Sequence record: DRR378314_1550
Reading direction: 5' to 3' (one strand)
DNA: 64,000 bases
The translations under genes and the position numbers were made by a program. Within the stretch, counting starts at the first letter, position 1. Each line of letters begins with the position of its first letter. The notes under the pieces are model-generated. The model was not told where the DNA came from. It saw only the letters and a program-made list of their open reading frames with translations, and ran no database searches. Positions 1 through 64,000 of the stretch are shown one piece after another.

Positions 1-30
1 TCCCCAGTTCAAATCTGGGAGGGGCCACCA
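1..30 (+). tRNA. 3' part of a tRNA (T-arm, acceptor 3' strand, CCA), probably tRNA-Ile2/Met(CAT); truncated by the window edge
   Basis: CCCAG-TTCAAAT-CTGGG T-arm followed by AGGGGCC-A-CCA. The AGGGGCCACCA end matches gammaproteobacterial ileX-type tRNAs. The anticodon lies outside the window, so an att duplicate cannot be excluded. Confidence 0.8.
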
Positions 31-102
31 TTTTTACTTTTTCGTACATCTAAGCCAGCTGCGGATCTTTAGCATTTCGAAAGTTGTCTATTGCTTGGTA
101 GA

Positions 103-1245
103 TCAAAGCATTTCCGGGTCGTACAGGCAGACGCGATTTCGGCCTTCTTTCTTAGCGTTGTATAGAGCCTTGTCAGCACGACCAATAGCGGCTTCAAAGT
201 CATTCTCTTCGAATTGTGTGTCAGAAACACCTAAGCTGATCGTGACTCTTAGAGAATCTTTATCCAGGATGAATGGTTCATCTTCAATTAACTTCCTCAG
301 GCGCTCGGCAATTACAAGGGCCTGCTGAAGCTCTGTATCGGGAAGAAGTAACAAAAACTCTTCTCCGCCCCAACGCATAGCGATATCGTTATTGCGTGTA
401 ATTCGACCAAGACGCATACCTACTTCCTTAAGAACAATGTCACCGACTTCATGGCCTAACTCGTCATTGATACGCTTAAAAAAGTCTAGGTCGCCAATAA
501 TAACGCAGGAGCCTTGAGTTGAGATTTTACTACCTTTAACTTGATTTATACCGGGGCGATTTGCAAGCCCGGTTAAAGGATCTGTCGCAACCAATTGCTT
601 CAATTTTAAATTAGCGCGCTCGCTCGACATGGCGATATAGCCGACGTAGACCAGTATCGCCATCACCTGGTCCATTAACATAGCCTCTCGTCCACTGGTA
701 AGCATTTCCGGTGCGACCATGCCAAACATAAGCCCAAGAGCCGGAATAAGTAGCACAAGGCAATAACAAGAAAAAGCGACCGCAACAACATATTGAGAGA
801 GTAGACGTTCGCGTGGAGGCTTAAAGATTTCATAAGTTGTTAAAGCAGCCATTAGTGCTGAAAACAGATAAATAAAAGCCAGCATGAGACGAAGAGGCGC
901 GCCAAGAATAATACCCACCATAAAGAATAGACTGGGCAGGAGTGTTAGTAGCAACAAAGTCATATAGTTAACGTGACGACGGTGGAATAAACGTATACCG
1001 CTCCACGAAAACACCAGGCTTCCAAGAAATAATATATAAATAGCACCACGAATCGGCACCGGTATTTCTGTTTGGGCGCCCCAAAGAAACATCATTGATG
1101 ATCCTAATGTCGAGCCCACCAGAGCGACTATCCAGTGCCACAGGTGTCGCGCTTTCGGTTGGCTCAGAACAGTGGCCATAAATATCACCAAAAATGCCGC
1201 CCGACTGACAGTACTAGTGATATACAAGGTGTTATCATCAATCAT
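103..1245 (-). CDS. Membrane-bound diguanylate cyclase (multi-TM N-terminus + GGDEF)
   Basis: Several hydrophobic helices, then DPLTGLANR, DLDFFK, RxxD I-site (RNND) and RWGGEEF. Confidence 0.92.
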   Translation of the reverse strand: MIDDNTLYITSTVSRAAFLVIFMATVLSQPKARHLWHWIVALVGSTLGSSMMFLWGAQTEIPVPIRGAIYILFLGSLVFSWSGIRLFHRRHVNYMTLLLLTLLPSLFFMVGIILGAPLRLMLAFIYLFSALMAALTTYEIFKPPRERLLSQYVVAVAFSCYCLVLLIPALGLMFGMVAPEMLTSGREAMLMDQVMAILVYVGYIAMSSERANLKLKQLVATDPLTGLANRPGINQVKGSKISTQGSCVIIGDLDFFKRINDELGHEVGDIVLKEVGMRLGRITRNNDIAMRWGGEEFLLLLPDTELQQALVIAERLRKLIEDEPFILDKDSLRVTISLGVSDTQFEENDFEAAIGRADKALYNAKKEGRNRVCLYDPEML

Positions 1246-1353
1246 TGAAAAGGCTCCTCATAAACACTATTGATAATATCTTGCAGCGACTGCTCGGCAA
1301 TGCTCGGTAGGTACCTAACAAATGAGGTGAGCTGAGATTGTGGTCGCTTGTAT

Positions 1354-2025
1354 CTAAAATCGATATGCTGCTCCAATGCCAAATACTAAGGCGTTTAGTT
1401 TGATTTCTGTGTCAAAAACATCGCCTTTGGCACTATAAGTGGGTATGAGTAGATAGCGTAGACTAGCACTGGCAAACCAGTTGCCATCGAGTTGGTAGTC
1501 GACACCCGTATTTAGAGTCAAGCTGGTGATATCTTCGACGTCGAAATCTGGAATGTTGTTCGCGGGTTTTACTGAGCGCGTTCTGCTGTGAATAACGCCA
1601 ATGCCTAAATAAGGTTTGAGGTTAGGTGTGGGGTAAAAATGGTGCTGCAATGTCAGCCCAAAAGAAAGTGTCTCAACTGAACCAATATCGAAATCGCCCT
1701 GAGCGGAGCCAACAATCCGGTAATCGGTCTTAGAAATTCCCCCTTGAGACTCCACAGCCCAGTGTTTGGTAGCAAAGTAACTGAAATCTAACCCAGGCTC
1801 TGTTGCTGATGGTATATCAATGTCACCGCCAATACCTTCTACATTTGATCGGATACGAGTATGTTGAATATTAAGAGCCATCAAACGCACTAACCACTTT
1901 CCTTCCATTTCTTGCTCGTACATATCATTGGACATGGCTGTTTGTGAAACCATCAAAAATAAAGCAGAGATGGACAGTCCGCGAGTGGCGGAGGTTACTC
2001 GTTTATTTTTCAACTGTAGAGGCAT
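1354..2025 (-). CDS. OmpW-family outer-membrane beta-barrel
   Basis: Signal peptide, G-x-W-LVR start, LQHHF...LKPYLGIG, C-terminal AYRF. Confidence 0.85.
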   Translation of the reverse strand: MPLQLKNKRVTSATRGLSISALFLMVSQTAMSNDMYEQEMEGKWLVRLMALNIQHTRIRSNVEGIGGDIDIPSATEPGLDFSYFATKHWAVESQGGISKTDYRIVGSAQGDFDIGSVETLSFGLTLQHHFYPTPNLKPYLGIGVIHSRTRSVKPANNIPDFDVEDITSLTLNTGVDYQLDGNWFASASLRYLLIPTYSAKGDVFDTEIKLNALVFGIGAAYRF

Positions 2026-2284
2026 AGAGTTTCCTTATGGAAGAGTTCAGTAATTTTGATACTGATAGGATTATTTCTAAACGACAAAGGTATAAAGTAC
2101 AAGAAGAATTATTGCGATGTACGACTTTCTTTAGTAGGTGTTATTTGGGTTTCTTTTTCGTGTCGATACCGTGTAGCAGCTAAGACAATAATAATTATAT
2201 TGTGTTGATTTTTTGAGCGACAAAAGACAATCTAAGAAAGGAGAGCTAAATTGGACGATTCTCGTTATTCTAAGGAAGATGGAT

Positions 2285-2884
2285 ATGATAAATATGTATA
2301 GAACCCTTTTCGCAGTGGGCTTTCTGGTTTTTGGTAACCTCACTCTTCAAGCTGATGAAATGTCGTTTGGTGAAAAGTTAATTCAGATGGAAGCTGCCGA
2401 TCAAAAAGCTAGAAAATCGCTTTTCTCTGATGATGTAGATAAAAGCCAGTTAAAGCTACAGATTGTAGAGGACGACAAGAAGCGTATTAATTACATCAAA
2501 AAGGAAATAAGCCAGAGCGGTTGGTCCTTAGTTCGAACTCTGTCGGAAGATGAAGTTGATGCACTCTTTTTGTTAATAACCCATGCCTCTTTTGACGTTG
2601 AATTCCAGAAAGACGCTTTAGTTAAACTAAAGGGGAACTTACCTGATTCGCCTAATTTAGGCCAAAAATATGCTTTATTGACCGATAAAATACTGGTAGC
2701 ACAGGGTCAAAAGCAAGTGTATGGGACTCAATATGATGTTGTTAATAATCAAATAGTTATTAAACCAGTTAGGAATAGAGCAAAGCTCGATGAGTTAAGG
2801 GCTGAAAGCAGGATGCCGCCAATAGAGTTTTACAAAAAACTATTGGAAGAGATGAACGGTATAAAAGATCACGGCTTATTATGA
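2285..2884 (+). CDS. Exported DUF6624-like protein
   Basis: Signal peptide; DQxxR, LITHA, YALLTDKILV...QVYGTQ, RAESRMPP motifs. Start moved from 2213 to the ATG after AAGGAAG; 2279 and 2294 are also possible. Confidence 0.7.
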   Translation: MINMYRTLFAVGFLVFGNLTLQADEMSFGEKLIQMEAADQKARKSLFSDDVDKSQLKLQIVEDDKKRINYIKKEISQSGWSLVRTLSEDEVDALFLLITHASFDVEFQKDALVKLKGNLPDSPNLGQKYALLTDKILVAQGQKQVYGTQYDVVNNQIVIKPVRNRAKLDELRAESRMPPIEFYKKLLEEMNGIKDHGLL

Positions 2885-2976
2885 GGCTGATAAGTTGCTT
2901 TCAAACATTCTAATTAGGTGTCCAACTAATAAAACCCAGCCACCTAATCAGAAGCACTGTCATGCTAAAACGCATC

Positions 2977-3903
2977 TCACCCCATCCGCGCAAAACGCTG
3001 CTGTCGCCAATGAGTTAGTCGTGGCAGCAGCAATCCGGAGATGACAATAGCCATACCCAGTAGCTGTAAACTGGTCACGTTCTGGCCAAAAGTTACGGCG
3101 GTAAGTGCGGCGAAAATGGGTACGAAGTTAAAAAACAAAGAGGCGTTTGCGGCACCAAGTTGTCTGACGCCGGAAATCCACAAAAGGTAGCCACCCACGG
3201 TGCCAAAAACACCAATGAAGAGTAAGTCGGCTAATACAATCTGGCTTATTGCCAGGCTTTCCTGAACAGGGTGGGCTTCTGCGCTAAACGCCGCTACTAC
3301 AGAAATAACGCCAAGGCCGGCTAACATGCCAATAAAGGTATAGGGGATCATAGGCATCCAGCGGCTAATACCTTGCGTTAAATAGGTGTAGAGGCTCCAG
3401 CACAACATACCTAAAAAGATGATCTGGTCGCCGTGGTTAAATTCGAAACTGAGTAAGCGTTGCAGTTCGCCGTTGGTCAGCACAAGCAGCACGCCCGACA
3501 AGCACACGACCAGACTAAACACGGCACCGCGGGTCAGCAGCTTACGCTGTAATAAAGAACCAATTAGCGATGTGGTTAACGGGCTTAGTGCCATAATCAA
3601 AGCGCCATTGCTGGCGTTAGTTTGCGCTAAACCTGTAAACAGACCAAGGTTTAACCCTCCTACACCAACAATGGAAACACCAACTACCCACAGCCATTGT
3701 TTAGCTCTTAACTCGGGTATGGGTATGCGCTTCCACTTTATAAAGGCAAACAGACAAGCGGCGGCTATAGCAAAACGCCAAATAACTAACGTCAGGGCGT
3801 GAACTTCTCCCAGAGCGTGTTTGCCTACGGGAAAGGAAGCTCCCCAGAAAAAAGCGCATAAGAGTAATAGCAAAACAGCGTTTGTATTGGCTGAGCGGTT
3901 CAT
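2977..3903 (-). CDS. DMT/EamA family transporter
   Basis: About 10 TM helices in two EamA repeats (FWGASF, WRF, ASLFFNFVP). Confidence 0.9.
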   Translation of the reverse strand: MNRSANTNAVLLLLLCAFFWGASFPVGKHALGEVHALTLVIWRFAIAAACLFAFIKWKRIPIPELRAKQWLWVVGVSIVGVGGLNLGLFTGLAQTNASNGALIMALSPLTTSLIGSLLQRKLLTRGAVFSLVVCLSGVLLVLTNGELQRLLSFEFNHGDQIIFLGMLCWSLYTYLTQGISRWMPMIPYTFIGMLAGLGVISVVAAFSAEAHPVQESLAISQIVLADLLFIGVFGTVGGYLLWISGVRQLGAANASLFFNFVPIFAALTAVTFGQNVTSLQLLGMAIVISGLLLPRLTHWRQQRFARMG

Positions 3904-3984
3904 AGGTATCTCCGCAGGAAGAAACTTGAGAAAACATGGCTGACAGTGTATAGATTCTATTTACGGTATAAATAAGAGAAAATG

Positions 3985-3998
3985 GGAATTAAAATTCC
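3985..3998. promoter_or_regulatory. Palindrome GGAATT-AA-AATTCC, candidate LysR operator between the divergent genes
   Basis: 6-bp inverted repeat just upstream of the LysR ATG at 4003. Confidence 0.45.
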
Positions 3999-4002
3999 AA
4001 AT

Positions 4003-4908
4003 ATGAAACCTAATTACTCACTGGATGACATGCGCTGCTTCTGCATGGTGGCGCACTATGGCAGTTTTAAACAAGCGGCGGTTGCCTTACAAATGCCGCT
4101 TTCCACACTCAGCCGCAGAATTGCCAAGCTGGAACAAGACTTAGCGTTGCGGCTTTTTAATCGCGACGCTCACCGTGTGCAACTAAACTTTGCGGGGCAA
4201 CGCTATTACCGCAGAAGTGCGCCCATTTTCGACGAACTGGATAATGTGGCTGCATGCCTGCAGCAGGACAGAAACGAGGCCAAGGGTACGATAAGAATTT
4301 CTGCCCCAATTAATTTCAGCGTTCAGGTACTGGTTCATCATTTTAATGCGTTTATGAGGCAGTATCCGGACATTGAGCTCGACTTAAAGCTATCAAACCA
4401 AACTATCGACATTGATGAAGAAGCCATGGACCTGGCTTTTCGCATTGGTCATCACAGCGCAACTCACTGGATTGGCCGACAGTTAACCAATATTCGTTTT
4501 GCTATTTGCGGTCCGGCAAATTTGGATGTATCCCACATAAAGGCTCCCGCCGACTTAGCCGGGTTACCCACGGTGCTGTGTTCGCCTATGCTGACCTGGA
4601 GTCTGCAGCATATTCACTCGGGTGAAAAGCAGGCTTATACGGCTACCGACAACATACGCTTAAAAGTGGATGACATGAGCTTACTGACTGAAGTGATAGC
4701 CGGTGGCATAGGCGTTGGCTTTATTCCCGACTACCACGCACAACCTTTGCTCGAGTCGGGCAAAATTCAACACATTTTACCGGACTGGAGCAACCAGGCT
4801 CGCGGGTGCGAAATGCTTTACAGAGACCGGGAGAATATTCCTTATAGGGTGCGGCTATTTATTGACTTTATGCTTCAGCGTTTCCAGGGTAATGATGGAG
4901 TGATGTAA
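4003..4908 (+). CDS. LysR-family transcriptional regulator
   Basis: GSFKQAA...STLSRRIAKLEQDL HTH plus substrate-binding domain; divergent from the DMT gene; start 3982 or 4003. Confidence 0.92.
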   Translation: MKPNYSLDDMRCFCMVAHYGSFKQAAVALQMPLSTLSRRIAKLEQDLALRLFNRDAHRVQLNFAGQRYYRRSAPIFDELDNVAACLQQDRNEAKGTIRISAPINFSVQVLVHHFNAFMRQYPDIELDLKLSNQTIDIDEEAMDLAFRIGHHSATHWIGRQLTNIRFAICGPANLDVSHIKAPADLAGLPTVLCSPMLTWSLQHIHSGEKQAYTATDNIRLKVDDMSLLTEVIAGGIGVGFIPDYHAQPLLESGKIQHILPDWSNQARGCEMLYRDRENIPYRVRLFIDFMLQRFQGNDGVM

Positions 4909-5035
4909 ATAGCAGCAAACGAACGGCTTCCTCACAGAAATTTTACATTTACAGTTTATTTACATTCAGGAATATAATAACCTTAACTTAACGTTATCTG
5001 AGTACTGCCCTCAAGTCATTTTATAGGTTCCTACC

Positions 5036-5575
5036 GTGGATAAAATCAGTTCATCACTCATCAACTTCTTTGCCTATGCGCCTGTGTGTTTTCTGGCGGT
5101 GTTGTGCTTGGGCTGTGGTGTGGCTGAAGCTCAGGAAAAAAGTTATTCAGATTGTGCCTACATAGAGTTCGACGACGTCGACCCCAGTACTCTCACTCTG
5201 CAAGAACGCATTGCGCTTGAAGAGGCCGCGCTGTTTGCCTCTTTAGATGACTCTGCCGAGTGTATGGAAGAGGCCACTGCGTCGGCTTCCGGCAGCCTTG
5301 CTGATGCTGCCAGCGGCAGCGGTTCTGGTGCTGCAGGTGGAGCTTCGGGCTCTGATGGCAGCTCGGGAAATAGCGGCGCAAACTCGAGTGAGCAGCAACA
5401 GCAATCTACATCTACGGCATCGGAAAGTTCGGTGGATACAAAAGATCATAAGCGTGGCAACAGCGGTGGCGGCAGTTCTGCCGTATGCGACGCAGTGAAA
5501 GAAGGCATGGCTTCGGCAACAACCGAAGCTGAAAAGGAACATTTTAAAGGCTTAATGGCCGAGTACGGATGTTAA
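5036..5575 (+). CDS. Secreted hypothetical protein with Gly/Ser-rich linker and Cys residues; first gene of the motor-like operon
   Basis: GTG start, signal-like N-terminus ending AEA, low-complexity middle, C-terminal helix ending YGC; 19 bp to the next gene. Confidence 0.7.
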   Translation: MDKISSSLINFFAYAPVCFLAVLCLGCGVAEAQEKSYSDCAYIEFDDVDPSTLTLQERIALEEAALFASLDDSAECMEEATASASGSLADAASGSGSGAAGGASGSDGSSGNSGANSSEQQQQSTSTASESSVDTKDHKRGNSGGGSSAVCDAVKEGMASATTEAEKEHFKGLMAEYGC

Positions 5576-5594
5576 TAATTAACGGAAGAAGAAC

Positions 5595-6878
5595 ATGAAT
5601 ACACTAGCTCAACTAAAAAAACTAAAACGATTTTCAGTCGTTATGACGCTTTCAGCAATGTTTACACTAGCAGGCTGTCAGTCAACCCAAACCAATGTTA
5701 CCAGCGTTGGGCCGAGCATGAATGGTCCGTCAGACTCTAAAGCCTTGGGTAAAAAAGAACGTAGCTACAGTTACAACTCTAATGTTTATCTTAATGTGGC
5801 TATTCCGGTGTTTGACCCGGGGTTGCCGAAAGACAGTTCCGGCAATATTGATGATGAAGCCATAGTTGAAGAAGACATTTGGCCACAGGTGCGTCGTTTA
5901 GAAGCGAACCGTTTTGCGGTAAATACCCGCGAAGCACTTTCTGATACTAAAGCCTTTGGTGCAGTGAATGTGACTCCCGATGCTAACGTCAGTGCTGATG
6001 TCTACGTATTGGGAAAAATTAATTACTCAGACACCGAAACCGTTGAAATTGGTGTTCGTGTTATGGACGCCAGCAACCAAATTTGGGGCGAGGAAGAGTT
6101 TGAGTATCAGGTAGGCGCAGGCTTTTACCGTGACGCGTTAAGAAAAGGTGAAAACCCATACGGTCCAATTTTTGAAAGCATTGCGGGTTATGTTTATGAC
6201 TTGCTAATTAAAAAATCTGAAGAAGAGAAGAAAACCATTCAGGCGGTTTCAGATATGCGCTATGCCGCAATGTACAGTCCTGAAGCCTTTGGTGGTTATC
6301 TGGGTGAGTCCAGTAGTATCTTTTCGAGCCGTTCAACTATTACGCTGAACGGCGCGCCGGCTGAATCGGACCCTATGTATCAGCGGGTTAATGTGATTAA
6401 AGCGAAAGACCAGCAGTTTGTTGACTCATTGCAGGACAGTTACGACACCTTCTATGCAACGACCCATGATGCATACCGTACTTATCAGGAAGAGACTCTG
6501 CCGGTTGCTATTGATATTCGACAGAAGAAAGCAGAGAGAACCCGCGCGCAGGTTGGTGCTGGTATTTTAGCTACGGCCGCTATTTTGCTGGGTAAAAATT
6601 CAGGCTCTACCGCTGGCCAGGTGGCTAGTGCGGCGGCAGGTTTAGGTGCGGTTTACAGCTTAAGCGAAGCAATAAAAACCAACCGTGAATTAGGCACTCA
6701 ACGTGCGCTGCTTGATGAAATGGGACAAAACCTGGACATAAAAGTAACTCCGCAGGTGGTAGAACTTAATGACCAGAACATTGAATTAACCGGTACCGCT
6801 GGTGAGCAATATGCGCAATTACGTGAAAAGCTGAAAGAGATTTATGATCTCGAATCAACGCCGTTAACTCAGCTTTAA
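5595..6878 (+). CDS. Lipoprotein of unknown function with a C-terminal Gly/Ala-rich hydrophobic hairpin
   Basis: Lipobox LAGC; GAGILATAAILLG...AAAGLGAVYSL segment. Confidence 0.8.
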   Translation: MNTLAQLKKLKRFSVVMTLSAMFTLAGCQSTQTNVTSVGPSMNGPSDSKALGKKERSYSYNSNVYLNVAIPVFDPGLPKDSSGNIDDEAIVEEDIWPQVRRLEANRFAVNTREALSDTKAFGAVNVTPDANVSADVYVLGKINYSDTETVEIGVRVMDASNQIWGEEEFEYQVGAGFYRDALRKGENPYGPIFESIAGYVYDLLIKKSEEEKKTIQAVSDMRYAAMYSPEAFGGYLGESSSIFSSRSTITLNGAPAESDPMYQRVNVIKAKDQQFVDSLQDSYDTFYATTHDAYRTYQEETLPVAIDIRQKKAERTRAQVGAGILATAAILLGKNSGSTAGQVASAAAGLGAVYSLSEAIKTNRELGTQRALLDEMGQNLDIKVTPQVVELNDQNIELTGTAGEQYAQLREKLKEIYDLESTPLTQL

Positions 6879-6899
6879 TTCACCTAAGGAAAGGTAACG

Positions 6900-8333
6900 A
6901 TGTCGTCTGTTGATCAGCAAATAGCAGAAAACCGTGCTAAAAAGAAAAAAGTCATAGTAACCGGTGTAATTGCCTCTGTTTTTGCCTGTTTGCTGATTGG
7001 CGTTGTCGTTACTTTGCTCGCTTATTTTCCGGTTTCGGGTAACACGCCGGTAGCCGCGGAAAAACAAGAGAAAAGCGAGCCGCAGATAAGTTCCGCTAAC
7101 CAGGCAATAGACAGAAAAGCGCTGCAAACGGCCTTAAATGACACCAATCAGCGCGTTTCTGAGCTTGTTGCTACCCCGTATATATCGACGTGGCAGCCCG
7201 CCAAAGTTGAAGATTTTCAGGCCGACATAGAGCAGGCTTTTAATGACTATGGCGGCAGTAATTACAGCCAGGCGCAAACTACTGTCGAGCAACTCAATAC
7301 GGATATTACAAGCTACCAAAGCGGGTTTGAAAAGGCTTATAAACAATTTTATGCAGACGCAGTAAAAGCCTTTGCTGCCGACGACATTGATGATGCCGCT
7401 CAGTTGAATGCTCAGGCGTTAAAGGTAAAAGGCGATTTTAGCGACGCGCTGGCGTTGCAGAAACGTATAGATACCTACCATGAAGTCGCTGATTTGTATG
7501 AACAGGCCAGAGTAGGCGGTGTAGAAGGCAATATAGAGAAGCAGCGTGCTGCTTATCAACAAATTCTAAAGCTTGATCCGCAACAGCAGGATGCCAAGGC
7601 AGCCTTAGCGAAAGTGGAACAGCAGATTAAACAACAACGTTTTGCCGGTGCTTTGGCAACGGCGGTGAATGCCATTGATAAAAAAGACTTTGATCGCGCC
7701 CAGGAGGCATTAACCAAAGCTTCGGCTATAGACAACAACCGGCCGGAACTGGCAACCCTGCAGGCGCAAATTGACGCTGAGTTAAAAAGTCAGGGTGTGA
7801 AGTCGTTAGAAAAACGCATTCAGGTCTTTGCCGGTGCCGACGAATGGCAGACGGTACAGATGCTGGCAGAAAAGGGTTTGGTCGATTATCCGGACAGCCG
7901 GGTTGTGCAGCAGGCTAAACAAAGCGCGGAAGAAATATTAGCCGCCAGCAGTGCGCTGGATGTTTATATTGAAAGACCGGGCCGGCTTGCTGACAACAAC
8001 ATTCGCCAAAATGCCGTGAATGCGGTGTCCAAATACAGTGGGCTCACGCAACTTAGCGCAAAGCTGGGTGAAAAAATAAGCCAGGTTGAGCTGCTCATTG
8101 AAAAGGAAAATCAGCCTATAGATGTGACCATTCGCTCCGACAACCGAACCTATATAAAAGTATTGGGCGTTGGTGTTGTGGGTGAGGTAAGAGAGAAAAC
8201 CATCCAGTTAAAGCCGGGTAAATATCAATTAGAAGGCCGCTGCGAAGGCTACCGCTCAACCATTGTCGATGTTGTGGTGGAGAAGTCGGGCACGCCAATT
8301 GTTATTAACGTTCAGTGTAACGAACGCGTTTAG
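6900..8333 (+). CDS. Bitopic protein: N-terminal TM anchor, TPR-like helical body, C-terminal PEGA-like beta domain
   Basis: RAKKKK + TM; Ala-rich helices (YQQILKLDPQQQDAKAAL); LKPGKYQLEGRCEGY with a Cys pair. Confidence 0.7.
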   Translation: MSSVDQQIAENRAKKKKVIVTGVIASVFACLLIGVVVTLLAYFPVSGNTPVAAEKQEKSEPQISSANQAIDRKALQTALNDTNQRVSELVATPYISTWQPAKVEDFQADIEQAFNDYGGSNYSQAQTTVEQLNTDITSYQSGFEKAYKQFYADAVKAFAADDIDDAAQLNAQALKVKGDFSDALALQKRIDTYHEVADLYEQARVGGVEGNIEKQRAAYQQILKLDPQQQDAKAALAKVEQQIKQQRFAGALATAVNAIDKKDFDRAQEALTKASAIDNNRPELATLQAQIDAELKSQGVKSLEKRIQVFAGADEWQTVQMLAEKGLVDYPDSRVVQQAKQSAEEILAASSALDVYIERPGRLADNNIRQNAVNAVSKYSGLTQLSAKLGEKISQVELLIEKENQPIDVTIRSDNRTYIKVLGVGVVGEVREKTIQLKPGKYQLEGRCEGYRSTIVDVVVEKSGTPIVINVQCNERV

Positions 8334-8375
8334 CATAATTTAGCGTAGAATAATAAAAAAAACAGGAGAGACTTC

Positions 8376-10358
8376 GTGGCCACACTTGACGAAGCCATTG
8401 AGAAAGGACGACGTAAACGACGGCTAATGGCTATTGGCTTCTCGGTCAGTATTCTTGCACTGCTGATTATTTACTTTGGCTGGTTGTTTCTAACCAAAGG
8501 CTACAGTTTTACCGTAAAGCCAACAGAAGCTGCGCAAACTCAGCGCTTTGCGGTTAATTCCGGTATTGGCTTTTTCATCGACAATAAATATTACGCGGTA
8601 GGCTCTGGTGGCCTCGTGGCGGTTTCGGCCGACAAGTACCAAACCAAAGAAGTGCAGGTAAACGACAACAGCCCTTCAACCATTGAAGTTGAGCTGGAGC
8701 CTAAACCGGCAAAAGTGACGATAACAACAGAGCCGGGCGCAAATGATATTGTCTGGTCAGTTAACGGTGAGCAGCGAGAAACCGCTGCTACCTTTGAGGA
8801 TGAATTTGCTCCCGGAACGTATACGATGTCGGCCTCGCATCCGGCTTACGAGCCTGCTTCAGTGGCAATTGAGGCGTTAATAGACGGTAAAGTTGAATAT
8901 CAACTTCGGTTAACGCCCATTAGTGGCGTTATTTCTATTAATTCCAGCCCGGCGGGCGCGTCGGTGACCCTTGACGGCAAAGAGGTTGGTTCAACGCCGG
9001 TAACCGTTGCTAAAGTGGGTGGCGACTACCCTGTGGTGGTGAATTATCCGGGGTATGAACCGGTAACGGACACCGTGTCTTTAACCGTGCGCAATAAAGA
9101 ACCTAAGCGTAATTATCGACTACAGCCAGTGCAGGCAACCGTTAATGTTTCGGTGAACCCGAAGGGCGGAGCGTTGCTGGTTAACGGCGCGCCGGCAAAA
9201 AATCCAATTAGCGTTGATGCCAATAAAGAACATGTTATTCGTTACGAAAAGGCCGGCTACATTAAGCAAAGCCGGACAATTAAGCTGGGTCCAGCCGAAA
9301 ACCAGCAGCTGACCTTTAACTTAGACCCGGAAATGGGTGACGTAGCTTTTACCGCCAACGAACCCAGCGACGTTTACATTAACGGACAAAAGCAGGGCGT
9401 AACGCCGCTTCGCACCACTTTGCAAGCTTTGCCTTCTAACGTTGAGTTTCGTAAAACCGGTTACCGTACGGTTAAGCAGGAGTTTCAGCCTAGCAGCGAG
9501 CGGCTGGTGAACGTAAAAGCCGAGATGCTGCGCGAGTTTGATGCCAGAAGAAAAGAAGGCAGACCGTTGTTTGTCAGTACTTTAGGCATTGAAATGAACC
9601 GTCTGTCGCCGAAAAAATTCACTATGGGCTCGCCGGTTAATGAGCCAAACCGCGGACGTAATGAGCATCAGGTGAAAGTGGATTTCTCACGGGACGTATG
9701 GATATCGCGCCATGAAATTACCGAGGCGCAGTTCGCCGCGTTTAAAGGCTCGGGTAGCAAAACCAAAATTCCGGTTACGAATGTGTCCTGGGATGAAGCG
9801 GCGTTATTTACCAACTGGCTGAGCGAACAGGAAGGTTTGCAGCCTTTTTATAAAGTCAGTAACGGTAAAGTGGTGGGAACCGATGCGAGCTCGCGAGGTT
9901 ACCGCTTGCCGACCGAAGCCGAATGGGAATACATTGCCAAAATTAATCGCAGAGCTGACTCTACTACTTACGTGTGGGGCAGCCAAGAACACCTGCGTGA
10001 CAAGCAGGGCAACTTTGCCGATGAGTCTGCAAAAGGTCAGCAAACTTTCATTTTACGCGGTTACAATGACGGTTTTGCCGGTAAAGCACCGGTAGGCAGT
10101 TTTAAAGCAGAGCGCGGCGGCTTTTTTGATTTGGACGGTAACGTCAAAGAGTGGGTGCACGACAGTTATACTTTGAACCCGCCCGATCTTGACCGGGTTT
10201 ACACCGATTACCTGGGCGCGGCTCGCGGCAATGGGAATGTGGTCAAAGGTGCGTCTTATAAAACCGGACGCATGAAGAATATTCGTGCCAGCGTTCGCGA
10301 CGGCGAAAGTGCTTCGGCAGAGGATATCGGCTTTAGAATAGCCCGGTATCATGAGTGA
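8376..10358 (+). CDS. Bitopic protein with multiple PEGA domains and a C-terminal FGE-sulfatase (SUMF1/PvdO/GldK-like) domain
   Basis: GGAG RBS + GTG; PEGA motifs (SSPAGASVTLDG...G-TP); FTMGS, HEIT, PVTNVSW, YRLPTEAEWEY, DLDGNVKEWV, IGFR. Confidence 0.9.
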   Translation: MATLDEAIEKGRRKRRLMAIGFSVSILALLIIYFGWLFLTKGYSFTVKPTEAAQTQRFAVNSGIGFFIDNKYYAVGSGGLVAVSADKYQTKEVQVNDNSPSTIEVELEPKPAKVTITTEPGANDIVWSVNGEQRETAATFEDEFAPGTYTMSASHPAYEPASVAIEALIDGKVEYQLRLTPISGVISINSSPAGASVTLDGKEVGSTPVTVAKVGGDYPVVVNYPGYEPVTDTVSLTVRNKEPKRNYRLQPVQATVNVSVNPKGGALLVNGAPAKNPISVDANKEHVIRYEKAGYIKQSRTIKLGPAENQQLTFNLDPEMGDVAFTANEPSDVYINGQKQGVTPLRTTLQALPSNVEFRKTGYRTVKQEFQPSSERLVNVKAEMLREFDARRKEGRPLFVSTLGIEMNRLSPKKFTMGSPVNEPNRGRNEHQVKVDFSRDVWISRHEITEAQFAAFKGSGSKTKIPVTNVSWDEAALFTNWLSEQEGLQPFYKVSNGKVVGTDASSRGYRLPTEAEWEYIAKINRRADSTTYVWGSQEHLRDKQGNFADESAKGQQTFILRGYNDGFAGKAPVGSFKAERGGFFDLDGNVKEWVHDSYTLNPPDLDRVYTDYLGAARGNGNVVKGASYKTGRMKNIRASVRDGESASAEDIGFRIARYHE

Positions 10359-10372
10359 TGAGGAGAAACATC

Positions 10373-10480
10373 ATGAAAAAACGCGTGATTTTGGGCGTCA
10401 TACTGCTGGCTTTGGCCGGCAGCGCGACGGCTTATTTTGTGTCTTTGGATGCACCACAAGATTTCCCCACCAACATTTAA
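10373..10480 (+). CDS. Small 35-aa signal-peptide/TM protein (MKKRVILGVILLALAGSATAYFVSLDAPQDFPTNI), absent from the ORF track
   Basis: Strong RBS GAGGAG 7 nt before the ATG; fills the operon gap between 10358 and 10496; basic N-terminus then hydrophobic core. Confidence 0.75.
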   Translation: MKKRVILGVILLALAGSATAYFVSLDAPQDFPTNI

Positions 10481-10495
10481 CGCCCGGAATGCATA

Positions 10496-11266
10496 ATGTC
10501 TAAAAATAATACGCTTTCAATGAGCCCGAACTTTTTTGTCAGTGGTGGTGTGCTACTGGCTATTTTTACCCTGATACATTTGCTGTATGCAGGAATTATT
10601 CGACCTGCAGCCGAAGTGGCAATGGCAGAGCAAGGAACAGAAGCTTTAACTGCATTTTCGGTTATCTTCAAAGATGTTGAACAGCAGGTGTGTATTTCGC
10701 TCATGTTGTTCTGCTTATTCCTGATGCTGTATAAGCTGTGGCGGTTAATTGACGAAGAAGAAATTTACTCCCGCGATTTGCTGGAAAGCTACGACAAATC
10801 TGAAGCGCTGGACGTTGATGCGGCATTAAATGATTTAGAAAGTTCGGCTTATAAAGAAACCCCCGCATACAGCACCTGGATCAACTGTATTCGTCGTTTT
10901 AAGAACACCAAAAACGTTCAGCATGCGGCTGACACCATCGAGTCGTCGGTAGACAATATTGCCATTCAGTTAGAAAGCGGAAACAACATGATCCGCTACA
11001 TTATCTGGGCTATTCCGTCTATTGGTTTCGTGGGTACGGTTCGCGGTATTGGCTCGGCGCTGGCGCAGGCTGACAAAGCACTGGATGGTGACATTGCGGG
11101 TATGACTGCATCGCTGGGTGTGGCTTTTAACTCAACGTTGGTTGCGCTGTTTATTTCTTTGATTCTGATGTTGTTTATGCACTTGCTGAACAGCCGTCAG
11201 GACAAGATGGTGATCCGCACGCAAGAGTCCTGTGAGAAACACTTGCTGTCTCATTTACACAGTTAA
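10496..11266 (+). CDS. MotA/TolQ/ExbB proton-channel family protein
   Basis: About 4 TM helices; IPSIGFVGTVRGI and SLGVAFNSTLVAL channel motifs. Confidence 0.9.
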   Translation: MSKNNTLSMSPNFFVSGGVLLAIFTLIHLLYAGIIRPAAEVAMAEQGTEALTAFSVIFKDVEQQVCISLMLFCLFLMLYKLWRLIDEEEIYSRDLLESYDKSEALDVDAALNDLESSAYKETPAYSTWINCIRRFKNTKNVQHAADTIESSVDNIAIQLESGNNMIRYIIWAIPSIGFVGTVRGIGSALAQADKALDGDIAGMTASLGVAFNSTLVALFISLILMLFMHLLNSRQDKMVIRTQESCEKHLLSHLHS

Positions 11267-11279
11267 TTGAGCGACTCAG

Positions 11280-12338
11280 ATGCGACGAACACGCCAGGCT
11301 GGCGACGGCTTTAATCTATCTTTTCTGGATGTCATGGCATGCGGACTGGGCGCCGTTATTCTTATTTTTATCCTGATAGATTTTAAAGCTTTTACGCCCG
11401 ACCCTTCAGAAGAGAAAGAAAAGCTTGAGCAGGAGCTGGCGGCATCAATGGACGAGCAGCAGCGTCTGAAAAAGTCCATTGACGAAATTAATGACAAAAT
11501 TGCGCTGGAGTCGGCTAAGCAGGAAGACTCTAAAGAAGCGAAAAACGACACCACTCAGGATCAAACCAAGGCTTTGCAGGACTTGTCGACTCAGTTGACC
11601 GTAGTCGCCGATTTGGAAAACCAGTTAGCGGCCTTGTCCAAAGAAGTTGAGAAGTCAGCCAACGTTGAGCTTTCGGGTACGGGTGAGCAGAACTTTATCA
11701 CCGGCATGAAAGTGGAAGGCGAACAAATAGGCATTCTGGTCGATAAAAGCGCCTCTATGATGGGCGATAACTTAATTGACGTGCTGAGCAAACTGGCTTT
11801 GAGCGACGGCAAAAAAGTGTCTACCGCTAAGTGGATAAGAACACGGCGGGTTGCTCAGTGGTTACTGGCAAGACTGCCGCAAACCTCAAAAGTTAGTGTG
11901 GTGACCTTTTCCGATACGGCAAACCGTTTAGGGCAACGGAACGTCAGCACTGCCTCGGTCAGCGGCTCTATGAATTCTATTGTGAAAGACTTAGGCGCGG
12001 TTGTGCCAGAGGGCGGAACTAACCTTCAGCTGGGCATTAGCACGTTATTTGAGACGAACCCGAATATTACCGATGTCTACATAGTAACGGATGGCCTGCC
12101 AACATTGGGAGACGGCCTGCCGCTTTCCTGTCGTAATTTTATTTCGACGAAAAAGTCTATTTCCTCAGACTGCCGTCAGGCATTGATGGTAGAGACCATC
12201 AAGCGCGCTCCTAAAGGTGTTCGTTACAATATTATACTGCTGCCGATAGAGGGTGACCCCTACGCTTCTCCGCTTTACTGGAACTGGTCGCGGGTAAGCG
12301 GCGGCACATTCTTATCGCCAGCTCCGGAGTGGCCATAA
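11280..12338 (+). CDS. ExbD/MotB-like TM (conserved Asp) + coiled coil + vWA domain protein
   Basis: FNLSFLDVMACGLG TM; MIDAS DKSAS, GGTNL, VTDG. Confidence 0.85.
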   Translation: MRRTRQAGDGFNLSFLDVMACGLGAVILIFILIDFKAFTPDPSEEKEKLEQELAASMDEQQRLKKSIDEINDKIALESAKQEDSKEAKNDTTQDQTKALQDLSTQLTVVADLENQLAALSKEVEKSANVELSGTGEQNFITGMKVEGEQIGILVDKSASMMGDNLIDVLSKLALSDGKKVSTAKWIRTRRVAQWLLARLPQTSKVSVVTFSDTANRLGQRNVSTASVSGSMNSIVKDLGAVVPEGGTNLQLGISTLFETNPNITDVYIVTDGLPTLGDGLPLSCRNFISTKKSISSDCRQALMVETIKRAPKGVRYNIILLPIEGDPYASPLYWNWSRVSGGTFLSPAPEWP

Positions 12339-13288
12339 TGAAAAAAATTCAGCGTGCGCCAGTAGAGGTTTTTAACCTGGCTTTTTTGGATATTATTTCC
12401 TGTGCCTTTGGTGCGGTTATTATGCTGGTGTTGTTGGCGAAAAACGGTACCGAGGATACCGAGCGTGGGCCCGCTAACCTCAGTACCTTAGTTGCAGAAG
12501 TATTGCAGGCGCAGCAGTCGGTGGAGGAATTAAAAGGGGCTTTGTCCGACAAACAGGATGAGCTTAAGGCCGCCGAGCAAAAGACCGCATCAGTCACTGA
12601 GCAGGAAAAGAATCTAGAAAGCTCTATTCCGCGGGCACAGAAAACCCTGCAACAATTGCAGGATAAAGCCTCGTCGTTAAGGGCTGAAATACGGCAAGCC
12701 ACTGCAATGCTAAACACGCCGAACAGCACAGACACACCTGATGATGATGTAGGTGGTATTCCAACCGACGCTGAGTACGTGGTGTTTGTTATTGATAATT
12801 CCGGGTCTATGTCGGGAGGCCGCGGCTGGAGCCGGGTTATTAGCGTTGTTAACGACATTATAGAAAGTCACCCAAAAATGAAGGGCTTTCAGATTATGGC
12901 CGCCGATGGTGATTTTATGTTTAGCAGTAAAGCGGGTGACTGGTTACCGGACAGTAAACGGTTCAGACAAATGGCCATGCAGCAAATGCCAAATTTTACC
13001 GGCGGTAAAAGTGCGCCTGAGCTGGGTATTCTGAAAGCCATTAACCTTTACAAAAAAACCAGGGGCACAACCAGCTTGTACGTTTTTGGTGACGATTATC
13101 GGGTAAATAATCTGGATGCGATAGTTAGGCAGATCACCAGTCAAAATCAGGGCGCGGACGGCAAGCCTGTAATGCGCATTCATGGTATCGGCTTTAGCCG
13201 CGCAAGTGGTAATGCAGAAACCTTCGCTGCCTTTATGCAGGCTGTTGCTAAACGCAACCGCGGCGCCTTTGTCGGGCTGAATTTTTAG
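12338..13288 (+). CDS. Second ExbD-like TM + coiled coil + vWA protein (paralogue)
   Basis: FNLAFLDIISCAFG TM; DNSGS and FGDD; TAATG coupling to the upstream gene. Confidence 0.85.
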   Translation: MKKIQRAPVEVFNLAFLDIISCAFGAVIMLVLLAKNGTEDTERGPANLSTLVAEVLQAQQSVEELKGALSDKQDELKAAEQKTASVTEQEKNLESSIPRAQKTLQQLQDKASSLRAEIRQATAMLNTPNSTDTPDDDVGGIPTDAEYVVFVIDNSGSMSGGRGWSRVISVVNDIIESHPKMKGFQIMAADGDFMFSSKAGDWLPDSKRFRQMAMQQMPNFTGGKSAPELGILKAINLYKKTRGTTSLYVFGDDYRVNNLDAIVRQITSQNQGADGKPVMRIHGIGFSRASGNAETFAAFMQAVAKRNRGAFVGLNF

Positions 13289-13326
13289 TTTTAAAACTGC
13301 CGTTCAGCCCGATCTGGTTATATTAT

Positions 13327-14946
13327 TTACACACGGAAGCGCTGAGTTAAACCGTTAAGGTTTTCAGCCAGCCGCGCCAGTTCAATACTGGCGGCGGAGG
13401 TTTCGTTGGCGCCGGACGCGTTCTCGCTGGCTATGTCGCTAATATTGACCAGGTTGCGGTCAACTTCTTTAGCGACACTCGCCTGCTCCTCAGCAGAGCT
13501 TGCTATGGTCACATTCTGATCACTGATGCGCGAAATAGCGTGCGTGATTTCCTGTAAGGCCTCGCCAGCTTCGTTAGCAATATCTACCGATTGTTTAGCT
13601 TGTTCATGGCTTTGTTGCATAGCTGACACTGTGGTGTCTGTTTCGCTTTGTACGGATTGAATCATGGTTTCAATTTCTTTCGTGGCTTGCTGAGTGCGGT
13701 GTGCCAGTGCCCTGACTTCGTCCGCAACCACGGCAAAGCCACGACCAGATTCCCCAGCGCGTGCGGCCTCAATGGCGGCATTCAATGCCAGCAAGTTAGT
13801 CTGGTCAGCAATGGCCCGGATAACATCTAAAACAGAGCCAATATTTTTTACCTGTCCGGCAAGGTTGTTCACTCCGGTCATAGTGCTGGCCAGCTTGGTC
13901 AGTAACGCGTTAACCGTTGCAATGGTTTGTTCAACCTGCCCACGACCTGCAATAGCACGTTCGCTTGCTTTCTCAGAATCGCCGGAGGTAGCTACCGCAT
14001 TGCGGGCTACATCTTCCACTGCCGCCGTTAACTCGGTTACGGCAGAAACCGCCTGCTCAAGCTCTTCGGTCTGGCGATGAATACCGCGCGTCGACTGTTC
14101 TGTTACTGTGCTCAGTTCTTCTGAAGTTGAAGCTAGCTGGTTCGAAGAGTCCTGAATTTCAGTTATGGTTTTCGAAAAAGCTTTAACTGTTGTATTGAAG
14201 TGGCGTGACAAGTTACCAATTTCATTATCGCTTAAATTGGTCAACTCTATGGTTAAATCGCCCTGAGATAGTTGGCTCATTGCGTTCTGTAGCACTGCTA
14301 TTTGGCTGTTTATAGTGCGGGTGATGTAAATCCCAATCGCAATAAGTAAAGCGATAATAGCGACCGTAATGGTACTGAGTATGGTTACTGAGTCGGAATA
14401 AGCGGTATTACCGTAGTTGCTGGCCTCATTTGCGTTGGCGGCTATTAGCTCTGCCATTTTTAGCAGCACATTTGAGTATTCGGTGTATGCTGTAAGGGAC
14501 TCGCCAACCAATAAAGTGCGAGCCTCTTCGTTACGGTTCTGACGGGATAGTTGTATTATTTCCTTATGAATATCCAGGTATTCTTCGTATTCGCGCACGA
14601 ATTCATCCGACAAACGCTTTAGAGTTTCGTTCTCAATTAAAGCTTGGGCGCGCTCAATGTTCTTGCGAGTTTCCTGCAGTAACGTGTCGAGTTTTTGTTC
14701 GACCTTTTTTTGGTCTGTATCATTCGTGCTGAGAATGTGCGTAGCTTCCTGAGCGCGAATATCGGCGGTCAGAGTATTAATGTGCTCGACAGTGGCGACT
14801 GACGGTAGCCATTGTTCGGAAATAATGGTCGACTGGTCATTAATGTATGACATGCGGGTAAAAGCGAAATACGCGATGACTAATAAACCCAGGCCAACAA
14901 ATGCATAGCTCAGGGCAATTAATAGACTCAGTTTTAAATTTTTCAT
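13327..14946 (-). CDS. Methyl-accepting chemotaxis protein (4HB-type sensor, HAMP, signalling domain)
   Basis: Two TMs, WLPS 4HB motif, [31 protein letters not shown]. Confidence 0.95.
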
Positions 14947-15011
14947 ATGGTTTCCTAATAAGGAAGTGGACTAAGGTTATGCTTTTTTGAATACAGTTTT
15001 AACATTAAATT

Positions 15012-15038
15012 AATGTAACCAAATGTAACTGAATGTAA
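15012..15038. promoter_or_regulatory. Three AATGTAA direct repeats at a 10-bp period upstream of the MCP gene; candidate OmpR-family site
   Basis: aatgtaacca aatgtaactg aatgtaa. Confidence 0.4.
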
Positions 15039-15293
15039 GTTTATTTAAAAAGTTGTTTTTTAGAACGTTTGTTATATATCATCGGCAATGAATCGCTCCG
15101 CTGCGAAGGAAAATTTTTAGTACGATATTGCAGTGGGGTGAAGTCTGAATCGGTGCTATATTTGTTTAAAATGCTGGCTGGATAGGTGCATTTTATGAAG
15201 GCTATCTATCGAATAAATAGAACGTTTTAGCAAGGAACCGAAAAATTGATTTCAGCCCCTGCTAAAAGTGTCTTACTGAGTAATCAGTGGTGC

Positions 15294-17468
15294 TTAACTT
15301 GCTCTTGCAGCATGCAGTTTTTTGTAGCTCTCTATTAAGCGCAAATGTCTGTCCAGGCCTTCAAGCTGCATATTGGTTGGCGTTAGACCGTGGAAGCGCG
15401 TAGTGCCTTTAACAGAGCCAATAACGGCTTCTATGGTCTCTTCGCCATACATACGGCCTAAGTTGTAGCGGTAGTCTTCCAGTTCCAGTTCTTCGTCCAG
15501 AGTAATTTCCAGTACCGCTTCAACAGCGCGATAAAACAACGTACGCTCAACCGTGTTGTCGTTGAATTGCAGGAACATTTCTACATATTCGAAAGCGTCG
15601 TCATGGCGTTGCAGCGCAAGGTAGATAAGCAATTTCAATTCAAGAATGGTGAGCTGACCCCAAACCGTGTTTTCGTCAAACTCAATACCAATCAGGGTGA
15701 TAATGTCCATGTAGTTATCAAGCTGACTGTCTTCCAGACGCTCAACTAAGTCTTCTAGCTGGCCATCGTTTAACTGGTGCAAATTGAGAATGTCTTCCCG
15801 GTATTGCAGAGCAATATTGGTGTTGTCCCAAATAAGGTCTTCCACGGGGTAAACTTCCGAATAGCCCGGCACCAGAATACGGCATACCGGCGCGGCTAAA
15901 TCTTCATGCACGGCTACGTAAGCTTCTTTGCCCATGTCCTGCAAAATACCAAATAGGGTGTCGGCTTCTTCCTGGTTAGAGCCGCTGAAGTCCCATTCAA
16001 CGAATTCAATGTCAGACTTAGCGCTAAAGAAACGCCAGGACACAACGCCCGATGAATCAATAAAGTGCTCAACAAAGTTATTTGGTTCGGTTACGGCCAT
16101 GGAATTAAAAGTTGGTGCCGGCAGGTCGTTCAAACCTTCAAAGCTGCGGCCTTGCAATAACTCGGTCAGGCTGCGCTCCAGTGCTACTTCAAAACTCGGG
16201 TGCGCACCAAAAGAAGCAAAAACACCACCGGTGCGTGGGTTCATTAAAGTAACACAGGCCACCGGGAACTGACCGCCAAGCGAAGCATCTTTAACTAACA
16301 CTGGGTAGCCTTGCTCTTCTAAGGCTTTTATTCCTTCCAGAATATTCGGGTACTTGTTAAGCACCTCTTGGGGTACGTCCGGTAGGGCAATTTCGTCTTC
16401 AATAATGTGCTTTTTAACGGCGCGTTCAAAAATTTCCGACAAGCACTGAACCTGAGCTTCGGGCAACGTATTCCCCGCACTCATGCCGTTACTTAAATAC
16501 AGGTTTTCAATTAAGTTCGACGGAAAATAGACCGTCTCGCCGTCGGAATGGCGCACAAACGGCAAGGACACAATGCCGCGGTCAGTGCGGCCTGAGTTAG
16601 TATCAATTAAGTGTGAACCACGCAGTTCGCCTTCCGGGTCGTAAAGCTCACGGCAGTATTCATCCAGAATTTCAGTTGGCAGCTCGTCATTTGCGCCGGG
16701 TTTAAACCATTTTTCGTTGGGGTAGTGCACAAACTCAGCGTTTGCTATTTCTTCACCAAAGTACTGGTCGTTATAGAAGAAATTACAGCTTAAGCGCTCA
16801 ATAAACTCACCCAGTGCGGAGCATAAAGCGCTTTCTTTGGTGGCGCCTTTGCCATTGGTAAAGCACATAGGAGAAGCGGCATCGCGAATATGCAGCGACC
16901 ACACATGCGGAACAATATTACGCCAGGAGGATATTTCTATCTTCATGCCTAAGTCCGCAAGTATGGCGGTCATATTGGCAATGGTTTGCTCCAGCGGTAA
17001 GTCTTTGCCTTCAATAAAGGTTCTGCTGTCGCTGTCAGGGCGTATGGTCAGTAACGCCTGAGCGTCCTGAGTAATGCTTTCAACGGCTTCGACGTCAAAC
17101 TCTAAATCGTTTTCTATAACGCGCTTAACGGCGCAACGCTCGGCTGCCCGAATAATGGCTTTGCGGTCTTTCTCGGAAATATCGGCCGGTAACTCAACCT
17201 GAATTTTAAACAGCTGCTTATAGCGGTCTTCGGGGTCGACAACGTTGTTTTGTGAAATACGGATATTTTCGGTTGGAATATCGCGTGTGTCGCAATAAAG
17301 TCGAATGAAATGTGCCGCGCACATAACCGAAGACGCCAGAAAGTAGTCAAAAGGGCCGGGGGCGGAGCCGTCGCCTTTGTATCGAATAGGCTGATCCGAA
17401 ATAACCGTGAAGTCATCGAATTTTGCCTCAAGGCGCATATTGTCGAGAAAGTTTACATTGATTTCCAT
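15294..17468 (-). CDS. ycaO: OsmC domain / YcaO domain fusion protein
   Basis: N-terminal OsmC (GDGSAPGPFDYFLAS..C, RCAV); YcaO motifs TNGKG, SALGEFIER, SNGMSAGN, EIFER, TELLQGR. Confidence 0.9.
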   Translation of the reverse strand: MEINVNFLDNMRLEAKFDDFTVISDQPIRYKGDGSAPGPFDYFLASSVMCAAHFIRLYCDTRDIPTENIRISQNNVVDPEDRYKQLFKIQVELPADISEKDRKAIIRAAERCAVKRVIENDLEFDVEAVESITQDAQALLTIRPDSDSRTFIEGKDLPLEQTIANMTAILADLGMKIEISSWRNIVPHVWSLHIRDAASPMCFTNGKGATKESALCSALGEFIERLSCNFFYNDQYFGEEIANAEFVHYPNEKWFKPGANDELPTEILDEYCRELYDPEGELRGSHLIDTNSGRTDRGIVSLPFVRHSDGETVYFPSNLIENLYLSNGMSAGNTLPEAQVQCLSEIFERAVKKHIIEDEIALPDVPQEVLNKYPNILEGIKALEEQGYPVLVKDASLGGQFPVACVTLMNPRTGGVFASFGAHPSFEVALERSLTELLQGRSFEGLNDLPAPTFNSMAVTEPNNFVEHFIDSSGVVSWRFFSAKSDIEFVEWDFSGSNQEEADTLFGILQDMGKEAYVAVHEDLAAPVCRILVPGYSEVYPVEDLIWDNTNIALQYREDILNLHQLNDGQLEDLVERLEDSQLDNYMDIITLIGIEFDENTVWGQLTILELKLLIYLALQRHDDAFEYVEMFLQFNDNTVERTLFYRAVEAVLEITLDEELELEDYRYNLGRMYGEETIEAVIGSVKGTTRFHGLTPTNMQLEGLDRHLRLIESYKKLHAARAS

Positions 17469-17669
17469 TTAAGGGGCACCGCGGTTGATAAGTTGACTGC
17501 TGTCAGCGAGCAATAGGCGGCATTATCCCATTTTTTTACTTATTGATCATTATCCGCGTGGGTTTCATTAACCTTCCTTTACACTCAAAAACTTTGCCGT
17601 TATTAAAAAGTTTCTGTATCATTTACAACATTATAATTACAATCCAGCCCTATAAATGAAAGGTATATT

Positions 17670-19079
17670 ATGAATAAGAAAGGACTCCTTGGTGGCGTCG
17701 GTATCGTCATAGTTGCAGGCGCTCTAATTGGCCCTAAATTCGTTGGCCCTCAAGTTGAGGGTGCGTTAAAGCAACACGTTGAAGTGATAAATCAATTACC
17801 CGCTTATAACGCTCGTATGGTCTCGTTTGATAGTGGCTGGTTCGGTTCAACGGCAACAATATCGCTGGGCGTAGATTTTGGTTCTATTTACCCGGAAGGG
17901 TCAGCACCGGATGACTTGTCTTTTGAAGTGGTTATTGATGTTCAGCATGGTCCTGTTTTGACTCAGTTTTCTCCTGGTCTGGGTATGGCTTCGTTTGAAG
18001 CTCATGCCAAGGACGATGGGTTACGTGAGTATATTGAATGGGAAGAGAACACGCCTTTTTATCACCTGACGGGTTCAGCAGGTTTTTTTGGTGGTGTTAG
18101 TTATGACGATGAAATTGTCGCGTTCAGTTCTAAACCGAATGATGAGCAAACGTCACTGACCTTTACTGGTTATGAAGGTGAAGGTTCCATTTCTTCGGAT
18201 GAGTTCAGTTACGAAGGAAAACTGGAAAGCGCAGAAGGTCTTATTGATGGTCAGGCTATCAGCATTGGTGAGTTTGAAATAAGCACTGAAGCTAAAGGCA
18301 ACATGCTGGAAATTGTGAAGGGCGAGCTTTATGAAGGCGAAATGTCTATGAAGCTTGATGAAATCATTGTAGGCCAGCCGGATGATGTTGACCTGTTTGA
18401 ATTGAAAGATCTTGGAATTGAGTTCGTTAGTTATTTCAGCGACGACAAAGAAAGCATGAATATTGATATGAACTATTCTGTAGAGTCGCTGAAAGCCGAA
18501 AACTTTGACCTTGACGATCTGAAGCTGAATATGGCTTTTAATAACATCGATTCTGAGTTCTTGCTTGCTTATAACCAAATGATGCAAAAGATTTATGACC
18601 AGAACCCTGACGAAATAGAAGTTGCAACGCAAAAACTGGTGAAGGAAAACTTACCTCAGTTGCTGCAGGCAGAGCCTGAGTTCGTTATTAGTGAATTTAG
18701 CGGTAAAATGGAGCCGGGCGAATTTAAAGGTGACCTAAGCGCTAAGCTGGCGGGTGTAAGCCAAATGCCGGACAATATGGAAGACATGCAATTCTGGCTT
18801 TCCAACCTGATTGTTGACTCATCCATTGCTATTGATAAGCCATTGTTGAAATGGGTTGCTGAACAGCAAATGTTATCAACAATGCGCATGCAAATGCCTG
18901 GTGCCGATGAAGCTGAACTGCAGAAAATGGCTGAACAACAAGCACCAATGATGATTGATATGTACATACAACAAGGTTTGCTCAAGGAAGAAGATGACGA
19001 GTACCGCAGCGAATTCCAGATGGAAAACGGTGAAGGTGTACTGAACGGTCAGAAAATTCCAATCGCTAAAATGATGTAA
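17670..19079 (+). CDS. YdgA/DUF945-family periplasmic protein
   Basis: N-terminal anchor, GWFGS, QHGP, C-terminal LNGQKIP; very acidic. Confidence 0.8.
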   Translation: MNKKGLLGGVGIVIVAGALIGPKFVGPQVEGALKQHVEVINQLPAYNARMVSFDSGWFGSTATISLGVDFGSIYPEGSAPDDLSFEVVIDVQHGPVLTQFSPGLGMASFEAHAKDDGLREYIEWEENTPFYHLTGSAGFFGGVSYDDEIVAFSSKPNDEQTSLTFTGYEGEGSISSDEFSYEGKLESAEGLIDGQAISIGEFEISTEAKGNMLEIVKGELYEGEMSMKLDEIIVGQPDDVDLFELKDLGIEFVSYFSDDKESMNIDMNYSVESLKAENFDLDDLKLNMAFNNIDSEFLLAYNQMMQKIYDQNPDEIEVATQKLVKENLPQLLQAEPEFVISEFSGKMEPGEFKGDLSAKLAGVSQMPDNMEDMQFWLSNLIVDSSIAIDKPLLKWVAEQQMLSTMRMQMPGADEAELQKMAEQQAPMMIDMYIQQGLLKEEDDEYRSEFQMENGEGVLNGQKIPIAKMM

Positions 19080-19112
19080 TGTTATTGCCTGGTACAATGC
19101 AGGCATAGCAGT

Positions 19113-19149
19113 AAAAGCCTCAACTGAATTATTTTGGTTGAGGCTTTTT
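19113..19149. terminator. Bidirectional rho-independent terminator
   Basis: AAAAGCCTCAAC...GTTGAGGCTTTTT between convergent genes. Confidence 0.85.
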
Positions 19150-19153
19150 AGTT

Positions 19154-20401
19154 TTAAGTGACGGTATTGCGACTTTGCCAGCGTGGGTCTAAGTGCTCTT
19201 GGTTCTGAATAACTTGCTGTAACTGTTCAACGGCCTTCCAGATATCTTCAAAGCTGTTATAAAGAGGGGTAAACCCAAAGCGGATATAATTTGGAGCACG
19301 AAAGTCAGCTATTACACCTCTTTGAATCAGCGCCTGACATAAGCCATAAGCGTGCTCATAACGATACGACAGCTGACTGCCTCGCTGTTCCCTTTGTTGA
19401 GGAGAGATAAGCTCCAGACTGTTATCCAGGGCGGCGTTTTCAAGTAGTTGATGGAAAACATCGGCGAGCTGTAAAGACTTCTCTCTTAATTTTTCCAGGT
19501 TCACATTCTCAAATACCTCGAGCGCGGAATCGACTGCCGCCATGGCGAGAACGGAAGGGGTGCCGGTTAGCATCTGTTGAATGCCGGCAGCTGGCTCGTA
19601 GTCTGGAGTGAAATCAAACGGGCGGGCATGTCCGAACCAGCCGCTTAAAGGCTGACTCATACTCTCGTGATGGCGTTTGGCGACATAAATAAAGGCTGGC
19701 GCGCCGGGGCCGCCATTTAGATATTTGTAAGTACAGCCAACGGCAAAGTCTGCTTTCCAGTCGTCCAGGTGCACGGGCATTGCCCCTGCACTGTGGGCTA
19801 AATCCAGAATAACCAGGGCTCCGTGGCTGTGTGCGCTGGTAATAAGTTGCTTAGCATCAAGCCGTCTTCCGGTTCTGAAATTCACTTCGGTTGCTAAAAC
19901 TACTGCGGTTTTATCATCAATTTGTTGCTCCAGCTTGTTTTCATCAACCAGCTTTAGCTGACAACGGTGCTCACCAACAAACTTCGAAATTCCCTGCACC
20001 ATGTATAAGTCTGTGGGAAAGTTGTCTTTGGTGGATAGCACTATGTTGCGCTCAGAGTCATGGCTTTGAGCCAGTGACAGTGCCGCTGCCAGCGCCTTAA
20101 ATAAATTCACTGATATTGAGTCACAGCAAATAGCCTGCTCTGGCGCTGCACCTAGCAGGCTGGCAATTTTTTCACCGACACGTTGCGGCAGATTAATCCA
20201 GTTATGCTCGTTCCAACTACTGATAAGATCCTGCGACCATTGCTGCTGAATCACCTGCTGCAAACGGGTTGCCGTTGCTTTGGTCATGGCACCCAACGAG
20301 TTACCATCCAGATAAACCTTATTAACCGGCAACTGAAATTGTTCACGGTGCCGGGCAAAGGGGTCAATGTTGTCGAGTTCTCTTATGTCATTGAGGTTCA
20401 T
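19154..20401 (-). CDS. kynU: Kynureninase
   Basis: YLDGNSLG, FPTDLY, DLAHSAG, GCTYKYLNGGPG (PLP Lys), RGSQ, DFR. Start at 20401 gives an ATGA overlap with the upstream gene. Confidence 0.93.
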   Translation of the reverse strand: MNLNDIRELDNIDPFARHREQFQLPVNKVYLDGNSLGAMTKATATRLQQVIQQQWSQDLISSWNEHNWINLPQRVGEKIASLLGAAPEQAICCDSISVNLFKALAAALSLAQSHDSERNIVLSTKDNFPTDLYMVQGISKFVGEHRCQLKLVDENKLEQQIDDKTAVVLATEVNFRTGRRLDAKQLITSAHSHGALVILDLAHSAGAMPVHLDDWKADFAVGCTYKYLNGGPGAPAFIYVAKRHHESMSQPLSGWFGHARPFDFTPDYEPAAGIQQMLTGTPSVLAMAAVDSALEVFENVNLEKLREKSLQLADVFHQLLENAALDNSLELISPQQREQRGSQLSYRYEHAYGLCQALIQRGVIADFRAPNYIRFGFTPLYNSFEDIWKAVEQLQQVIQNQEHLDPRWQSRNTVT

Positions 20402-21237
20402 GGTTTTAGCTCTTTGTTCAGTCGCTGAATAATGGCTTCCCACGCGGAGGAATTCGGGTGTATCAAGTCAAAATGACCTGCGCCTTCAAGTTGTTCTGTT
20501 TTTACGTCGAGATCGGCGGTTTGGCTCATGGGGACAATTTTGTCTTTGGTACCCTGCATCAGCCAGGTGTTGGCGTGGAGCTTTTGTGCTTTGGGGCTGG
20601 CATCACGGTAGTCCTCTTCGCTGGTGTAAGCTGTTTTCATTAAGTTGCTGGCGGCGCGGTTACAACTGCCTTGCGCCTGAGTGTAACTGACCATATTAGT
20701 AATGGCGGCCAGACCAATAACTGCGTTTATACTTTCAGCCGAGGGCGTATTCCGGGTGGTAGCCAGAAGTGCGAGGTGTCCACCGGCAGAGTGGCCCATA
20801 ACCGCTACCGGCTGGTTATTGAGCTTTTGCTGTATAAAGCGAATTGCGGTTTTCACGTCATTGAGACTCGCTGGCCACTCTCCGCCTTGCTCGCCCAAAC
20901 GGCGATATTCAACAGACCAGACATTAAAGCCGGCTGTTCTCATTGCGCTGCTTGCCGGGTTGGTGTGAGTAATATCGTATTCTTTTAGCCAGCAACCACC
21001 GTGAATAAAAATCACATTAGCGGCCGTGTCTGGCTGCTTTGGTGCATTCCAATACTGAATAAACTGGGAGGGGTGAGAGCCGTAACTGTAGCTGTTATCG
21101 GGGCTGCCGGAAGGCAGTTCGAGCACTGACTGGAAAGACACTTGCTGCAAAGAATTGTCACCAGCAGAGGCATGAGAATAAGTCAGGCAGAAAATAATAA
21201 GCCCGCAGACTGCCAGTTTTGGAGGAAGCTTTATCAA
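20398..21237 (-). CDS. Alpha/beta hydrolase (HGGxW, GHSAG); kynurenine-formamidase/esterase-like
   Basis: HGGCW, GHSAGG, D-x-IVP, GHF triad; signal-peptide-like N-terminus. Confidence 0.8.
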   Translation of the reverse strand: MIKLPPKLAVCGLIIFCLTYSHASAGDNSLQQVSFQSVLELPSGSPDNSYSYGSHPSQFIQYWNAPKQPDTAANVIFIHGGCWLKEYDITHTNPASSAMRTAGFNVWSVEYRRLGEQGGEWPASLNDVKTAIRFIQQKLNNQPVAVMGHSAGGHLALLATTRNTPSAESINAVIGLAAITNMVSYTQAQGSCNRAASNLMKTAYTSEEDYRDASPKAQKLHANTWLMQGTKDKIVPMSQTADLDVKTEQLEGAGHFDLIHPNSSAWEAIIQRLNKELKP

Positions 21238-21335
21238 GTAATACCACCCGCTTTAATGTTTTTAAATATAAAGGACTAGAGACCATACAAGTATTTATAA
21301 GGCGGCTCAACAAAATTGACAGATCAGCAACAAAT

Positions 21336-21364
21336 GCGTCATTTATTCGTCATCGTATCGTCAA
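21336..21364 (+). promoter_or_regulatory. Putative Pho box (three GTCA repeats at an 11-bp period)
   Basis: GTCAT at 21338, GTCAT at 21349, GTCAA at 21360. Confidence 0.6.
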
Positions 21365-21427
21365 CTGACCTCAGTACATTAGCCCGGCGTTAACGCGTTA
21401 ACCACTCACATTAAGGTTTTAAGGGTT

Positions 21428-23785
21428 ATGACTACTTATAAGAAAACATCGGCATTACCGTTCCCAACAAATAAAGTATTAAACTCTGTTGTTGCTGCGC
21501 TTTGTGCGTTAAGTGCGCCGGTTGCTTTTGCGCAACAGGACACCTCAGATGAACTTGAGCGAATTGAAGTGACTGCACAAAAGCGTGTTCAGTCTATTAA
21601 TGACGTGCCTGCCAGTATCAGTGCGTTTGAAGGAAGCCGTCTGGACGAGCTGGGCTTAAACGAACTGGATATGATTTCCGATCTGACGCCGGGTTTGGTT
21701 ATTCAGGAACAAAGCCCGAACAACCCTGGTTTTGTTATTCGTGGCATTACCTCAGACAGCGGTTCGGCTCAGGCATCTCCGCGGGTGTCGGTTTATTACA
21801 ACGGAGTGGATGTCTCACGCTCACGTGGCTCCTACTTTGAACTGTTTGATATAGAGCGTGTTGAGGTGGTTAAAGGCCCGCAGGCAACGTTATTTGGTAC
21901 GGCTGCATCGGTTGGCGCCATTAGTGTCATAACTCGTAAGCCAGAGCCTGGCTTCTCCGCCGAGCTAAGCGCTGGTGCAGGAAATGAATCTCAGAAACGA
22001 CTGGGTGGTTTCATTAATGGTGGTAGCGAGTTAGTCAGTGGACGGCTGGCGTTCAGTTACCGCGAACGCGACGGGTTTATTGAGAACATTGCGCCGGGTC
22101 AGGACGACATGAACGGTATTGACAGACAAGCCGTGCGTGGTTCACTTCGCTTTCAGCCCAGCGATGCGGTGACCGCGGATTTAATTTACAGCTATGAGAA
22201 AAACGAAGATACCGGAACCTCCTTTAAGAATGGCATTTTCGCGCCGACCGGCGGCGACACCAGCCCCTACAGTTTTGTTGAAATGACAGGTAGCCCTTAC
22301 TCGGCCTCGGTATTAGGCCGTGAAAAGCTGGGTCTGGACAGAACCGTCGATGACATTAATTTAACCGTAGACTGGACTATTAGCCCGCGCTTAAGCTTTA
22401 CCTCGGTGAGTGGTTATCGCAGCTTCGACTCACTGGAAGTGTTCGACGCAGACGGCACCCAGGCATGGTTCCTGGAGTTTGGGGAAGATGCAGAAGGTGA
22501 CCAGTTCAGTCAGGAGTTTCGCTTTAACTACGCCGGCGATAATCTCTTAATGCTGTGGGGCATAAATTACTTCACAGAAGACGGCAGCCAACGCGTACCG
22601 TTCAGCACAGAAGAATCTATTTTCCTGAACTGTGCCGGTGCTTTGCCAAGTGGTTTGCCGTGTATTAATGCTGACGGTTCGGTTAATCAGCTAACCCCGG
22701 TATTAACCGGCGGGGCTATTGATGAAATAGCGTATGCGGGTGAATACAGCAATTTTGGTGATAATGAGTCCTGGTCGGCTTTTGTCGATTTTACTTACCA
22801 GTTAAACGATAAAACCGAAGTGGCTGCGGGTATCCGCTATGTTTCAGAAGATCGTGAAAGTGGCTTTGCTGCGACCATGCCGAACAGCCAATTGCTGCCT
22901 TTGCTGGGCCTTCCAACACAAACCTTGTTGCCGACTGTTTCAACTGACGGCGAGGTATTTTCTGCAAGCAACAGTTCAGACGCCTGGTTACCTCGCTTTA
23001 ATATTCTTTATAAGTTGAACGACAATAACAATTGGTTCGCTACAATTTCAAAAGGCCGGCGCTCTGAAGTTGTTGATGTGAGCTCGACTCTTGATGCAGA
23101 CGGTGAAGCCGTGGGTGATTTTGGTTTAATTCCGGCGGAAGTTATCTGGAATTATGAAACCGGTCTTAAAGGAAACTTAACTGAAAACCGTGTACGTTAT
23201 TCTGCGTCTGTGTTTTATCAGGACTATTCAGACTTTCAGGTAACGCTGCAGGACGATTCGGGCAACTTTTACACCGCAAACGCAGGCTCTGCGACGAACT
23301 TTGGTGTCGAAACTGAAATTAATGCGAATTTAGGCGCAGGCATTGAGCTGTTTGGGCACCTGGCGTACCTGGATGCCAAAATTGATGACGACAGCACCAA
23401 CGGCAGTTTAGCCGGTAACCGCTTCCGTCTTCAGCCTGAATGGACTTCAAGCCTTGGGGTGATATACGAAGCAGCGCTTTCCAGCCAATACGCATTGCGT
23501 GGCTCTGTAGTCGGCACCTATCGGTCTGAAGTGTTCTTTGAGCCAGAAAATGCGCCGGTAGCGGGTCTCGATATTAGCCAGGATTCAGTCTCTTTAGTGA
23601 ATGCGTCGCTGGGTCTTTATAATGACTCTGCCGACTGGAGTCTGGCGTTGAAAGCAACCAACTTATTCGACAAAGAATACCTGGTTGATGCCGGGAATAC
23701 GGGCGGAAGCTTTGGTAACCCAACCTTTATTTCTGGTCCACCGCGTTTGTTTTATTTAGAGTTTACCAAGAAGTTTGGCATGTAA
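21428..23785 (+). CDS. TonB-dependent receptor
   Basis: Signal peptide, ERIEVTAQKR TonB box, IRG and ERVEVVKGPQ plug motifs, NLFDKEY, C-terminal beta strand. Confidence 0.95.
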   Translation: MTTYKKTSALPFPTNKVLNSVVAALCALSAPVAFAQQDTSDELERIEVTAQKRVQSINDVPASISAFEGSRLDELGLNELDMISDLTPGLVIQEQSPNNPGFVIRGITSDSGSAQASPRVSVYYNGVDVSRSRGSYFELFDIERVEVVKGPQATLFGTAASVGAISVITRKPEPGFSAELSAGAGNESQKRLGGFINGGSELVSGRLAFSYRERDGFIENIAPGQDDMNGIDRQAVRGSLRFQPSDAVTADLIYSYEKNEDTGTSFKNGIFAPTGGDTSPYSFVEMTGSPYSASVLGREKLGLDRTVDDINLTVDWTISPRLSFTSVSGYRSFDSLEVFDADGTQAWFLEFGEDAEGDQFSQEFRFNYAGDNLLMLWGINYFTEDGSQRVPFSTEESIFLNCAGALPSGLPCINADGSVNQLTPVLTGGAIDEIAYAGEYSNFGDNESWSAFVDFTYQLNDKTEVAAGIRYVSEDRESGFAATMPNSQLLPLLGLPTQTLLPTVSTDGEVFSASNSSDAWLPRFNILYKLNDNNNWFATISKGRRSEVVDVSSTLDADGEAVGDFGLIPAEVIWNYETGLKGNLTENRVRYSASVFYQDYSDFQVTLQDDSGNFYTANAGSATNFGVETEINANLGAGIELFGHLAYLDAKIDDDSTNGSLAGNRFRLQPEWTSSLGVIYEAALSSQYALRGSVVGTYRSEVFFEPENAPVAGLDISQDSVSLVNASLGLYNDSADWSLALKATNLFDKEYLVDAGNTGGSFGNPTFISGPPRLFYLEFTKKFGM

Positions 23786-23802
23786 AACTGTGCTAAAACG
23801 AG

Positions 23803-23834
23803 AAAAGGGAACCTGTGTCATGGTTCCCTTTTTT
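23803..23834. terminator. Bidirectional terminator
   Basis: AAAAGGGAACC-loop-GGTTCCCTTTTTT between the TBDR gene and phoD. Confidence 0.85.
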
Positions 23835-23851
23835 ATTTTACGAGCTAGAAA

Positions 23852-25546
23852 CTAACTTCCCGTGTAGCGCGCTCTGTGCTTATTCACTACCCGATAGTCT
23901 TTGCTGCGAATCGTGTCCACAAACACCCATTCCGCTTCTACCGCGTCCTCGGATGCAAAGAGATTCATATAACCGCGCTGATGCAGGTTGGTATATTTTA
24001 AGTCTTCTATAAGCGTAGGCAGTGCTTTTGCCAGCTGTTCTGCAGTTTTTGTGTCCAGACTTAGGTAAGTTTCCATTCCCGGAGATGATACCGAAGACGT
24101 GGCAAACTCCACCCCAATGTGAGCTCCGTCTGAACTGCGCAGTTCGCTGTGCCACGCGTTATGGGTGTCACCGGCAATAACCACCAGTTGTTTATTGGCT
24201 TTTTGCGCCGCCCGGTAGAGCATTTCACGTTCAATGGGGTAACCGTCCCATGCATCAAGGTTATAGGGAGTAACCTGAGTGACCATTGCCTTTTGCTGGG
24301 CTGTTAGCTCTTCGCCGTTCTGCAGGCGCTTTTTAAGCTCTGCTATTTGTAACAGCAGTGGTGTGACTTTACTGCGGTCATCTGCCGCGAATGCGGCCGC
24401 AGGAAAGTTCATTTTCCCCATAAGCAATTGTTGACCTAAAACTTGCCAGCGCGCTGAGCTGTTATTCAGTTTATTAACCAGCCACTGTAACTGCTTTTTG
24501 CCCATGATGCTGCGGTCAGAAGACATGTCCTGCTGGAATTTTTGGGTATTGAACTGACCGCTTTCTGCATCGCGGTAGTCGTCATAATTCAGCTGTTTAT
24601 CACGTCCGATAACGCGGGTATCCAGCATGATCAAATCAACTAAGTCACCGAATTTGAAATCACGATAAATAGTGAGGTTGGCTTCGCCCTGTGGCGGACG
24701 AATAGGCAGCCACTCATAGTACGCCTGAACCGCGGCTGCGCGTCTTTCAATAAAGCTGCCTTCATCTTCCTGGTGGTTTTCTGCACCGTTTTTCCAGGTG
24801 TCATTGCTAATTTCATGGTCATCCCACACGGCAATAAAAGGGGCATGTGCGTGCAGTGCCTGTAACCCTTCGTCGGTGCGGTAAAGCGCGTAGCGGCGAC
24901 GATAATCAGTCAGGGTAAAAAGTTCTGTATTATTGTTGTCGGGTAAGCCGCGGCCAATTTCTTGTGAACCTTGGGTGGCGTAACCGCCTGCGCCATACTC
25001 GTAAATGTAGTCACCTAAATGAATGACCGCATCAATAGAATCGTCCTTTGCTGCTTCGGAGTATGGGTTAAAGTAACCGGCGGGGTAGTTAGAGCAGGAG
25101 AAAACCGCAAACTTCAGCGGTTTTAAGCCAGATTCAGGAAGCGTTTGCGTTTTGCCAGAGGGGCTTTTGCTGTTCTTACCTAAAAAACGATAGTAGTAAC
25201 GCTGGTTTGGCGATAATTGAGTAACGTCGACTTTAACTGTGTAGTCTCTGCTGGCGCTTGTTGTGGCTGTTCCAGAACGAATGATACTTGAAAAGTTTTC
25301 ATCGGCGGCCAGTTCCCAGCCCAGCGTTACTTGTTTTTCTGCGGTATTTTCCGGCACGGCGCGCGTCCACAACAAAATGGCGTTTGAAGTTGGATCGCCA
25401 CTGGCTACGCCATGGTCAAACTTGACGGAGCTGCGCTCACTGGCTTTGCCAATACTTGCACAGCCATGCAATGCGGTTGATACGGTGACTGCTGCGCCCG
25501 TTGCTGCAAATAGCTTTAAAAAGTCACGTCGGTTAAATTGCTTCAC
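23852..25546 (-). CDS. phoD: Alkaline phosphatase D, Tat-exported
   Basis: NRRDFLK Tat motif, HGVASGDP, SCSNY, HLGDYIYE, WDDHE, DAWDGY, GDTH. Confidence 0.95.
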   Translation of the reverse strand: MKQFNRRDFLKLFAATGAAVTVSTALHGCASIGKASERSSVKFDHGVASGDPTSNAILLWTRAVPENTAEKQVTLGWELAADENFSSIIRSGTATTSASRDYTVKVDVTQLSPNQRYYYRFLGKNSKSPSGKTQTLPESGLKPLKFAVFSCSNYPAGYFNPYSEAAKDDSIDAVIHLGDYIYEYGAGGYATQGSQEIGRGLPDNNNTELFTLTDYRRRYALYRTDEGLQALHAHAPFIAVWDDHEISNDTWKNGAENHQEDEGSFIERRAAAVQAYYEWLPIRPPQGEANLTIYRDFKFGDLVDLIMLDTRVIGRDKQLNYDDYRDAESGQFNTQKFQQDMSSDRSIMGKKQLQWLVNKLNNSSARWQVLGQQLLMGKMNFPAAAFAADDRSKVTPLLLQIAELKKRLQNGEELTAQQKAMVTQVTPYNLDAWDGYPIEREMLYRAAQKANKQLVVIAGDTHNAWHSELRSSDGAHIGVEFATSSVSSPGMETYLSLDTKTAEQLAKALPTLIEDLKYTNLHQRGYMNLFASEDAVEAEWVFVDTIRSKDYRVVNKHRARYTGS

Positions 25547-25596
25547 TGTTTTACTCCATGCATTTTTCCCAGAGTAAAAGAAATTACTCCGTAAAC

Positions 25597-25614
25597 ATGA
25601 AGACTTAATGACAG
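25597..25614 (-). promoter_or_regulatory. Pho box upstream of phoD
   Basis: Minus strand CTGTCAT-TAAG-TCTTCAT, about 50 bp before the GTG start. Confidence 0.7.
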
Positions 25615-25637
25615 TAAAGTGTTAGTTCAGTCTTAAC

Positions 25638-26909
25638 TTATTCATCATCACTTTTGGGTTTAAGCTCCAGCGCTTGTACCGCTGAACGAACGTCCTGCCC
25701 TGAGGTTTCCTGAAAAACCTGTAAGTCAAATTGTGGCAGTATGGCAAACAAGTGATCAAAAATGTCGGACTGAATACCTTCGTAGATTTCCCACGCGGTA
25801 TCGTTACTAAAGCAGTACACTTCAATGGGCAAACCCTGAGGCCCCGGGTTTAACTGACGAACCATCAGTGTCATTCCTTCGTGTATGTCGGGTCGCTGCT
25901 TGAGGTACTGTTTCACGTAGGCGCGAAAGGTACCAATATTGGTTACCTGACGTCCGTTTATAGGGTCGAAGCCTTTCTTTTCCAGACCCGCGTTCCATTC
26001 AGATATATCTTTTTCTTTTTGTTCCAGATAATCGCTAAGTAGCGAGAAACGTTTCAGCTTTTTCTTCTGCTCAGCGGACAAAAAGTGAATACTGTTCTGG
26101 TCAATGTATAACGCTCGTTTTATACGGCGTCCACCGCTTTCCTGCATGCCCCGCCAGTTTTTAAACGACTCGGAAATAAGACGTTTGGTGGGAATGTTCG
26201 TAATGGTTTTATCCCAGTTTTGAACCCTAACCGTATGCAGTGCCACATCAATGACATCGCCGTCAGCGTTTAACTGGGGCATTTCAATCCAGTCGCCGAC
26301 ACGAAGCATGTCATTAGATGAGAGCTGAATACTGGCGACCAGTGACAGAATGGTGTCCTGAAATACCAGCATGGCAACCGCACCCATGGCACCAATTCCT
26401 GATAGCAGAATAACCGGAGAGCGGTCCAGCAATGAGGCAATAATGAGAATAGTCGCCACCACATAGACCACTATTTTCGCAATTTGCAGATAACCCTTTA
26501 TTGGCTTTGTATGCGCGTCAGGCTGACGACTGTATATTTCGTTAACGCTAGTCATGGCCGCGCTAAACGAACGCGCCAGAGTCAGGATGAGGTACGCAAT
26601 ACTGATGTTGCGTATGATGGTGGTGGCGGTTTCCGGTAAGTCCGGCACCAGATAAATACCACCGGACAGCACTAACGCAGGAACAACCTGAGCCAGGCGG
26701 CTGACAATAACGCGAATGCCTATACCCGGGTCACTGCCCAACTGGGTTTGAGACAGCAGACGGGAAATACCACGCAGTAAAACGTGTTTGGTCACAAGCT
26801 GAGACAACCAAACCGCTATAACAAGGAAAAAGCAGGCTCCAATTGTGTAGGCCCAGGGTTGGGTTGCCGCCCAATCATGAAACCACTGCGGGTAATCCAG
26901 TTCCATCAT
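25638..26909 (-). CDS. MscS-family mechanosensitive channel (YbdG-like)
   Basis: FQDTILSLVAS, GDWIE, QNWDKTI, NWRGMQESGGRRIKR. Confidence 0.9.
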   Translation of the reverse strand: MMELDYPQWFHDWAATQPWAYTIGACFFLVIAVWLSQLVTKHVLLRGISRLLSQTQLGSDPGIGIRVIVSRLAQVVPALVLSGGIYLVPDLPETATTIIRNISIAYLILTLARSFSAAMTSVNEIYSRQPDAHTKPIKGYLQIAKIVVYVVATILIIASLLDRSPVILLSGIGAMGAVAMLVFQDTILSLVASIQLSSNDMLRVGDWIEMPQLNADGDVIDVALHTVRVQNWDKTITNIPTKRLISESFKNWRGMQESGGRRIKRALYIDQNSIHFLSAEQKKKLKRFSLLSDYLEQKEKDISEWNAGLEKKGFDPINGRQVTNIGTFRAYVKQYLKQRPDIHEGMTLMVRQLNPGPQGLPIEVYCFSNDTAWEIYEGIQSDIFDHLFAILPQFDLQVFQETSGQDVRSAVQALELKPKSDDE

Positions 26910-27394
26910 AATTTTTGTTCCACCGCTGCTTTTAAGTCCTTTCTAAAGCCCAACATAAATACGACTTCTGCTACGACGAATAAGGGGCCAATGGCTAAGC
27001 CCATAATATCATCAACAAAAGCCGGTTTGCGGCCTTCAAAATAATGGCCGATAAATTGAAATACCCAGCCGACAACAAACAGACCAATGCTCCAGCTAAG
27101 CCATAAGCTGGTTGGTAATGCGGCGATGTCGCGGCCAACTGACAGCGACAGCCATAGCAAAATGGTCATGAGCAAACCTAACTTGATATCCAGACGGATA
27201 TAAAAAATAACCGCCGCCAGAACAACTAAGTTGGCGGGGGTAATCAAAAAGTAGTCCAAGGGTAGCGCAGGCCGTGATAATAAACTAATGATGCCGACAA
27301 CAATCAGTGGAATACCGACAAGATGAGTCATGACATTCTTACGGTTCCGATGATAAGCCGCATACTGTGCCAGGTGATCAACGATGGTTTTCAT
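26906..27394 (-). CDS. DUF962/Mpo1-like membrane protein
   Basis: YAAYHRN...HLVGIP; QFIGHYFEGRKPAF. Confidence 0.85.
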   Translation of the reverse strand: MKTIVDHLAQYAAYHRNRKNVMTHLVGIPLIVVGIISLLSRPALPLDYFLITPANLVVLAAVIFYIRLDIKLGLLMTILLWLSLSVGRDIAALPTSLWLSWSIGLFVVGWVFQFIGHYFEGRKPAFVDDIMGLAIGPLFVVAEVVFMLGFRKDLKAAVEQKL

Positions 27395-27562
27395 AGTCTG
27401 TGCCGCTTGATAGCAAAATAGAGGCTTAGATTGCTACGCACATGGCTTGATGTCAATGGAGCTCAATGCTTTCAGGCTTTTATTTTTCTATTGCTCAGCA
27501 GTTAACTTACCGCTAACCTAAAGCCTTTATTTTTTATAGGCATATAGAGTAGGGGAAGTTCG

Positions 27563-29482
27563 GTGGCGTTTGATTACGGTTCGATTGATCTTGGATTAAA
27601 AAATCCGTTTAAAACAGAGGGCTTGGTAACCAGTATTCGTGGGGTTGTGCAATCGCTGTTTGGTGTATATTTGCTGGTAGCAGGTGCTGGTTCCGTAAAG
27701 CAAGATCCGATTATGGGGTGGGTGCTGGCTATTTTCGGTATTTCGCTTCTGGCGGTCGGCATTAAAGTACTGAGCGGCGGCATTATGGCAATGCTGCGTT
27801 ACTTTGTTGGCCGTAATCACCCTACGTCACTGGCTCCTAACTTTAGTAAGTCTGAGCGCAGTACCGCGCAGGAAGAGTCGCGTTATGTTGCTTATAACGA
27901 TCAGGCTCTGGAAGAAATGCTTATGGGCCGCAAAAACAGCACCTTTATAGAGCCCAAAGGCTTACTGGCGAGAATAGCTCACACGGTATTTCCCAAGTTA
28001 CTGTTTATGCCTTATCCCATTCGTAATATGGCGCAACGCCTGTTAGGCGCCTGGGTGCGTACTCTTACGGCAATGGTTGCGTTTGGCTTTGCTGCCTTTG
28101 TGTCCCTGGCTGGTTTTGCCGGAGATGCAGGCGTGCTGGCTTTCCCTGTCTACACTGTTTTATTGACGCTTTACATCATGCACGTATGGAAGGCCGCTGG
28201 TAAGGCGATATCTCGCGGGGCAGAGCAGACTATTGACTCTATGGGCAGTGGTGATTTGGTTAAGATTATTGCTTTCGCCTTGTTATTGCCTGTTGTGGTA
28301 GGGCTGGTAGTGAGCTGGTGGATGGCTGCAACAGACGTAACGGCGGCAACGGTTGAGCAGTATTATGCCGCTTTGCCGGACTTTCATGCAGGTTGGTACT
28401 TATTTGGCATTTTTGTTGGCGCTTTAGTTTGCACGGCTGTCACTGTGGTGTTGCTAAAAAGACGTTTAGCCCATGCGAACCCGGTTTCTGAAGTCTCTGA
28501 ATTACGGGAAAACTGGCAGGAGTCGGTGCACCCTAAAGAGATTTTTATCAACCTGGACAATCTGGTCATGGCAAACCGTCGTTATCGCGAAGTGCCAAAC
28601 CGTGTGTATCGCGAATTGGATCCTAACTTGCAGGAACACGTTGACGGCAAAGGTGCCTTTAGCGGGGAGATGATTCAGGAAATTCAGCCTCAGGTAAAAC
28701 CTATGGGACTGGGCGGGTTATTTGATAAATCGCGCTTGGTCAGCTTGTTGCTGGGTAATAGCTTGTTCATTATCGGTGTGGTTTTTACGTTTTTCTTAGC
28801 CTATGCAGCAGTCGATGTGGTCAAACTTCTTGATAGCATGAACTATAGGCTGACTGAAGAGACTCCCTATAGCGACTTAATGACCTTAGCAGGCGTAGTC
28901 ATGACTGCCGTTCATTTTTATCTTATTGGCTATGTCCTGCGGGCATTTGCGGGTTTAGCCGCTAATATCGCGCATCTGTTTTATGCGGAAATTCAGTTTG
29001 AATCCATGCTTATTTACTTTAAGTGCGAAGGAACCTTTACTGAGTCTAAAATCTCAACCGGCACCGGTATTCACGACAGTACTCGCTCAGAGAATACGCT
29101 GGTTCGCAGTAGTATTACTCCCTGGGTTATCGTGTCACGTATTGTGTCGACAACTTTTGCTGCAACCGGAATGAAAAATCTGGAGCATCCGCGACATATT
29201 CTGGAAATGCATAAATCGGATGACGAAATGGCGTCTATCCGTAAGGATGTTATCGACTTCCTGAAAGACCGCGAGTCTATTGCTTCTATAACCAGTAATC
29301 GCGATTTGGGCAATGCCTCACAGATACATCAGTTAAATGAGCAGACCCGCGCCATTCCAACAGACCAGGACAGACTGCAGCAATCGCAGTCGAAGACTTC
29401 TGATGAAGAGGCCGCTGGTTACCTTCGTCAGCAGGAAGAATTGGGCTCAGACAACGACTCTGATACCGACAAAGATCGTTAA
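27563..29482 (+). CDS. Hypothetical polytopic membrane protein
   Basis: 639-aa ORF with paired TM segments separated by soluble blocks; GGGG RBS + GTG. Confidence 0.8.
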   Translation: MAFDYGSIDLGLKNPFKTEGLVTSIRGVVQSLFGVYLLVAGAGSVKQDPIMGWVLAIFGISLLAVGIKVLSGGIMAMLRYFVGRNHPTSLAPNFSKSERSTAQEESRYVAYNDQALEEMLMGRKNSTFIEPKGLLARIAHTVFPKLLFMPYPIRNMAQRLLGAWVRTLTAMVAFGFAAFVSLAGFAGDAGVLAFPVYTVLLTLYIMHVWKAAGKAISRGAEQTIDSMGSGDLVKIIAFALLLPVVVGLVVSWWMAATDVTAATVEQYYAALPDFHAGWYLFGIFVGALVCTAVTVVLLKRRLAHANPVSEVSELRENWQESVHPKEIFINLDNLVMANRRYREVPNRVYRELDPNLQEHVDGKGAFSGEMIQEIQPQVKPMGLGGLFDKSRLVSLLLGNSLFIIGVVFTFFLAYAAVDVVKLLDSMNYRLTEETPYSDLMTLAGVVMTAVHFYLIGYVLRAFAGLAANIAHLFYAEIQFESMLIYFKCEGTFTESKISTGTGIHDSTRSENTLVRSSITPWVIVSRIVSTTFAATGMKNLEHPRHILEMHKSDDEMASIRKDVIDFLKDRESIASITSNRDLGNASQIHQLNEQTRAIPTDQDRLQQSQSKTSDEEAAGYLRQQEELGSDNDSDTDKDR

Positions 29483-29555
29483 TTTCCGACCTTAAAAACC
29501 GCAGGCGGGTGCTTTGCCCGTCTGCACCTGCTACCAAGGTCGTAGTGCAGCACCA

Positions 29556-29582
29556 TAAAGTTTCATGGAAACTGTTCGATAA
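29556..29582 (+). promoter_or_regulatory. Sigma-28 (FliA) promoter of the MCP gene
   Basis: TAAAGTTT-N11-TTCGATAA versus consensus TAAAGTTT-N11-GCCGATAA. Confidence 0.7.
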
Positions 29583-29629
29583 TTATACATGGTACGTTGC
29601 GTTTTTTTACGCCTTACGGAAGCAGATAA

Positions 29630-31183
29630 ATGTCCACAGTTGATGTGAAACCTCCTTTATTGACAACGGTTTTAGCAATAGCCGCCGGTGTCCTTGTCCT
29701 TGCTTTTGTGCCCTGGTTGTGGCTGCAGTTATGTCTGCAAAGCTTATTATTTATTGCCCTGAGCTGGTTTTATGCCCGTTATTTTAGCGCCGCCGGAATA
29801 GCGGATGATGAAGAGCCCTCTGAGGGAGAGGGCACGGATCAGCTGGCCGAAAACTCCGGTAAAAATGCAATAGCAACGGCAGAGCTTAGTTTTGCGATAA
29901 GCCGTTTTAAAACCGTTTTGGCGGATATTGTCGAGCGTTTGAAAGAGAGTGTGGATAACTCGTCACGAGTGAGCGAACGGGCGAAGGGAATAGAAAGCTT
30001 TTCATCGGAAGTGGCTGTTGCTGCAGAGCAAACCAAGCAGATAAGCCACGAAGGCCGCGAGAGAATAAAGCAACTCACTCAGAAGATAGCTCTGGTAGTG
30101 GCGGACAGCCGAGAAAGTGCGGAAGCGGTCAGAGGTCTGCAGGCTAAAGCCGATGATATTCGTAAAGTGACCCAGGTTATTGACAGTATTGCAGAGCAAA
30201 CCAACTTGCTGGCGCTGAATGCATCGATAGAGTCGGCGCGTGCCGGTGAACATGGTCGTGGCTTTGCGGTTGTAGCCGATGAAGTCAGAACGCTGGCCGG
30301 ACGAACTTCGGATGCAACCGTAGAAGTGAGTAATTTGGTGGAAGCGATTCATAATGAAACCACGGTTGCGGTCAATAATATTGAGCAACTGTCAAAGCAC
30401 ATTGAACAGCAGTCAGAGACAACCGAGGGCATTGTTGAACAACTGGCCAGCATTGTAGAACAAGCCGAAACCGTGGAGCAGCAACTGCAAAAAATTACCG
30501 GATTAATGGGTGAGAACGCAGAGGATCTTTCCCGTAATGGTGAGCTTCTGCATTCTGTAAACTCAGACTTATCTGAACAATACCAGCAACTGGATGACGT
30601 AAGCGGGCAGGCCGAGCAACTGGAATTGCAGTCGGAGCAATTGTTCGCGCACCTGGTTGAAAATGATGCCGACGCTGAACATAAAGTGATTTACCAGGCC
30701 GCAACGGACGCCGCTGAACAACTAGGCCAACGTTTGGAGCAGGCTGTTGAGCAAGGCGAGCTGACGTCCACTCAACTGTTCTCCCGTGATTATCAAGCGG
30801 TTCCCGGAACCGAGCCGGTAAAATACAAGACACCATACACGGAGTTTTTCGAGAGTATATTACCCGCTATTCAGGAGCCTACTCTGAAACGACATGAACA
30901 CATTATTTACGCTATAGCCACTGACCCGAAAGGCTATGTAGCGCGGCACAACGACGCGTTTAATAAACCGTTAACAGGTGACCCGAAGAAAGACCTGGTC
31001 GGCAACCGCTCGCGTCGGCTATTTAATGACAAAACCGGGGCACGTTGCGGAGCTCACACGCAAACGTTATTGTTACAGACCTATAAGCGCGATACCGGTG
31101 AGGTTATGCACGACTTATCGGTACCCGTTTATGTAAATGGAAAACATTGGGGCGGCTTCCGTATCGGCTACAAGCCGCTGTAG
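29630..31183 (+). CDS. Methyl-accepting chemotaxis protein with an extra C-terminal domain
   Basis: N-terminal TM hairpin, [32 protein letters not shown]-terminal ~170-aa domain ending WGGFRIGY. Confidence 0.9.
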
Positions 31184-31236
31184 CCTGACATTCATGTCAG
31201 GTGAGATATAGTTCCTGACGTAAACGTCAGGCTACA
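31179..31236. repeat. GTAG-family REP doublet (REPIN-like)
   Basis: GTAGCCTGACATTCATGTCAGG and an inverted copy, GTAGCCTGACGTTTACGTCAGG, 12 bp apart. Confidence 0.75.
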
Positions 31237-31268
31237 AAGCACCAAGCGAGAATAGGCAACTGAGCAGT

Positions 31269-31838
31269 ATGTCACACGATACCATTGCAATGAATAAAGA
31301 GCGGCAGGACTTAAGTGGCCTGGAGGCTGTCTGGTTATTTGGTTATGGCTCACTGATTTATAAAGTCGACTTTCCGTATCTGGAACGGGCGGCTGCCTCA
31401 ATACAAGGTTGGTCACGACGTTTCTGGCAAGGGTCGCACGACCATCGAGGCACACCAGAAGCTCCGGGCAGGGTACTGACTTTAACAGAAACTCCGGGTG
31501 AAGAATGCACGGGAATGGCCTACAAAGTATCACCCGATGTGTTCGAGCATTTAGATCATCGTGAAAAAAACGGTTATTTAAGATTTACTACGCCGATGAG
31601 TTTTCGTGACGGCAGCCAACAAGAAGGCCTTGTTTATATTGCGACAGAAGACAATGAAGCGTTTCTTGGCGAGGCTACGGCGTCGGAAATTGCCAGCCAT
31701 ATCGCTCGTTCGTCCGGCCCCAGCGGGCCCAATGCCGAATACCTGGTCAAGTTGCAGTTGGCGCTACAGCAACTGGGCGTCAACGACCCTCATATTACTC
31801 AGGTTTATGAGGCCTTAATGGCAGACCGGGCTAGTTAG
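31269..31838 (+). CDS. chaC: ChaC-family gamma-glutamylcyclotransferase
   Basis: WLFGYGSLI, HRGTPEAPGRV, LDHREK, GPSGPNAEY. Confidence 0.9.
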   Translation: MSHDTIAMNKERQDLSGLEAVWLFGYGSLIYKVDFPYLERAAASIQGWSRRFWQGSHDHRGTPEAPGRVLTLTETPGEECTGMAYKVSPDVFEHLDHREKNGYLRFTTPMSFRDGSQQEGLVYIATEDNEAFLGEATASEIASHIARSSGPSGPNAEYLVKLQLALQQLGVNDPHITQVYEALMADRAS

Positions 31839-34098
31839 TGTCCTGAGTAAATACGGTGTCGGCGGTTTGCGGTAACATGTAAAGCTTACCCTGCCAGTAG
31901 TGGCAACCAAATTCGGCGAGTGTATCTAACTGTGCTTGGTTTTCTACGCCTACCGCTTGTACTTCCAACCCCAGCTCTGAGGTCATGCGAATAACCGCAC
32001 GCACCAAATTGCGCGAGCGTTCGTTAGTATCAAGATCGCGAATAAACTCTCTTTCTATTTTAATTTTACTCACCGGCATGGTTTTCAAATGCAGCATACT
32101 GGCAACACCTTTACCGAACCGGTCAATAACCAGAGTTATACCAAGCTGATGTAACTGTTCAATAATTTCCAGAGTGTGCGGTAGCGGTTCTTGTAAGCTG
32201 CTTTCACTTAAATCAAATTCCAGTTTTTCCGCTAGCTTTGGGGTCTTTTTAACAAACTGGCTGACTGTCTGATAAAGCTTCTGTGAAATTTGTTCGGTTG
32301 CCAAATTAATACCGATTTTTCCCGGAACGGTGTTTTGCTCGTGCCAGAGATCAATTTGCTCGATAACCTGTTCAACCACCCATACTCCCAGGGTGTCTAG
32401 CATGCCATTGGCATCAAATTGTGGCAGGAACTGGTCGGGTTTTAATGAGCCAAGGTCGGGGTGCTCCCAGCGCAGCAGAGCCTCAACGCCGACCACCTGA
32501 TGCTGCATGTTAAGCACGGGTTGATACACCAACTGCATTTGCCCGGTTTGCAATACACTGCGTACGTCTTCTTCTAATTGAATTTCATCGTAAGAGCGGG
32601 TTTCCAGCTCTTGTTTAAAGTAAGTGTTGCGCTCATTGTGGTCGTCTTTAGCAGAGTTCATTGCCAAATTGGCCTGAGCCAGAAGCTTTTCGGCATCGTA
32701 GCCGTCGAGTGGGTAAACGCTGGCGCCAATGCTGGCTGCCAGTTGCACCTGCCGCTGGCTGTCCGACAATATGAATGGCGGTTCGTACGCGGCCTGAATT
32801 TCCAGAATAATGTTCTGAATATCGATGTATTCAACAATATGATTCAAAACGACGGCAAATTCATCACCACCGAGGTTATAAAGTTTGGTACCGAAGGGAA
32901 CGGCTTTTTTCAGTCTAAGCGCCAGGCGTTGTAAAATTTTATCGCCAATATGATGACCATACTGGTCATTCACCTGATGGAAATGATTAACGTTCATTAC
33001 AATGACGGCAGCCAACCTGTCGCTGGGCAATTCATCTAATAACCGGGTTAAATCCAGTGCCAGCGAGTTGCTGTTAGGTAAACCGGTTAAGTCGTTAAAA
33101 AAGGCCAGCTTTTGCAATTGCCGCTGCTGCAATTTCATTCGGGTGACATCGCTTAAGGTCGCAATGTAGGCCGCTTCCCCTGGGAAACTAGCCGGGGCTT
33201 CACGAACGGTTAAAATGGCAGAGTAACGCTGTTTATCTATATCGCGACCCACTATCAAAATACTCTGGTTACAGGGGAAGCCTCCGTCAATATCATCAAT
33301 TTCCGTTGCTGATAGGAGTTCCTCGAGTCTTGAATTCAGACAGGCTGATTCGTTCAAGCCGGAAATGTCGGTAAATGGTGTATCAATCGCTATTACCCGA
33401 CGGCGCCCGTCCAAAAGCGCAATGCCTGACAACACGTCATGCTCTGAGTTCTTCCCGGAATTAATGCTGGTGGTATCATAGTAGTCGGCAGAAATATTCG
33501 TCCAGGATCCCTGAAAGCGCAGCGGTTTCTGACTGCTACGGCGAACTTCGTCTCTAACCCAAACGTAATGCCCCTGTTGGTGACGAAAGCGATATTCACA
33601 AACAAATTGTTCTTCTTCAAAGCCGCGTAAAGCTGTTTTCTTTACTGTTTTTACGTCGTTAGGATGAATGTTGTTCAGCCACCAGCCCGGAGCCACTACC
33701 TCTTCTGTTGAGTATCCCAGAATGCGTTCGCAGTTTGTGCTTACCCAGTCGACGCAGAAACCACCAGAATCGAGAGCCCTAAGCTCATAGTGTACGGTTG
33801 GGCTGTTGCCGAGATAGCTATGCAGTAACTCACGAGACTTTTTAAACCGTAAGAACCAAATGCGGCGAATAAAGAAAAACAGAAAAACGACGGATAATGC
33901 GACAAATGCCCAGGGTTCCCATTGAATTAAGGTGGTTTTTATGTCGGCTTCTACCGGTAGCTTAGGAATTAGGGCGTTAGTGCTTATTTCCCAGACAATA
34001 GCAGCAATAATATAGCTGAGCGCCAAAACAACTTCCGGCCGTTTGAAAAAGCGTTTGTGCGACGCTCTGTGCAGTGTTAACTCTCTTTCATCTCTCAT
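31831..34098 (-). CDS. TM-PAS-GGDEF-EAL protein with partly degenerate catalytic motifs
   Basis: PAS (IHPND...EYRF...WV), LGGDEF, EALLRW; DDFG replaced by DRFG. Confidence 0.88.
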   Translation of the reverse strand: MRDERELTLHRASHKRFFKRPEVVLALSYIIAAIVWEISTNALIPKLPVEADIKTTLIQWEPWAFVALSVVFLFFFIRRIWFLRFKKSRELLHSYLGNSPTVHYELRALDSGGFCVDWVSTNCERILGYSTEEVVAPGWWLNNIHPNDVKTVKKTALRGFEEEQFVCEYRFRHQQGHYVWVRDEVRRSSQKPLRFQGSWTNISADYYDTTSINSGKNSEHDVLSGIALLDGRRRVIAIDTPFTDISGLNESACLNSRLEELLSATEIDDIDGGFPCNQSILIVGRDIDKQRYSAILTVREAPASFPGEAAYIATLSDVTRMKLQQRQLQKLAFFNDLTGLPNSNSLALDLTRLLDELPSDRLAAVIVMNVNHFHQVNDQYGHHIGDKILQRLALRLKKAVPFGTKLYNLGGDEFAVVLNHIVEYIDIQNIILEIQAAYEPPFILSDSQRQVQLAASIGASVYPLDGYDAEKLLAQANLAMNSAKDDHNERNTYFKQELETRSYDEIQLEEDVRSVLQTGQMQLVYQPVLNMQHQVVGVEALLRWEHPDLGSLKPDQFLPQFDANGMLDTLGVWVVEQVIEQIDLWHEQNTVPGKIGINLATEQISQKLYQTVSQFVKKTPKLAEKLEFDLSESSLQEPLPHTLEIIEQLHQLGITLVIDRFGKGVASMLHLKTMPVSKIKIEREFIRDLDTNERSRNLVRAVIRMTSELGLEVQAVGVENQAQLDTLAEFGCHYWQGKLYMLPQTADTVFTQDTN

Positions 34099-35786
34099 TA
34101 TCGTATCCGTGCCCAGGGTATCTCTGATTTCTTCAATGACTTACTGAGAATAGAGCCTTGTAATTCCTCACACCCTATTTGCTTTAACAGTAGCAGCTTG
34201 GCGCGATCATTGATGCCCGTGGCTATGGTTGTTAAACCTCGGGCTCTGGCCATTTTGACCATAGAGGCTAACTCTCGTTTTTGATCGCTGTGAGACGTGG
34301 CTTTTTGCACTAATTCCTCAGACAGTTTTACCGCATCTACAGGCAGCACAAAAAGTGACTGTATAGTGGAGCGGCCTTCCCCAAAATGCGAGGCAATAAC
34401 ATTACAGCCAATGCTGCGTAGACGTTCCAGATAGCGTTTCGATTTGTCGGAAAGTGACATTAAGGCTCGTTCACTGACCTCGATATTAATATTTTGTGCT
34501 GGAAATTTGGTTTCCTGCAGCTCGTGCGCTAACACATTAAGTACAAGCGGGTCGACAATGTCATTAATGGTCACGTTAATAGCGACGCGTACAGTCACTT
34601 TTTGTTTTTGCCATACCCGCAGGTCTTTAAATGTGCGTTGAATAATCCATGACGTAAATTGCTGAGTTAAAGAAGCCTCTTCTATCATTGGCTTAAATTC
34701 TTCTAAACTCATACTCCCCCGCTTGGGGTGCACCCACTTGGCTGAAACTTCCAGTACCGAAAAGTAGCCTGAATTGGTGTTCAGGCGTGGCTGATAGTAA
34801 AGCTGAATATCATTATTCTTCATTGCCTCGCTAAACTGACGCGAAAAAGTGACCTCTTCAATTTGATCAATGGCCTCATTTTGTTCCAGAAACGAAAACT
34901 GTTGTTTCTTTTGAAAGGCATTGAAGGCGTGTGACTGAGCTTCGTCGAAAACTTTCTGGTGGTCTTCTTTAAGTTGTTCTTTTTTCACCCTAAGCACACC
35001 AGCGGTGCTGTCCATTTGATAAGAAACACCGTCAATGACTATGGGTTGCTCCAAAAAGCTTTCTATTTTTTGTTGCAGTTCTTTTGAGTTTTCTTCAGCT
35101 TCAGAGCGAACCCCAACCAGCTCATTTCTTGATGTCTGACCAACTTGCACCTGGTCTCCAAGGAGTTTTTTCAGTTGAACAGCCATTTGCTTAACAAGTT
35201 CGTTGGCTTTTTCAGTTCCTACTTGCTGCTGAATTTTGTCCATATTCTGTAAGCGGAAGTTGAAAATATCGACCAGGTCATCGGGTGAACTGCCTTTTCC
35301 ATGGCCAATGCTTTCTAACTGTCTTAGCAGGGCGTTGATATTGGGAAGGTCGGTTCCCTGGTATTTGAATTTGGCCGTTTTTTCGGCACCACTTAATTCT
35401 TTTATGACTTTGGCAACCATTCCCGCCATAGTGGCCACAAGAGTATAGGCGACCATACGGAGCATCCAGCCGCCGACAATTTCGTTGCCGCTTATCAGCG
35501 ACTCGGAAAAAGAAAAGGGGCTGAGTAATAGGCCACACATGAAACCAGCCAGGGCACCAATGCGTGACCCCAGCAGTAAACCGGTAAAAATTAATGGAAA
35601 GTAAAGTAGGTGCTCGTAAAGGCTCGGAAGCCCGCCCGTTATCTCAATGACCCTGATAATAGCCGCAATCAGTATCGCCAACACGAAGCCCATGAACACC
35701 TGTTTTTCGGCGTTCATCTCGGTGAAGTTGACGACACTTTCTTTGAGCCAGCTGGTAAAGCTGTTTGGGTCTTCCAATTTAGGCAT
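34098..35786 (-). CDS. Membrane-anchored degenerate GGDEF-EAL protein
   Basis: About 4 TM helices, TDLPN, QTSRNEL in place of GGDEF, YQP...EVSAKW, ASHFG. Confidence 0.8.
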   Translation of the reverse strand: MPKLEDPNSFTSWLKESVVNFTEMNAEKQVFMGFVLAILIAAIIRVIEITGGLPSLYEHLLYFPLIFTGLLLGSRIGALAGFMCGLLLSPFSFSESLISGNEIVGGWMLRMVAYTLVATMAGMVAKVIKELSGAEKTAKFKYQGTDLPNINALLRQLESIGHGKGSSPDDLVDIFNFRLQNMDKIQQQVGTEKANELVKQMAVQLKKLLGDQVQVGQTSRNELVGVRSEAEENSKELQQKIESFLEQPIVIDGVSYQMDSTAGVLRVKKEQLKEDHQKVFDEAQSHAFNAFQKKQQFSFLEQNEAIDQIEEVTFSRQFSEAMKNNDIQLYYQPRLNTNSGYFSVLEVSAKWVHPKRGSMSLEEFKPMIEEASLTQQFTSWIIQRTFKDLRVWQKQKVTVRVAINVTINDIVDPLVLNVLAHELQETKFPAQNINIEVSERALMSLSDKSKRYLERLRSIGCNVIASHFGEGRSTIQSLFVLPVDAVKLSEELVQKATSHSDQKRELASMVKMARARGLTTIATGINDRAKLLLLKQIGCEELQGSILSKSLKKSEIPWARIR

Positions 35787-35897
35787 TTATTCTTATCAGT
35801 TGTGATAAATTAGGCAGTTAGCTATCTTGAGGTTGTTATCAATCTTAACTTCTGTCAAGTATTTAAGCCGAGAATCATTAACATCAAGGAACCAGCT

Positions 35898-36944
35898 ATG
35901 CGGGAATCTTTAGAACGGCGGTCATTTTTACTGACATTGATTTTAGTTAGTATCGCCTTCGCCTGGGTACTTATACCGTTTTGGGGAGCTATTTTTTGGG
36001 CTTGTGTGGTGACTGTTATTTTTTACCCGCTACAACAAAAACTGAAAAAGACGTTTGGAGACAAGCCAAACAGAGCGGCTCTTGTAACTTTGCTGATTGC
36101 ATTGGTTATTGTGGTGATTCCGGCGCTGGGTATTTCATATTCCTTTGTGCAGGAGGGGGTTAGTTTTTATCAGCGGCTGGACGAAGGCAAAATTAACCCC
36201 GGTAAGCTCTTTGATGATATTCAAAAGGCGTTTCCGGTTATTAGTGACTTGCTTGCTCAGTTTGATATTAAAGCCAGCGATGTACGGGAGAAAATATCAT
36301 CAGGAGCCGTTAGTGGTAGTAAGTTTTTGGCAGAAGAAGCGTTAAGCATCGGTCAAAATACATTCTCTTTTATCATTAGCCTCTCGCTAATGATTTATTT
36401 GACCTTTTTCCTTTTGCGAGACGGTCACTTGCTGATTGACCTTTTAGTAAAAGCGCTGCCTTTGGGCGATGAACGAGAACGTAAGCTGTTTACTAAATTT
36501 GCAGAGGTAACTCGGGCAACAGTGAAAGGAAACATTGTTGTGGCAATAGTTCAGGGCACATTGGGTGGCATAATTTTCGCGTTACTGGGTATTCCCGGAG
36601 CCCTGCTGTGGGGTGTCGTCATGGCCTTTTTGTCGTTAATCCCGGCGGTTGGCGCGAGTCTGGTATGGCTACCGGTATCTATTTATTTGTATGCGACAGG
36701 TAACTGGATAGCCGGTACCATTCTAGTGGCTTACGGGGCAATAGTCATTGGTTTGGCCGACAACGTACTGCGTCCGGTTTTGGTAGGGCGTGATACGAAA
36801 TTACCGGATTATCTGGTGCTGTTTTCTACCTTAGGCGGTTTATCGCTGTTTGGTATTACCGGGTTTGTTTTAGGGCCGCTGGTTGCGGCCCTGTTTTTGG
36901 TGTTCTGGGATATCTTTATGAACGAGTTTAATAGCGTTTCTTAA
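35898..36944 (+). CDS. AI-2E family transporter
   Basis: FFLLRDG, IPAVG, DNVLRP, GFVLGP. Confidence 0.9.
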   Translation: MRESLERRSFLLTLILVSIAFAWVLIPFWGAIFWACVVTVIFYPLQQKLKKTFGDKPNRAALVTLLIALVIVVIPALGISYSFVQEGVSFYQRLDEGKINPGKLFDDIQKAFPVISDLLAQFDIKASDVREKISSGAVSGSKFLAEEALSIGQNTFSFIISLSLMIYLTFFLLRDGHLLIDLLVKALPLGDERERKLFTKFAEVTRATVKGNIVVAIVQGTLGGIIFALLGIPGALLWGVVMAFLSLIPAVGASLVWLPVSIYLYATGNWIAGTILVAYGAIVIGLADNVLRPVLVGRDTKLPDYLVLFSTLGGLSLFGITGFVLGPLVAALFLVFWDIFMNEFNSVS

Positions 36945-38056
36945 AGTTGTGGGCGCGAGTATCCCCCAACACTGCCGTTGGGGGATAACACCCATTGCCA
37001 CAACTGGATGTCGCGCGCACGGAATGCACCAGCACAGGACAGCAAATAGTATTTCCACATACGATAAAATTCGTCATCAAACTGTGACTTAATAGATGGC
37101 CAGGCTTTATCGAAATTCTCAAACCAGGCCATTAAGGTTTTATCGTAATCGGCACCAAAGTTGTGCAGGTCTTCGCAGACAAACTTTTCTTCCAGTGCCG
37201 TTCCTATTTGTGAAATAGACGGAATTTCGCCATTCGGGAAAATGTACTTGCTGATCCACGGGTCGGCTGCGGTATCACTGACGTTTTTACCAATAGTGTG
37301 CAGCAGGAACAGGCCGTCTTCTTTGGTGCAGCGCAGAGCGACATCCATATAGTCGTCGTAGTTCTTCTGACCGACATGCTCAAACATTCCTAAGCTGATA
37401 ACGCGGTCAAACTGTTCGTCCAGCTCGCGGTAGTCCTGTAGCCGGAATTCTACCGGAAGGCCTTTGCAGCGTTCTTTGCCAAGGGCTACCTGCTCTTTGG
37501 ATATAGTGACACCAACACATTCGACACCGTAGTTTTCAGCGGCATACTGCATGAAGCTGCCCCAGCCACAACCAATATCAAGAACGCGCATGCCAGGCTT
37601 CAGTCCCAGCTTTTTACAGCACAGTTCAAGTTTATGCCGTTGTGCTTCGTCAACGTCTTTGGCTTTTTCCCAGTAACCACAGGTGTAAACCATACGCTCA
37701 TCGAGCATAGACTGATAAAGGTCATTGCCCATGTCGTAATGATGCTGACCAACCTCCCAGGCTTTGGATTTACTTTGTAAGTTGAAGACTCGGCTTTTTA
37801 AGGAATGGAAAATAAGGCGGGCGGGGTTAACTTCATCCTGAATGCCGGAGCGTAGTAGTTGGAAGAAAAACTGGTCAAGTGATTCGGCGTCCCACAAACG
37901 AGCCATATAGGATTCACCCAAGCCAAGATTACCGCGCGACAGTGCCTGATCAAATACGGTTTCATCGTGAACCTGCATATCCCAGGCTCTGTCACCGTTA
38001 ATGCGGATATCTGCTTTTGCTAAAAGCTCTTCAACATACTCTCGTGATGTCGACAT
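36941..38056 (-). CDS. cfa: Cyclopropane-fatty-acyl-phospholipid synthase
   Basis: GLGESYM, HYD, YTCGYW, VLDIGCGWG, GMFEHVG, YIFP; likely start ATG at 38056. Confidence 0.93.
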   Translation of the reverse strand: MSTSREYVEELLAKADIRINGDRAWDMQVHDETVFDQALSRGNLGLGESYMARLWDAESLDQFFFQLLRSGIQDEVNPARLIFHSLKSRVFNLQSKSKAWEVGQHHYDMGNDLYQSMLDERMVYTCGYWEKAKDVDEAQRHKLELCCKKLGLKPGMRVLDIGCGWGSFMQYAAENYGVECVGVTISKEQVALGKERCKGLPVEFRLQDYRELDEQFDRVISLGMFEHVGQKNYDDYMDVALRCTKEDGLFLLHTIGKNVSDTAADPWISKYIFPNGEIPSISQIGTALEEKFVCEDLHNFGADYDKTLMAWFENFDKAWPSIKSQFDDEFYRMWKYYLLSCAGAFRARDIQLWQWVLSPNGSVGGYSRPQL

Positions 38057-38131
38057 ATTTGTTCGCCCATTCCGGAAAATGATGGTTAAAAACGTTATCA
38101 AGAATGGGCGAAACTGGCAATAAAGAGCCTT

Positions 38132-39313
38132 TTACCCGTCTTTTTTCGACGTAAACTCAGGGTAAGCTTCAACGCCGCAATCGACTTGATCTAAGCCGAT
38201 ATATTCCTGCTCTTTAGTTACACGAATGCCCAATATTAGCTTCAGTATAGCCCAGACAATAAGACTACTGAAAAACACCCAGCAGAAAATGGTACCGACA
38301 CCGGCTAACTGAATAACAAAGCTGGCACCGTCATCGCTGAGCGGCACCACAAGGGTACCGAAAATACCGACCACACCGTGTACCGAAATAGCACCGACCG
38401 GATCGTCAATGTGGAGTTTATCCAGCCCAATAATGGAGAGCACGACAATAAGCCCCGCAATAAAGCCGATAACGCCGGCAAGCCAGGGTTCTGGGGTAAC
38501 AGGTTGTGCGGTAATGGCAACCAGACCGGCTAAGGCACCGTTTAAAATCATCGTTAAATCGGCTTTTTTCCACAACAGCTTAGTAAATAGCAGAGTGGCG
38601 ATAGTGCCAGCTGCGGCCGAGGTATTAGTGTTTACCATGGCACGGGCTATGGCATTGGCGTCGTCAACGGTGCTTAACGCTAACTGTGAACCGCCGTTAA
38701 AACCAAACCAGCCAAACCAGAGAATGAAGGTACCCAGCGCGGCCAGTGGCATATTAGAGCCGGGCAACGCGTTGATACTGCCATCACTCAGGTATTTACC
38801 GGAGCGCGGACCAAGTAAAAGAACCGCGGCAAGTGCCGCTGATGCGCCGGTTAAATGCACAATGCTGGAGCCGGCAAAATCGACAAAGCCCCATTCTGTC
38901 AGCATTCCACCGCCCCAGGTCCATAAGCCCTGTACCGGATAAATGACCGCACTAAGCACGACACAGAACAGCAGAAAGCTCATTAGCTTCATACGCTCGG
39001 CAACGGCACCTGAGACTATCGACATAGCAGTAGCAACGAACACCATCTGAAAAAAGAAATTAGCGTCAGCCGCGTAAGCTGAGGTTGAAGGATCGGGGTA
39101 CATGACTTTGTAGCCGATAACCAGATAAACAATACAGGTGATGGCGTAGAGCACGATGTTTTTGGTCAGAATTTCGGTGGTGTTTTTGCTTCTGACCAGA
39201 CCCGCCTCCAGCATGGAAAAACCAGCCGCCATCCACATAACCAGCGCCCCGGATATGAGTAAGTAAAAGGTGTCTACCGCGAAAGTGAGTTGTTGTAAGT
39301 TTTGTGCTTCCAT
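38132..39313 (-). CDS. amtB: Ammonium transporter
   Basis: GFSMLEAG, SGAVAER, DFAGS..VH, WFGFNGGS, DDPVGA..VHG; start at MEAQ after AAGGAG. Confidence 0.93.
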   Translation of the reverse strand: MEAQNLQQLTFAVDTFYLLISGALVMWMAAGFSMLEAGLVRSKNTTEILTKNIVLYAITCIVYLVIGYKVMYPDPSTSAYAADANFFFQMVFVATAMSIVSGAVAERMKLMSFLLFCVVLSAVIYPVQGLWTWGGGMLTEWGFVDFAGSSIVHLTGASAALAAVLLLGPRSGKYLSDGSINALPGSNMPLAALGTFILWFGWFGFNGGSQLALSTVDDANAIARAMVNTNTSAAAGTIATLLFTKLLWKKADLTMILNGALAGLVAITAQPVTPEPWLAGVIGFIAGLIVVLSIIGLDKLHIDDPVGAISVHGVVGIFGTLVVPLSDDGASFVIQLAGVGTIFCWVFFSSLIVWAILKLILGIRVTKEQEYIGLDQVDCGVEAYPEFTSKKDG

Positions 39314-39323
39314 GATGGGCTCC

Positions 39324-39662
39324 TTAAAGGGCGTCTTGGTCGGTTTCGCCAGTGCGTATGCGAACGCATTGCTCCAGCGGCATAACGAATATTTTTCCGT
39401 CGCCGATATTGCCGGTATGAGCCGCGGCAATGACTACTTCCAGAGCTCGTTCGACGGTTTCGTCGGGAACCGCCAGTTCAATTTTCATTTTGGGCAGGAA
39501 GTCGACTTGATATTCGGCGCCCCGGTACAGTTCGGTATGCCCCTTTTGACGTCCTACTCCCCGGACTTCGGTTACTGTCAGGCCTTTGCAGCCAATTTCA
39601 AACAGCGCTTGCTTCACATCCTCCAGCTTGAAGGGTTTGATTAACGCAACGAGCATTTTCAT
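39324..39662 (-). CDS. glnK: P-II nitrogen regulator
   Basis: GRQKGHTELYRGAEY, TGNIGDGKIF, RIRTGE; adjacent to amt. Confidence 0.95.
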   Translation of the reverse strand: MKMLVALIKPFKLEDVKQALFEIGCKGLTVTEVRGVGRQKGHTELYRGAEYQVDFLPKMKIELAVPDETVERALEVVIAAAHTGNIGDGKIFVMPLEQCVRIRTGETDQDAL

Positions 39663-39703
39663 GGTGCTTTCCTTATTAAAATATTGTTAAGCAACCCTTT
39701 AAC

Positions 39704-39817
39704 TTCACGAAGCGTGCCAGAATTTAACTAGCTGATATTTATGAATAAATAATATTTACGTAATTTTCCTGCACAAAAAACGTGCGCTCCTTCTGTGCAT
39801 TGCACCAAAAGTGCTAT
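39704..39817 (-). promoter_or_regulatory. Sigma-54 promoter with IHF and NtrC-type sites for glnK-amt
   Basis: Minus-strand TGGCACGCTTCGTGAA (39704-39719); IHF-like TATCAGCTAGTTA (39725-39737); TGCAC-N7-GTGCG (39770), TGCGC-N7-GTGCA (39783), TGCACCA half-site (39801). Confidence 0.75.
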
Positions 39818-39883
39818 TGAACCAAAAGGGTACAGGGGAGATACTATTTACCTACAGTAGCGAATGATTAAGGGTGCAGTGGC

Positions 39884-40936
39884 ATGAGAGTTGGCGCGCG
39901 GCAGAGCGATCTTATCGGGCAGACGGATTTACTTCGTATACCGTCGCTGTCTGATTTAACCGGATGCGATATCTTTATTAAATGCGAGTTCCAGAATCCG
40001 GGCGGCTCCATTAAGGATCGCGCGGCTAAGCAACTGATTGATGACGCTATGGAACGCGGCGAGTTAAAGCCGGGTATGACGGTGGTTGAAGGTACCGCCG
40101 GTAATACCGGTATTGGCCTGGCTGTTGTGGCAAAGTCTTACGGCTTGCGTATGTTAGCGGTCATGCCCAATGACCAGACACCGGAGAAAGAGCGCATGAT
40201 CCGCTTGCATGGCGGTGAACTGATGGCGGTTGATCCGGTTCCTTTTAAGAACGAAAACCACTTCTACCATACGGCGCGCCGTTTAGCGGAAGAACGCGAT
40301 GATTGCTGGTGGGCTAACCAATTTGAAAACACCAGTAATGCTCGTGCGCATTACCTTCATACTGGCCCGGAAATATGGGAACAAACCGAAGGGAAAATTG
40401 ACGCTCTGGTGTCTGTGGCTGGAACCGGTGGCACCATTGGTGGTAACTCTCGCTTCTTAAAAGAGCAGAACCCGGAACTGGATGTTTGGGTGGTTGACCC
40501 GGATGGTTCCGGTATCTATGAGTTTTTACGCAGCGGCGAATATGTGTCGAATGGCGGCTCTATGACGGAGGGCATTGGTATTATGCGGCTAGTGGATAAT
40601 TTCCGCCAGGCACGTATTGATCACGCGGTTAATTTGCCCGATCAAGATTTAGTGACTTTGTCACGTTATATCCGAGACGAAGATGGTATTGTTCTGGGGA
40701 GTAGCTCGGCGCTGAACGTGGCTGGTGCGTTGGCCGCAGCTTTACGAAAAGGTCCGGGACACCGCATTGTGACCTTTTCCTGTGACTTGGGTGAACGTTC
40801 GGTGAGTAAGCTGTACAACCCGGAATATTTGCGCGGACGCGGGTTAAACCCTGACCCGGAACCCATTGACGTATTAATGACGCGTTATCGCGAGCTTGGC
40901 GATAAGGTACTAGAGGTTAACTGGAACAATGACTAA
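39884..40936 (+). CDS. Cysteine synthase family PLP enzyme
   Basis: NPGGSIKDR, EGTAGNTG, TGPEIW, GTGGT. Confidence 0.9.
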   Translation: MRVGARQSDLIGQTDLLRIPSLSDLTGCDIFIKCEFQNPGGSIKDRAAKQLIDDAMERGELKPGMTVVEGTAGNTGIGLAVVAKSYGLRMLAVMPNDQTPEKERMIRLHGGELMAVDPVPFKNENHFYHTARRLAEERDDCWWANQFENTSNARAHYLHTGPEIWEQTEGKIDALVSVAGTGGTIGGNSRFLKEQNPELDVWVVDPDGSGIYEFLRSGEYVSNGGSMTEGIGIMRLVDNFRQARIDHAVNLPDQDLVTLSRYIRDEDGIVLGSSSALNVAGALAAALRKGPGHRIVTFSCDLGERSVSKLYNPEYLRGRGLNPDPEPIDVLMTRYRELGDKVLEVNWNND

Positions 40937-41948
40937 ACGTATTTTTGGGTGTTTGTTTTTACTGGTATCAGCAACCGCAGTTCAGGCGCAGGAAGAGACG
41001 CCGGATGCGCCGTTCCATGACCTTCAAGTTCCGCAGTTTCTGGACATTGCGCACCGCGGTGCTTCCGGTTATTTACCCGAGCACACTCAGGCCAGCACCG
41101 TTATGGCTCATGGACTGGGAGCGGACTTCATAGAGCAAGACGTGCAACTGAGCCGTGACAGCGTTCCGGTCGTTCTGCATGATGAAATTCTGGACCATGT
41201 AACCAATGTCTCCGAAGTGTTTCCGGAAAAGCATCGTCCTGATGGCAAATACTATGTAGTCGATTTTTCGCTGGAAGAGCTTAAACAGTTAACTATGGTC
41301 GCCCGGCATAAAGATTATGAGCTGGTTTACCCTAAGCGATTTTCTCACCCCGATGTTCACTTTCCTATACAAACGCTGGATGAGGAAATCAAACTGATTC
41401 AGGAGCTGAATCGCGTTCGGGATATGTCGACAGGCATTTATATCGAGATCAAATCTCCGCGCTGGTATCAGCAGCAAGGGTACGACGCGACGGCGGCAGT
41501 GATGTCTGTCCTGGCTCACAACGGATACCACGACAAACGGCCAACACCGGTTTATCTGCAGTCTTTTGACCCGGAAGTGTTACGTCGCTTAAAGCGTGAA
41601 TTTAACTGGGACTTTCCGTTAATTCAGCTGGTGGGTGACAATGAGTGGGGAGAGACCGATATTGATTACAGCGCCATGCGCACGGGCGCCGGGCTGGAGT
41701 CAGTAAAAAGCTACGCTGAAGGCGTCGGCTTGTGGGTAAACCACGTATTGACCGGAGTGAATGAAAACGGTGAGCCTGAATGGGACAGTGTTTTAAAGTC
41801 AGCGGAAGAGAAAGGCCTGGATGTTCACGTGTATACCTTGCGGGCCGATGACTTACCCGAAGGCGTGGAGTCTCATGCGCAATTACGCCAGTGGTTAAAA
41901 CAAGCTGGCGTAGAGGGCGTATTTACTGACTTTCCGGACAAAAAGTAA
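40929..41948 (+). CDS. glpQ: Periplasmic glycerophosphodiester phosphodiesterase
   Basis: Signal peptide, AHRGASGYLPEHT, EQD, EIK, QSF, FTDFP. Confidence 0.92.
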   Translation: MTKRIFGCLFLLVSATAVQAQEETPDAPFHDLQVPQFLDIAHRGASGYLPEHTQASTVMAHGLGADFIEQDVQLSRDSVPVVLHDEILDHVTNVSEVFPEKHRPDGKYYVVDFSLEELKQLTMVARHKDYELVYPKRFSHPDVHFPIQTLDEEIKLIQELNRVRDMSTGIYIEIKSPRWYQQQGYDATAAVMSVLAHNGYHDKRPTPVYLQSFDPEVLRRLKREFNWDFPLIQLVGDNEWGETDIDYSAMRTGAGLESVKSYAEGVGLWVNHVLTGVNENGEPEWDSVLKSAEEKGLDVHVYTLRADDLPEGVESHAQLRQWLKQAGVEGVFTDFPDKK

Positions 41949-42390
41949 AGCGCATTTTGAAACCGTCGCTGCCGTCATCGTAGTATTCCGGCAGAATATC
42001 GATGGTTTCGAAACCACAGCTTTGATACCAGTGAATAGCGGCCTTGTTGTCGCTTTTCACTTCCAGCGACATGGCATTAGCGCCGGCGGTTTTCGCCGAA
42101 TTCAGCACTTCATTCATAAGCAGATTACCTACCCCTAAACCGCGAAAGCTCTGAGCTACGGCTATTGAGTACAGGCGCCATACTTTGCTGTTACGCCGGG
42201 TAAAGGCAATAGCGTACCCGGCTAAATCGTTACCTGAACGTGCTACCCAGCAATAGTTATGGCTGGATTCAATTACTCGTTTAAAACTGCGACGACTAAT
42301 GCAACTGTAATTAAACGTCGCACGTTCTAAAGAAACTAATTGTTCAAGGTCGTTCTTGTCTGCCCGCTCAATGCGAAACTCAGTATTCAT
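41923..42390 (-). CDS. GNAT (RimI-like) N-acetyltransferase
   Basis: LYSIAV...RGLGVG, LEV..DN..A...Y...GF, YYDDG. Confidence 0.88.
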   Translation of the reverse strand: MNTEFRIERADKNDLEQLVSLERATFNYSCISRRSFKRVIESSHNYCWVARSGNDLAGYAIAFTRRNSKVWRLYSIAVAQSFRGLGVGNLLMNEVLNSAKTAGANAMSLEVKSDNKAAIHWYQSCGFETIDILPEYYDDGSDGFKMRFTFCPESQ

Positions 42391-43840
42391 CCAGGCGTCG
42401 TCCAAAATCAGCCATAATCAGCCGGTACAGCTCGTAACCTAAGTGTTTGTCTTCCACACCAGATTCAATTGACGGGTTGTCATTAATTTCTATAACAACA
42501 GGGCCTTGCGGTGTTTGTTTAATATCTACACCGTACAGGCCGTCACCTATTAAGCGGGTTGCCTGTAATGCCAGTCGCACTACATCTTTAGGTGCCTGAT
42601 GCACGCCTAAAGTAGCGAAAGAACCGCTTTTACCTCGCGAGGACGACTCGCTGTGGTTATAAATTTGCCAATGGTTACGCGCCATAAAGTACTGGCAAGC
42701 GTAAATGGGGCGGTTATTCAGCACACCAATACGCCAGTCGTAGTCAGTTCTCATATACTCTTGTGCCAGCAGTATAGTGGACTGCTTAAAAAGCTCCGTT
42801 GCCACTTTTTTAAACTGGGCTAAGTCTTCTGCTTTTTCCACGCCAATAGAAAATGAGCCGTCAGGAATTTTCAGCACAACCGGATAACCCAAACGTTCGC
42901 CTATTGCTTCGTAGTCGATATCTGATTGGCTCAACAAGAGTTCTGTTTTTGGTGTCGCTACCTTATGTTTATCCAGTAACTCTTTTAAGAACACTTTATT
43001 GGCACATTTAACAATGGAGTCAGGGTGGTCAATTACTACCATACCGTTGGCTTCGGCTTTTTTCGCAAAGTGGTAGGTATAATGATTAATACGGGTGGTT
43101 TCGCGAATGAAAAGCGCATCAAACTCCAACAGACGATTGAAGTCGTTCGCGGTAATCAGCTCAGCTTCAATATCGGCCTCTTTGGCGGCTTTTATAAACA
43201 ATGACAGTGCTTTTTTGTCACTGGTCGGAATGGCCTCGTCCGGATTATACAAAATGGCCAAATCAAAACGGTACTCTTTGCGGGTGCGTGCTTTGCGCCA
43301 CACTCGTTTACTGAAATGATCCAGTGAGTTACCAAAAAAGCTTTGTTGCTCATCAGTTAACTGATTCAACGCACCTGATGTCAGCTTGTTAATATGCCAG
43401 CGACCGTTAAATTCCAGTTCAACTTTTAAAATAGGGCATGGGTAGCGCTCAAATATTTGGCGTGCAAAAGAAGCCAGTTCAGGCTGTTCGCATAAGCCAA
43501 AACAAATCAGTAGCGACAGCGACTTTTCGTCACGATTCTGCAAATATTTAGTGAGTGATCGGTCGGCGGTATTAATCAGTAACTGATAATGGGAAAAGTT
43601 GGTCAGGTCATTAATAGTCGCAACCGACGGCATAACTCTTTGTCCGCGAGCCTCTGCCAGCAGACTAACGTAGTAGCCCGTTGACAGGTAAGATAAGTCG
43701 TTACACAAATTTAGAACATGATAACGACTCTGCAAGTGTGCCGATTGTAAGTATTCACTTGCGGTGAGTAGGCTTTGACTAGGGTAATAAGGCTGCCAGT
43801 CGGCGGCGTTATCTATGATAAGGTGAACGTGTTGCTGCAT
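42380..43840 (-). CDS. RimK-family ATP-grasp ligase with an N-terminal RLAN-like domain
   Basis: NLC..LSYLSTGYYVSLLAEARG, DALFIRETT, KIPDGSFS, DWRIGVL, YGVD, EINDNP. Confidence 0.9.
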   Translation of the reverse strand: MQQHVHLIIDNAADWQPYYPSQSLLTASEYLQSAHLQSRYHVLNLCNDLSYLSTGYYVSLLAEARGQRVMPSVATINDLTNFSHYQLLINTADRSLTKYLQNRDEKSLSLLICFGLCEQPELASFARQIFERYPCPILKVELEFNGRWHINKLTSGALNQLTDEQQSFFGNSLDHFSKRVWRKARTRKEYRFDLAILYNPDEAIPTSDKKALSLFIKAAKEADIEAELITANDFNRLLEFDALFIRETTRINHYTYHFAKKAEANGMVVIDHPDSIVKCANKVFLKELLDKHKVATPKTELLLSQSDIDYEAIGERLGYPVVLKIPDGSFSIGVEKAEDLAQFKKVATELFKQSTILLAQEYMRTDYDWRIGVLNNRPIYACQYFMARNHWQIYNHSESSSRGKSGSFATLGVHQAPKDVVRLALQATRLIGDGLYGVDIKQTPQGPVVIEINDNPSIESGVEDKHLGYELYRLIMADFGRRLDEY

Positions 43841-43983
43841 GTCGTAAAGTACTCAGAAGTCGTTAAAAATAATGTAAGTTATTTGCTTATTATTTGCGTA
43901 ATAAATGCAACTCACACTATATTAGAAAGACGACGGATAACAAGCAGATTTGCTGTTTTATCTTTTTCAAAGGAGTCAGGTGA

Positions 43984-44490
43984 ATGCTGACAATTCTGGC
44001 AAAGCTGTTAAAAGCTTTGAATTCTGAAACCAGCGCCTGGGCACTGGCGTTAGCTGTAGTACTAGGAATGTTTATGGGGATAACCCCGCTATGGCGAATT
44101 CATAACTTAATAATTTTATTGGCGGCATTAATATTCCGCGTAAACCTCAGTCTATTCATTGTGTCTTTTGGTATTTTCTCGGGTATTGCTTACCTGCTGG
44201 ACCCTTGGTTCCACAGTGTCGGTTTGAGCTTATTAGAAGCGTCAGGCTGGCAGGGCATTTATGAAGCACTGTATGCAACTGCCTTAGGACGTCTGTCCAT
44301 GTTTAATCACACCATAACTATGGGCAGCTTTGTTATCGCGTTGATTGCCGCGCCGGTTGTAGCTGCGTTGAGTTACTGGGTTATTGCCAATTACCGTAAA
44401 AGAATTCAGGCTCAAATAATGAAAATGCGCGTGGTGCAGGTTATTCGCGGTAGCCGTTTCTGGCAGATCTATACGGACTTGAGGGGGTGA
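43984..44490 (+). CDS. TIGR03546-family membrane protein
   Basis: LKALNSE...G..P, FRVN, FNHTITMGS. Confidence 0.8.
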   Translation: MLTILAKLLKALNSETSAWALALAVVLGMFMGITPLWRIHNLIILLAALIFRVNLSLFIVSFGIFSGIAYLLDPWFHSVGLSLLEASGWQGIYEALYATALGRLSMFNHTITMGSFVIALIAAPVVAALSYWVIANYRKRIQAQIMKMRVVQVIRGSRFWQIYTDLRG

Positions 44491-46241
44491 GTATGAAGCG
44501 CAGTATCATTCGCTGGCCGGGACTGGCCGTTTTCGCCGGGTTCGTATTGTTGTTGGTCGCTATTTCCTGGTTGTTTCTGGACGCTATTATAAAAGTCACA
44601 TTAGAGCACACGCTGGGAAGACTGAACGGCGCTGAAGTTAATATTGAGCGAGTGGAGCATAGCTGGGTACCTTTATCTCTGACTTTGGCCGGTATCCAGG
44701 TCACCGACCCTAATGCACCGAAAAATAACCGGGTACAGGTTGGTGAAGCTTCAGCGGACATCAGCCCTACAGAAATTGTGCTTGGCCGAACCTTAATTGA
44801 ACAGCTGACTATGACCGGAGTTCGTGTTAATCAGCCACGGGAAGGCGAGGGTGACGTTTATGTCATGCCGGATCAGGAAGACGTGCAGAATTGGGCCAGT
44901 CAGTCCTGGGATAAACTGACCACGTCTTTACCTTCTGTGGACGATATTGTCAGCCAGGTTGATTTGCGTACAGAAACGGTGATTGATGAAGCCAAAGCTG
45001 CCTACGAGCAGCAAGAACAAGAGGTTAAAGCAGCTAGAGAAGCTTTGCCGAGTAAAGACAAAATAAAAGAATACGAAGAGAAAATTAAGCAAATTACCGA
45101 AGGCAAAGTAGAAGGCCTGGCTGATATTGCGGCGAGAAAAGAGGCTTTAGATGAATTAAAAGACTCGATCCGGGCAGACAAAGAGGCGGTCAGCAACTTT
45201 CGTGATGAAGTGAAGCAGGCGAAAGAGGTGGTGCAACAGCAAATAGCCGAACTTAAGAACGCCCCGGGTAACGACATTGACCGAATTAAGTCGTTTTTCA
45301 GTCTGGACGGAAGTGGTTTAGAGAACGTGACTGGTTTGTTATTAGGCGAAAAAGCGCGGGAGTGGAGTAAATACGTACTCCTTGCCTATGAACAGCTGGG
45401 TCCTATGCTGGCGCGTTCGGACAACTCTGCAACGGTAGAGCCGGTGCGTGGCGAGGGGCAGAGAATTTCCTTTGCCGATGACAACGCACCACCGGAGTTT
45501 TTAATTAAAAAGGCGCGCACCGAATTTATGGTTGGCGGTACGGTTATTGATGTCGACTGGCAAAATATTACCCACCAGCATAATTTACTGGGTCAGCCGA
45601 CGACGTATCAGGCTCGGGCCGATAACAGCGACTTGTGGAATGCGTTTAACCTGAATGGCGAATTATCGCTGACTGACCTGGGCATTGATGCGAAGCAGCA
45701 ATGGCAGTTAAAAGGCGCAAAACTGAATAACCTGAAGCTTAGTAATAGCAGCGAACTCAGTGCCAATATTTTATCGTCCATGATGGACAGTGATGGAACC
45801 GTGCTAGTTCGTGAGAATAAACTGGACGGGAAAGCCATGGTACGCATGCTGAATCTTGACTTAGAAGCCGAGGGCAGCAGCAAACTGACTTCTGCGGTTG
45901 CAGGTGCTTTAAAGCAACTACAGCGGTTAGATATTACCACCAACATTGGCGGTGATATTCAACGGCCATCGCTGAGTTTCGAATCCGATTTAGATGACCA
46001 ATTAGGCGATGCGTTGGCTCAATCCGCGATGGGCGAAGCCGACGAAAAACTGGCTGAAATAAAAGCTGATTTGACCGCTAAAGTGTCTGAGCAATTAGGT
46101 GGGCAGCAAGGCCTGCTGGAAAACCTTACTCAATGGGACAATGAGTCTGGTGAACAGAGCAAACAACTGGAAGAGCTGTTAAAAGCCAAAGTTGGAGACA
46201 GTCTTAAAGATAAACTCAAGAGCCGTCTGGGCGGCTCTTGA
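44487..46241 (+). CDS. TIGR03545-family (AsmA-like) protein
   Basis: IRWPGL TM, NGAEVNI, coiled-coil middle, RGEG..I.F, SDLD; pairs with TIGR03546. Confidence 0.8.
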   Translation: MSMKRSIIRWPGLAVFAGFVLLLVAISWLFLDAIIKVTLEHTLGRLNGAEVNIERVEHSWVPLSLTLAGIQVTDPNAPKNNRVQVGEASADISPTEIVLGRTLIEQLTMTGVRVNQPREGEGDVYVMPDQEDVQNWASQSWDKLTTSLPSVDDIVSQVDLRTETVIDEAKAAYEQQEQEVKAAREALPSKDKIKEYEEKIKQITEGKVEGLADIAARKEALDELKDSIRADKEAVSNFRDEVKQAKEVVQQQIAELKNAPGNDIDRIKSFFSLDGSGLENVTGLLLGEKAREWSKYVLLAYEQLGPMLARSDNSATVEPVRGEGQRISFADDNAPPEFLIKKARTEFMVGGTVIDVDWQNITHQHNLLGQPTTYQARADNSDLWNAFNLNGELSLTDLGIDAKQQWQLKGAKLNNLKLSNSSELSANILSSMMDSDGTVLVRENKLDGKAMVRMLNLDLEAEGSSKLTSAVAGALKQLQRLDITTNIGGDIQRPSLSFESDLDDQLGDALAQSAMGEADEKLAEIKADLTAKVSEQLGGQQGLLENLTQWDNESGEQSKQLEELLKAKVGDSLKDKLKSRLGGS

Positions 46242-46253
46242 GTCTCGCTCGGG

Positions 46254-47432
46254 TTACTCTGTCGTTAAAAACTCGCTGAGTAGCCCGGCTTTTTGTTGAA
46301 TAGAAAACAATCCATTTAAGTGTCCCCAGGGACCACTAATTTCTTCGTATTGAACCTCTTTACCCATTTCTCTAAGTTGCTCAGCTGTGTTTTCCGCCAT
46401 ATACGGCATTAACAGCAGGTCGTTACTGGATGGCAAAAACAATGTTTTTGCAGAAATGTTTTTTAATCCATCTTTTAAAGTGTTCTGATGACCGGCAACA
46501 AACAGTTGGTTTGCGCGGACCAGGTAGAGAATATGGTTCGCATCAGCGAGTGGTGCACGAGCCCGGCTCGCACCAAACAGCCATTCAACTGCCGGAAGCT
46601 CAGTGGTGACCGATTCCAGACCTTTGGCTGGTAGCGTTTCCTGTTTAGGTACTGCCTGGTTAATGTATTCCGGATGCATTGCACCCTGAGTGATCATTGC
46701 CTGTGCCAGAGTGACACCTTCGAGCGGTGCATCGCCATCGTAATAGTTGCCGCCGTTCCAGTTGGGGTCTAATTTAATGGCCTGTGCCCATTGTTCCAGC
46801 CCCATAATGGTCCATGCGTCCAGTGATCCTGCTCCAATGACAGACACCATACGTTCAACCCAGTCGGGATAAGCTGCTGCCCATTCAATGGCCTGCAGTG
46901 ATCCCATGGATGCGCCAATCACCGCGTGCAGTTTATTAATGCCTAAATCTTCCAATAATGCCTTTTGTACGTTCACAAAATCTCGAATGGTGACTACCGG
47001 GAAGTCCAGCCCGTAAGGTTTTCCCGTGTCCGGGTTGATACTGGCAGGACCTGTAGTAATAACATTGGGAAGATTAGGGTAGGCGTTGACCAGCGAATCG
47101 ACGCTGATAACGTAGTATTTATCGGTATCAATTGCCTTACCCGAGCCAATAATGGCATCCCAGTAGCCAGCTTGTGGATCATCTTCGCTGTACTTGCCCG
47201 CCGCGTGGCTGTTCCCGGAAAAGAAGTGAGTAATCAGAATAACGTTGTCTTTAGCCTCATTGAGTTTGCCATAGGCTTCCCAACCTACTTTGACGTCTTT
47301 AATTGTTTCTCCTCCATGGGTCGTATAGGAGTCTATCGTAAAGCTCTGTTTTTCAACCCATTGGTCTGCGCTTAGGGGCAAGCTGATGAGCAGCACCGTA
47401 AGGCTTATAAAAGTTGTCCGTAGCCATGTCAT
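46254..47432 (-). CDS. Exported MetX-like (homoserine acetyltransferase fold) esterase
   Basis: Signal peptide, THFFSG, GASMG, DANH, DLL, GH. Confidence 0.85.
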   Translation of the reverse strand: MTWLRTTFISLTVLLISLPLSADQWVEKQSFTIDSYTTHGGETIKDVKVGWEAYGKLNEAKDNVILITHFFSGNSHAAGKYSEDDPQAGYWDAIIGSGKAIDTDKYYVISVDSLVNAYPNLPNVITTGPASINPDTGKPYGLDFPVVTIRDFVNVQKALLEDLGINKLHAVIGASMGSLQAIEWAAAYPDWVERMVSVIGAGSLDAWTIMGLEQWAQAIKLDPNWNGGNYYDGDAPLEGVTLAQAMITQGAMHPEYINQAVPKQETLPAKGLESVTTELPAVEWLFGASRARAPLADANHILYLVRANQLFVAGHQNTLKDGLKNISAKTLFLPSSNDLLLMPYMAENTAEQLREMGKEVQYEEISGPWGHLNGLFSIQQKAGLLSEFLTTE

Positions 47433-49057
47433 AATTCATTCTCCTGTAAGTAATTCTGGTATTGCTCACGTAATGTATTTTTTATTAGCTTGCCGGTTCC
47501 GGTGTGTGGCAGTTTGTCAACGAACACCACGTCGTCCGGCATCCACCAGCGTGCAATTTTTCCATCTAAAAAGTTTTTAATGTCCTCTTTCGATAAACTT
47601 TCGCCTTTATTCAGTACAACCAGCAGCAGAGGGCGTTCATCCCACTTAGGGTGTTTTACACCAATAACGCAGGACTCATTAACGGCCTGGTGCTGGCTGA
47701 CAAAGTTCTCTATATCTAGAGAACTTATCCACTCGCCACCGCTTTTAATCACATCTTTTTTACGGTCGACTACTTTCATAAAGCCTTCTGGGTCGATAAC
47801 AGCAATGTCACCTGTAGCTAACCAACCGTCGGGAAAGCTACTTAAATCGTCATTACGAAAGTACTGCGAGGCTATCCAGTGTCCACGAACTTGCAGCTCC
47901 CCTCGGGTTTCACCGTCGTTTGGCAAAGGGGTGTCTTCGGCATCAACAATGCGTTGTTCGATACCGAAAACTGGACGTCCGGCTGTGGTTTGTAACTTGT
48001 ATTGTTCTTCTTTAGGGCGGTGAATGACGTCGGCCTGCGGTGGCACCGAATGAACCAAAGGTCCGGTTTCCGTCATACCCCAAATGGGTTGCCAGTAAAC
48101 GTTATATTCCTGGTCGTAGGTTTTTACCAGTCCCATAGGTGAAGCGGCACCACCAACGCAAACACGTTGCAGCGATGGAATATCCAGTGAGTTTTCACTG
48201 AGATAATTGTGCAAAGTGAGCCAAATGGTCGGTACACCTAAACCCACAGTGACATTTTCTGTGCGTATCATCTCAGTCATTGCCTCACCCGAGGTACCGT
48301 CGCCAGTGAACACTAACTTACAACCGGATAAAGGCCCGGCGTAGGGCGTCCCCCAGGCGGCTACGTGATACATAGTGACCATAGGCATCAGTACGGTATC
48401 GCTGCGTAGGTCGAGCATGTCGGCACTGACGGTTGCCTGGGCGTGTAGCACCATAGCTCGGTGTGAGGCCAGTACGCCTTTGGGGTTGCCCGTAGTGCCC
48501 GAGGTATAACAAAGCAGCGCCGCGCTGTTTTCATCAACGTCTGGCCAGTCATAGTCTTTAGGTTCTGATTCCAGAAGTTCTTCATAACAAAGCACATTCT
48601 TAAGCTTGGTATTCGGCATGTGATTTTTGTCGGTCATCACTACAAAGCCTTTTACCCCGGGCAGCTCGTCTTCAATGGACTCGAGTAGCTCGACAAAACT
48701 TAGGTCGACAAATACCCAGCCGCTCTCTGCATGGTTCAGAATCCACGCAATTTGCTCGCCGAATAAGCGAGGGTTTACGGTATGCATGACCGCGCCGCTG
48801 CCACTTACGGCATAATAAAGCTCCATGTGACGGTAGGTGTTCCAGGCCAGACTGGCAACACGCTCGCCGGGTTGTACCCCCAGCTTTTGTAATGCGTGGG
48901 CTAATTGTCCGCTTCGTTGCCAGCATTCGGCATAAGAGTAGCGGTGAATGTCACCCTCCAGCCGTCGGGTGACAATTTCTTGCCGAGGGTGGCGGTTTGC
49001 TGCAAATTTCAGTAAATCGATAATTTGCAGTGGCCGCTTCATCATATTTCCTAACAT
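47429..49057 (-). CDS. Acyl-CoA synthetase (AlkK/DmdB-like)
   Basis: YTSGTTGNPKG, WGMTET, TGD, DRKKDVIKSGGEWISS, TGK. Confidence 0.92.
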   Translation of the reverse strand: MLGNMMKRPLQIIDLLKFAANRHPRQEIVTRRLEGDIHRYSYAECWQRSGQLAHALQKLGVQPGERVASLAWNTYRHMELYYAVSGSGAVMHTVNPRLFGEQIAWILNHAESGWVFVDLSFVELLESIEDELPGVKGFVVMTDKNHMPNTKLKNVLCYEELLESEPKDYDWPDVDENSAALLCYTSGTTGNPKGVLASHRAMVLHAQATVSADMLDLRSDTVLMPMVTMYHVAAWGTPYAGPLSGCKLVFTGDGTSGEAMTEMIRTENVTVGLGVPTIWLTLHNYLSENSLDIPSLQRVCVGGAASPMGLVKTYDQEYNVYWQPIWGMTETGPLVHSVPPQADVIHRPKEEQYKLQTTAGRPVFGIEQRIVDAEDTPLPNDGETRGELQVRGHWIASQYFRNDDLSSFPDGWLATGDIAVIDPEGFMKVVDRKKDVIKSGGEWISSLDIENFVSQHQAVNESCVIGVKHPKWDERPLLLVVLNKGESLSKEDIKNFLDGKIARWWMPDDVVFVDKLPHTGTGKLIKNTLREQYQNYLQENEL

Positions 49058-49080
49058 GGTTACCTTCCCTTACTGCCGGG

Positions 49081-50373
49081 TTACAACATGAATAAGCCAA
49101 TGGCCACGGCGAGGCCCATTAACGGCACAACAACGGTTACGGCTGCGACAGCCCAATAAGCGGCACTGTGTTTCTCGTTACAAATAGCGCGAATAGTGGT
49201 AACTACGTAGCCATTGTGGGGCAGCGAGTCGAGCGCTCCTGAGGAGATCGAGACAATGCGGTGCAGTTGCTCGGGGTTAACGCCTGCGGCCATATAATGC
49301 GGTCCTACTTCAGGTAAGGCGATTGCCTGACCACCGGATGCCGAACCGGTTAACCCAGCAATAACGCTCACTGCAACCGCTGCGCCCACCAACTCATTGC
49401 CTGGCAAGCTGGTCATGGCAGTAACGGCGGCATCAAAGGCAGGCGTAATCTTGGCGATACTGCCAAAGCCAACCACTGCCGCAGTATTACCAATAGCCAC
49501 TAAAGCCCCTGTGGTAGCTTCATGAATAGCGGTTTGGGGTTTGTGAAAATGTTTAAAGTTAATAACGGCAATAGCAATTACACCGCCCAACAAAGCTACT
49601 ATCAGGGCGTTTTGCTGCAAGGTGTCGTGAAAGGTAAAAGAGAGCCCCAGAACAACTAACAGTGGAATTAAGCCACTAATGGGTGAAGGCAATTTCCGCT
49701 CCAGCAATATCGGGTCGCCTTCACGTGCTTCAAACTTCTCACCATTAGCTATGGCGCGGTTAATAATCTTTCTTAACCACCAGTAGCCAAAGGTTGCCAT
49801 TAATACTGCGACTACCAAACTGACTTCCCAGGCAGCATAAGGCGAAGTGCCGAGGTATTTTACGGGTATCCAGTTCTGGATTTCCGGTGAACCTGCTGAG
49901 GTCATGGTAAACGTGACAGAGCCAAAGGCCAGCGCCGCCGGAATGAAACGACGAGGTAGGTTAGCGTCTTTAAATAAGCTAAGTGCCATTGGGTAAACCG
50001 AAAACGCGACAACGAAAACGCTGACACCACCATAGGTTAAAATGGCGCAAGCAAGAACGACCGCGAGTACTGCCTGTTTACGGCCTAGCTTGTTGATGAT
50101 CCAACGGGCGACACTGTCGGCAGCGCCGGTATCCTCCATAAATTTGCCAAACATTGAGCCGAGTAAAAACATAAAAAACCAAGCGGCGACAAAGCTGGCA
50201 AAGCCGTCCATGTAGGCACTGACAAAATTCACATCACCTGTGAGTAATGGAACGCCGCTGCATAAAGCGACTATAACAGCGCATAGAGGGGCACTGATAA
50301 ACAGGTTCATCCCTCTTAAAGTGAGTACGATAAGCAACACAAGGCCGCCAACCAAACCAATCATACTTAACAT
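49081..50373 (-). CDS. GntP-family permease (3-hydroxybutyrate-permease-like)
   Basis: LTYGGVS.FVV.F, GSPEIQN, TGSASGG, LDSLPHNG. Confidence 0.85.
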   Translation of the reverse strand: MLSMIGLVGGLVLLIVLTLRGMNLFISAPLCAVIVALCSGVPLLTGDVNFVSAYMDGFASFVAAWFFMFLLGSMFGKFMEDTGAADSVARWIINKLGRKQAVLAVVLACAILTYGGVSVFVVAFSVYPMALSLFKDANLPRRFIPAALAFGSVTFTMTSAGSPEIQNWIPVKYLGTSPYAAWEVSLVVAVLMATFGYWWLRKIINRAIANGEKFEAREGDPILLERKLPSPISGLIPLLVVLGLSFTFHDTLQQNALIVALLGGVIAIAVINFKHFHKPQTAIHEATTGALVAIGNTAAVVGFGSIAKITPAFDAAVTAMTSLPGNELVGAAVAVSVIAGLTGSASGGQAIALPEVGPHYMAAGVNPEQLHRIVSISSGALDSLPHNGYVVTTIRAICNEKHSAAYWAVAAVTVVVPLMGLAVAIGLFML

Positions 50374-50588
50374 GAGTTACCTCGCAACGAAAAGAAAACG
50401 GGCCATGCTCTGAATCGCTGCATGGATGTATTGTGCGTGATAAATGAATTTGTCCCTATAGTACTATGGTACAGATCACAATCTTAACAATTTGCGCTAG
50501 GTTATTAAGCAGCCATGACTCTGAACCGTTAAATTGCTGTAAACGGAAATAACAAATACAAATGACATAACTTGTCAGGGGAACAACA

Positions 50589-52796
50589 ATGAAACAACCC
50601 AACTTTCAGAAATCACTGATTGCAGTAGCGGTAACCACTTTTCTGGCAACTCCTGCTGCTTTGGCGCAACAAAATGACAACGCGACAGCTGATGATAGTA
50701 AGTTAGAACGAATTGAAGTCACTGCACGCCGCACCACCGAAAGTTTGCAGGAAGTGCCGGTTTCAGTCAGTGCTTTTGGCGAAAAAGAGCTGGAACAGGG
50801 GGGAATTGAAGACATTACTGAGCTTCAGTTCAAAATGCCGAACACCACTTTTCAGGTAAGCCGGGGTACTAACTCTACGTTAACCGCTTATATTCGCGGT
50901 ATTGGTCAGCAAGATCCCCTTTGGGGCTTTGAACCGGGCGTTGGCATCTATATCGACGATGTATATGTTGCCCGTCCACAGGGCGCTGTATTAGAAGTTC
51001 TGGATGTACAGCGTGTGGAGGTTCTGCGAGGCCCTCAGGGCACCTTATATGGTAAAAATACCATTGGCGGAGCCATGAAGTACGTGACCAGAGAGCTCAC
51101 GGGCTACAACGAATTTGAGGTTAAAGGCACGGTCGGTACTCATAATCAGCGCGATTTGAAAGTATCGGGGCAAACAGCCTTAGCAGATAACTTCTATATT
51201 GGTGGTGCATTTGCGACTCTTAATCGTGATGGTTTTGGTGAGTTCGTTAATACCGGTGCTGAAAACTATAATAAAGAGTTAATGACTGGGCGTATTAATG
51301 CTAAATGGCTGGCTTCCAAAGATGTTTCCGTGAAGTTTGCGGCAGACTGGACGCAGGATGATTCGAATGCAAGAGGTGGTCATCGCTTACAACCGAGCCT
51401 ATTAAGCACAGAGCCTGCATTGGACGATGTGTTTGATTCTTACACTGCAATGCCAACCGACAACAGCGTTGAAACCGAAGGGTACTCAGTAACTGTCGAC
51501 TGGGATATTGATAATGCCTGGGCATTTAAATCGGTAACGGCGTATCGGGAAGGTAATACCGACACGAATATTGATTTTGATTCTACGGTGAATCCGGTTC
51601 TGCTGGTACCTGCTGTTTATGAAGATGAGCAGACCACGCAGGAGTTTCAACTTAACTACAGCAGCGCCCGATTCAACTTTATCAGTGGTCTGTACTTCTA
51701 TGAAGGCGAAGCTTGCGGAGTTTTTGGTACCGTACTCGGCTTACTGAACTTAACTATTGATAACGGCGGTTGCGTTGATACCTCAAGTGCGGCTTTATTC
51801 GGTCAGGGAACTTACCAAATAGATGATCATTGGGCTTTGACCCTGGGCGGACGCTATACTCGAGATGAGAAAGATGCCGATGTTTTCCGTTACACCTATG
51901 CAGGGGTTAAATTTTTAGATCGGGGCGATTACTCAGCTGATCCCATTGCCGTGAATTCAGATTTCAGTACAAAAGCCGACTGGAGCAAGTTCTCTCCGCA
52001 CGCCAGTATCCGTTATCAAATGGATCCAAACTTGATGTTTTATGCAAGTTACAGCAATGGCTTCAAATCGGGTGGAGTCGATATGCGTGCTGATGTATCA
52101 CTAAACCCGGATGCTGAGAACCCCTATGACCCCGAAGTTGTTGATACCTTCGAGCTTGGAGTCAAAAGTGAATTACTTGATGGGCGTTTAAGGTTAAACG
52201 CTTCGACTTTCTATTCCGATTATCAGGATATGCAAGTTACGGTACAGCGCGCGGTTTCTAATGGTGTGGCTTCACAGGTATTGAATGCAGCGGATTCAAC
52301 TGTGAAAGGGGTTGAGTTTGAAGGTAGTTTTGCTGCAACATCAACGCTGAACTTTACTGGGTCCGTTGGCTACATCAACGCCGAGTTCGATGAAGTGGCA
52401 TTCTTTAATCCAAACACTCAGCAGGTTGAAGATGTTTCAAACCGTTGGTCATTTCCCAATACTCCGGAGCTAACCGCTAATCTGGGCTTTAATCAGGAAT
52501 TCATGTTGTCAGGTGGAGCGCTTGTTTGGTCAGGCGCTGTATCCTATCGTGATGAAACTCAAATATTTGAAGAGCCTTCCCCATTAGATGAAGAATCTTA
52601 TTCATTAGTGAACACCAGTCTAGTGTGGTATTCAAGTTCGTCGAACTGGACGGTTGGTCTCCATGCAAAAAATGTATTTGATAAAGAGTACCGTTTATCA
52701 GGGTATAACTTTGGCTCGACCTTTGGAGAAAATATTGTGACGGGGTATTACGGTAATCCGCGTACCGTATCGCTTTCAGTCGGTTATCGTTTCTAA
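50589..52796 (+). CDS. TonB-dependent receptor
   Basis: ERIEVTARR, IRGIG, RVEVLRGPQGTLYG, C-terminal GYRF. Confidence 0.95.
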   Translation: MKQPNFQKSLIAVAVTTFLATPAALAQQNDNATADDSKLERIEVTARRTTESLQEVPVSVSAFGEKELEQGGIEDITELQFKMPNTTFQVSRGTNSTLTAYIRGIGQQDPLWGFEPGVGIYIDDVYVARPQGAVLEVLDVQRVEVLRGPQGTLYGKNTIGGAMKYVTRELTGYNEFEVKGTVGTHNQRDLKVSGQTALADNFYIGGAFATLNRDGFGEFVNTGAENYNKELMTGRINAKWLASKDVSVKFAADWTQDDSNARGGHRLQPSLLSTEPALDDVFDSYTAMPTDNSVETEGYSVTVDWDIDNAWAFKSVTAYREGNTDTNIDFDSTVNPVLLVPAVYEDEQTTQEFQLNYSSARFNFISGLYFYEGEACGVFGTVLGLLNLTIDNGGCVDTSSAALFGQGTYQIDDHWALTLGGRYTRDEKDADVFRYTYAGVKFLDRGDYSADPIAVNSDFSTKADWSKFSPHASIRYQMDPNLMFYASYSNGFKSGGVDMRADVSLNPDAENPYDPEVVDTFELGVKSELLDGRLRLNASTFYSDYQDMQVTVQRAVSNGVASQVLNAADSTVKGVEFEGSFAATSTLNFTGSVGYINAEFDEVAFFNPNTQQVEDVSNRWSFPNTPELTANLGFNQEFMLSGGALVWSGAVSYRDETQIFEEPSPLDEESYSLVNTSLVWYSSSSNWTVGLHAKNVFDKEYRLSGYNFGSTFGENIVTGYYGNPRTVSLSVGYRF

Positions 52797-52803
52797 CTGC
52801 CTT

Positions 52804-52843
52804 GCCGGCGTTACTAGATTGACCGGTAACGCTGGCTTTTTTT
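52804..52843 (+). terminator. Rho-independent terminator
   Basis: GCCGGCGTTAC...GTAACGCTGGC followed by T7. Confidence 0.85.
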
Positions 52844-52894
52844 GCTTAAGTCGATAGCATGGTTATGAGACATCAATTAACCGCGGCAGGAAGT

Positions 52895-53545
52895 ATGGCC
52901 AGAGCAATTATCGCTGACGACCACCCACTTTTCAGGGCAGCAATGAAACAGGCTCTAAGTGAGAGTTTAGAAAGTGATATTATTGAAGCATCTAGTTTCT
53001 CCCAGCTAGAGCAGCAACTGCAACAATTTCCTCAAATTGAATTGGTTTTCCTCGATCTCTCTATGCCTGGCAACCGGGGATTAACTGGCCTTAGCGTTTT
53101 ACGAAGTCAATTCCCTGATATTCTGGTTGTTATTGTTTCTGCTAACGAAGATACCCGAGTCATACGTCAAGCTATGGCACTGGGAGCCAGCGGCTATATC
53201 CCCAAATCGGTTCCATTGCCTGAATGGCAAACGGCAGTGACGACCGTCTTATCGGGAGATAACTGGTTACCGGAATCTATGCGTACCGTAAGTTTAACCG
53301 AGCCAGATGTTGAAATGAGCGACTTCGCCAATAAGCTAGAAAAATTGACGCCGCAGCAGTTTAAAGTTTTACAATGTATCGCAGACGGCTTGTTGAACAA
53401 GCAAATAGCTTATGAGCTTGGAGTTCAGGAAACGACGATTAAGCAACATGCATCGGCTATCTTACGTAAACTTAAATGCGTTAACCGCACTCAGGCGGGT
53501 ATTCTTTTTCGTCAAATGCTAGATACGCCGGATACGCTTGAGTAA
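52895..53545 (+). CDS. NarL/LuxR response regulator (CrbR/ErdR-like)
   Basis: ADDHPLFR, LDLSMPG, LTPQQFKVL..GLLNKQIA. Confidence 0.9.
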   Translation: MARAIIADDHPLFRAAMKQALSESLESDIIEASSFSQLEQQLQQFPQIELVFLDLSMPGNRGLTGLSVLRSQFPDILVVIVSANEDTRVIRQAMALGASGYIPKSVPLPEWQTAVTTVLSGDNWLPESMRTVSLTEPDVEMSDFANKLEKLTPQQFKVLQCIADGLLNKQIAYELGVQETTIKQHASAILRKLKCVNRTQAGILFRQMLDTPDTLE

Positions 53546-56500
53546 CCGTTTGAGAGCTCCACTTTTCAGGGGTTTGGGAATAAAGTAAGCATTGGCCTCT
53601 AATGCTTGCTCCCGTAATAGCTCATCGGGGTCAGCTGAGTTGATGATAGCTGGCGTATTGCTGTTCCATAGTTTTCTGATGCTAACGACTAATTCAATTC
53701 CTGTATTACCATTGTCTAAATGATAGTCGGCCAAAATAAGATCGCAGGGTGGGTGCTTCCTGGCTTGATCAAAGCTGCTTGCGGTCATCGTTTCGGCACC
53801 CCAGTCGGTCAATAAACCTGCGGTTGCTTTTAATACACCGGGATCGTTATCAATGACTAAAACTCGCATATCTTTCAATAGTTTTTCGTCAACTGAGTCG
53901 TTTTTTATAACGACTGGCTGAGGTTCTTTTTGCCAGCCGATTACAGGCAAAGTTAGGCTGAAAGCGGTTCCTTTATCCAGCGTGGAGGACAAACTCAAGT
54001 CAATTCTCAACAGCCTGCACATACGCTCAACAATAGAAAGTCCAAGCCCTAGGCCTGGGTTGTCTCCGCTGGACTGCAATTGATGAAACTCTCGGAATAT
54101 TTCTGTTTGCTTATGTTCAGGAATACCTGAACCGGTATCGATAATGCATATTGTTAAGTGTTGCTGGTGTCGGCGGAAGCCCAAGACAATGCGACCATGC
54201 TGAGTATAACGCAAAGCGTTAGAAAGGAGATTTTGAATAATGCGGTTGAGCAGTTTCCTGTCGGTTTTTACTAAAGCGGAACTTTTGTGGTAGTGAAAAC
54301 GCAGTTGCTTTTCTTTTGCCATAGCCTGATAACGCTCAACTAAGGGTAAGAGCGCCTGATCAATAGAGAATTCCTGATAATCAGGTTTCAGATTTCCCGC
54401 ATCGAGTTTTGTCATATCGAGCAGCATGGTGAGCAACTCTTCGGCGTGATCAAGAGAACGTTGAATATTGACTGCTAAGGGTAGATATTCGTTAGGTAAT
54501 CGGGATTGCAGCATTTCACAAAATAGACTGGCGGCATTAAACGGCTGCATTAAGTCGTGGCTGACTGCTGCGAAAAAGCGAGATTTACTTTCATGAGCTT
54601 TCTCTTCTGCTTCTTTAGCTGACAATAGTTGCTGTGTGCGTTCATCAACTCGTTCTTCAAGCTCCTGATTGATTTTTTGCAACTGCCTTTGTGCTTCCAC
54701 TCGCTCAGTGATGTCACTGTAGGTTGTAACAAAACCGCCACCTGGCATTGGACTTCCCTGCAGTTCGACAGTTAACTCACCTTGTTGACGCTGATAATGA
54801 TAGGTACTGCCAGTACGCAAAAAATTAAGACGCTTTTGAATTTCTGCCTCTACATCAGCATTTTGTGAGTTACTCAGCAGACCGCGGCGGGCGTTATAAC
54901 GCAATAGTTCTTCAACCGGCATACCGGCACGAACTAAACCATCGGGGTAATCAAATATTTCCAGATACCGTCTATTCCAGGCGACTAATCTGAGCTTTTG
55001 ATCTACGACGCTGATACCTTGCGGAATGTTTTCTACCGAAGCTTGTAACAGTTCGCGATTAAACTGATAGAGTTTGGAAGCTTCTGTGGCCCAGTCAACC
55101 ACACGGGATACTGGAAATTCTTGTTGCTCAGATACGGTATCCAGTAACAAGCGGCTGGCCGAAGTTCCGATGACAGCCGATAGTTCGCGTTCGATACGCA
55201 CTAACATAGGGGCTGGCACCATAGACTGACCTTCCGGAGTTAATAGATCCATTCTTAAACGCCGTTGAATAGCAGCTAATTGCCGGTCGTCATAAAACCT
55301 GGACAAGAGTGAGCGTAACCGGGCCCAAGTGAGGCTGGGTTGCTGTTCATAGTCGTCGCTGCTTTGAATGCTTTGTAGGTCAGTCTGAACGTTCTTACTA
55401 ATTAAAGAAAACAACCAAAAGCAGATGAGGTTTGCGCCCAGGCTTATCAGCACGCCATTGGCAATATCTATATCGGTAACTTGTGGTTGTAGTCCAATAG
55501 ATGGAACGAGTAATAGTATGACCCAGAGCGCAGTGCCAACTACCAGTCCCACTAATACTCCGGTTTGAGTTGCACTATGCCATAATACGGTGGCGAGTAT
55601 CGCTGGTGTAAGTTGGGTTAATAAAGCTAGAGATAAAAGACCGGAATTCACTAATGGCATAGATTCAATGGTGGCTTGATAGTATAAGTACGCCATAAAC
55701 ATGACCACAACCATCGTCATCCTTCTAATGGAGAGGATTCGGGTTGGGGTGAAACTGAATTGCCGTAGTTTCTGCCGGGTCATACGCAGCCAAATGGGCA
55801 TGACAACATCGTTTGAAACCATAATACTCAATGCCAGTAAGGCAATAATAACCATACTAGTGGCGGCTGATAACCCACCAATAAAAGCAATAAGGGTTAT
55901 ATCCGGGCGATCCATCATCAAGGGTATTACCAGCATGAAAGTATCTTGATTTGCTAGCTCCGGAGCCAGATGTAAGGCGCTTAAAGACAAAGGTAATATA
56001 AAAAAGTTAATCGCGAAGAGATATAAAGGAAAAGCCCAACGGGCAGTTTTCAATTCATCTGAATGTGTGTTTTCGACATAACCAACGTGAAATTGACGTG
56101 GTAGAGAAAACATCGATAGGCCACCCAATAACATGTGCACGGCGAAGACATAACCACCGTATTCTCGTCCTGCTAAAACGTCTTGGGTATGCTGTGTTTC
56201 GAAGCTTTTTTGAAAAAGGTCTGCCAGGCCATCAAACACAGTATAGCTGGCGAATAAACCCACAATAATGAAAGCCGCTAGTTTCACCAGAGATTCGAAA
56301 GCAATGGCATCCATTAAGCCGGAGTGTTGTTCTGCCAGGCTCAAACGACGTGTACCGAAGAGAAACCCGAAACCAATCATGGTTAAGGCAACCAGAAATG
56401 ATAAGTCAAATATCCATGAAGGGTTAGTATCAAAGCCCGTAACAGTGGCAAAGCTTGAGGTTACCGCTCGGAGTTGTAGAGAAATATACGGCACCACAGC

Positions 56501-56866
56501 AATAAAGGCTGTAATAGCGACAACTCCAGCCAACACGGGAGACTTGCCATAGCGTGTTCCAATAAGATCAGCGATTGACGTGATATTCTGGTGTTTACAG
56601 TAGTTGAGAAGTTTCAACTGTAAGCTGTGGAGCAGAATAAACACGATAATAGCGCCAACATAAGTCGGCGCAAAAGCCCAGCCATAATAAGCAGACTGAG
56701 TGATGGTTCCAAAAAAAGCCCAAGAAGTACAATGCACCCCTTGGGCTAATGAGTAACGATAAGGCCTTACTCGGTTTGATGCGCCGCGGTCACCGCGATA
56801 GGCAATGCTGAATAGAATCGTTAAATAAGCAATTGCAGCAAAAACGGTGACTTCAATGCTCAACAT
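53519..56866 (-). CDS. SLC5 transporter-PAS-histidine kinase-REC hybrid (CrbS/MxtR-like)
   Basis: CTSW.F.G, PYISLQL, AIAFES..KL, LPRQFH, PAS, SHDLMQP, NALRYT, GLGL, REC domain. Confidence 0.92.
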   Translation of the reverse strand: MLSIEVTVFAAIAYLTILFSIAYRGDRGASNRVRPYRYSLAQGVHCTSWAFFGTITQSAYYGWAFAPTYVGAIIVFILLHSLQLKLLNYCKHQNITSIADLIGTRYGKSPVLAGVVAITAFIAVVPYISLQLRAVTSSFATVTGFDTNPSWIFDLSFLVALTMIGFGFLFGTRRLSLAEQHSGLMDAIAFESLVKLAAFIIVGLFASYTVFDGLADLFQKSFETQHTQDVLAGREYGGYVFAVHMLLGGLSMFSLPRQFHVGYVENTHSDELKTARWAFPLYLFAINFFILPLSLSALHLAPELANQDTFMLVIPLMMDRPDITLIAFIGGLSAATSMVIIALLALSIMVSNDVVMPIWLRMTRQKLRQFSFTPTRILSIRRMTMVVVMFMAYLYYQATIESMPLVNSGLLSLALLTQLTPAILATVLWHSATQTGVLVGLVVGTALWVILLLVPSIGLQPQVTDIDIANGVLISLGANLICFWLFSLISKNVQTDLQSIQSSDDYEQQPSLTWARLRSLLSRFYDDRQLAAIQRRLRMDLLTPEGQSMVPAPMLVRIERELSAVIGTSASRLLLDTVSEQQEFPVSRVVDWATEASKLYQFNRELLQASVENIPQGISVVDQKLRLVAWNRRYLEIFDYPDGLVRAGMPVEELLRYNARRGLLSNSQNADVEAEIQKRLNFLRTGSTYHYQRQQGELTVELQGSPMPGGGFVTTYSDITERVEAQRQLQKINQELEERVDERTQQLLSAKEAEEKAHESKSRFFAAVSHDLMQPFNAASLFCEMLQSRLPNEYLPLAVNIQRSLDHAEELLTMLLDMTKLDAGNLKPDYQEFSIDQALLPLVERYQAMAKEKQLRFHYHKSSALVKTDRKLLNRIIQNLLSNALRYTQHGRIVLGFRRHQQHLTICIIDTGSGIPEHKQTEIFREFHQLQSSGDNPGLGLGLSIVERMCRLLRIDLSLSSTLDKGTAFSLTLPVIGWQKEPQPVVIKNDSVDEKLLKDMRVLVIDNDPGVLKATAGLLTDWGAETMTASSFDQARKHPPCDLILADYHLDNGNTGIELVVSIRKLWNSNTPAIINSADPDELLREQALEANAYFIPKPLKSGALKRLLKRIRRI

Positions 56867-56868
56867 AA

Positions 56869-57483
56869 CTAATGGTCCTGGTGATCCCGGAACACGGGCA
56901 GTGACCAGTTAAACTTGATTGCTCCAAGTCTAATGAGCAAAGTTGAGGTCATGCCCGCAGCTAATGCTATTAAAGGTTGATAGGGCACAATCAGGACATA
57001 AACGGTAGCGCCGATAATACAGGTGGTGGCGTACAGTTCGCTTTTTAAGACCATTGGAATATCGCGTGCCAGAACATCACGCAACATGCCGCCAAAACAG
57101 GCCGATATAGTGCCCATGATGATAGCGATAAAGGGCGGAAACCCCGCTGATAGAGTTTTCTCCGCGCCCATAGTCGCAAAAAACGACAGACCAATAGCAT
57201 CTGCAACCATTAGTGTGTTCATAGGAATATAGGCTCTGAACCGCAGCCATATAATAGTGAGCAGGGCGGCGACAATTATGGTGTACAGATAGACAGGGTC
57301 ATGTGTCCAGAAAACCGGTAACCCAAGAATGAGGTCGCGCGTTGTACCGCCGCCAATTGCTGTTGCTGAGGCTAAAACGAGTACACCAAAACCATCCATC
57401 TTTTTGCGAAACGCTAATAACGTACCGGCTACCGCAAAAACCGCGACACCGGCATGGTCTGTCCAGTAAAATATTAATTCCAT
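56869..57483 (-). CDS. TRIC/UPF0126 (YadS-like) membrane protein
   Basis: GGGTTRD and FGGMLRD repeats, ELYA. Confidence 0.9.
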   Translation of the reverse strand: MELIFYWTDHAGVAVFAVAGTLLAFRKKMDGFGVLVLASATAIGGGTTRDLILGLPVFWTHDPVYLYTIIVAALLTIIWLRFRAYIPMNTLMVADAIGLSFFATMGAEKTLSAGFPPFIAIIMGTISACFGGMLRDVLARDIPMVLKSELYATTCIIGATVYVLIVPYQPLIALAAGMTSTLLIRLGAIKFNWSLPVFRDHQDH

Positions 57484-57626
57484 GAGTCATCAAAAAGTAG
57501 CAATGGTATGGCTTAGTTTGTCATTAACCTTTATGGATTCCCAGCACAAATTGATTGGCTATTTAGACGTCATAATTTTATGATGGCACCAATTTAAAAG
57601 CTGCTGTTGGGCTAAGGAACAGCAAA

Positions 57627-59138
57627 ATGAGTGCAACCGAATACACGACAAAACATGTAGTTGACGATCTCGTTAGTAGCTATCAGCGAGTTCCAATGTT
57701 AGTGATCGCAGCGCATCCTGATCGGTCGCGGATTGGTGAACGCGCAGCGTTAATGGATTTGTACAATGAAGGAAGTGACTACCTAAGCAGGATAAAGCCT
57801 GAGTTTGCCAAAAATGGTAATGCTGGCAGAGCATTGCTTGATGAATTTATCAGCCGTTCTCCAATCATTTTTCAGCGCGAATCAGGCGGCCGTATTAAGC
57901 TAAAGGCGCATAGTACCAAAACAACAGTAACTATTGCCGGACGTGGTGCTCAGGACGAATATATTCTAAAAGAAAGTGACTTGGATAACGGTGTCGTTAT
58001 TGGCTTAAACCACCGCATCGTTTTACTTTTAAAGTTATTGCCGCTGCAAGACTCCTCGGTAGATGACAACGATGTGCTGTTTGGTATTAGCTCGGATATT
58101 CGTGCCATTCGGAATCGCGTTGCTCAACTGGCCGGGATGGACTTGCCGGTTATGATTAGAGGTGCTGCCGGAGTGGGTAAACAACAGGCGGCCTACGCAA
58201 TTCATCAGGCCAGCGAACGTCGGGAACAACCTTTTATTAGTGTTAATCTGGCTGCCATACATGATGCAGTCGCAGAAGCTGAATTATTTGGTAGCTATCG
58301 AGGCGGTAGCCGGCAACCTGGCTATTTTGAGCAAGCCGGTAGCGGTACTATTGTGCTGGAAGACATCGAGGATGCCTCGCCGGGCTTACATCGTTTGCTT
58401 TATACCGTTCTGCAAAGTAAATCCGTAGTACCTGTTGGTACAGAGGAAACGCTGCCAATTACTTGCCGTATTATGCTGACCAGTCATCAGGACTCTCGCG
58501 GCTTTGAAGAGAATTCAACGCTGTCCATGCTAATTGAAAAGCTTTCAGCTTATCAGTTGTTCATCCCGCCATTAACCGAACGTCGCGAAGATATTGGTTT
58601 GTTATTCGACTATTTTGTACGTGAGCAGTGGCGTAAGCTTTACGCTAATCGCTCTCATGATGTCAAAATTCCTGGTGAATTGATGAGCCAGCTGCTGACC
58701 TTTCATTGGCCGGGTAATGTACGACAGTTGCGCAACGTAGCGCGGCAGGTCGTTATTGATAGCCGTGAGCAAGAGCAACTGCACCTTGACCCGCAACTTT
58801 TATCTATGCTTAAGCCGAGCAACCCCGGGCATTGGGAAGATGAAACCAGCGTTCATCGTAAGCCCAACAGTGTTAGTCGAGATGAGTTACTGGAAACCTT
58901 GCGTAGCTGCCGGTTTGAGCTACAGGCTACAGCAAAAGCTCTGGGCATCTCACGGGCATCGGTATATCAGCTTATTCAGCGCTTTGAAGGGGTTCGTACA
59001 GCGCAGGATTTATCCGAAGAAGAGATTAAAAAGAGTTATGAACAGAACCGTTCCGATACTGAAAAAATGATGTGGGATTTGCAAGTGTCTCAAATAGGTT
59101 TACGGCGTCGGCTTAAAAGTTTGGGATATGATATTTGA
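57627..59138 (+). CDS. NtrC-like AAA+ regulator lacking GAFTGA, with an FHA-like N-terminus and tandem HTH
   Basis: GAAGVGK, ELFG, PPL.ERREDI, WPGNVRQL, ALGISRASVY. Confidence 0.8.
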   Translation: MSATEYTTKHVVDDLVSSYQRVPMLVIAAHPDRSRIGERAALMDLYNEGSDYLSRIKPEFAKNGNAGRALLDEFISRSPIIFQRESGGRIKLKAHSTKTTVTIAGRGAQDEYILKESDLDNGVVIGLNHRIVLLLKLLPLQDSSVDDNDVLFGISSDIRAIRNRVAQLAGMDLPVMIRGAAGVGKQQAAYAIHQASERREQPFISVNLAAIHDAVAEAELFGSYRGGSRQPGYFEQAGSGTIVLEDIEDASPGLHRLLYTVLQSKSVVPVGTEETLPITCRIMLTSHQDSRGFEENSTLSMLIEKLSAYQLFIPPLTERREDIGLLFDYFVREQWRKLYANRSHDVKIPGELMSQLLTFHWPGNVRQLRNVARQVVIDSREQEQLHLDPQLLSMLKPSNPGHWEDETSVHRKPNSVSRDELLETLRSCRFELQATAKALGISRASVYQLIQRFEGVRTAQDLSEEEIKKSYEQNRSDTEKMMWDLQVSQIGLRRRLKSLGYDI

Positions 59139-59276
59139 TAATACTGAGCGGCGTTAAACTTTCTGATAGTATAGCCGCCTTAGAAAAATTGAATTGCATT
59201 CTGGAGTAACTGTCCCCATATCGTGAGATGGTTATCCGAAATTTAATAATAAATTTAAATTAACTGAGGGAATTTT

Positions 59277-59612
59277 ATGGACTTTTTTATTAGCTCAGCA
59301 TACGCGCAAGACGCTGGCGGCCAAGGCAGTGGTGGTATGGAACTGATTTTCATGCTGGTCATGTTTGCGTTAATTTTTTACTTCATGATTTATCGTCCAC
59401 AAGCAAAACGTGTCAAGCAGCATAAAGAGCTGATGGGTGCTTTGAGCAAGGGTGATGAAGTGCTGACTCAAGGTGGTTTGGTCGGTAAAATCACTAAAGT
59501 AAGCGAAGATAAAGACTTTCTCGTTATTGCTTTGACTGACGAGCTTGAAGTAACCATTCAGAAAGGTTCTGTGACTTCCGTTCTTCCGAAAGGAACAATG
59601 AAGTCTCTCTAA
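59277..59612 (+). CDS. yajC: Preprotein translocase subunit YajC
   Basis: FYFMIYRPQAKR, KGDEVLTQGG, LPKGT. Confidence 0.96.
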   Translation: MDFFISSAYAQDAGGQGSGGMELIFMLVMFALIFYFMIYRPQAKRVKQHKELMGALSKGDEVLTQGGLVGKITKVSEDKDFLVIALTDELEVTIQKGSVTSVLPKGTMKSL

Positions 59613-59640
59613 TCTCTGACATTAGAAACAGGGGCACGAC

Positions 59641-61485
59641 GTGTTAAATAAATACCCGTTGTGGAAAAATCTGCTGGTTATTTTTGTCGTATTGGTGGCA
59701 GCGCTCTATGCGCTGCCAAACATTTACGGTGAAGATCCAGCAGTTCAAATTTCCGCAAACCGAAATGCGACCATCGATACCAGTACCATGGATCGCGTGA
59801 AGAGCAGTCTGGAAAACGTTGGCATACAACCCAAAAGCATTGCTTTAGAAGAAGAGCAGCTTTTAGTTCGACTTAACTCCGATGATGAGCAATTAGAAGC
59901 TCGTGAAGCTATCATGGGGAGTTTAGGTGACAACTACATAGTCGCTTTAAACCTTGCTCCAGCAACACCCGAGTGGTTGAAAAGTGTCGGCGCTCAGCCA
60001 ATGAAGTTAGGGCTGGATTTACGTGGTGGTGTGCACTTCTTGATGGAAATCGACATGGACGAAGCCGTCCATAAAATTGTCGATGGCATGAAGGACACGA
60101 TTCGTGCCGAACTGCGTGAAGAGCGTATTCGTTACAGTGCTGTTCGCGTTAATGACACGACGGTTGAAATTGAACTTCGTAATGAAGAAGCTTACGCAGA
60201 AGCTGCTGAGTATCTGGATGGTCGTTATCAGGGGTATACGCTTCTGGAAGACGATGAAAACCAACTGCTGCAACTACAGATGAGCGAGCAGAAGCTTGCT
60301 GAAACACGCGATTACGCGGTATCTCAAAATATTACCATTATGCGTAACCGGGTTAACGAATTAGGTGTTGCCGAGCCGGTTATCCAGCGTCAGGGCTCAA
60401 ACCGCATTGTGGTGGAATTACCGGGCGTGCAGGATACAGCAAGAGCGAAAGAGATTTTAGGAGCTACAGCAACGCTGGAGTTTCGTATGGTTGATTCCGA
60501 GAACGATGTGCGTGACGCCCAGAACGGTCGGGTACCTTTTGGTAGCGAGTTAATGCCAATGCGCGACGGTCCAGCTCAATTGCTGAAAGAAGAAGTTATT
60601 GTTACGGGTGATCACATAGTGAACGCCAGCGTTGGTTACGATGAGTACAACCGTCCGCAGGTTAATATTACCCTGGATGGTGCTGGCGGTAACAAAATGT
60701 CCTTAGCAACTAAAGACAATGTCGGTAAAGCAATGGCGACAGTCTTTATTGAGTATAAAGCCACAGACGAGCGCGATGAAGAGGGTAACTTACAGTTCAC
60801 TAAGAACGCGGAAGTGATTAACGTGGCGACTATTCAATCACGTTTGCCTAGTAGCTTCCGTATAACCGGCGTCGGTGCTCAGGAAGCTAAAAGCCTTACT
60901 TTGTTACTTCGCGCTGGCGCATTGATTGCCCCTATTCAAATTGTCGAAGAACGTACCGTCGGGCCAAGCTTAGGTCAGCAGAACATTGATGCTGGTACTC
61001 AGGCTATTTTTTGGGGCTTTGTTTTAGTTCTTGCCTTCATGTTGTTGTACTACAAAAAGTTTGGTCTGGTTGCCAACTGTGCTCTGGCAGCAAACCTGGT
61101 GCTTATTATTGGCGTGATGTCGATGATTCCGGGAGCAACGCTGACCTTACCGGGTATGGCCGGTATTGTACTGACAGTTGGTATGGCAGTAGATGCTAAT
61201 GTGCTTATTTTCGAGCGCATACGCGAAGAAATAAAAGCCAAACGAAGCCCTCAACAGGCAATTCATCACGGCTATGACAGTGCCTTGTCGACCATTGCCG
61301 ATGCGAACGTAACCACGCTGATTGCGGCGCTTATCTTGTTTGCTATTGGTAACGGCCCTATTAAAGGCTTTGCTATCACTCTTGCTATCGGGATTATAAC
61401 GTCCATGTTTACTGCGATAGTCGGAACCCGTGCCATTGTTAACTCAGTTTGGGGCGGCAAAAAGCTGTCTAAACTGTCTATTTAG
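59641..61485 (+). CDS. secD: Protein translocase subunit SecD
   Basis: [31 protein letters not shown]. Confidence 0.97.
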
Positions 61486-61493
61486 GGGGAGCC

Positions 61494-62441
61494 ATGCAAG
61501 AGATAATTAAAACCGATGAACGACTTCCCTTCATGCGCTTCCGCGGAATTATGGGCATTATCAGTGCAGTACTGGTAGTGGCTTCCATAGTTTCGTTGTC
61601 AGTCAATAAGCTCAACTTTGGGTTGGACTTTACTGGCGGAACCTTACTTGAAGTTGGCTTTGATAGCGCGGCAGATTTAAGTCGTGTTCGTGGCGCATTA
61701 GATGAAGAAGGGTTCAGTGACGCAGTGGTTCAAAACTACGGCTCGCAGGAAGAGATACTGATTCGTCTGGAGCCTCGGGAAGGAGTAAAAGCGGAGCAGC
61801 TGGGTACCACAATACTTGAATCTCTGCGCACCGAGTTTGACCAAACCGTTGAAATGCGTCGTATAGAATTTGTTGGCCCAAATGTGGGCGACGAATTTAT
61901 AGAGCAGGGCGGGTTGGCTATGCTAACCGCTTTAATCTGTATTTTGCTTTACATTGCGATGCGCTTTGAATGGCGTTTAGCGGTAGGTGCTGTGGCAGCG
62001 TTAGCGCACGATGTCATTTTAACCTTAGGGCTGTTCTCCATATTGCAGTTAGAGTTTGACCTAACGGTTTTAGCGGCCTTGCTGGCAGTTATTGGTTACT
62101 CAATTAACGATACGGTGGTGGTTTGCGACCGAATTAGGGAAACTTTCCGTAAGTTTGCTAAGTTAACCCCAGTGCAAACTGTTAACCGGGCATTAACCGA
62201 TACGCTGAGTCGAACGTTAATTACTTCAATAACAACGATACTGGTGTTATTGACCTTGTTCTTCCTGGGTGGGCCATTAATTCATGGTTTTGCTACAGCG
62301 TTATTATTTGGTGTGGTTATTGGTACTTATTCATCCATTTATATCGCAAGTTCTGTAGCCCTGAAATTTGGTGTTAGCCGAGACGACTTAATGCCGCCAG
62401 AAGTGGAAAAAGAAGGCGCGGATCAAGATCCGCTGGGTTAG
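61494..62441 (+). CDS. secF: Protein translocase subunit SecF
   Basis: GLDFTGG, GYSINDTVVV.DRIRE, GTYSS. Confidence 0.97.
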   Translation: MQEIIKTDERLPFMRFRGIMGIISAVLVVASIVSLSVNKLNFGLDFTGGTLLEVGFDSAADLSRVRGALDEEGFSDAVVQNYGSQEEILIRLEPREGVKAEQLGTTILESLRTEFDQTVEMRRIEFVGPNVGDEFIEQGGLAMLTALICILLYIAMRFEWRLAVGAVAALAHDVILTLGLFSILQLEFDLTVLAALLAVIGYSINDTVVVCDRIRETFRKFAKLTPVQTVNRALTDTLSRTLITSITTILVLLTLFFLGGPLIHGFATALLFGVVIGTYSSIYIASSVALKFGVSRDDLMPPEVEKEGADQDPLG

Positions 62442-62474
62442 TCTTACGGTATAATTTGAATGGAGTGCATAGAC

Positions 62475-63251
62475 ATGTTGGCCGTTGTTTCACCTGCTAA
62501 AAACCTGGATTACGAAAGTGATTTACCGGAACTGAATGTTACTCAGCCACGGTTGCTGGATAACGCCGAAGAACTGGTTGAGGTTTGTCGGCAATTAAGC
62601 CCGCAACAACTCGGGTCGCTAATGAAAATTAGCGACAAGCTGGCGGGTTTGAATGCGGCTCGCTTTGAGGAATGGCAACGGCCTTTTAATGAAAACAATG
62701 CACGCCCGGCTATGTATGCATTTAACGGTGATGTTTATACCGGATTAGATGCTGCCAGCCTGAATTCAGAGGCCATAGGTACGGCACAAAAACAATTGCG
62801 GATTTTGTCTGGTCTTTATGGTGTTTTACGGCCACTGGATTTGATGCAGCCTTACCGATTAGAAATGGGTACCAAGTTGGATAATCCAAAGGGCAAAAAC
62901 CTATATGAATACTGGGGCGATAGCATTACGCAGATGCTCAATAAAGACTTAGCTGAGCTGGGTAGCTCAACTTTAGTGAACTTAGCTTCTAATGAGTATT
63001 TCTCGGCGGTCAAGCCAAAAGTGCTTAATGCAGATATTATTACTCCAGTGTTTAAAGATGAAAAAAATGGTCAATATAAAGTCATCAGTTTTTATGCCAA
63101 GAAGGCGCGGGGACTAATGGCGCGATTTATCCTGAACCAAAAGCCAAAATCCGTGTCTGATCTAAAAGAATTCGATGCAAATGGCTATAGTTTCAATGAA
63201 GCTATGTCCAGCGATAAACAATTGGTTTTTTGTCGTGCTGAGCAAAAATAA
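62475..63251 (+). CDS. yaaA: Peroxide stress protein YaaA
   Basis: SPAK.LD, LSGLYG.LRPLD, YRLEMG, NLASNEY, AKKARG. Confidence 0.95.
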
Positions 63252-63262
63252 AGGAGCGCACA

Positions 63263-64000
63263 ATGAGTGACGATCAGGTTGAAACATCAACGGCAACAGA
63301 AGAAGCGAGTCGCAAAACGACTTGGGTTGTTGTTACGCTTATTGTGCTGGCGGTTATCGCTGCCATAGTATGGTGGTGGCTGCCGGCTTCTGAAGACAAG
63401 AAGCAACAAACCGAAACGGTAGAGGTTGATCAGCAGCAATCAACAGAAGTTCAGGTTGAGGGTTATGAACAAGAGTCTGAAGAACCTGAGCCTGAAATTG
63501 AGCCAGAACCGCTTCCAACCGAACCAGAATCTGAACCGGAACAAGAGCCGGTTGAACCTGAGCCCGAACCTATTGCTTTGCCAGAGCTGGACAATAGCAC
63601 ACCAACGGTGCTTCAGAATCTTGACTCAACCGACGTTAACATTCGTCCATTAAAAAGCTCTCAGATTATTCGTGACGCAGTTGTGCTGATGGACAATATC
63701 AGCAACGGCAGCATTGTTCGTGAACGGACTATTGTTCAGCGTCCCGACGGTCGTTTTAGTGTGCTGGAGGTAGATGGTGAACTCTATATTGATGAAAGCA
63801 GCTATCGCCGATACGACGCTTTAGTTGACTGGTTTGTAAGTTTGCAACCTGACGCACTGGCAGAAAACTATGAGTTATTTAAGCCTTTAGTGCAAGAAGC
63901 CTACGCAGAAATTGGCTATCCGGAGTCAGACTTTGATGACACCTTGATAGAAGCCATTAATGTTATGCTTGATACTCCGGTTCCGGAGGGATTGGTTCAG
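63263..64000 (+). CDS. DUF3014-family protein (partial; runs off the window)
   Basis: AAGGAG RBS, ATG 63263, TM, Glu/Pro linker, LPELD.S, SYRRYD, PL.QEAYAEIGYP; frame open to the window end. Confidence 0.8.
   Translation, partial: MSDDQVETSTATEEASRKTTWVVVTLIVLAVIAAIVWWWLPASEDKKQQTETVEVDQQQSTEVQVEGYEQESEEPEPEIEPEPLPTEPESEPEQEPVEPEPEPIALPELDNSTPTVLQNLDSTDVNIRPLKSSQIIRDAVVLMDNISNGSIVRERTIVQRPDGRFSVLEVDGELYIDESSYRRYDALVDWFVSLQPDALAENYELFKPLVQEAYAEIGYPESDFDDTLIEAINVMLDTPVPEGLVQ

Follow-up and report, generated by a model that had tools for sequence, protein, structure and literature searches.

Two adjacent paralogous genes in the 64,000-nt stretch of DNA analyzed here (record DRR378314_1550; hereafter the window) encode vWA1 and vWA2, proteins that probably form the inner (B-position) pair of a TolQ/ExbB-type 5:2 motor driven by protons, replacing ExbD, TolR or MotB. 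In the mechanism that we propose, the short basic N-terminus of each vWA protein would be cytoplasmic, and both single transmembrane (TM) helices, each with its protonatable Asp, would be enclosed by a pentamer of TolQ-like g5 and face its two conserved Thr rings. Beyond each helix, some 80 residues of coiled coil (~12 nm) would carry a vWA head with a complete MIDAS in the periplasm, such that proton flow would rotate the pentamer relative to the vWA pair and the heads would pull on, or stay anchored to, a ligand held via the MIDAS metal. A single vWA1-vWA2 heterodimer is the most likely form of the inner pair, and the vWA heads most likely bind a protein from their own operon: the lipoprotein g2, g1 (which is small, acidic and exported) or the PEGA/FGE-like g4.

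A vWA-headed motor family is already in print as a computational prediction, in which Williams-Jones et al. (2025, Mol Biol Evol, PMC12204202) describe 'TPH-vWA' proteins with a TolQ-like motor; section 8 and the legend to Fig. 4c-d of that paper present the same model, obtained from AF3 with Idiomarina as the seed or exemplar. The TPH-vWA proteins described there belong to the same family as the pair in the window, which shares its genus with the seed used in the paper, and they have in common with it a vWA domain tethered by one TM helix, an adjacent tolQ-like gene, the absence of tolR/exbD, a conserved Asp in a trans-pore helix and a heterologous pair, with no difference in kind between the two descriptions. 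The words PEGA, sulfatase, formylglycine and GldK are absent from the paper's main text, and the fixed linkage to lipoprotein, TPR and PEGA/FGE-like genes reported below therefore goes beyond that text. In the literature that we searched, no experiment on the complex, its ligand or a phenotype was found. An eLife paper of 2020 touching on PEGA, formylglycine and von Willebrand (PMC7159879) was considered and set aside, as its passages name neither MotA nor ExbB and give no account of this operon.

Gene organization and conservation of the operon

The pair closes a run of seven plus-strand genes. At its head, g1 (5036..5575) is an open reading frame for a small exported protein of 179 aa that has a hydrophobic, signal-like stretch at its N-terminus (residues 11-29), a body that is acidic and rich in Ser/Gly, and 7 Cys; BLAST detects it upstream of g2 in 47 of 79 related loci, and an ORF of ~190 aa, a candidate counterpart by position alone, takes its place in 20 more. 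The next gene, g2 (5595..6878), encodes a lipoprotein of 427 aa (lipobox LAGC, Cys28, Gln at +2) for which a Pfam scan returned no family and for which the nearest Atlas clusters are labelled 'Lipoprotein family protein', with no other naming. It is followed by g3 (6900..8333; 477 aa), which has one N-terminal TM helix (23-41) and weak TPR-like repeats whose Pfam matches all fall under the curated cut-offs, and by g4 (8376..10358; 660 aa), which combines an N-terminal TM helix (17-35), three PEGA stretches (PF08308, E 3e-32) and a C-terminal FGE-sulfatase-like domain of GldK/PorK-like type (PF03781, E 3.3e-33) and contains no Cys. The TolQ/ExbB-like channel (A) subunit g5 (10496..11266; 256 aa) stands directly before vWA1.

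The order g2-g7, with g2 and g3 each in place, is identical in 75/79 loci, and the four exceptions are cut by contig ends. Linkage of the pair to a TolQ-like gene is strict, with g5 directly upstream in this same order (75/79). No conserved genes were found outside the operon, the flanks of which vary among genera; its carriers include marine gammaproteobacteria such as Idiomarina, Alteromonas and Pseudoalteromonas.

Architecture of the two vWA proteins

The initial annotation had read both genes as paralogues in which basic residues and a TM motif precede a long coiled coil and a vWA domain, and this description was borne out. Both ORFs and their motifs are present (FNLSFLDVMACGLGAVI and DKSAS in vWA1, FNLAFLDIISCAFGAVI and DNSGS in vWA2), and the two proteins are paralogous both by BLASTP (25% identity over 158 aa, E 1e-10) and by profile-profile comparison of their N-terminal ~45 residues (E 1e-18). 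In vWA1 (g6; 11280..12338, plus strand; 352 aa) the basic N-terminus is followed by a TM helix at 15-35, a coiled coil at ~42-120 and a vWA domain at ~145-352. The same architecture recurs in vWA2 (g7; 12338..13288, plus strand), where the coiled coil, again of ~80 residues, spans ~49-128 and precedes the vWA domain; residues of vWA2 are given here in the 319-aa numbering, which counts from GTG 12329. We consider ATG 12338, which yields 316 aa, to be most likely the true start, correcting GTG 12329; its Met is kept in 76/79 orthologues. This ATG shares a single base with the vWA1 stop codon TAA, within a TAATG (12336..12340, plus strand) that points to translational coupling.

The vWA assignment is based on Pfam for both paralogues, with VWA_2 (PF13519) above its curated cut-off in each (E 2.8e-7 and 3.2e-7), and on a structural match for the vWA1 model. 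In this AF2 model, helices at 15-33 and 42-120 lead to a vWA domain with pLDDT >90, and the solved structures closest to it are vWA domains, those of CLCA1 (6pyx, E 6.3e-8) and BatB (3ibs, E 2.6e-7), with the Bacteroides fragilis aerotolerance-related protein 4jdu also among the best structural matches of the domain. All five MIDAS positions, part of which had been claimed from the DxSxS motifs, are complete and invariant in both paralogues. In vWA1 they are D155, S157, S159, T247 and D271 (80/80 orthologues), the first three lying in the DKSAS motif (aa 155-159; 11742..11756, plus strand) and occurring in 137-138 of the 138 rows of a diverse set. In vWA2 they are D156, S158 and S160, in the DNSGS motif (aa 156-160; 12794..12808, plus strand), together with S228 and D255, identified as the fourth and fifth positions from alignment position alone (79/79 orthologues). 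These sites may grip a protein.

The transmembrane segment and its aspartate

The aspartate that had been proposed as the ion-binding residue is conserved without exception. At the position of vWA1 Asp17 (codon 11328..11330, plus strand), the candidate proton-binding residue, and of vWA2 Asp21 (codon 12389..12391, plus strand; Asp18 from ATG 12338), 80/80 vWA1 and 79/79 vWA2 orthologues carry Asp. The diverse set, which comprises 137 representatives at 50% clustering plus the window, gives the same result, with Asp in 127/127 representatives having a residue at the vWA1 Asp17 position. The TM Cys claimed for both paralogues (vWA1 Cys21, vWA2 Cys25), one turn of the helix beyond the Asp, is likewise invariant. 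Net charge is higher before the TM segment than after it in 80/80 and 79/79 sequences, respectively, and because of this positive-inside bias the vWA heads are predicted to be periplasmic, in line with the initial annotation.

The suggested resemblance of the TM segments to ExbD is weak in vWA1 and not significant in vWA2. With hhalign, Asp17 of vWA1 aligned on the ExbD Asp over 17 columns in a weak match (E 3.2e-4, probability 39%), and vWA2 gave E 0.12 and a probability of 0.5% with the Asp register correct; for the TM helices of g3 and g4, used as controls, the alignment covered 1-3 columns. When residues 1-50 of either protein were searched against Pfam with E values of up to 10 allowed, no family appeared, PF02472 included, and PF02472 was also absent from the whole of vWA1 and vWA2; in the nearest genome this model picks up three genes. 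PDB profile searches with the vWA1 and vWA2 families returned no ExbD, TolR or MotB chain. An N-L-S/T-type motif precedes the TM Asp, as it does in ExbD/TolR of genome G001.

The TolQ-like channel subunit

The channel subunit g5 matches PF01618 (MotA_ExbB, E 8.9e-15) and consists of an extra N-terminal hydrophobic helix (aa 13-36) followed by a TolQ-like core (aa ~46-256). Its AF2 model (pLDDT 86.4) superimposed on TolQ (8vlw_B) in VIA-align with Z 15.1 and an rmsd of 3.3 A over 201 aligned residues (model 46-256), followed by ExbB (Z 13.6), ZorA (10.9) and MotA (about 9.7-10). By Foldseek nothing reached E <= 0.001, the best match again being TolQ (2.1e-3), and the sole match of a PDB profile search was MotA (6ysl, E 0.49). 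T181 and T214 of g5 are conserved in 80/80 sequences and line up with the Thr conserved in TolQ, ExbB and PomA from genome G001. Pfam and family models detected no ExbD/TolR/MotB-type or OmpA family in the six operon proteins covered, g2-g7. The earlier claim that the heads differ from peptidoglycan binders agrees with the lack of any ExbD-type or OmpA-type periplasmic domain in vWA1 and vWA2.

Proposed pairing of the vWA proteins and alternative readings

If vWA1 and vWA2 occupy the pore, they could do so as one mixed pair or as two separate homodimers, in which case a g5 pentamer would hold two copies of vWA1 or two of vWA2, giving two kinds of motor that differ in head and ligand. The known B subunits TolR, ExbD and MotB are homodimeric (for TolR, as stated in section 8 of PMC11761067), and each paralogue seems competent alone because Asp, Cys and a full MIDAS are kept in both. 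Both stalks run in one continuous heptad register, and the Asp-to-MIDAS spacing is nearly equal, at 137 or 138 residues in 67/79 loci for vWA1 versus 135 in 64/79 for vWA2, which indirectly favours a mixed pair. Stalk lengths are almost fixed and show no co-variation between loci (r = -0.36), which is compatible with homodimers. Nor do the g-e' charges set mixed and like pairs apart more than weakly: over 22 positions with 1-2 charged pairs, the net score is +0.71 for the mixed pair and -0.71 and -0.43 for the like pairs, a slight preference for the mixed pair that we regard as within noise. Several observations speak against homodimers. Both paralogues occur in 78/79 loci, the single exception ending at a contig edge, and neither has been lost in the complete loci (75/75); the duplication is ancient with both copies retained, vWA1 and vWA2 being reciprocally monophyletic in a tree of 32 pairs (SH-aLRT 100). 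The AF3 model as published in PMC12204202 also shows a mixed pair ('one per vWA monomer'), for which the AglQ-AglS heterodimer predicted inside AglR5, in the account of PMC11761067, provides a precedent. Moreover, in 70/78 related loci the stop of vWA1 and the start of vWA2 overlap, by 1 nt or by 4 nt, as if the two proteins were made in equal amounts. We regard two homodimeric motors as unlikely and favour the vWA1-vWA2 heterodimer as the more probable arrangement.

A different reading places the proteins outside the pore, as membrane-anchored vWA scaffolds of the BatA/BatB kind whose only tie to the TolQ-like protein is a common operon, with the Asp in a structural or other role. Like BatA and BatB, vWA1 and vWA2 are membrane-anchored bacterial vWA proteins with a MIDAS; the vWA domain counts BatB (3ibs) and 4jdu among its closest structural matches; Bat operons contain a TPR-like protein, as does the operon in the window; and no family model recognizes ExbD in the vWA TM segments. 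Yet an Asp kept in every one of the 127 diverse members is difficult to account for unless it acts within the membrane, and hhalign sets that of vWA1 in the ExbD register. The operon, moreover, encodes a MotA_ExbB protein with intact pore Thr and yet no ExbD/TolR/MotB partner for it, and, in a further departure from Bat systems, no MoxR-type ATPase is found among the six scanned proteins g2-g7. Bat proteins are not known to have a TolQ-like partner. We thus judge the scaffold reading quite improbable, and a Zorya-like defence against phages, built on ZorA/ZorB-type motor proteins, far more so. PADLOC did match ZorA to g5 (E 1.5e-4) and ZorB models to vWA1 (E 8.9e-4 and 4.1e-3), and ZorA is a structural match to g5 (Z 10.9), but these PADLOC matches are weak, as would be expected from any MotA/MotB-like pair, and g5, at only 256 aa, is without the long ZorA tail. 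No ZorB match to vWA2 stands among the 25 of 27 matches listed, and the remaining operon proteins have no significant PADLOC match (g3 has one at E 0.023). Given the weak PADLOC matches and the better fit of g5 to TolQ and ExbB (Z 13.6-15.1), the Zorya reading was rejected.

Comparison with known motors

The proposed vWA-headed pair in a TolQ-like pore can be set beside several characterized motors. Like that of ExbB-ExbD and of TolQ-TolR, this channel subunit has the TolQ/ExbB fold, the Pfam family and both pore Thr, and its putative vWA partners resemble ExbD and TolR in having one predicted N-in TM helix with an Asp. Unlike in those systems, a coiled coil and vWA domain replace the compact periplasmic domain, PF02472 is missing, two different partner genes are present, g5 carries its additional N-terminal hydrophobic helix, and no gene resembling TonB or TolA is recognized. 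MotA-MotB and PomA-PomB share the channel superfamily PF01618 and a MotB/PomB-type partner with a single Asp-bearing TM helix and periplasmic anchoring; however, MotA is a weaker structural match to g5 (Z about 9.7-10; hhalign E 0.025), and the vWA proteins have no OmpA-like peptidoglycan-binding domain of the MotB type. The GldL-GldM motor, which works with the GldK/GldN ring in type IX secretion and gliding, is alike in that its inner pair is a long periplasm-spanning protein, and the FGE-sulfatase-like g4 in the same operon recalls GldK/PorK. Against GldK (TIGR03525), however, g4 scores far under the cut-off (E 4.5e-20; 72 versus 350 bits) and is a TM-anchored protein with PEGA domains instead of a lipoprotein, and the GldM, GldN and GldL families have no match in g2-g7.

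In the AglR-AglQ-AglS gliding motor of Myxococcus xanthus, a single TolQ-like channel likewise has two distinct partners of TolR-like type, in a predicted heterodimer (PMC11761067, section 8), but AglQ and AglS bear small plug domains in contrast to the coiled coil and vWA head found here. The vWA adhesin of Myxococcus, CglB, is a distinct lipoprotein of the outer membrane, according to PMC9946355. An SHLS-type His is described in the text of PMC12204202; the g3 and g4 TM helices are without such a His, because neither contains any His.

A wider reading of the operon

We tentatively entertain, as a possibility that we hold to be rather doubtful, that the seven genes (5036-13288) together encode one self-contained proton-driven, envelope-spanning machine with a third way of transferring force across the periplasm. 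In such a machine, a vWA1-vWA2 heterodimer in the TolQ-like pore would present two different MIDAS sites, which would grip acidic residues of the outer-membrane lipoprotein g2 or of the small acidic g1. The TM-anchored PEGA/FGE-like g4 and the TPR protein g3 would dock outside the pentamer, replacing TolA/TonB, and the docking site would perhaps be the extra N-terminal helix of g5. If this were true, the machine would have a new job, which could be tethering of the outer membrane, handling of surface polymers or movement over surfaces.

Known motors of the 5:2 class power flagella, uptake that depends on TonB, upkeep of the envelope by Tol-Pal, gliding, type IX secretion and defence by Zorya, and one with integrin-like, metal-dependent heads on its inner pair would, if confirmed, represent a further type of output. 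The putative vWA-headed motor is encoded in a compact, portable operon, and it is open to experiment because culturable Idiomarina, Alteromonas and Pseudoalteromonas carry that operon.

The motor genes close a conserved six-gene block

Seven closely spaced ORFs lie on the plus strand of the window (5036–13288), the first of which, g1 (5036–5575), encodes a small exported protein. The domains of the proteins that follow were called with Pfam and NCBIfam and comprise a lipoprotein, g2 (5595–6878; lipobox LAGC with Gln at +2), two proteins with a single TM helix at the N-terminus, g3 (6900–8333), which has weak TPR-like repeats, and g4 (8376–10358), which has three PEGA domains and a domain of the FGE-sulfatase-like type, a channel protein of the MotA_ExbB family, g5 (10496–11266; E 8.9e-15), and the two vWA-headed proteins vWA1 (11280–12338; 352 aa) and vWA2 (listed as 12329–13288). 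The TAA stop codon of vWA1 (12336–12338) overlaps an ATG at 12338 (TAATG), and the Met encoded there is kept in 76 of 79 vWA2 orthologues; the start of vWA2 is therefore most likely this ATG, giving 316 aa, and the listed GTG at 12329 is probably wrong. We retain the 319-aa numbering for vWA2 residues.

To compare this arrangement across genomes we searched for loci with an alignment of vWA1 relatives; 572 of 600 candidate stretches were confirmed and the best 80 kept, 79 of them distinct; counts of 80/80 and 79/79 below refer to these loci with the window added. The order and strand of g2 to vWA2 are identical in 75 of the 79 loci, and each of the four exceptions (L033, L054, L058 and L074) is cut by a contig end. 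Identity within the set falls to 35–38%, and its members include Arenicellales and MAGs labelled Alphaproteobacteria, Nitrosomonadaceae and Rhodobacterales, with the nearest named loci in Idiomarina (94–98% identity). The block is thus fixed, with the motor genes (channel, vWA1 and vWA2, in that order) at its end, preceded by those for the lipoprotein, the TPR protein and the PEGA/FGE-like protein. A small exported protein of the g1 type precedes the block in 47/79 loci by BLAST, and 20 further loci carry an unassigned ORF of ~190 aa in its place. Comparison of the flanks of related loci revealed no gene outside the block that is conserved across genera. The downstream pair on the minus strand (13327–17468), encoding proteins of 539 and 724 aa, lies outside it, and the 724-aa gene recurs only in six close loci. 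By eye, the 539-aa protein resembles a methyl-accepting chemotaxis protein.

Linkage of g2 to the motor genes is as strict as that of the vWA genes, and the lipoprotein, for which no Pfam family was found, is a candidate outer-membrane partner. A Gly/Ala-rich hydrophobic stretch is present near aa 318–360 of g2. True formylglycine-generating enzymes employ Cys-based chemistry, which is not possible in g4 because this protein contains no Cys at all, and a catalytic role of this type is therefore unlikely. The best NCBIfam match of g4 is GldK/PorK (72 bits against a cut-off of 350), proteins that are thought to be binding modules, and g4 is more likely to be a binding module as well. PEGA is listed among 'peptidoglycan-associating effector domains', and a C-type lectin fold is given for the FGE-type domain, in PMC7159879.

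A TolQ-like channel protein

The AF2 model of g5 (32 sequences; mean pLDDT 86.4, pTM 0.79) superimposes with VIA-align on A. baumannii TolQ at Z 15.1 (rmsd 3.3 Å over 201 residues; model 46–256 on chain 8–222), followed by E. coli TolQ (14.9), ExbB (13.6), ZorA (10.9) and MotA (~9.7–10). Helical bundles can reach Z ~13 by arrangement alone and the two TolQ scores exceed this value by little, so we weighed them together with the Pfam MotA_ExbB match; Foldseek alone gave a best E of 2.1e-3. Thr181 (G-T-V-R-G-I-G) and Thr214 (N-S-T) are invariant (80/80) and align with conserved Thr residues in TolQ, ExbB and PomA of G001, the comparison genome closest to the window; these residues are what is known as the pore threonines. 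Residues 1–45 fall outside the TolQ match and contain a hydrophobic helix (aa 13–36; 10532–10603), an extra N-terminal TM helix that gives g5 four hydrophobic segments, as in MotA. The TM helices of g3 or g4 may dock here.

Architecture of vWA1 and vWA2

The initial annotation described vWA1 and vWA2 as paralogues, and this relationship was borne out by BLASTP (25% identity over 158 aa, E 1e-10) and by a profile–profile comparison of their N-terminal ~45 residues (E 1e-18); all of the sequence motifs it quoted are present. The TM Asp is invariant, as Asp17 of vWA1 (80/80) and Asp21 of vWA2 (79/79). We also aligned a diverse vWA1-type set, for which 149 of the 150 listed representatives were taken (one 193-aa fragment was omitted) and those of 320 aa or longer, 137 in number, were combined with the window. 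Across these 138 rows the TM position is Asp in 127 and a gap in 11, all of the latter being N-terminally short gene calls. Four residues, or one helical turn, past the Asp is a Cys (Cys21 of vWA1, codon 11340–11342; Cys25 of vWA2, codon 12401–12403; both plus strand) that is likewise invariant (80/80 and 79/79) and is retained in 132 of the 137 diverse rows with a residue there, whereas none of 30 aligned ExbD/TolR proteins has a Cys at the matching position.

Net charge is higher before the TM helix than after it in every sequence (80/80 and 79/79), with a mean of 3.6 (vWA1) and 3.3 (vWA2) Lys+Arg in the 15 or fewer residues before the helix and 1.4 after it, which predicts an N-in, C-out topology and hence periplasmic vWA domains. 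The vWA1 model consists of a single helix (42–120) followed by a vWA domain, mostly at pLDDT >90, whose best solved matches are likewise vWA domains, those of CLCA1 (E 6.3e-8), BatB (E 2.6e-7), the calcium-channel alpha2-delta subunit and TFIIH p44. Hydrophobic periodicity gives a continuous heptad register of ~70 residues in vWA1 and ~80 in vWA2, corresponding at 0.15 nm per residue to a putative coiled-coil stalk of ~12 nm. Between the TM Asp and the first Asp of the MIDAS, 67/79 vWA1 proteins have a spacing of 137 or 138 residues and 64/79 vWA2 proteins one of 135. Both MIDAS motifs are complete, with five invariant positions each (Asp155, Ser157, Ser159, Thr247 and Asp271 in vWA1, 80/80; Asp156, Ser158, Ser160, Ser228 and Asp255 in vWA2, 79/79), and in the diverse set these are kept in 137–138 of 138 rows, the Thr position being Thr in 129 and Ser in 8. 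A Cys284–Cys298 pair in vWA1 (codons 12129–12131 and 12171–12173, plus strand), invariant in the close set and present in about half of the diverse set, may form a periplasmic disulfide, and the C-terminal Trp351-Pro352 (12330–12335, plus strand; 80/80) may be a docking motif.

Relation to ExbD and pairing of the paralogues

The proposal that the pair are ExbD-like stator subunits was examined against 30 ExbD/TolR proteins from 31 loci in sampled gammaproteobacterial genomes, with the G040 locus left out. With hhalign, vWA1 residues 4–20 matched ExbD 7–24 weakly with both Asp residues in register (E 3.2e-4, probability 39%); the same register in vWA2 was not significant (E 0.12, probability 0.5%), and the control TM helices of g3 and g4 aligned over only 1–3 columns (E 0.11 and 0.54). 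Weak matches of vWA1 to the MotB-like ZorB models of PADLOC were also found (E 8.9e-4 and 4.1e-3). Pfam searches with the first 50 residues of either protein identified no family, and PDB profile searches with either vWA family matched no ExbD, TolR or MotB chain. Homology of the TM segment to ExbD is thus only weakly indicated, and by sequence neither protein is a PF02472 member. No match to the ExbD, TolR, MotB or OmpA families was found in g2 to vWA2 with Pfam and NCBIfam; G001 (2.8 Mb; 58% of sampled words common to the window) carries three ordinary ExbD-family genes outside this operon and seven MotA_ExbB genes, among which the g5-type counterpart is the weakest match. We propose, from the invariance of the TM Asp together with topology and gene context, that vWA1 and vWA2 act in the ExbD position.

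A vWA1–vWA2 heterodimer is a candidate pairing with points on both sides. In its favor, both vWA genes are present wherever the contig extends far enough (79 loci), and the vWA1 stop and vWA2 start overlap by 1 or 4 nt in 70/78 loci. A tree was built from 32 pairs, those of the window and of 31 of the 79 loci selected for their spread; in it the paralogues form the two clean sides of one branch (SH-aLRT 100), and the closest relatives of the window are the same five loci in nearly the same order on either side. Stalk lengths, however, do not co-vary between the paralogues (r = −0.36), a result that we count as neutral or against. Charge pairs at g–e', counted over 22 positions, come to +0.71 when the mixed pair is set in register and to −0.71 and −0.43 for the like pairs; with only one or two charged pairs in each, the difference is too small to favor either arrangement. 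The predicted mixed pair in AglR5-AglQ-AglS provides a precedent (PMC11761067).

Published predictions and distribution

Exactly this vWA1/vWA2 family is described by Williams-Jones et al. (Mol Biol Evol 2025; PMC12204202), where TMH-tethered vWA proteins are reported to co-occur tightly with tolQ homologues and without tolR/exbD; the motor reading is already published as a prediction. According to that paper, no deletion phenotype has been reported for the first of its vWA families, and the words PEGA, sulfatase, formylglycine and GldK are absent from its main text. A full-text literature search found no further paper on the TMH-tethered vWA family and no experiment. The observation made in the initial annotation is confirmed and its interpretation largely right, with the heterodimer as a candidate part of it and a MIDAS-bound protein ligand as a putative one; our additions to the published prediction include that the motor genes close a fixed six-gene block (75/79 loci) and that g4 lacks Cys.

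Searches with vWA1 retrieved 1878 relatives at E ≤ 1e-3 from a word-indexed protein collection, annotated at source solely as "VWA domain-containing protein", and an exhaustive search of 50%-identity representatives gave 860 at E ≤ 1e-3, of which 190 reach E ≤ 1e-30. Of 401 sampled genomes of the phylum, 19 carry a vWA1 orthologue (E ≤ 1e-25), each with a single match (11/329 high-quality genomes; 8/212 genera), a distribution that marks the system as patchy and accessory. One relative, P0044 (603 aa; 75% identical over 74% of vWA1), has two vWA Pfam matches and may be a fused or misread vWA1–vWA2 gene call.
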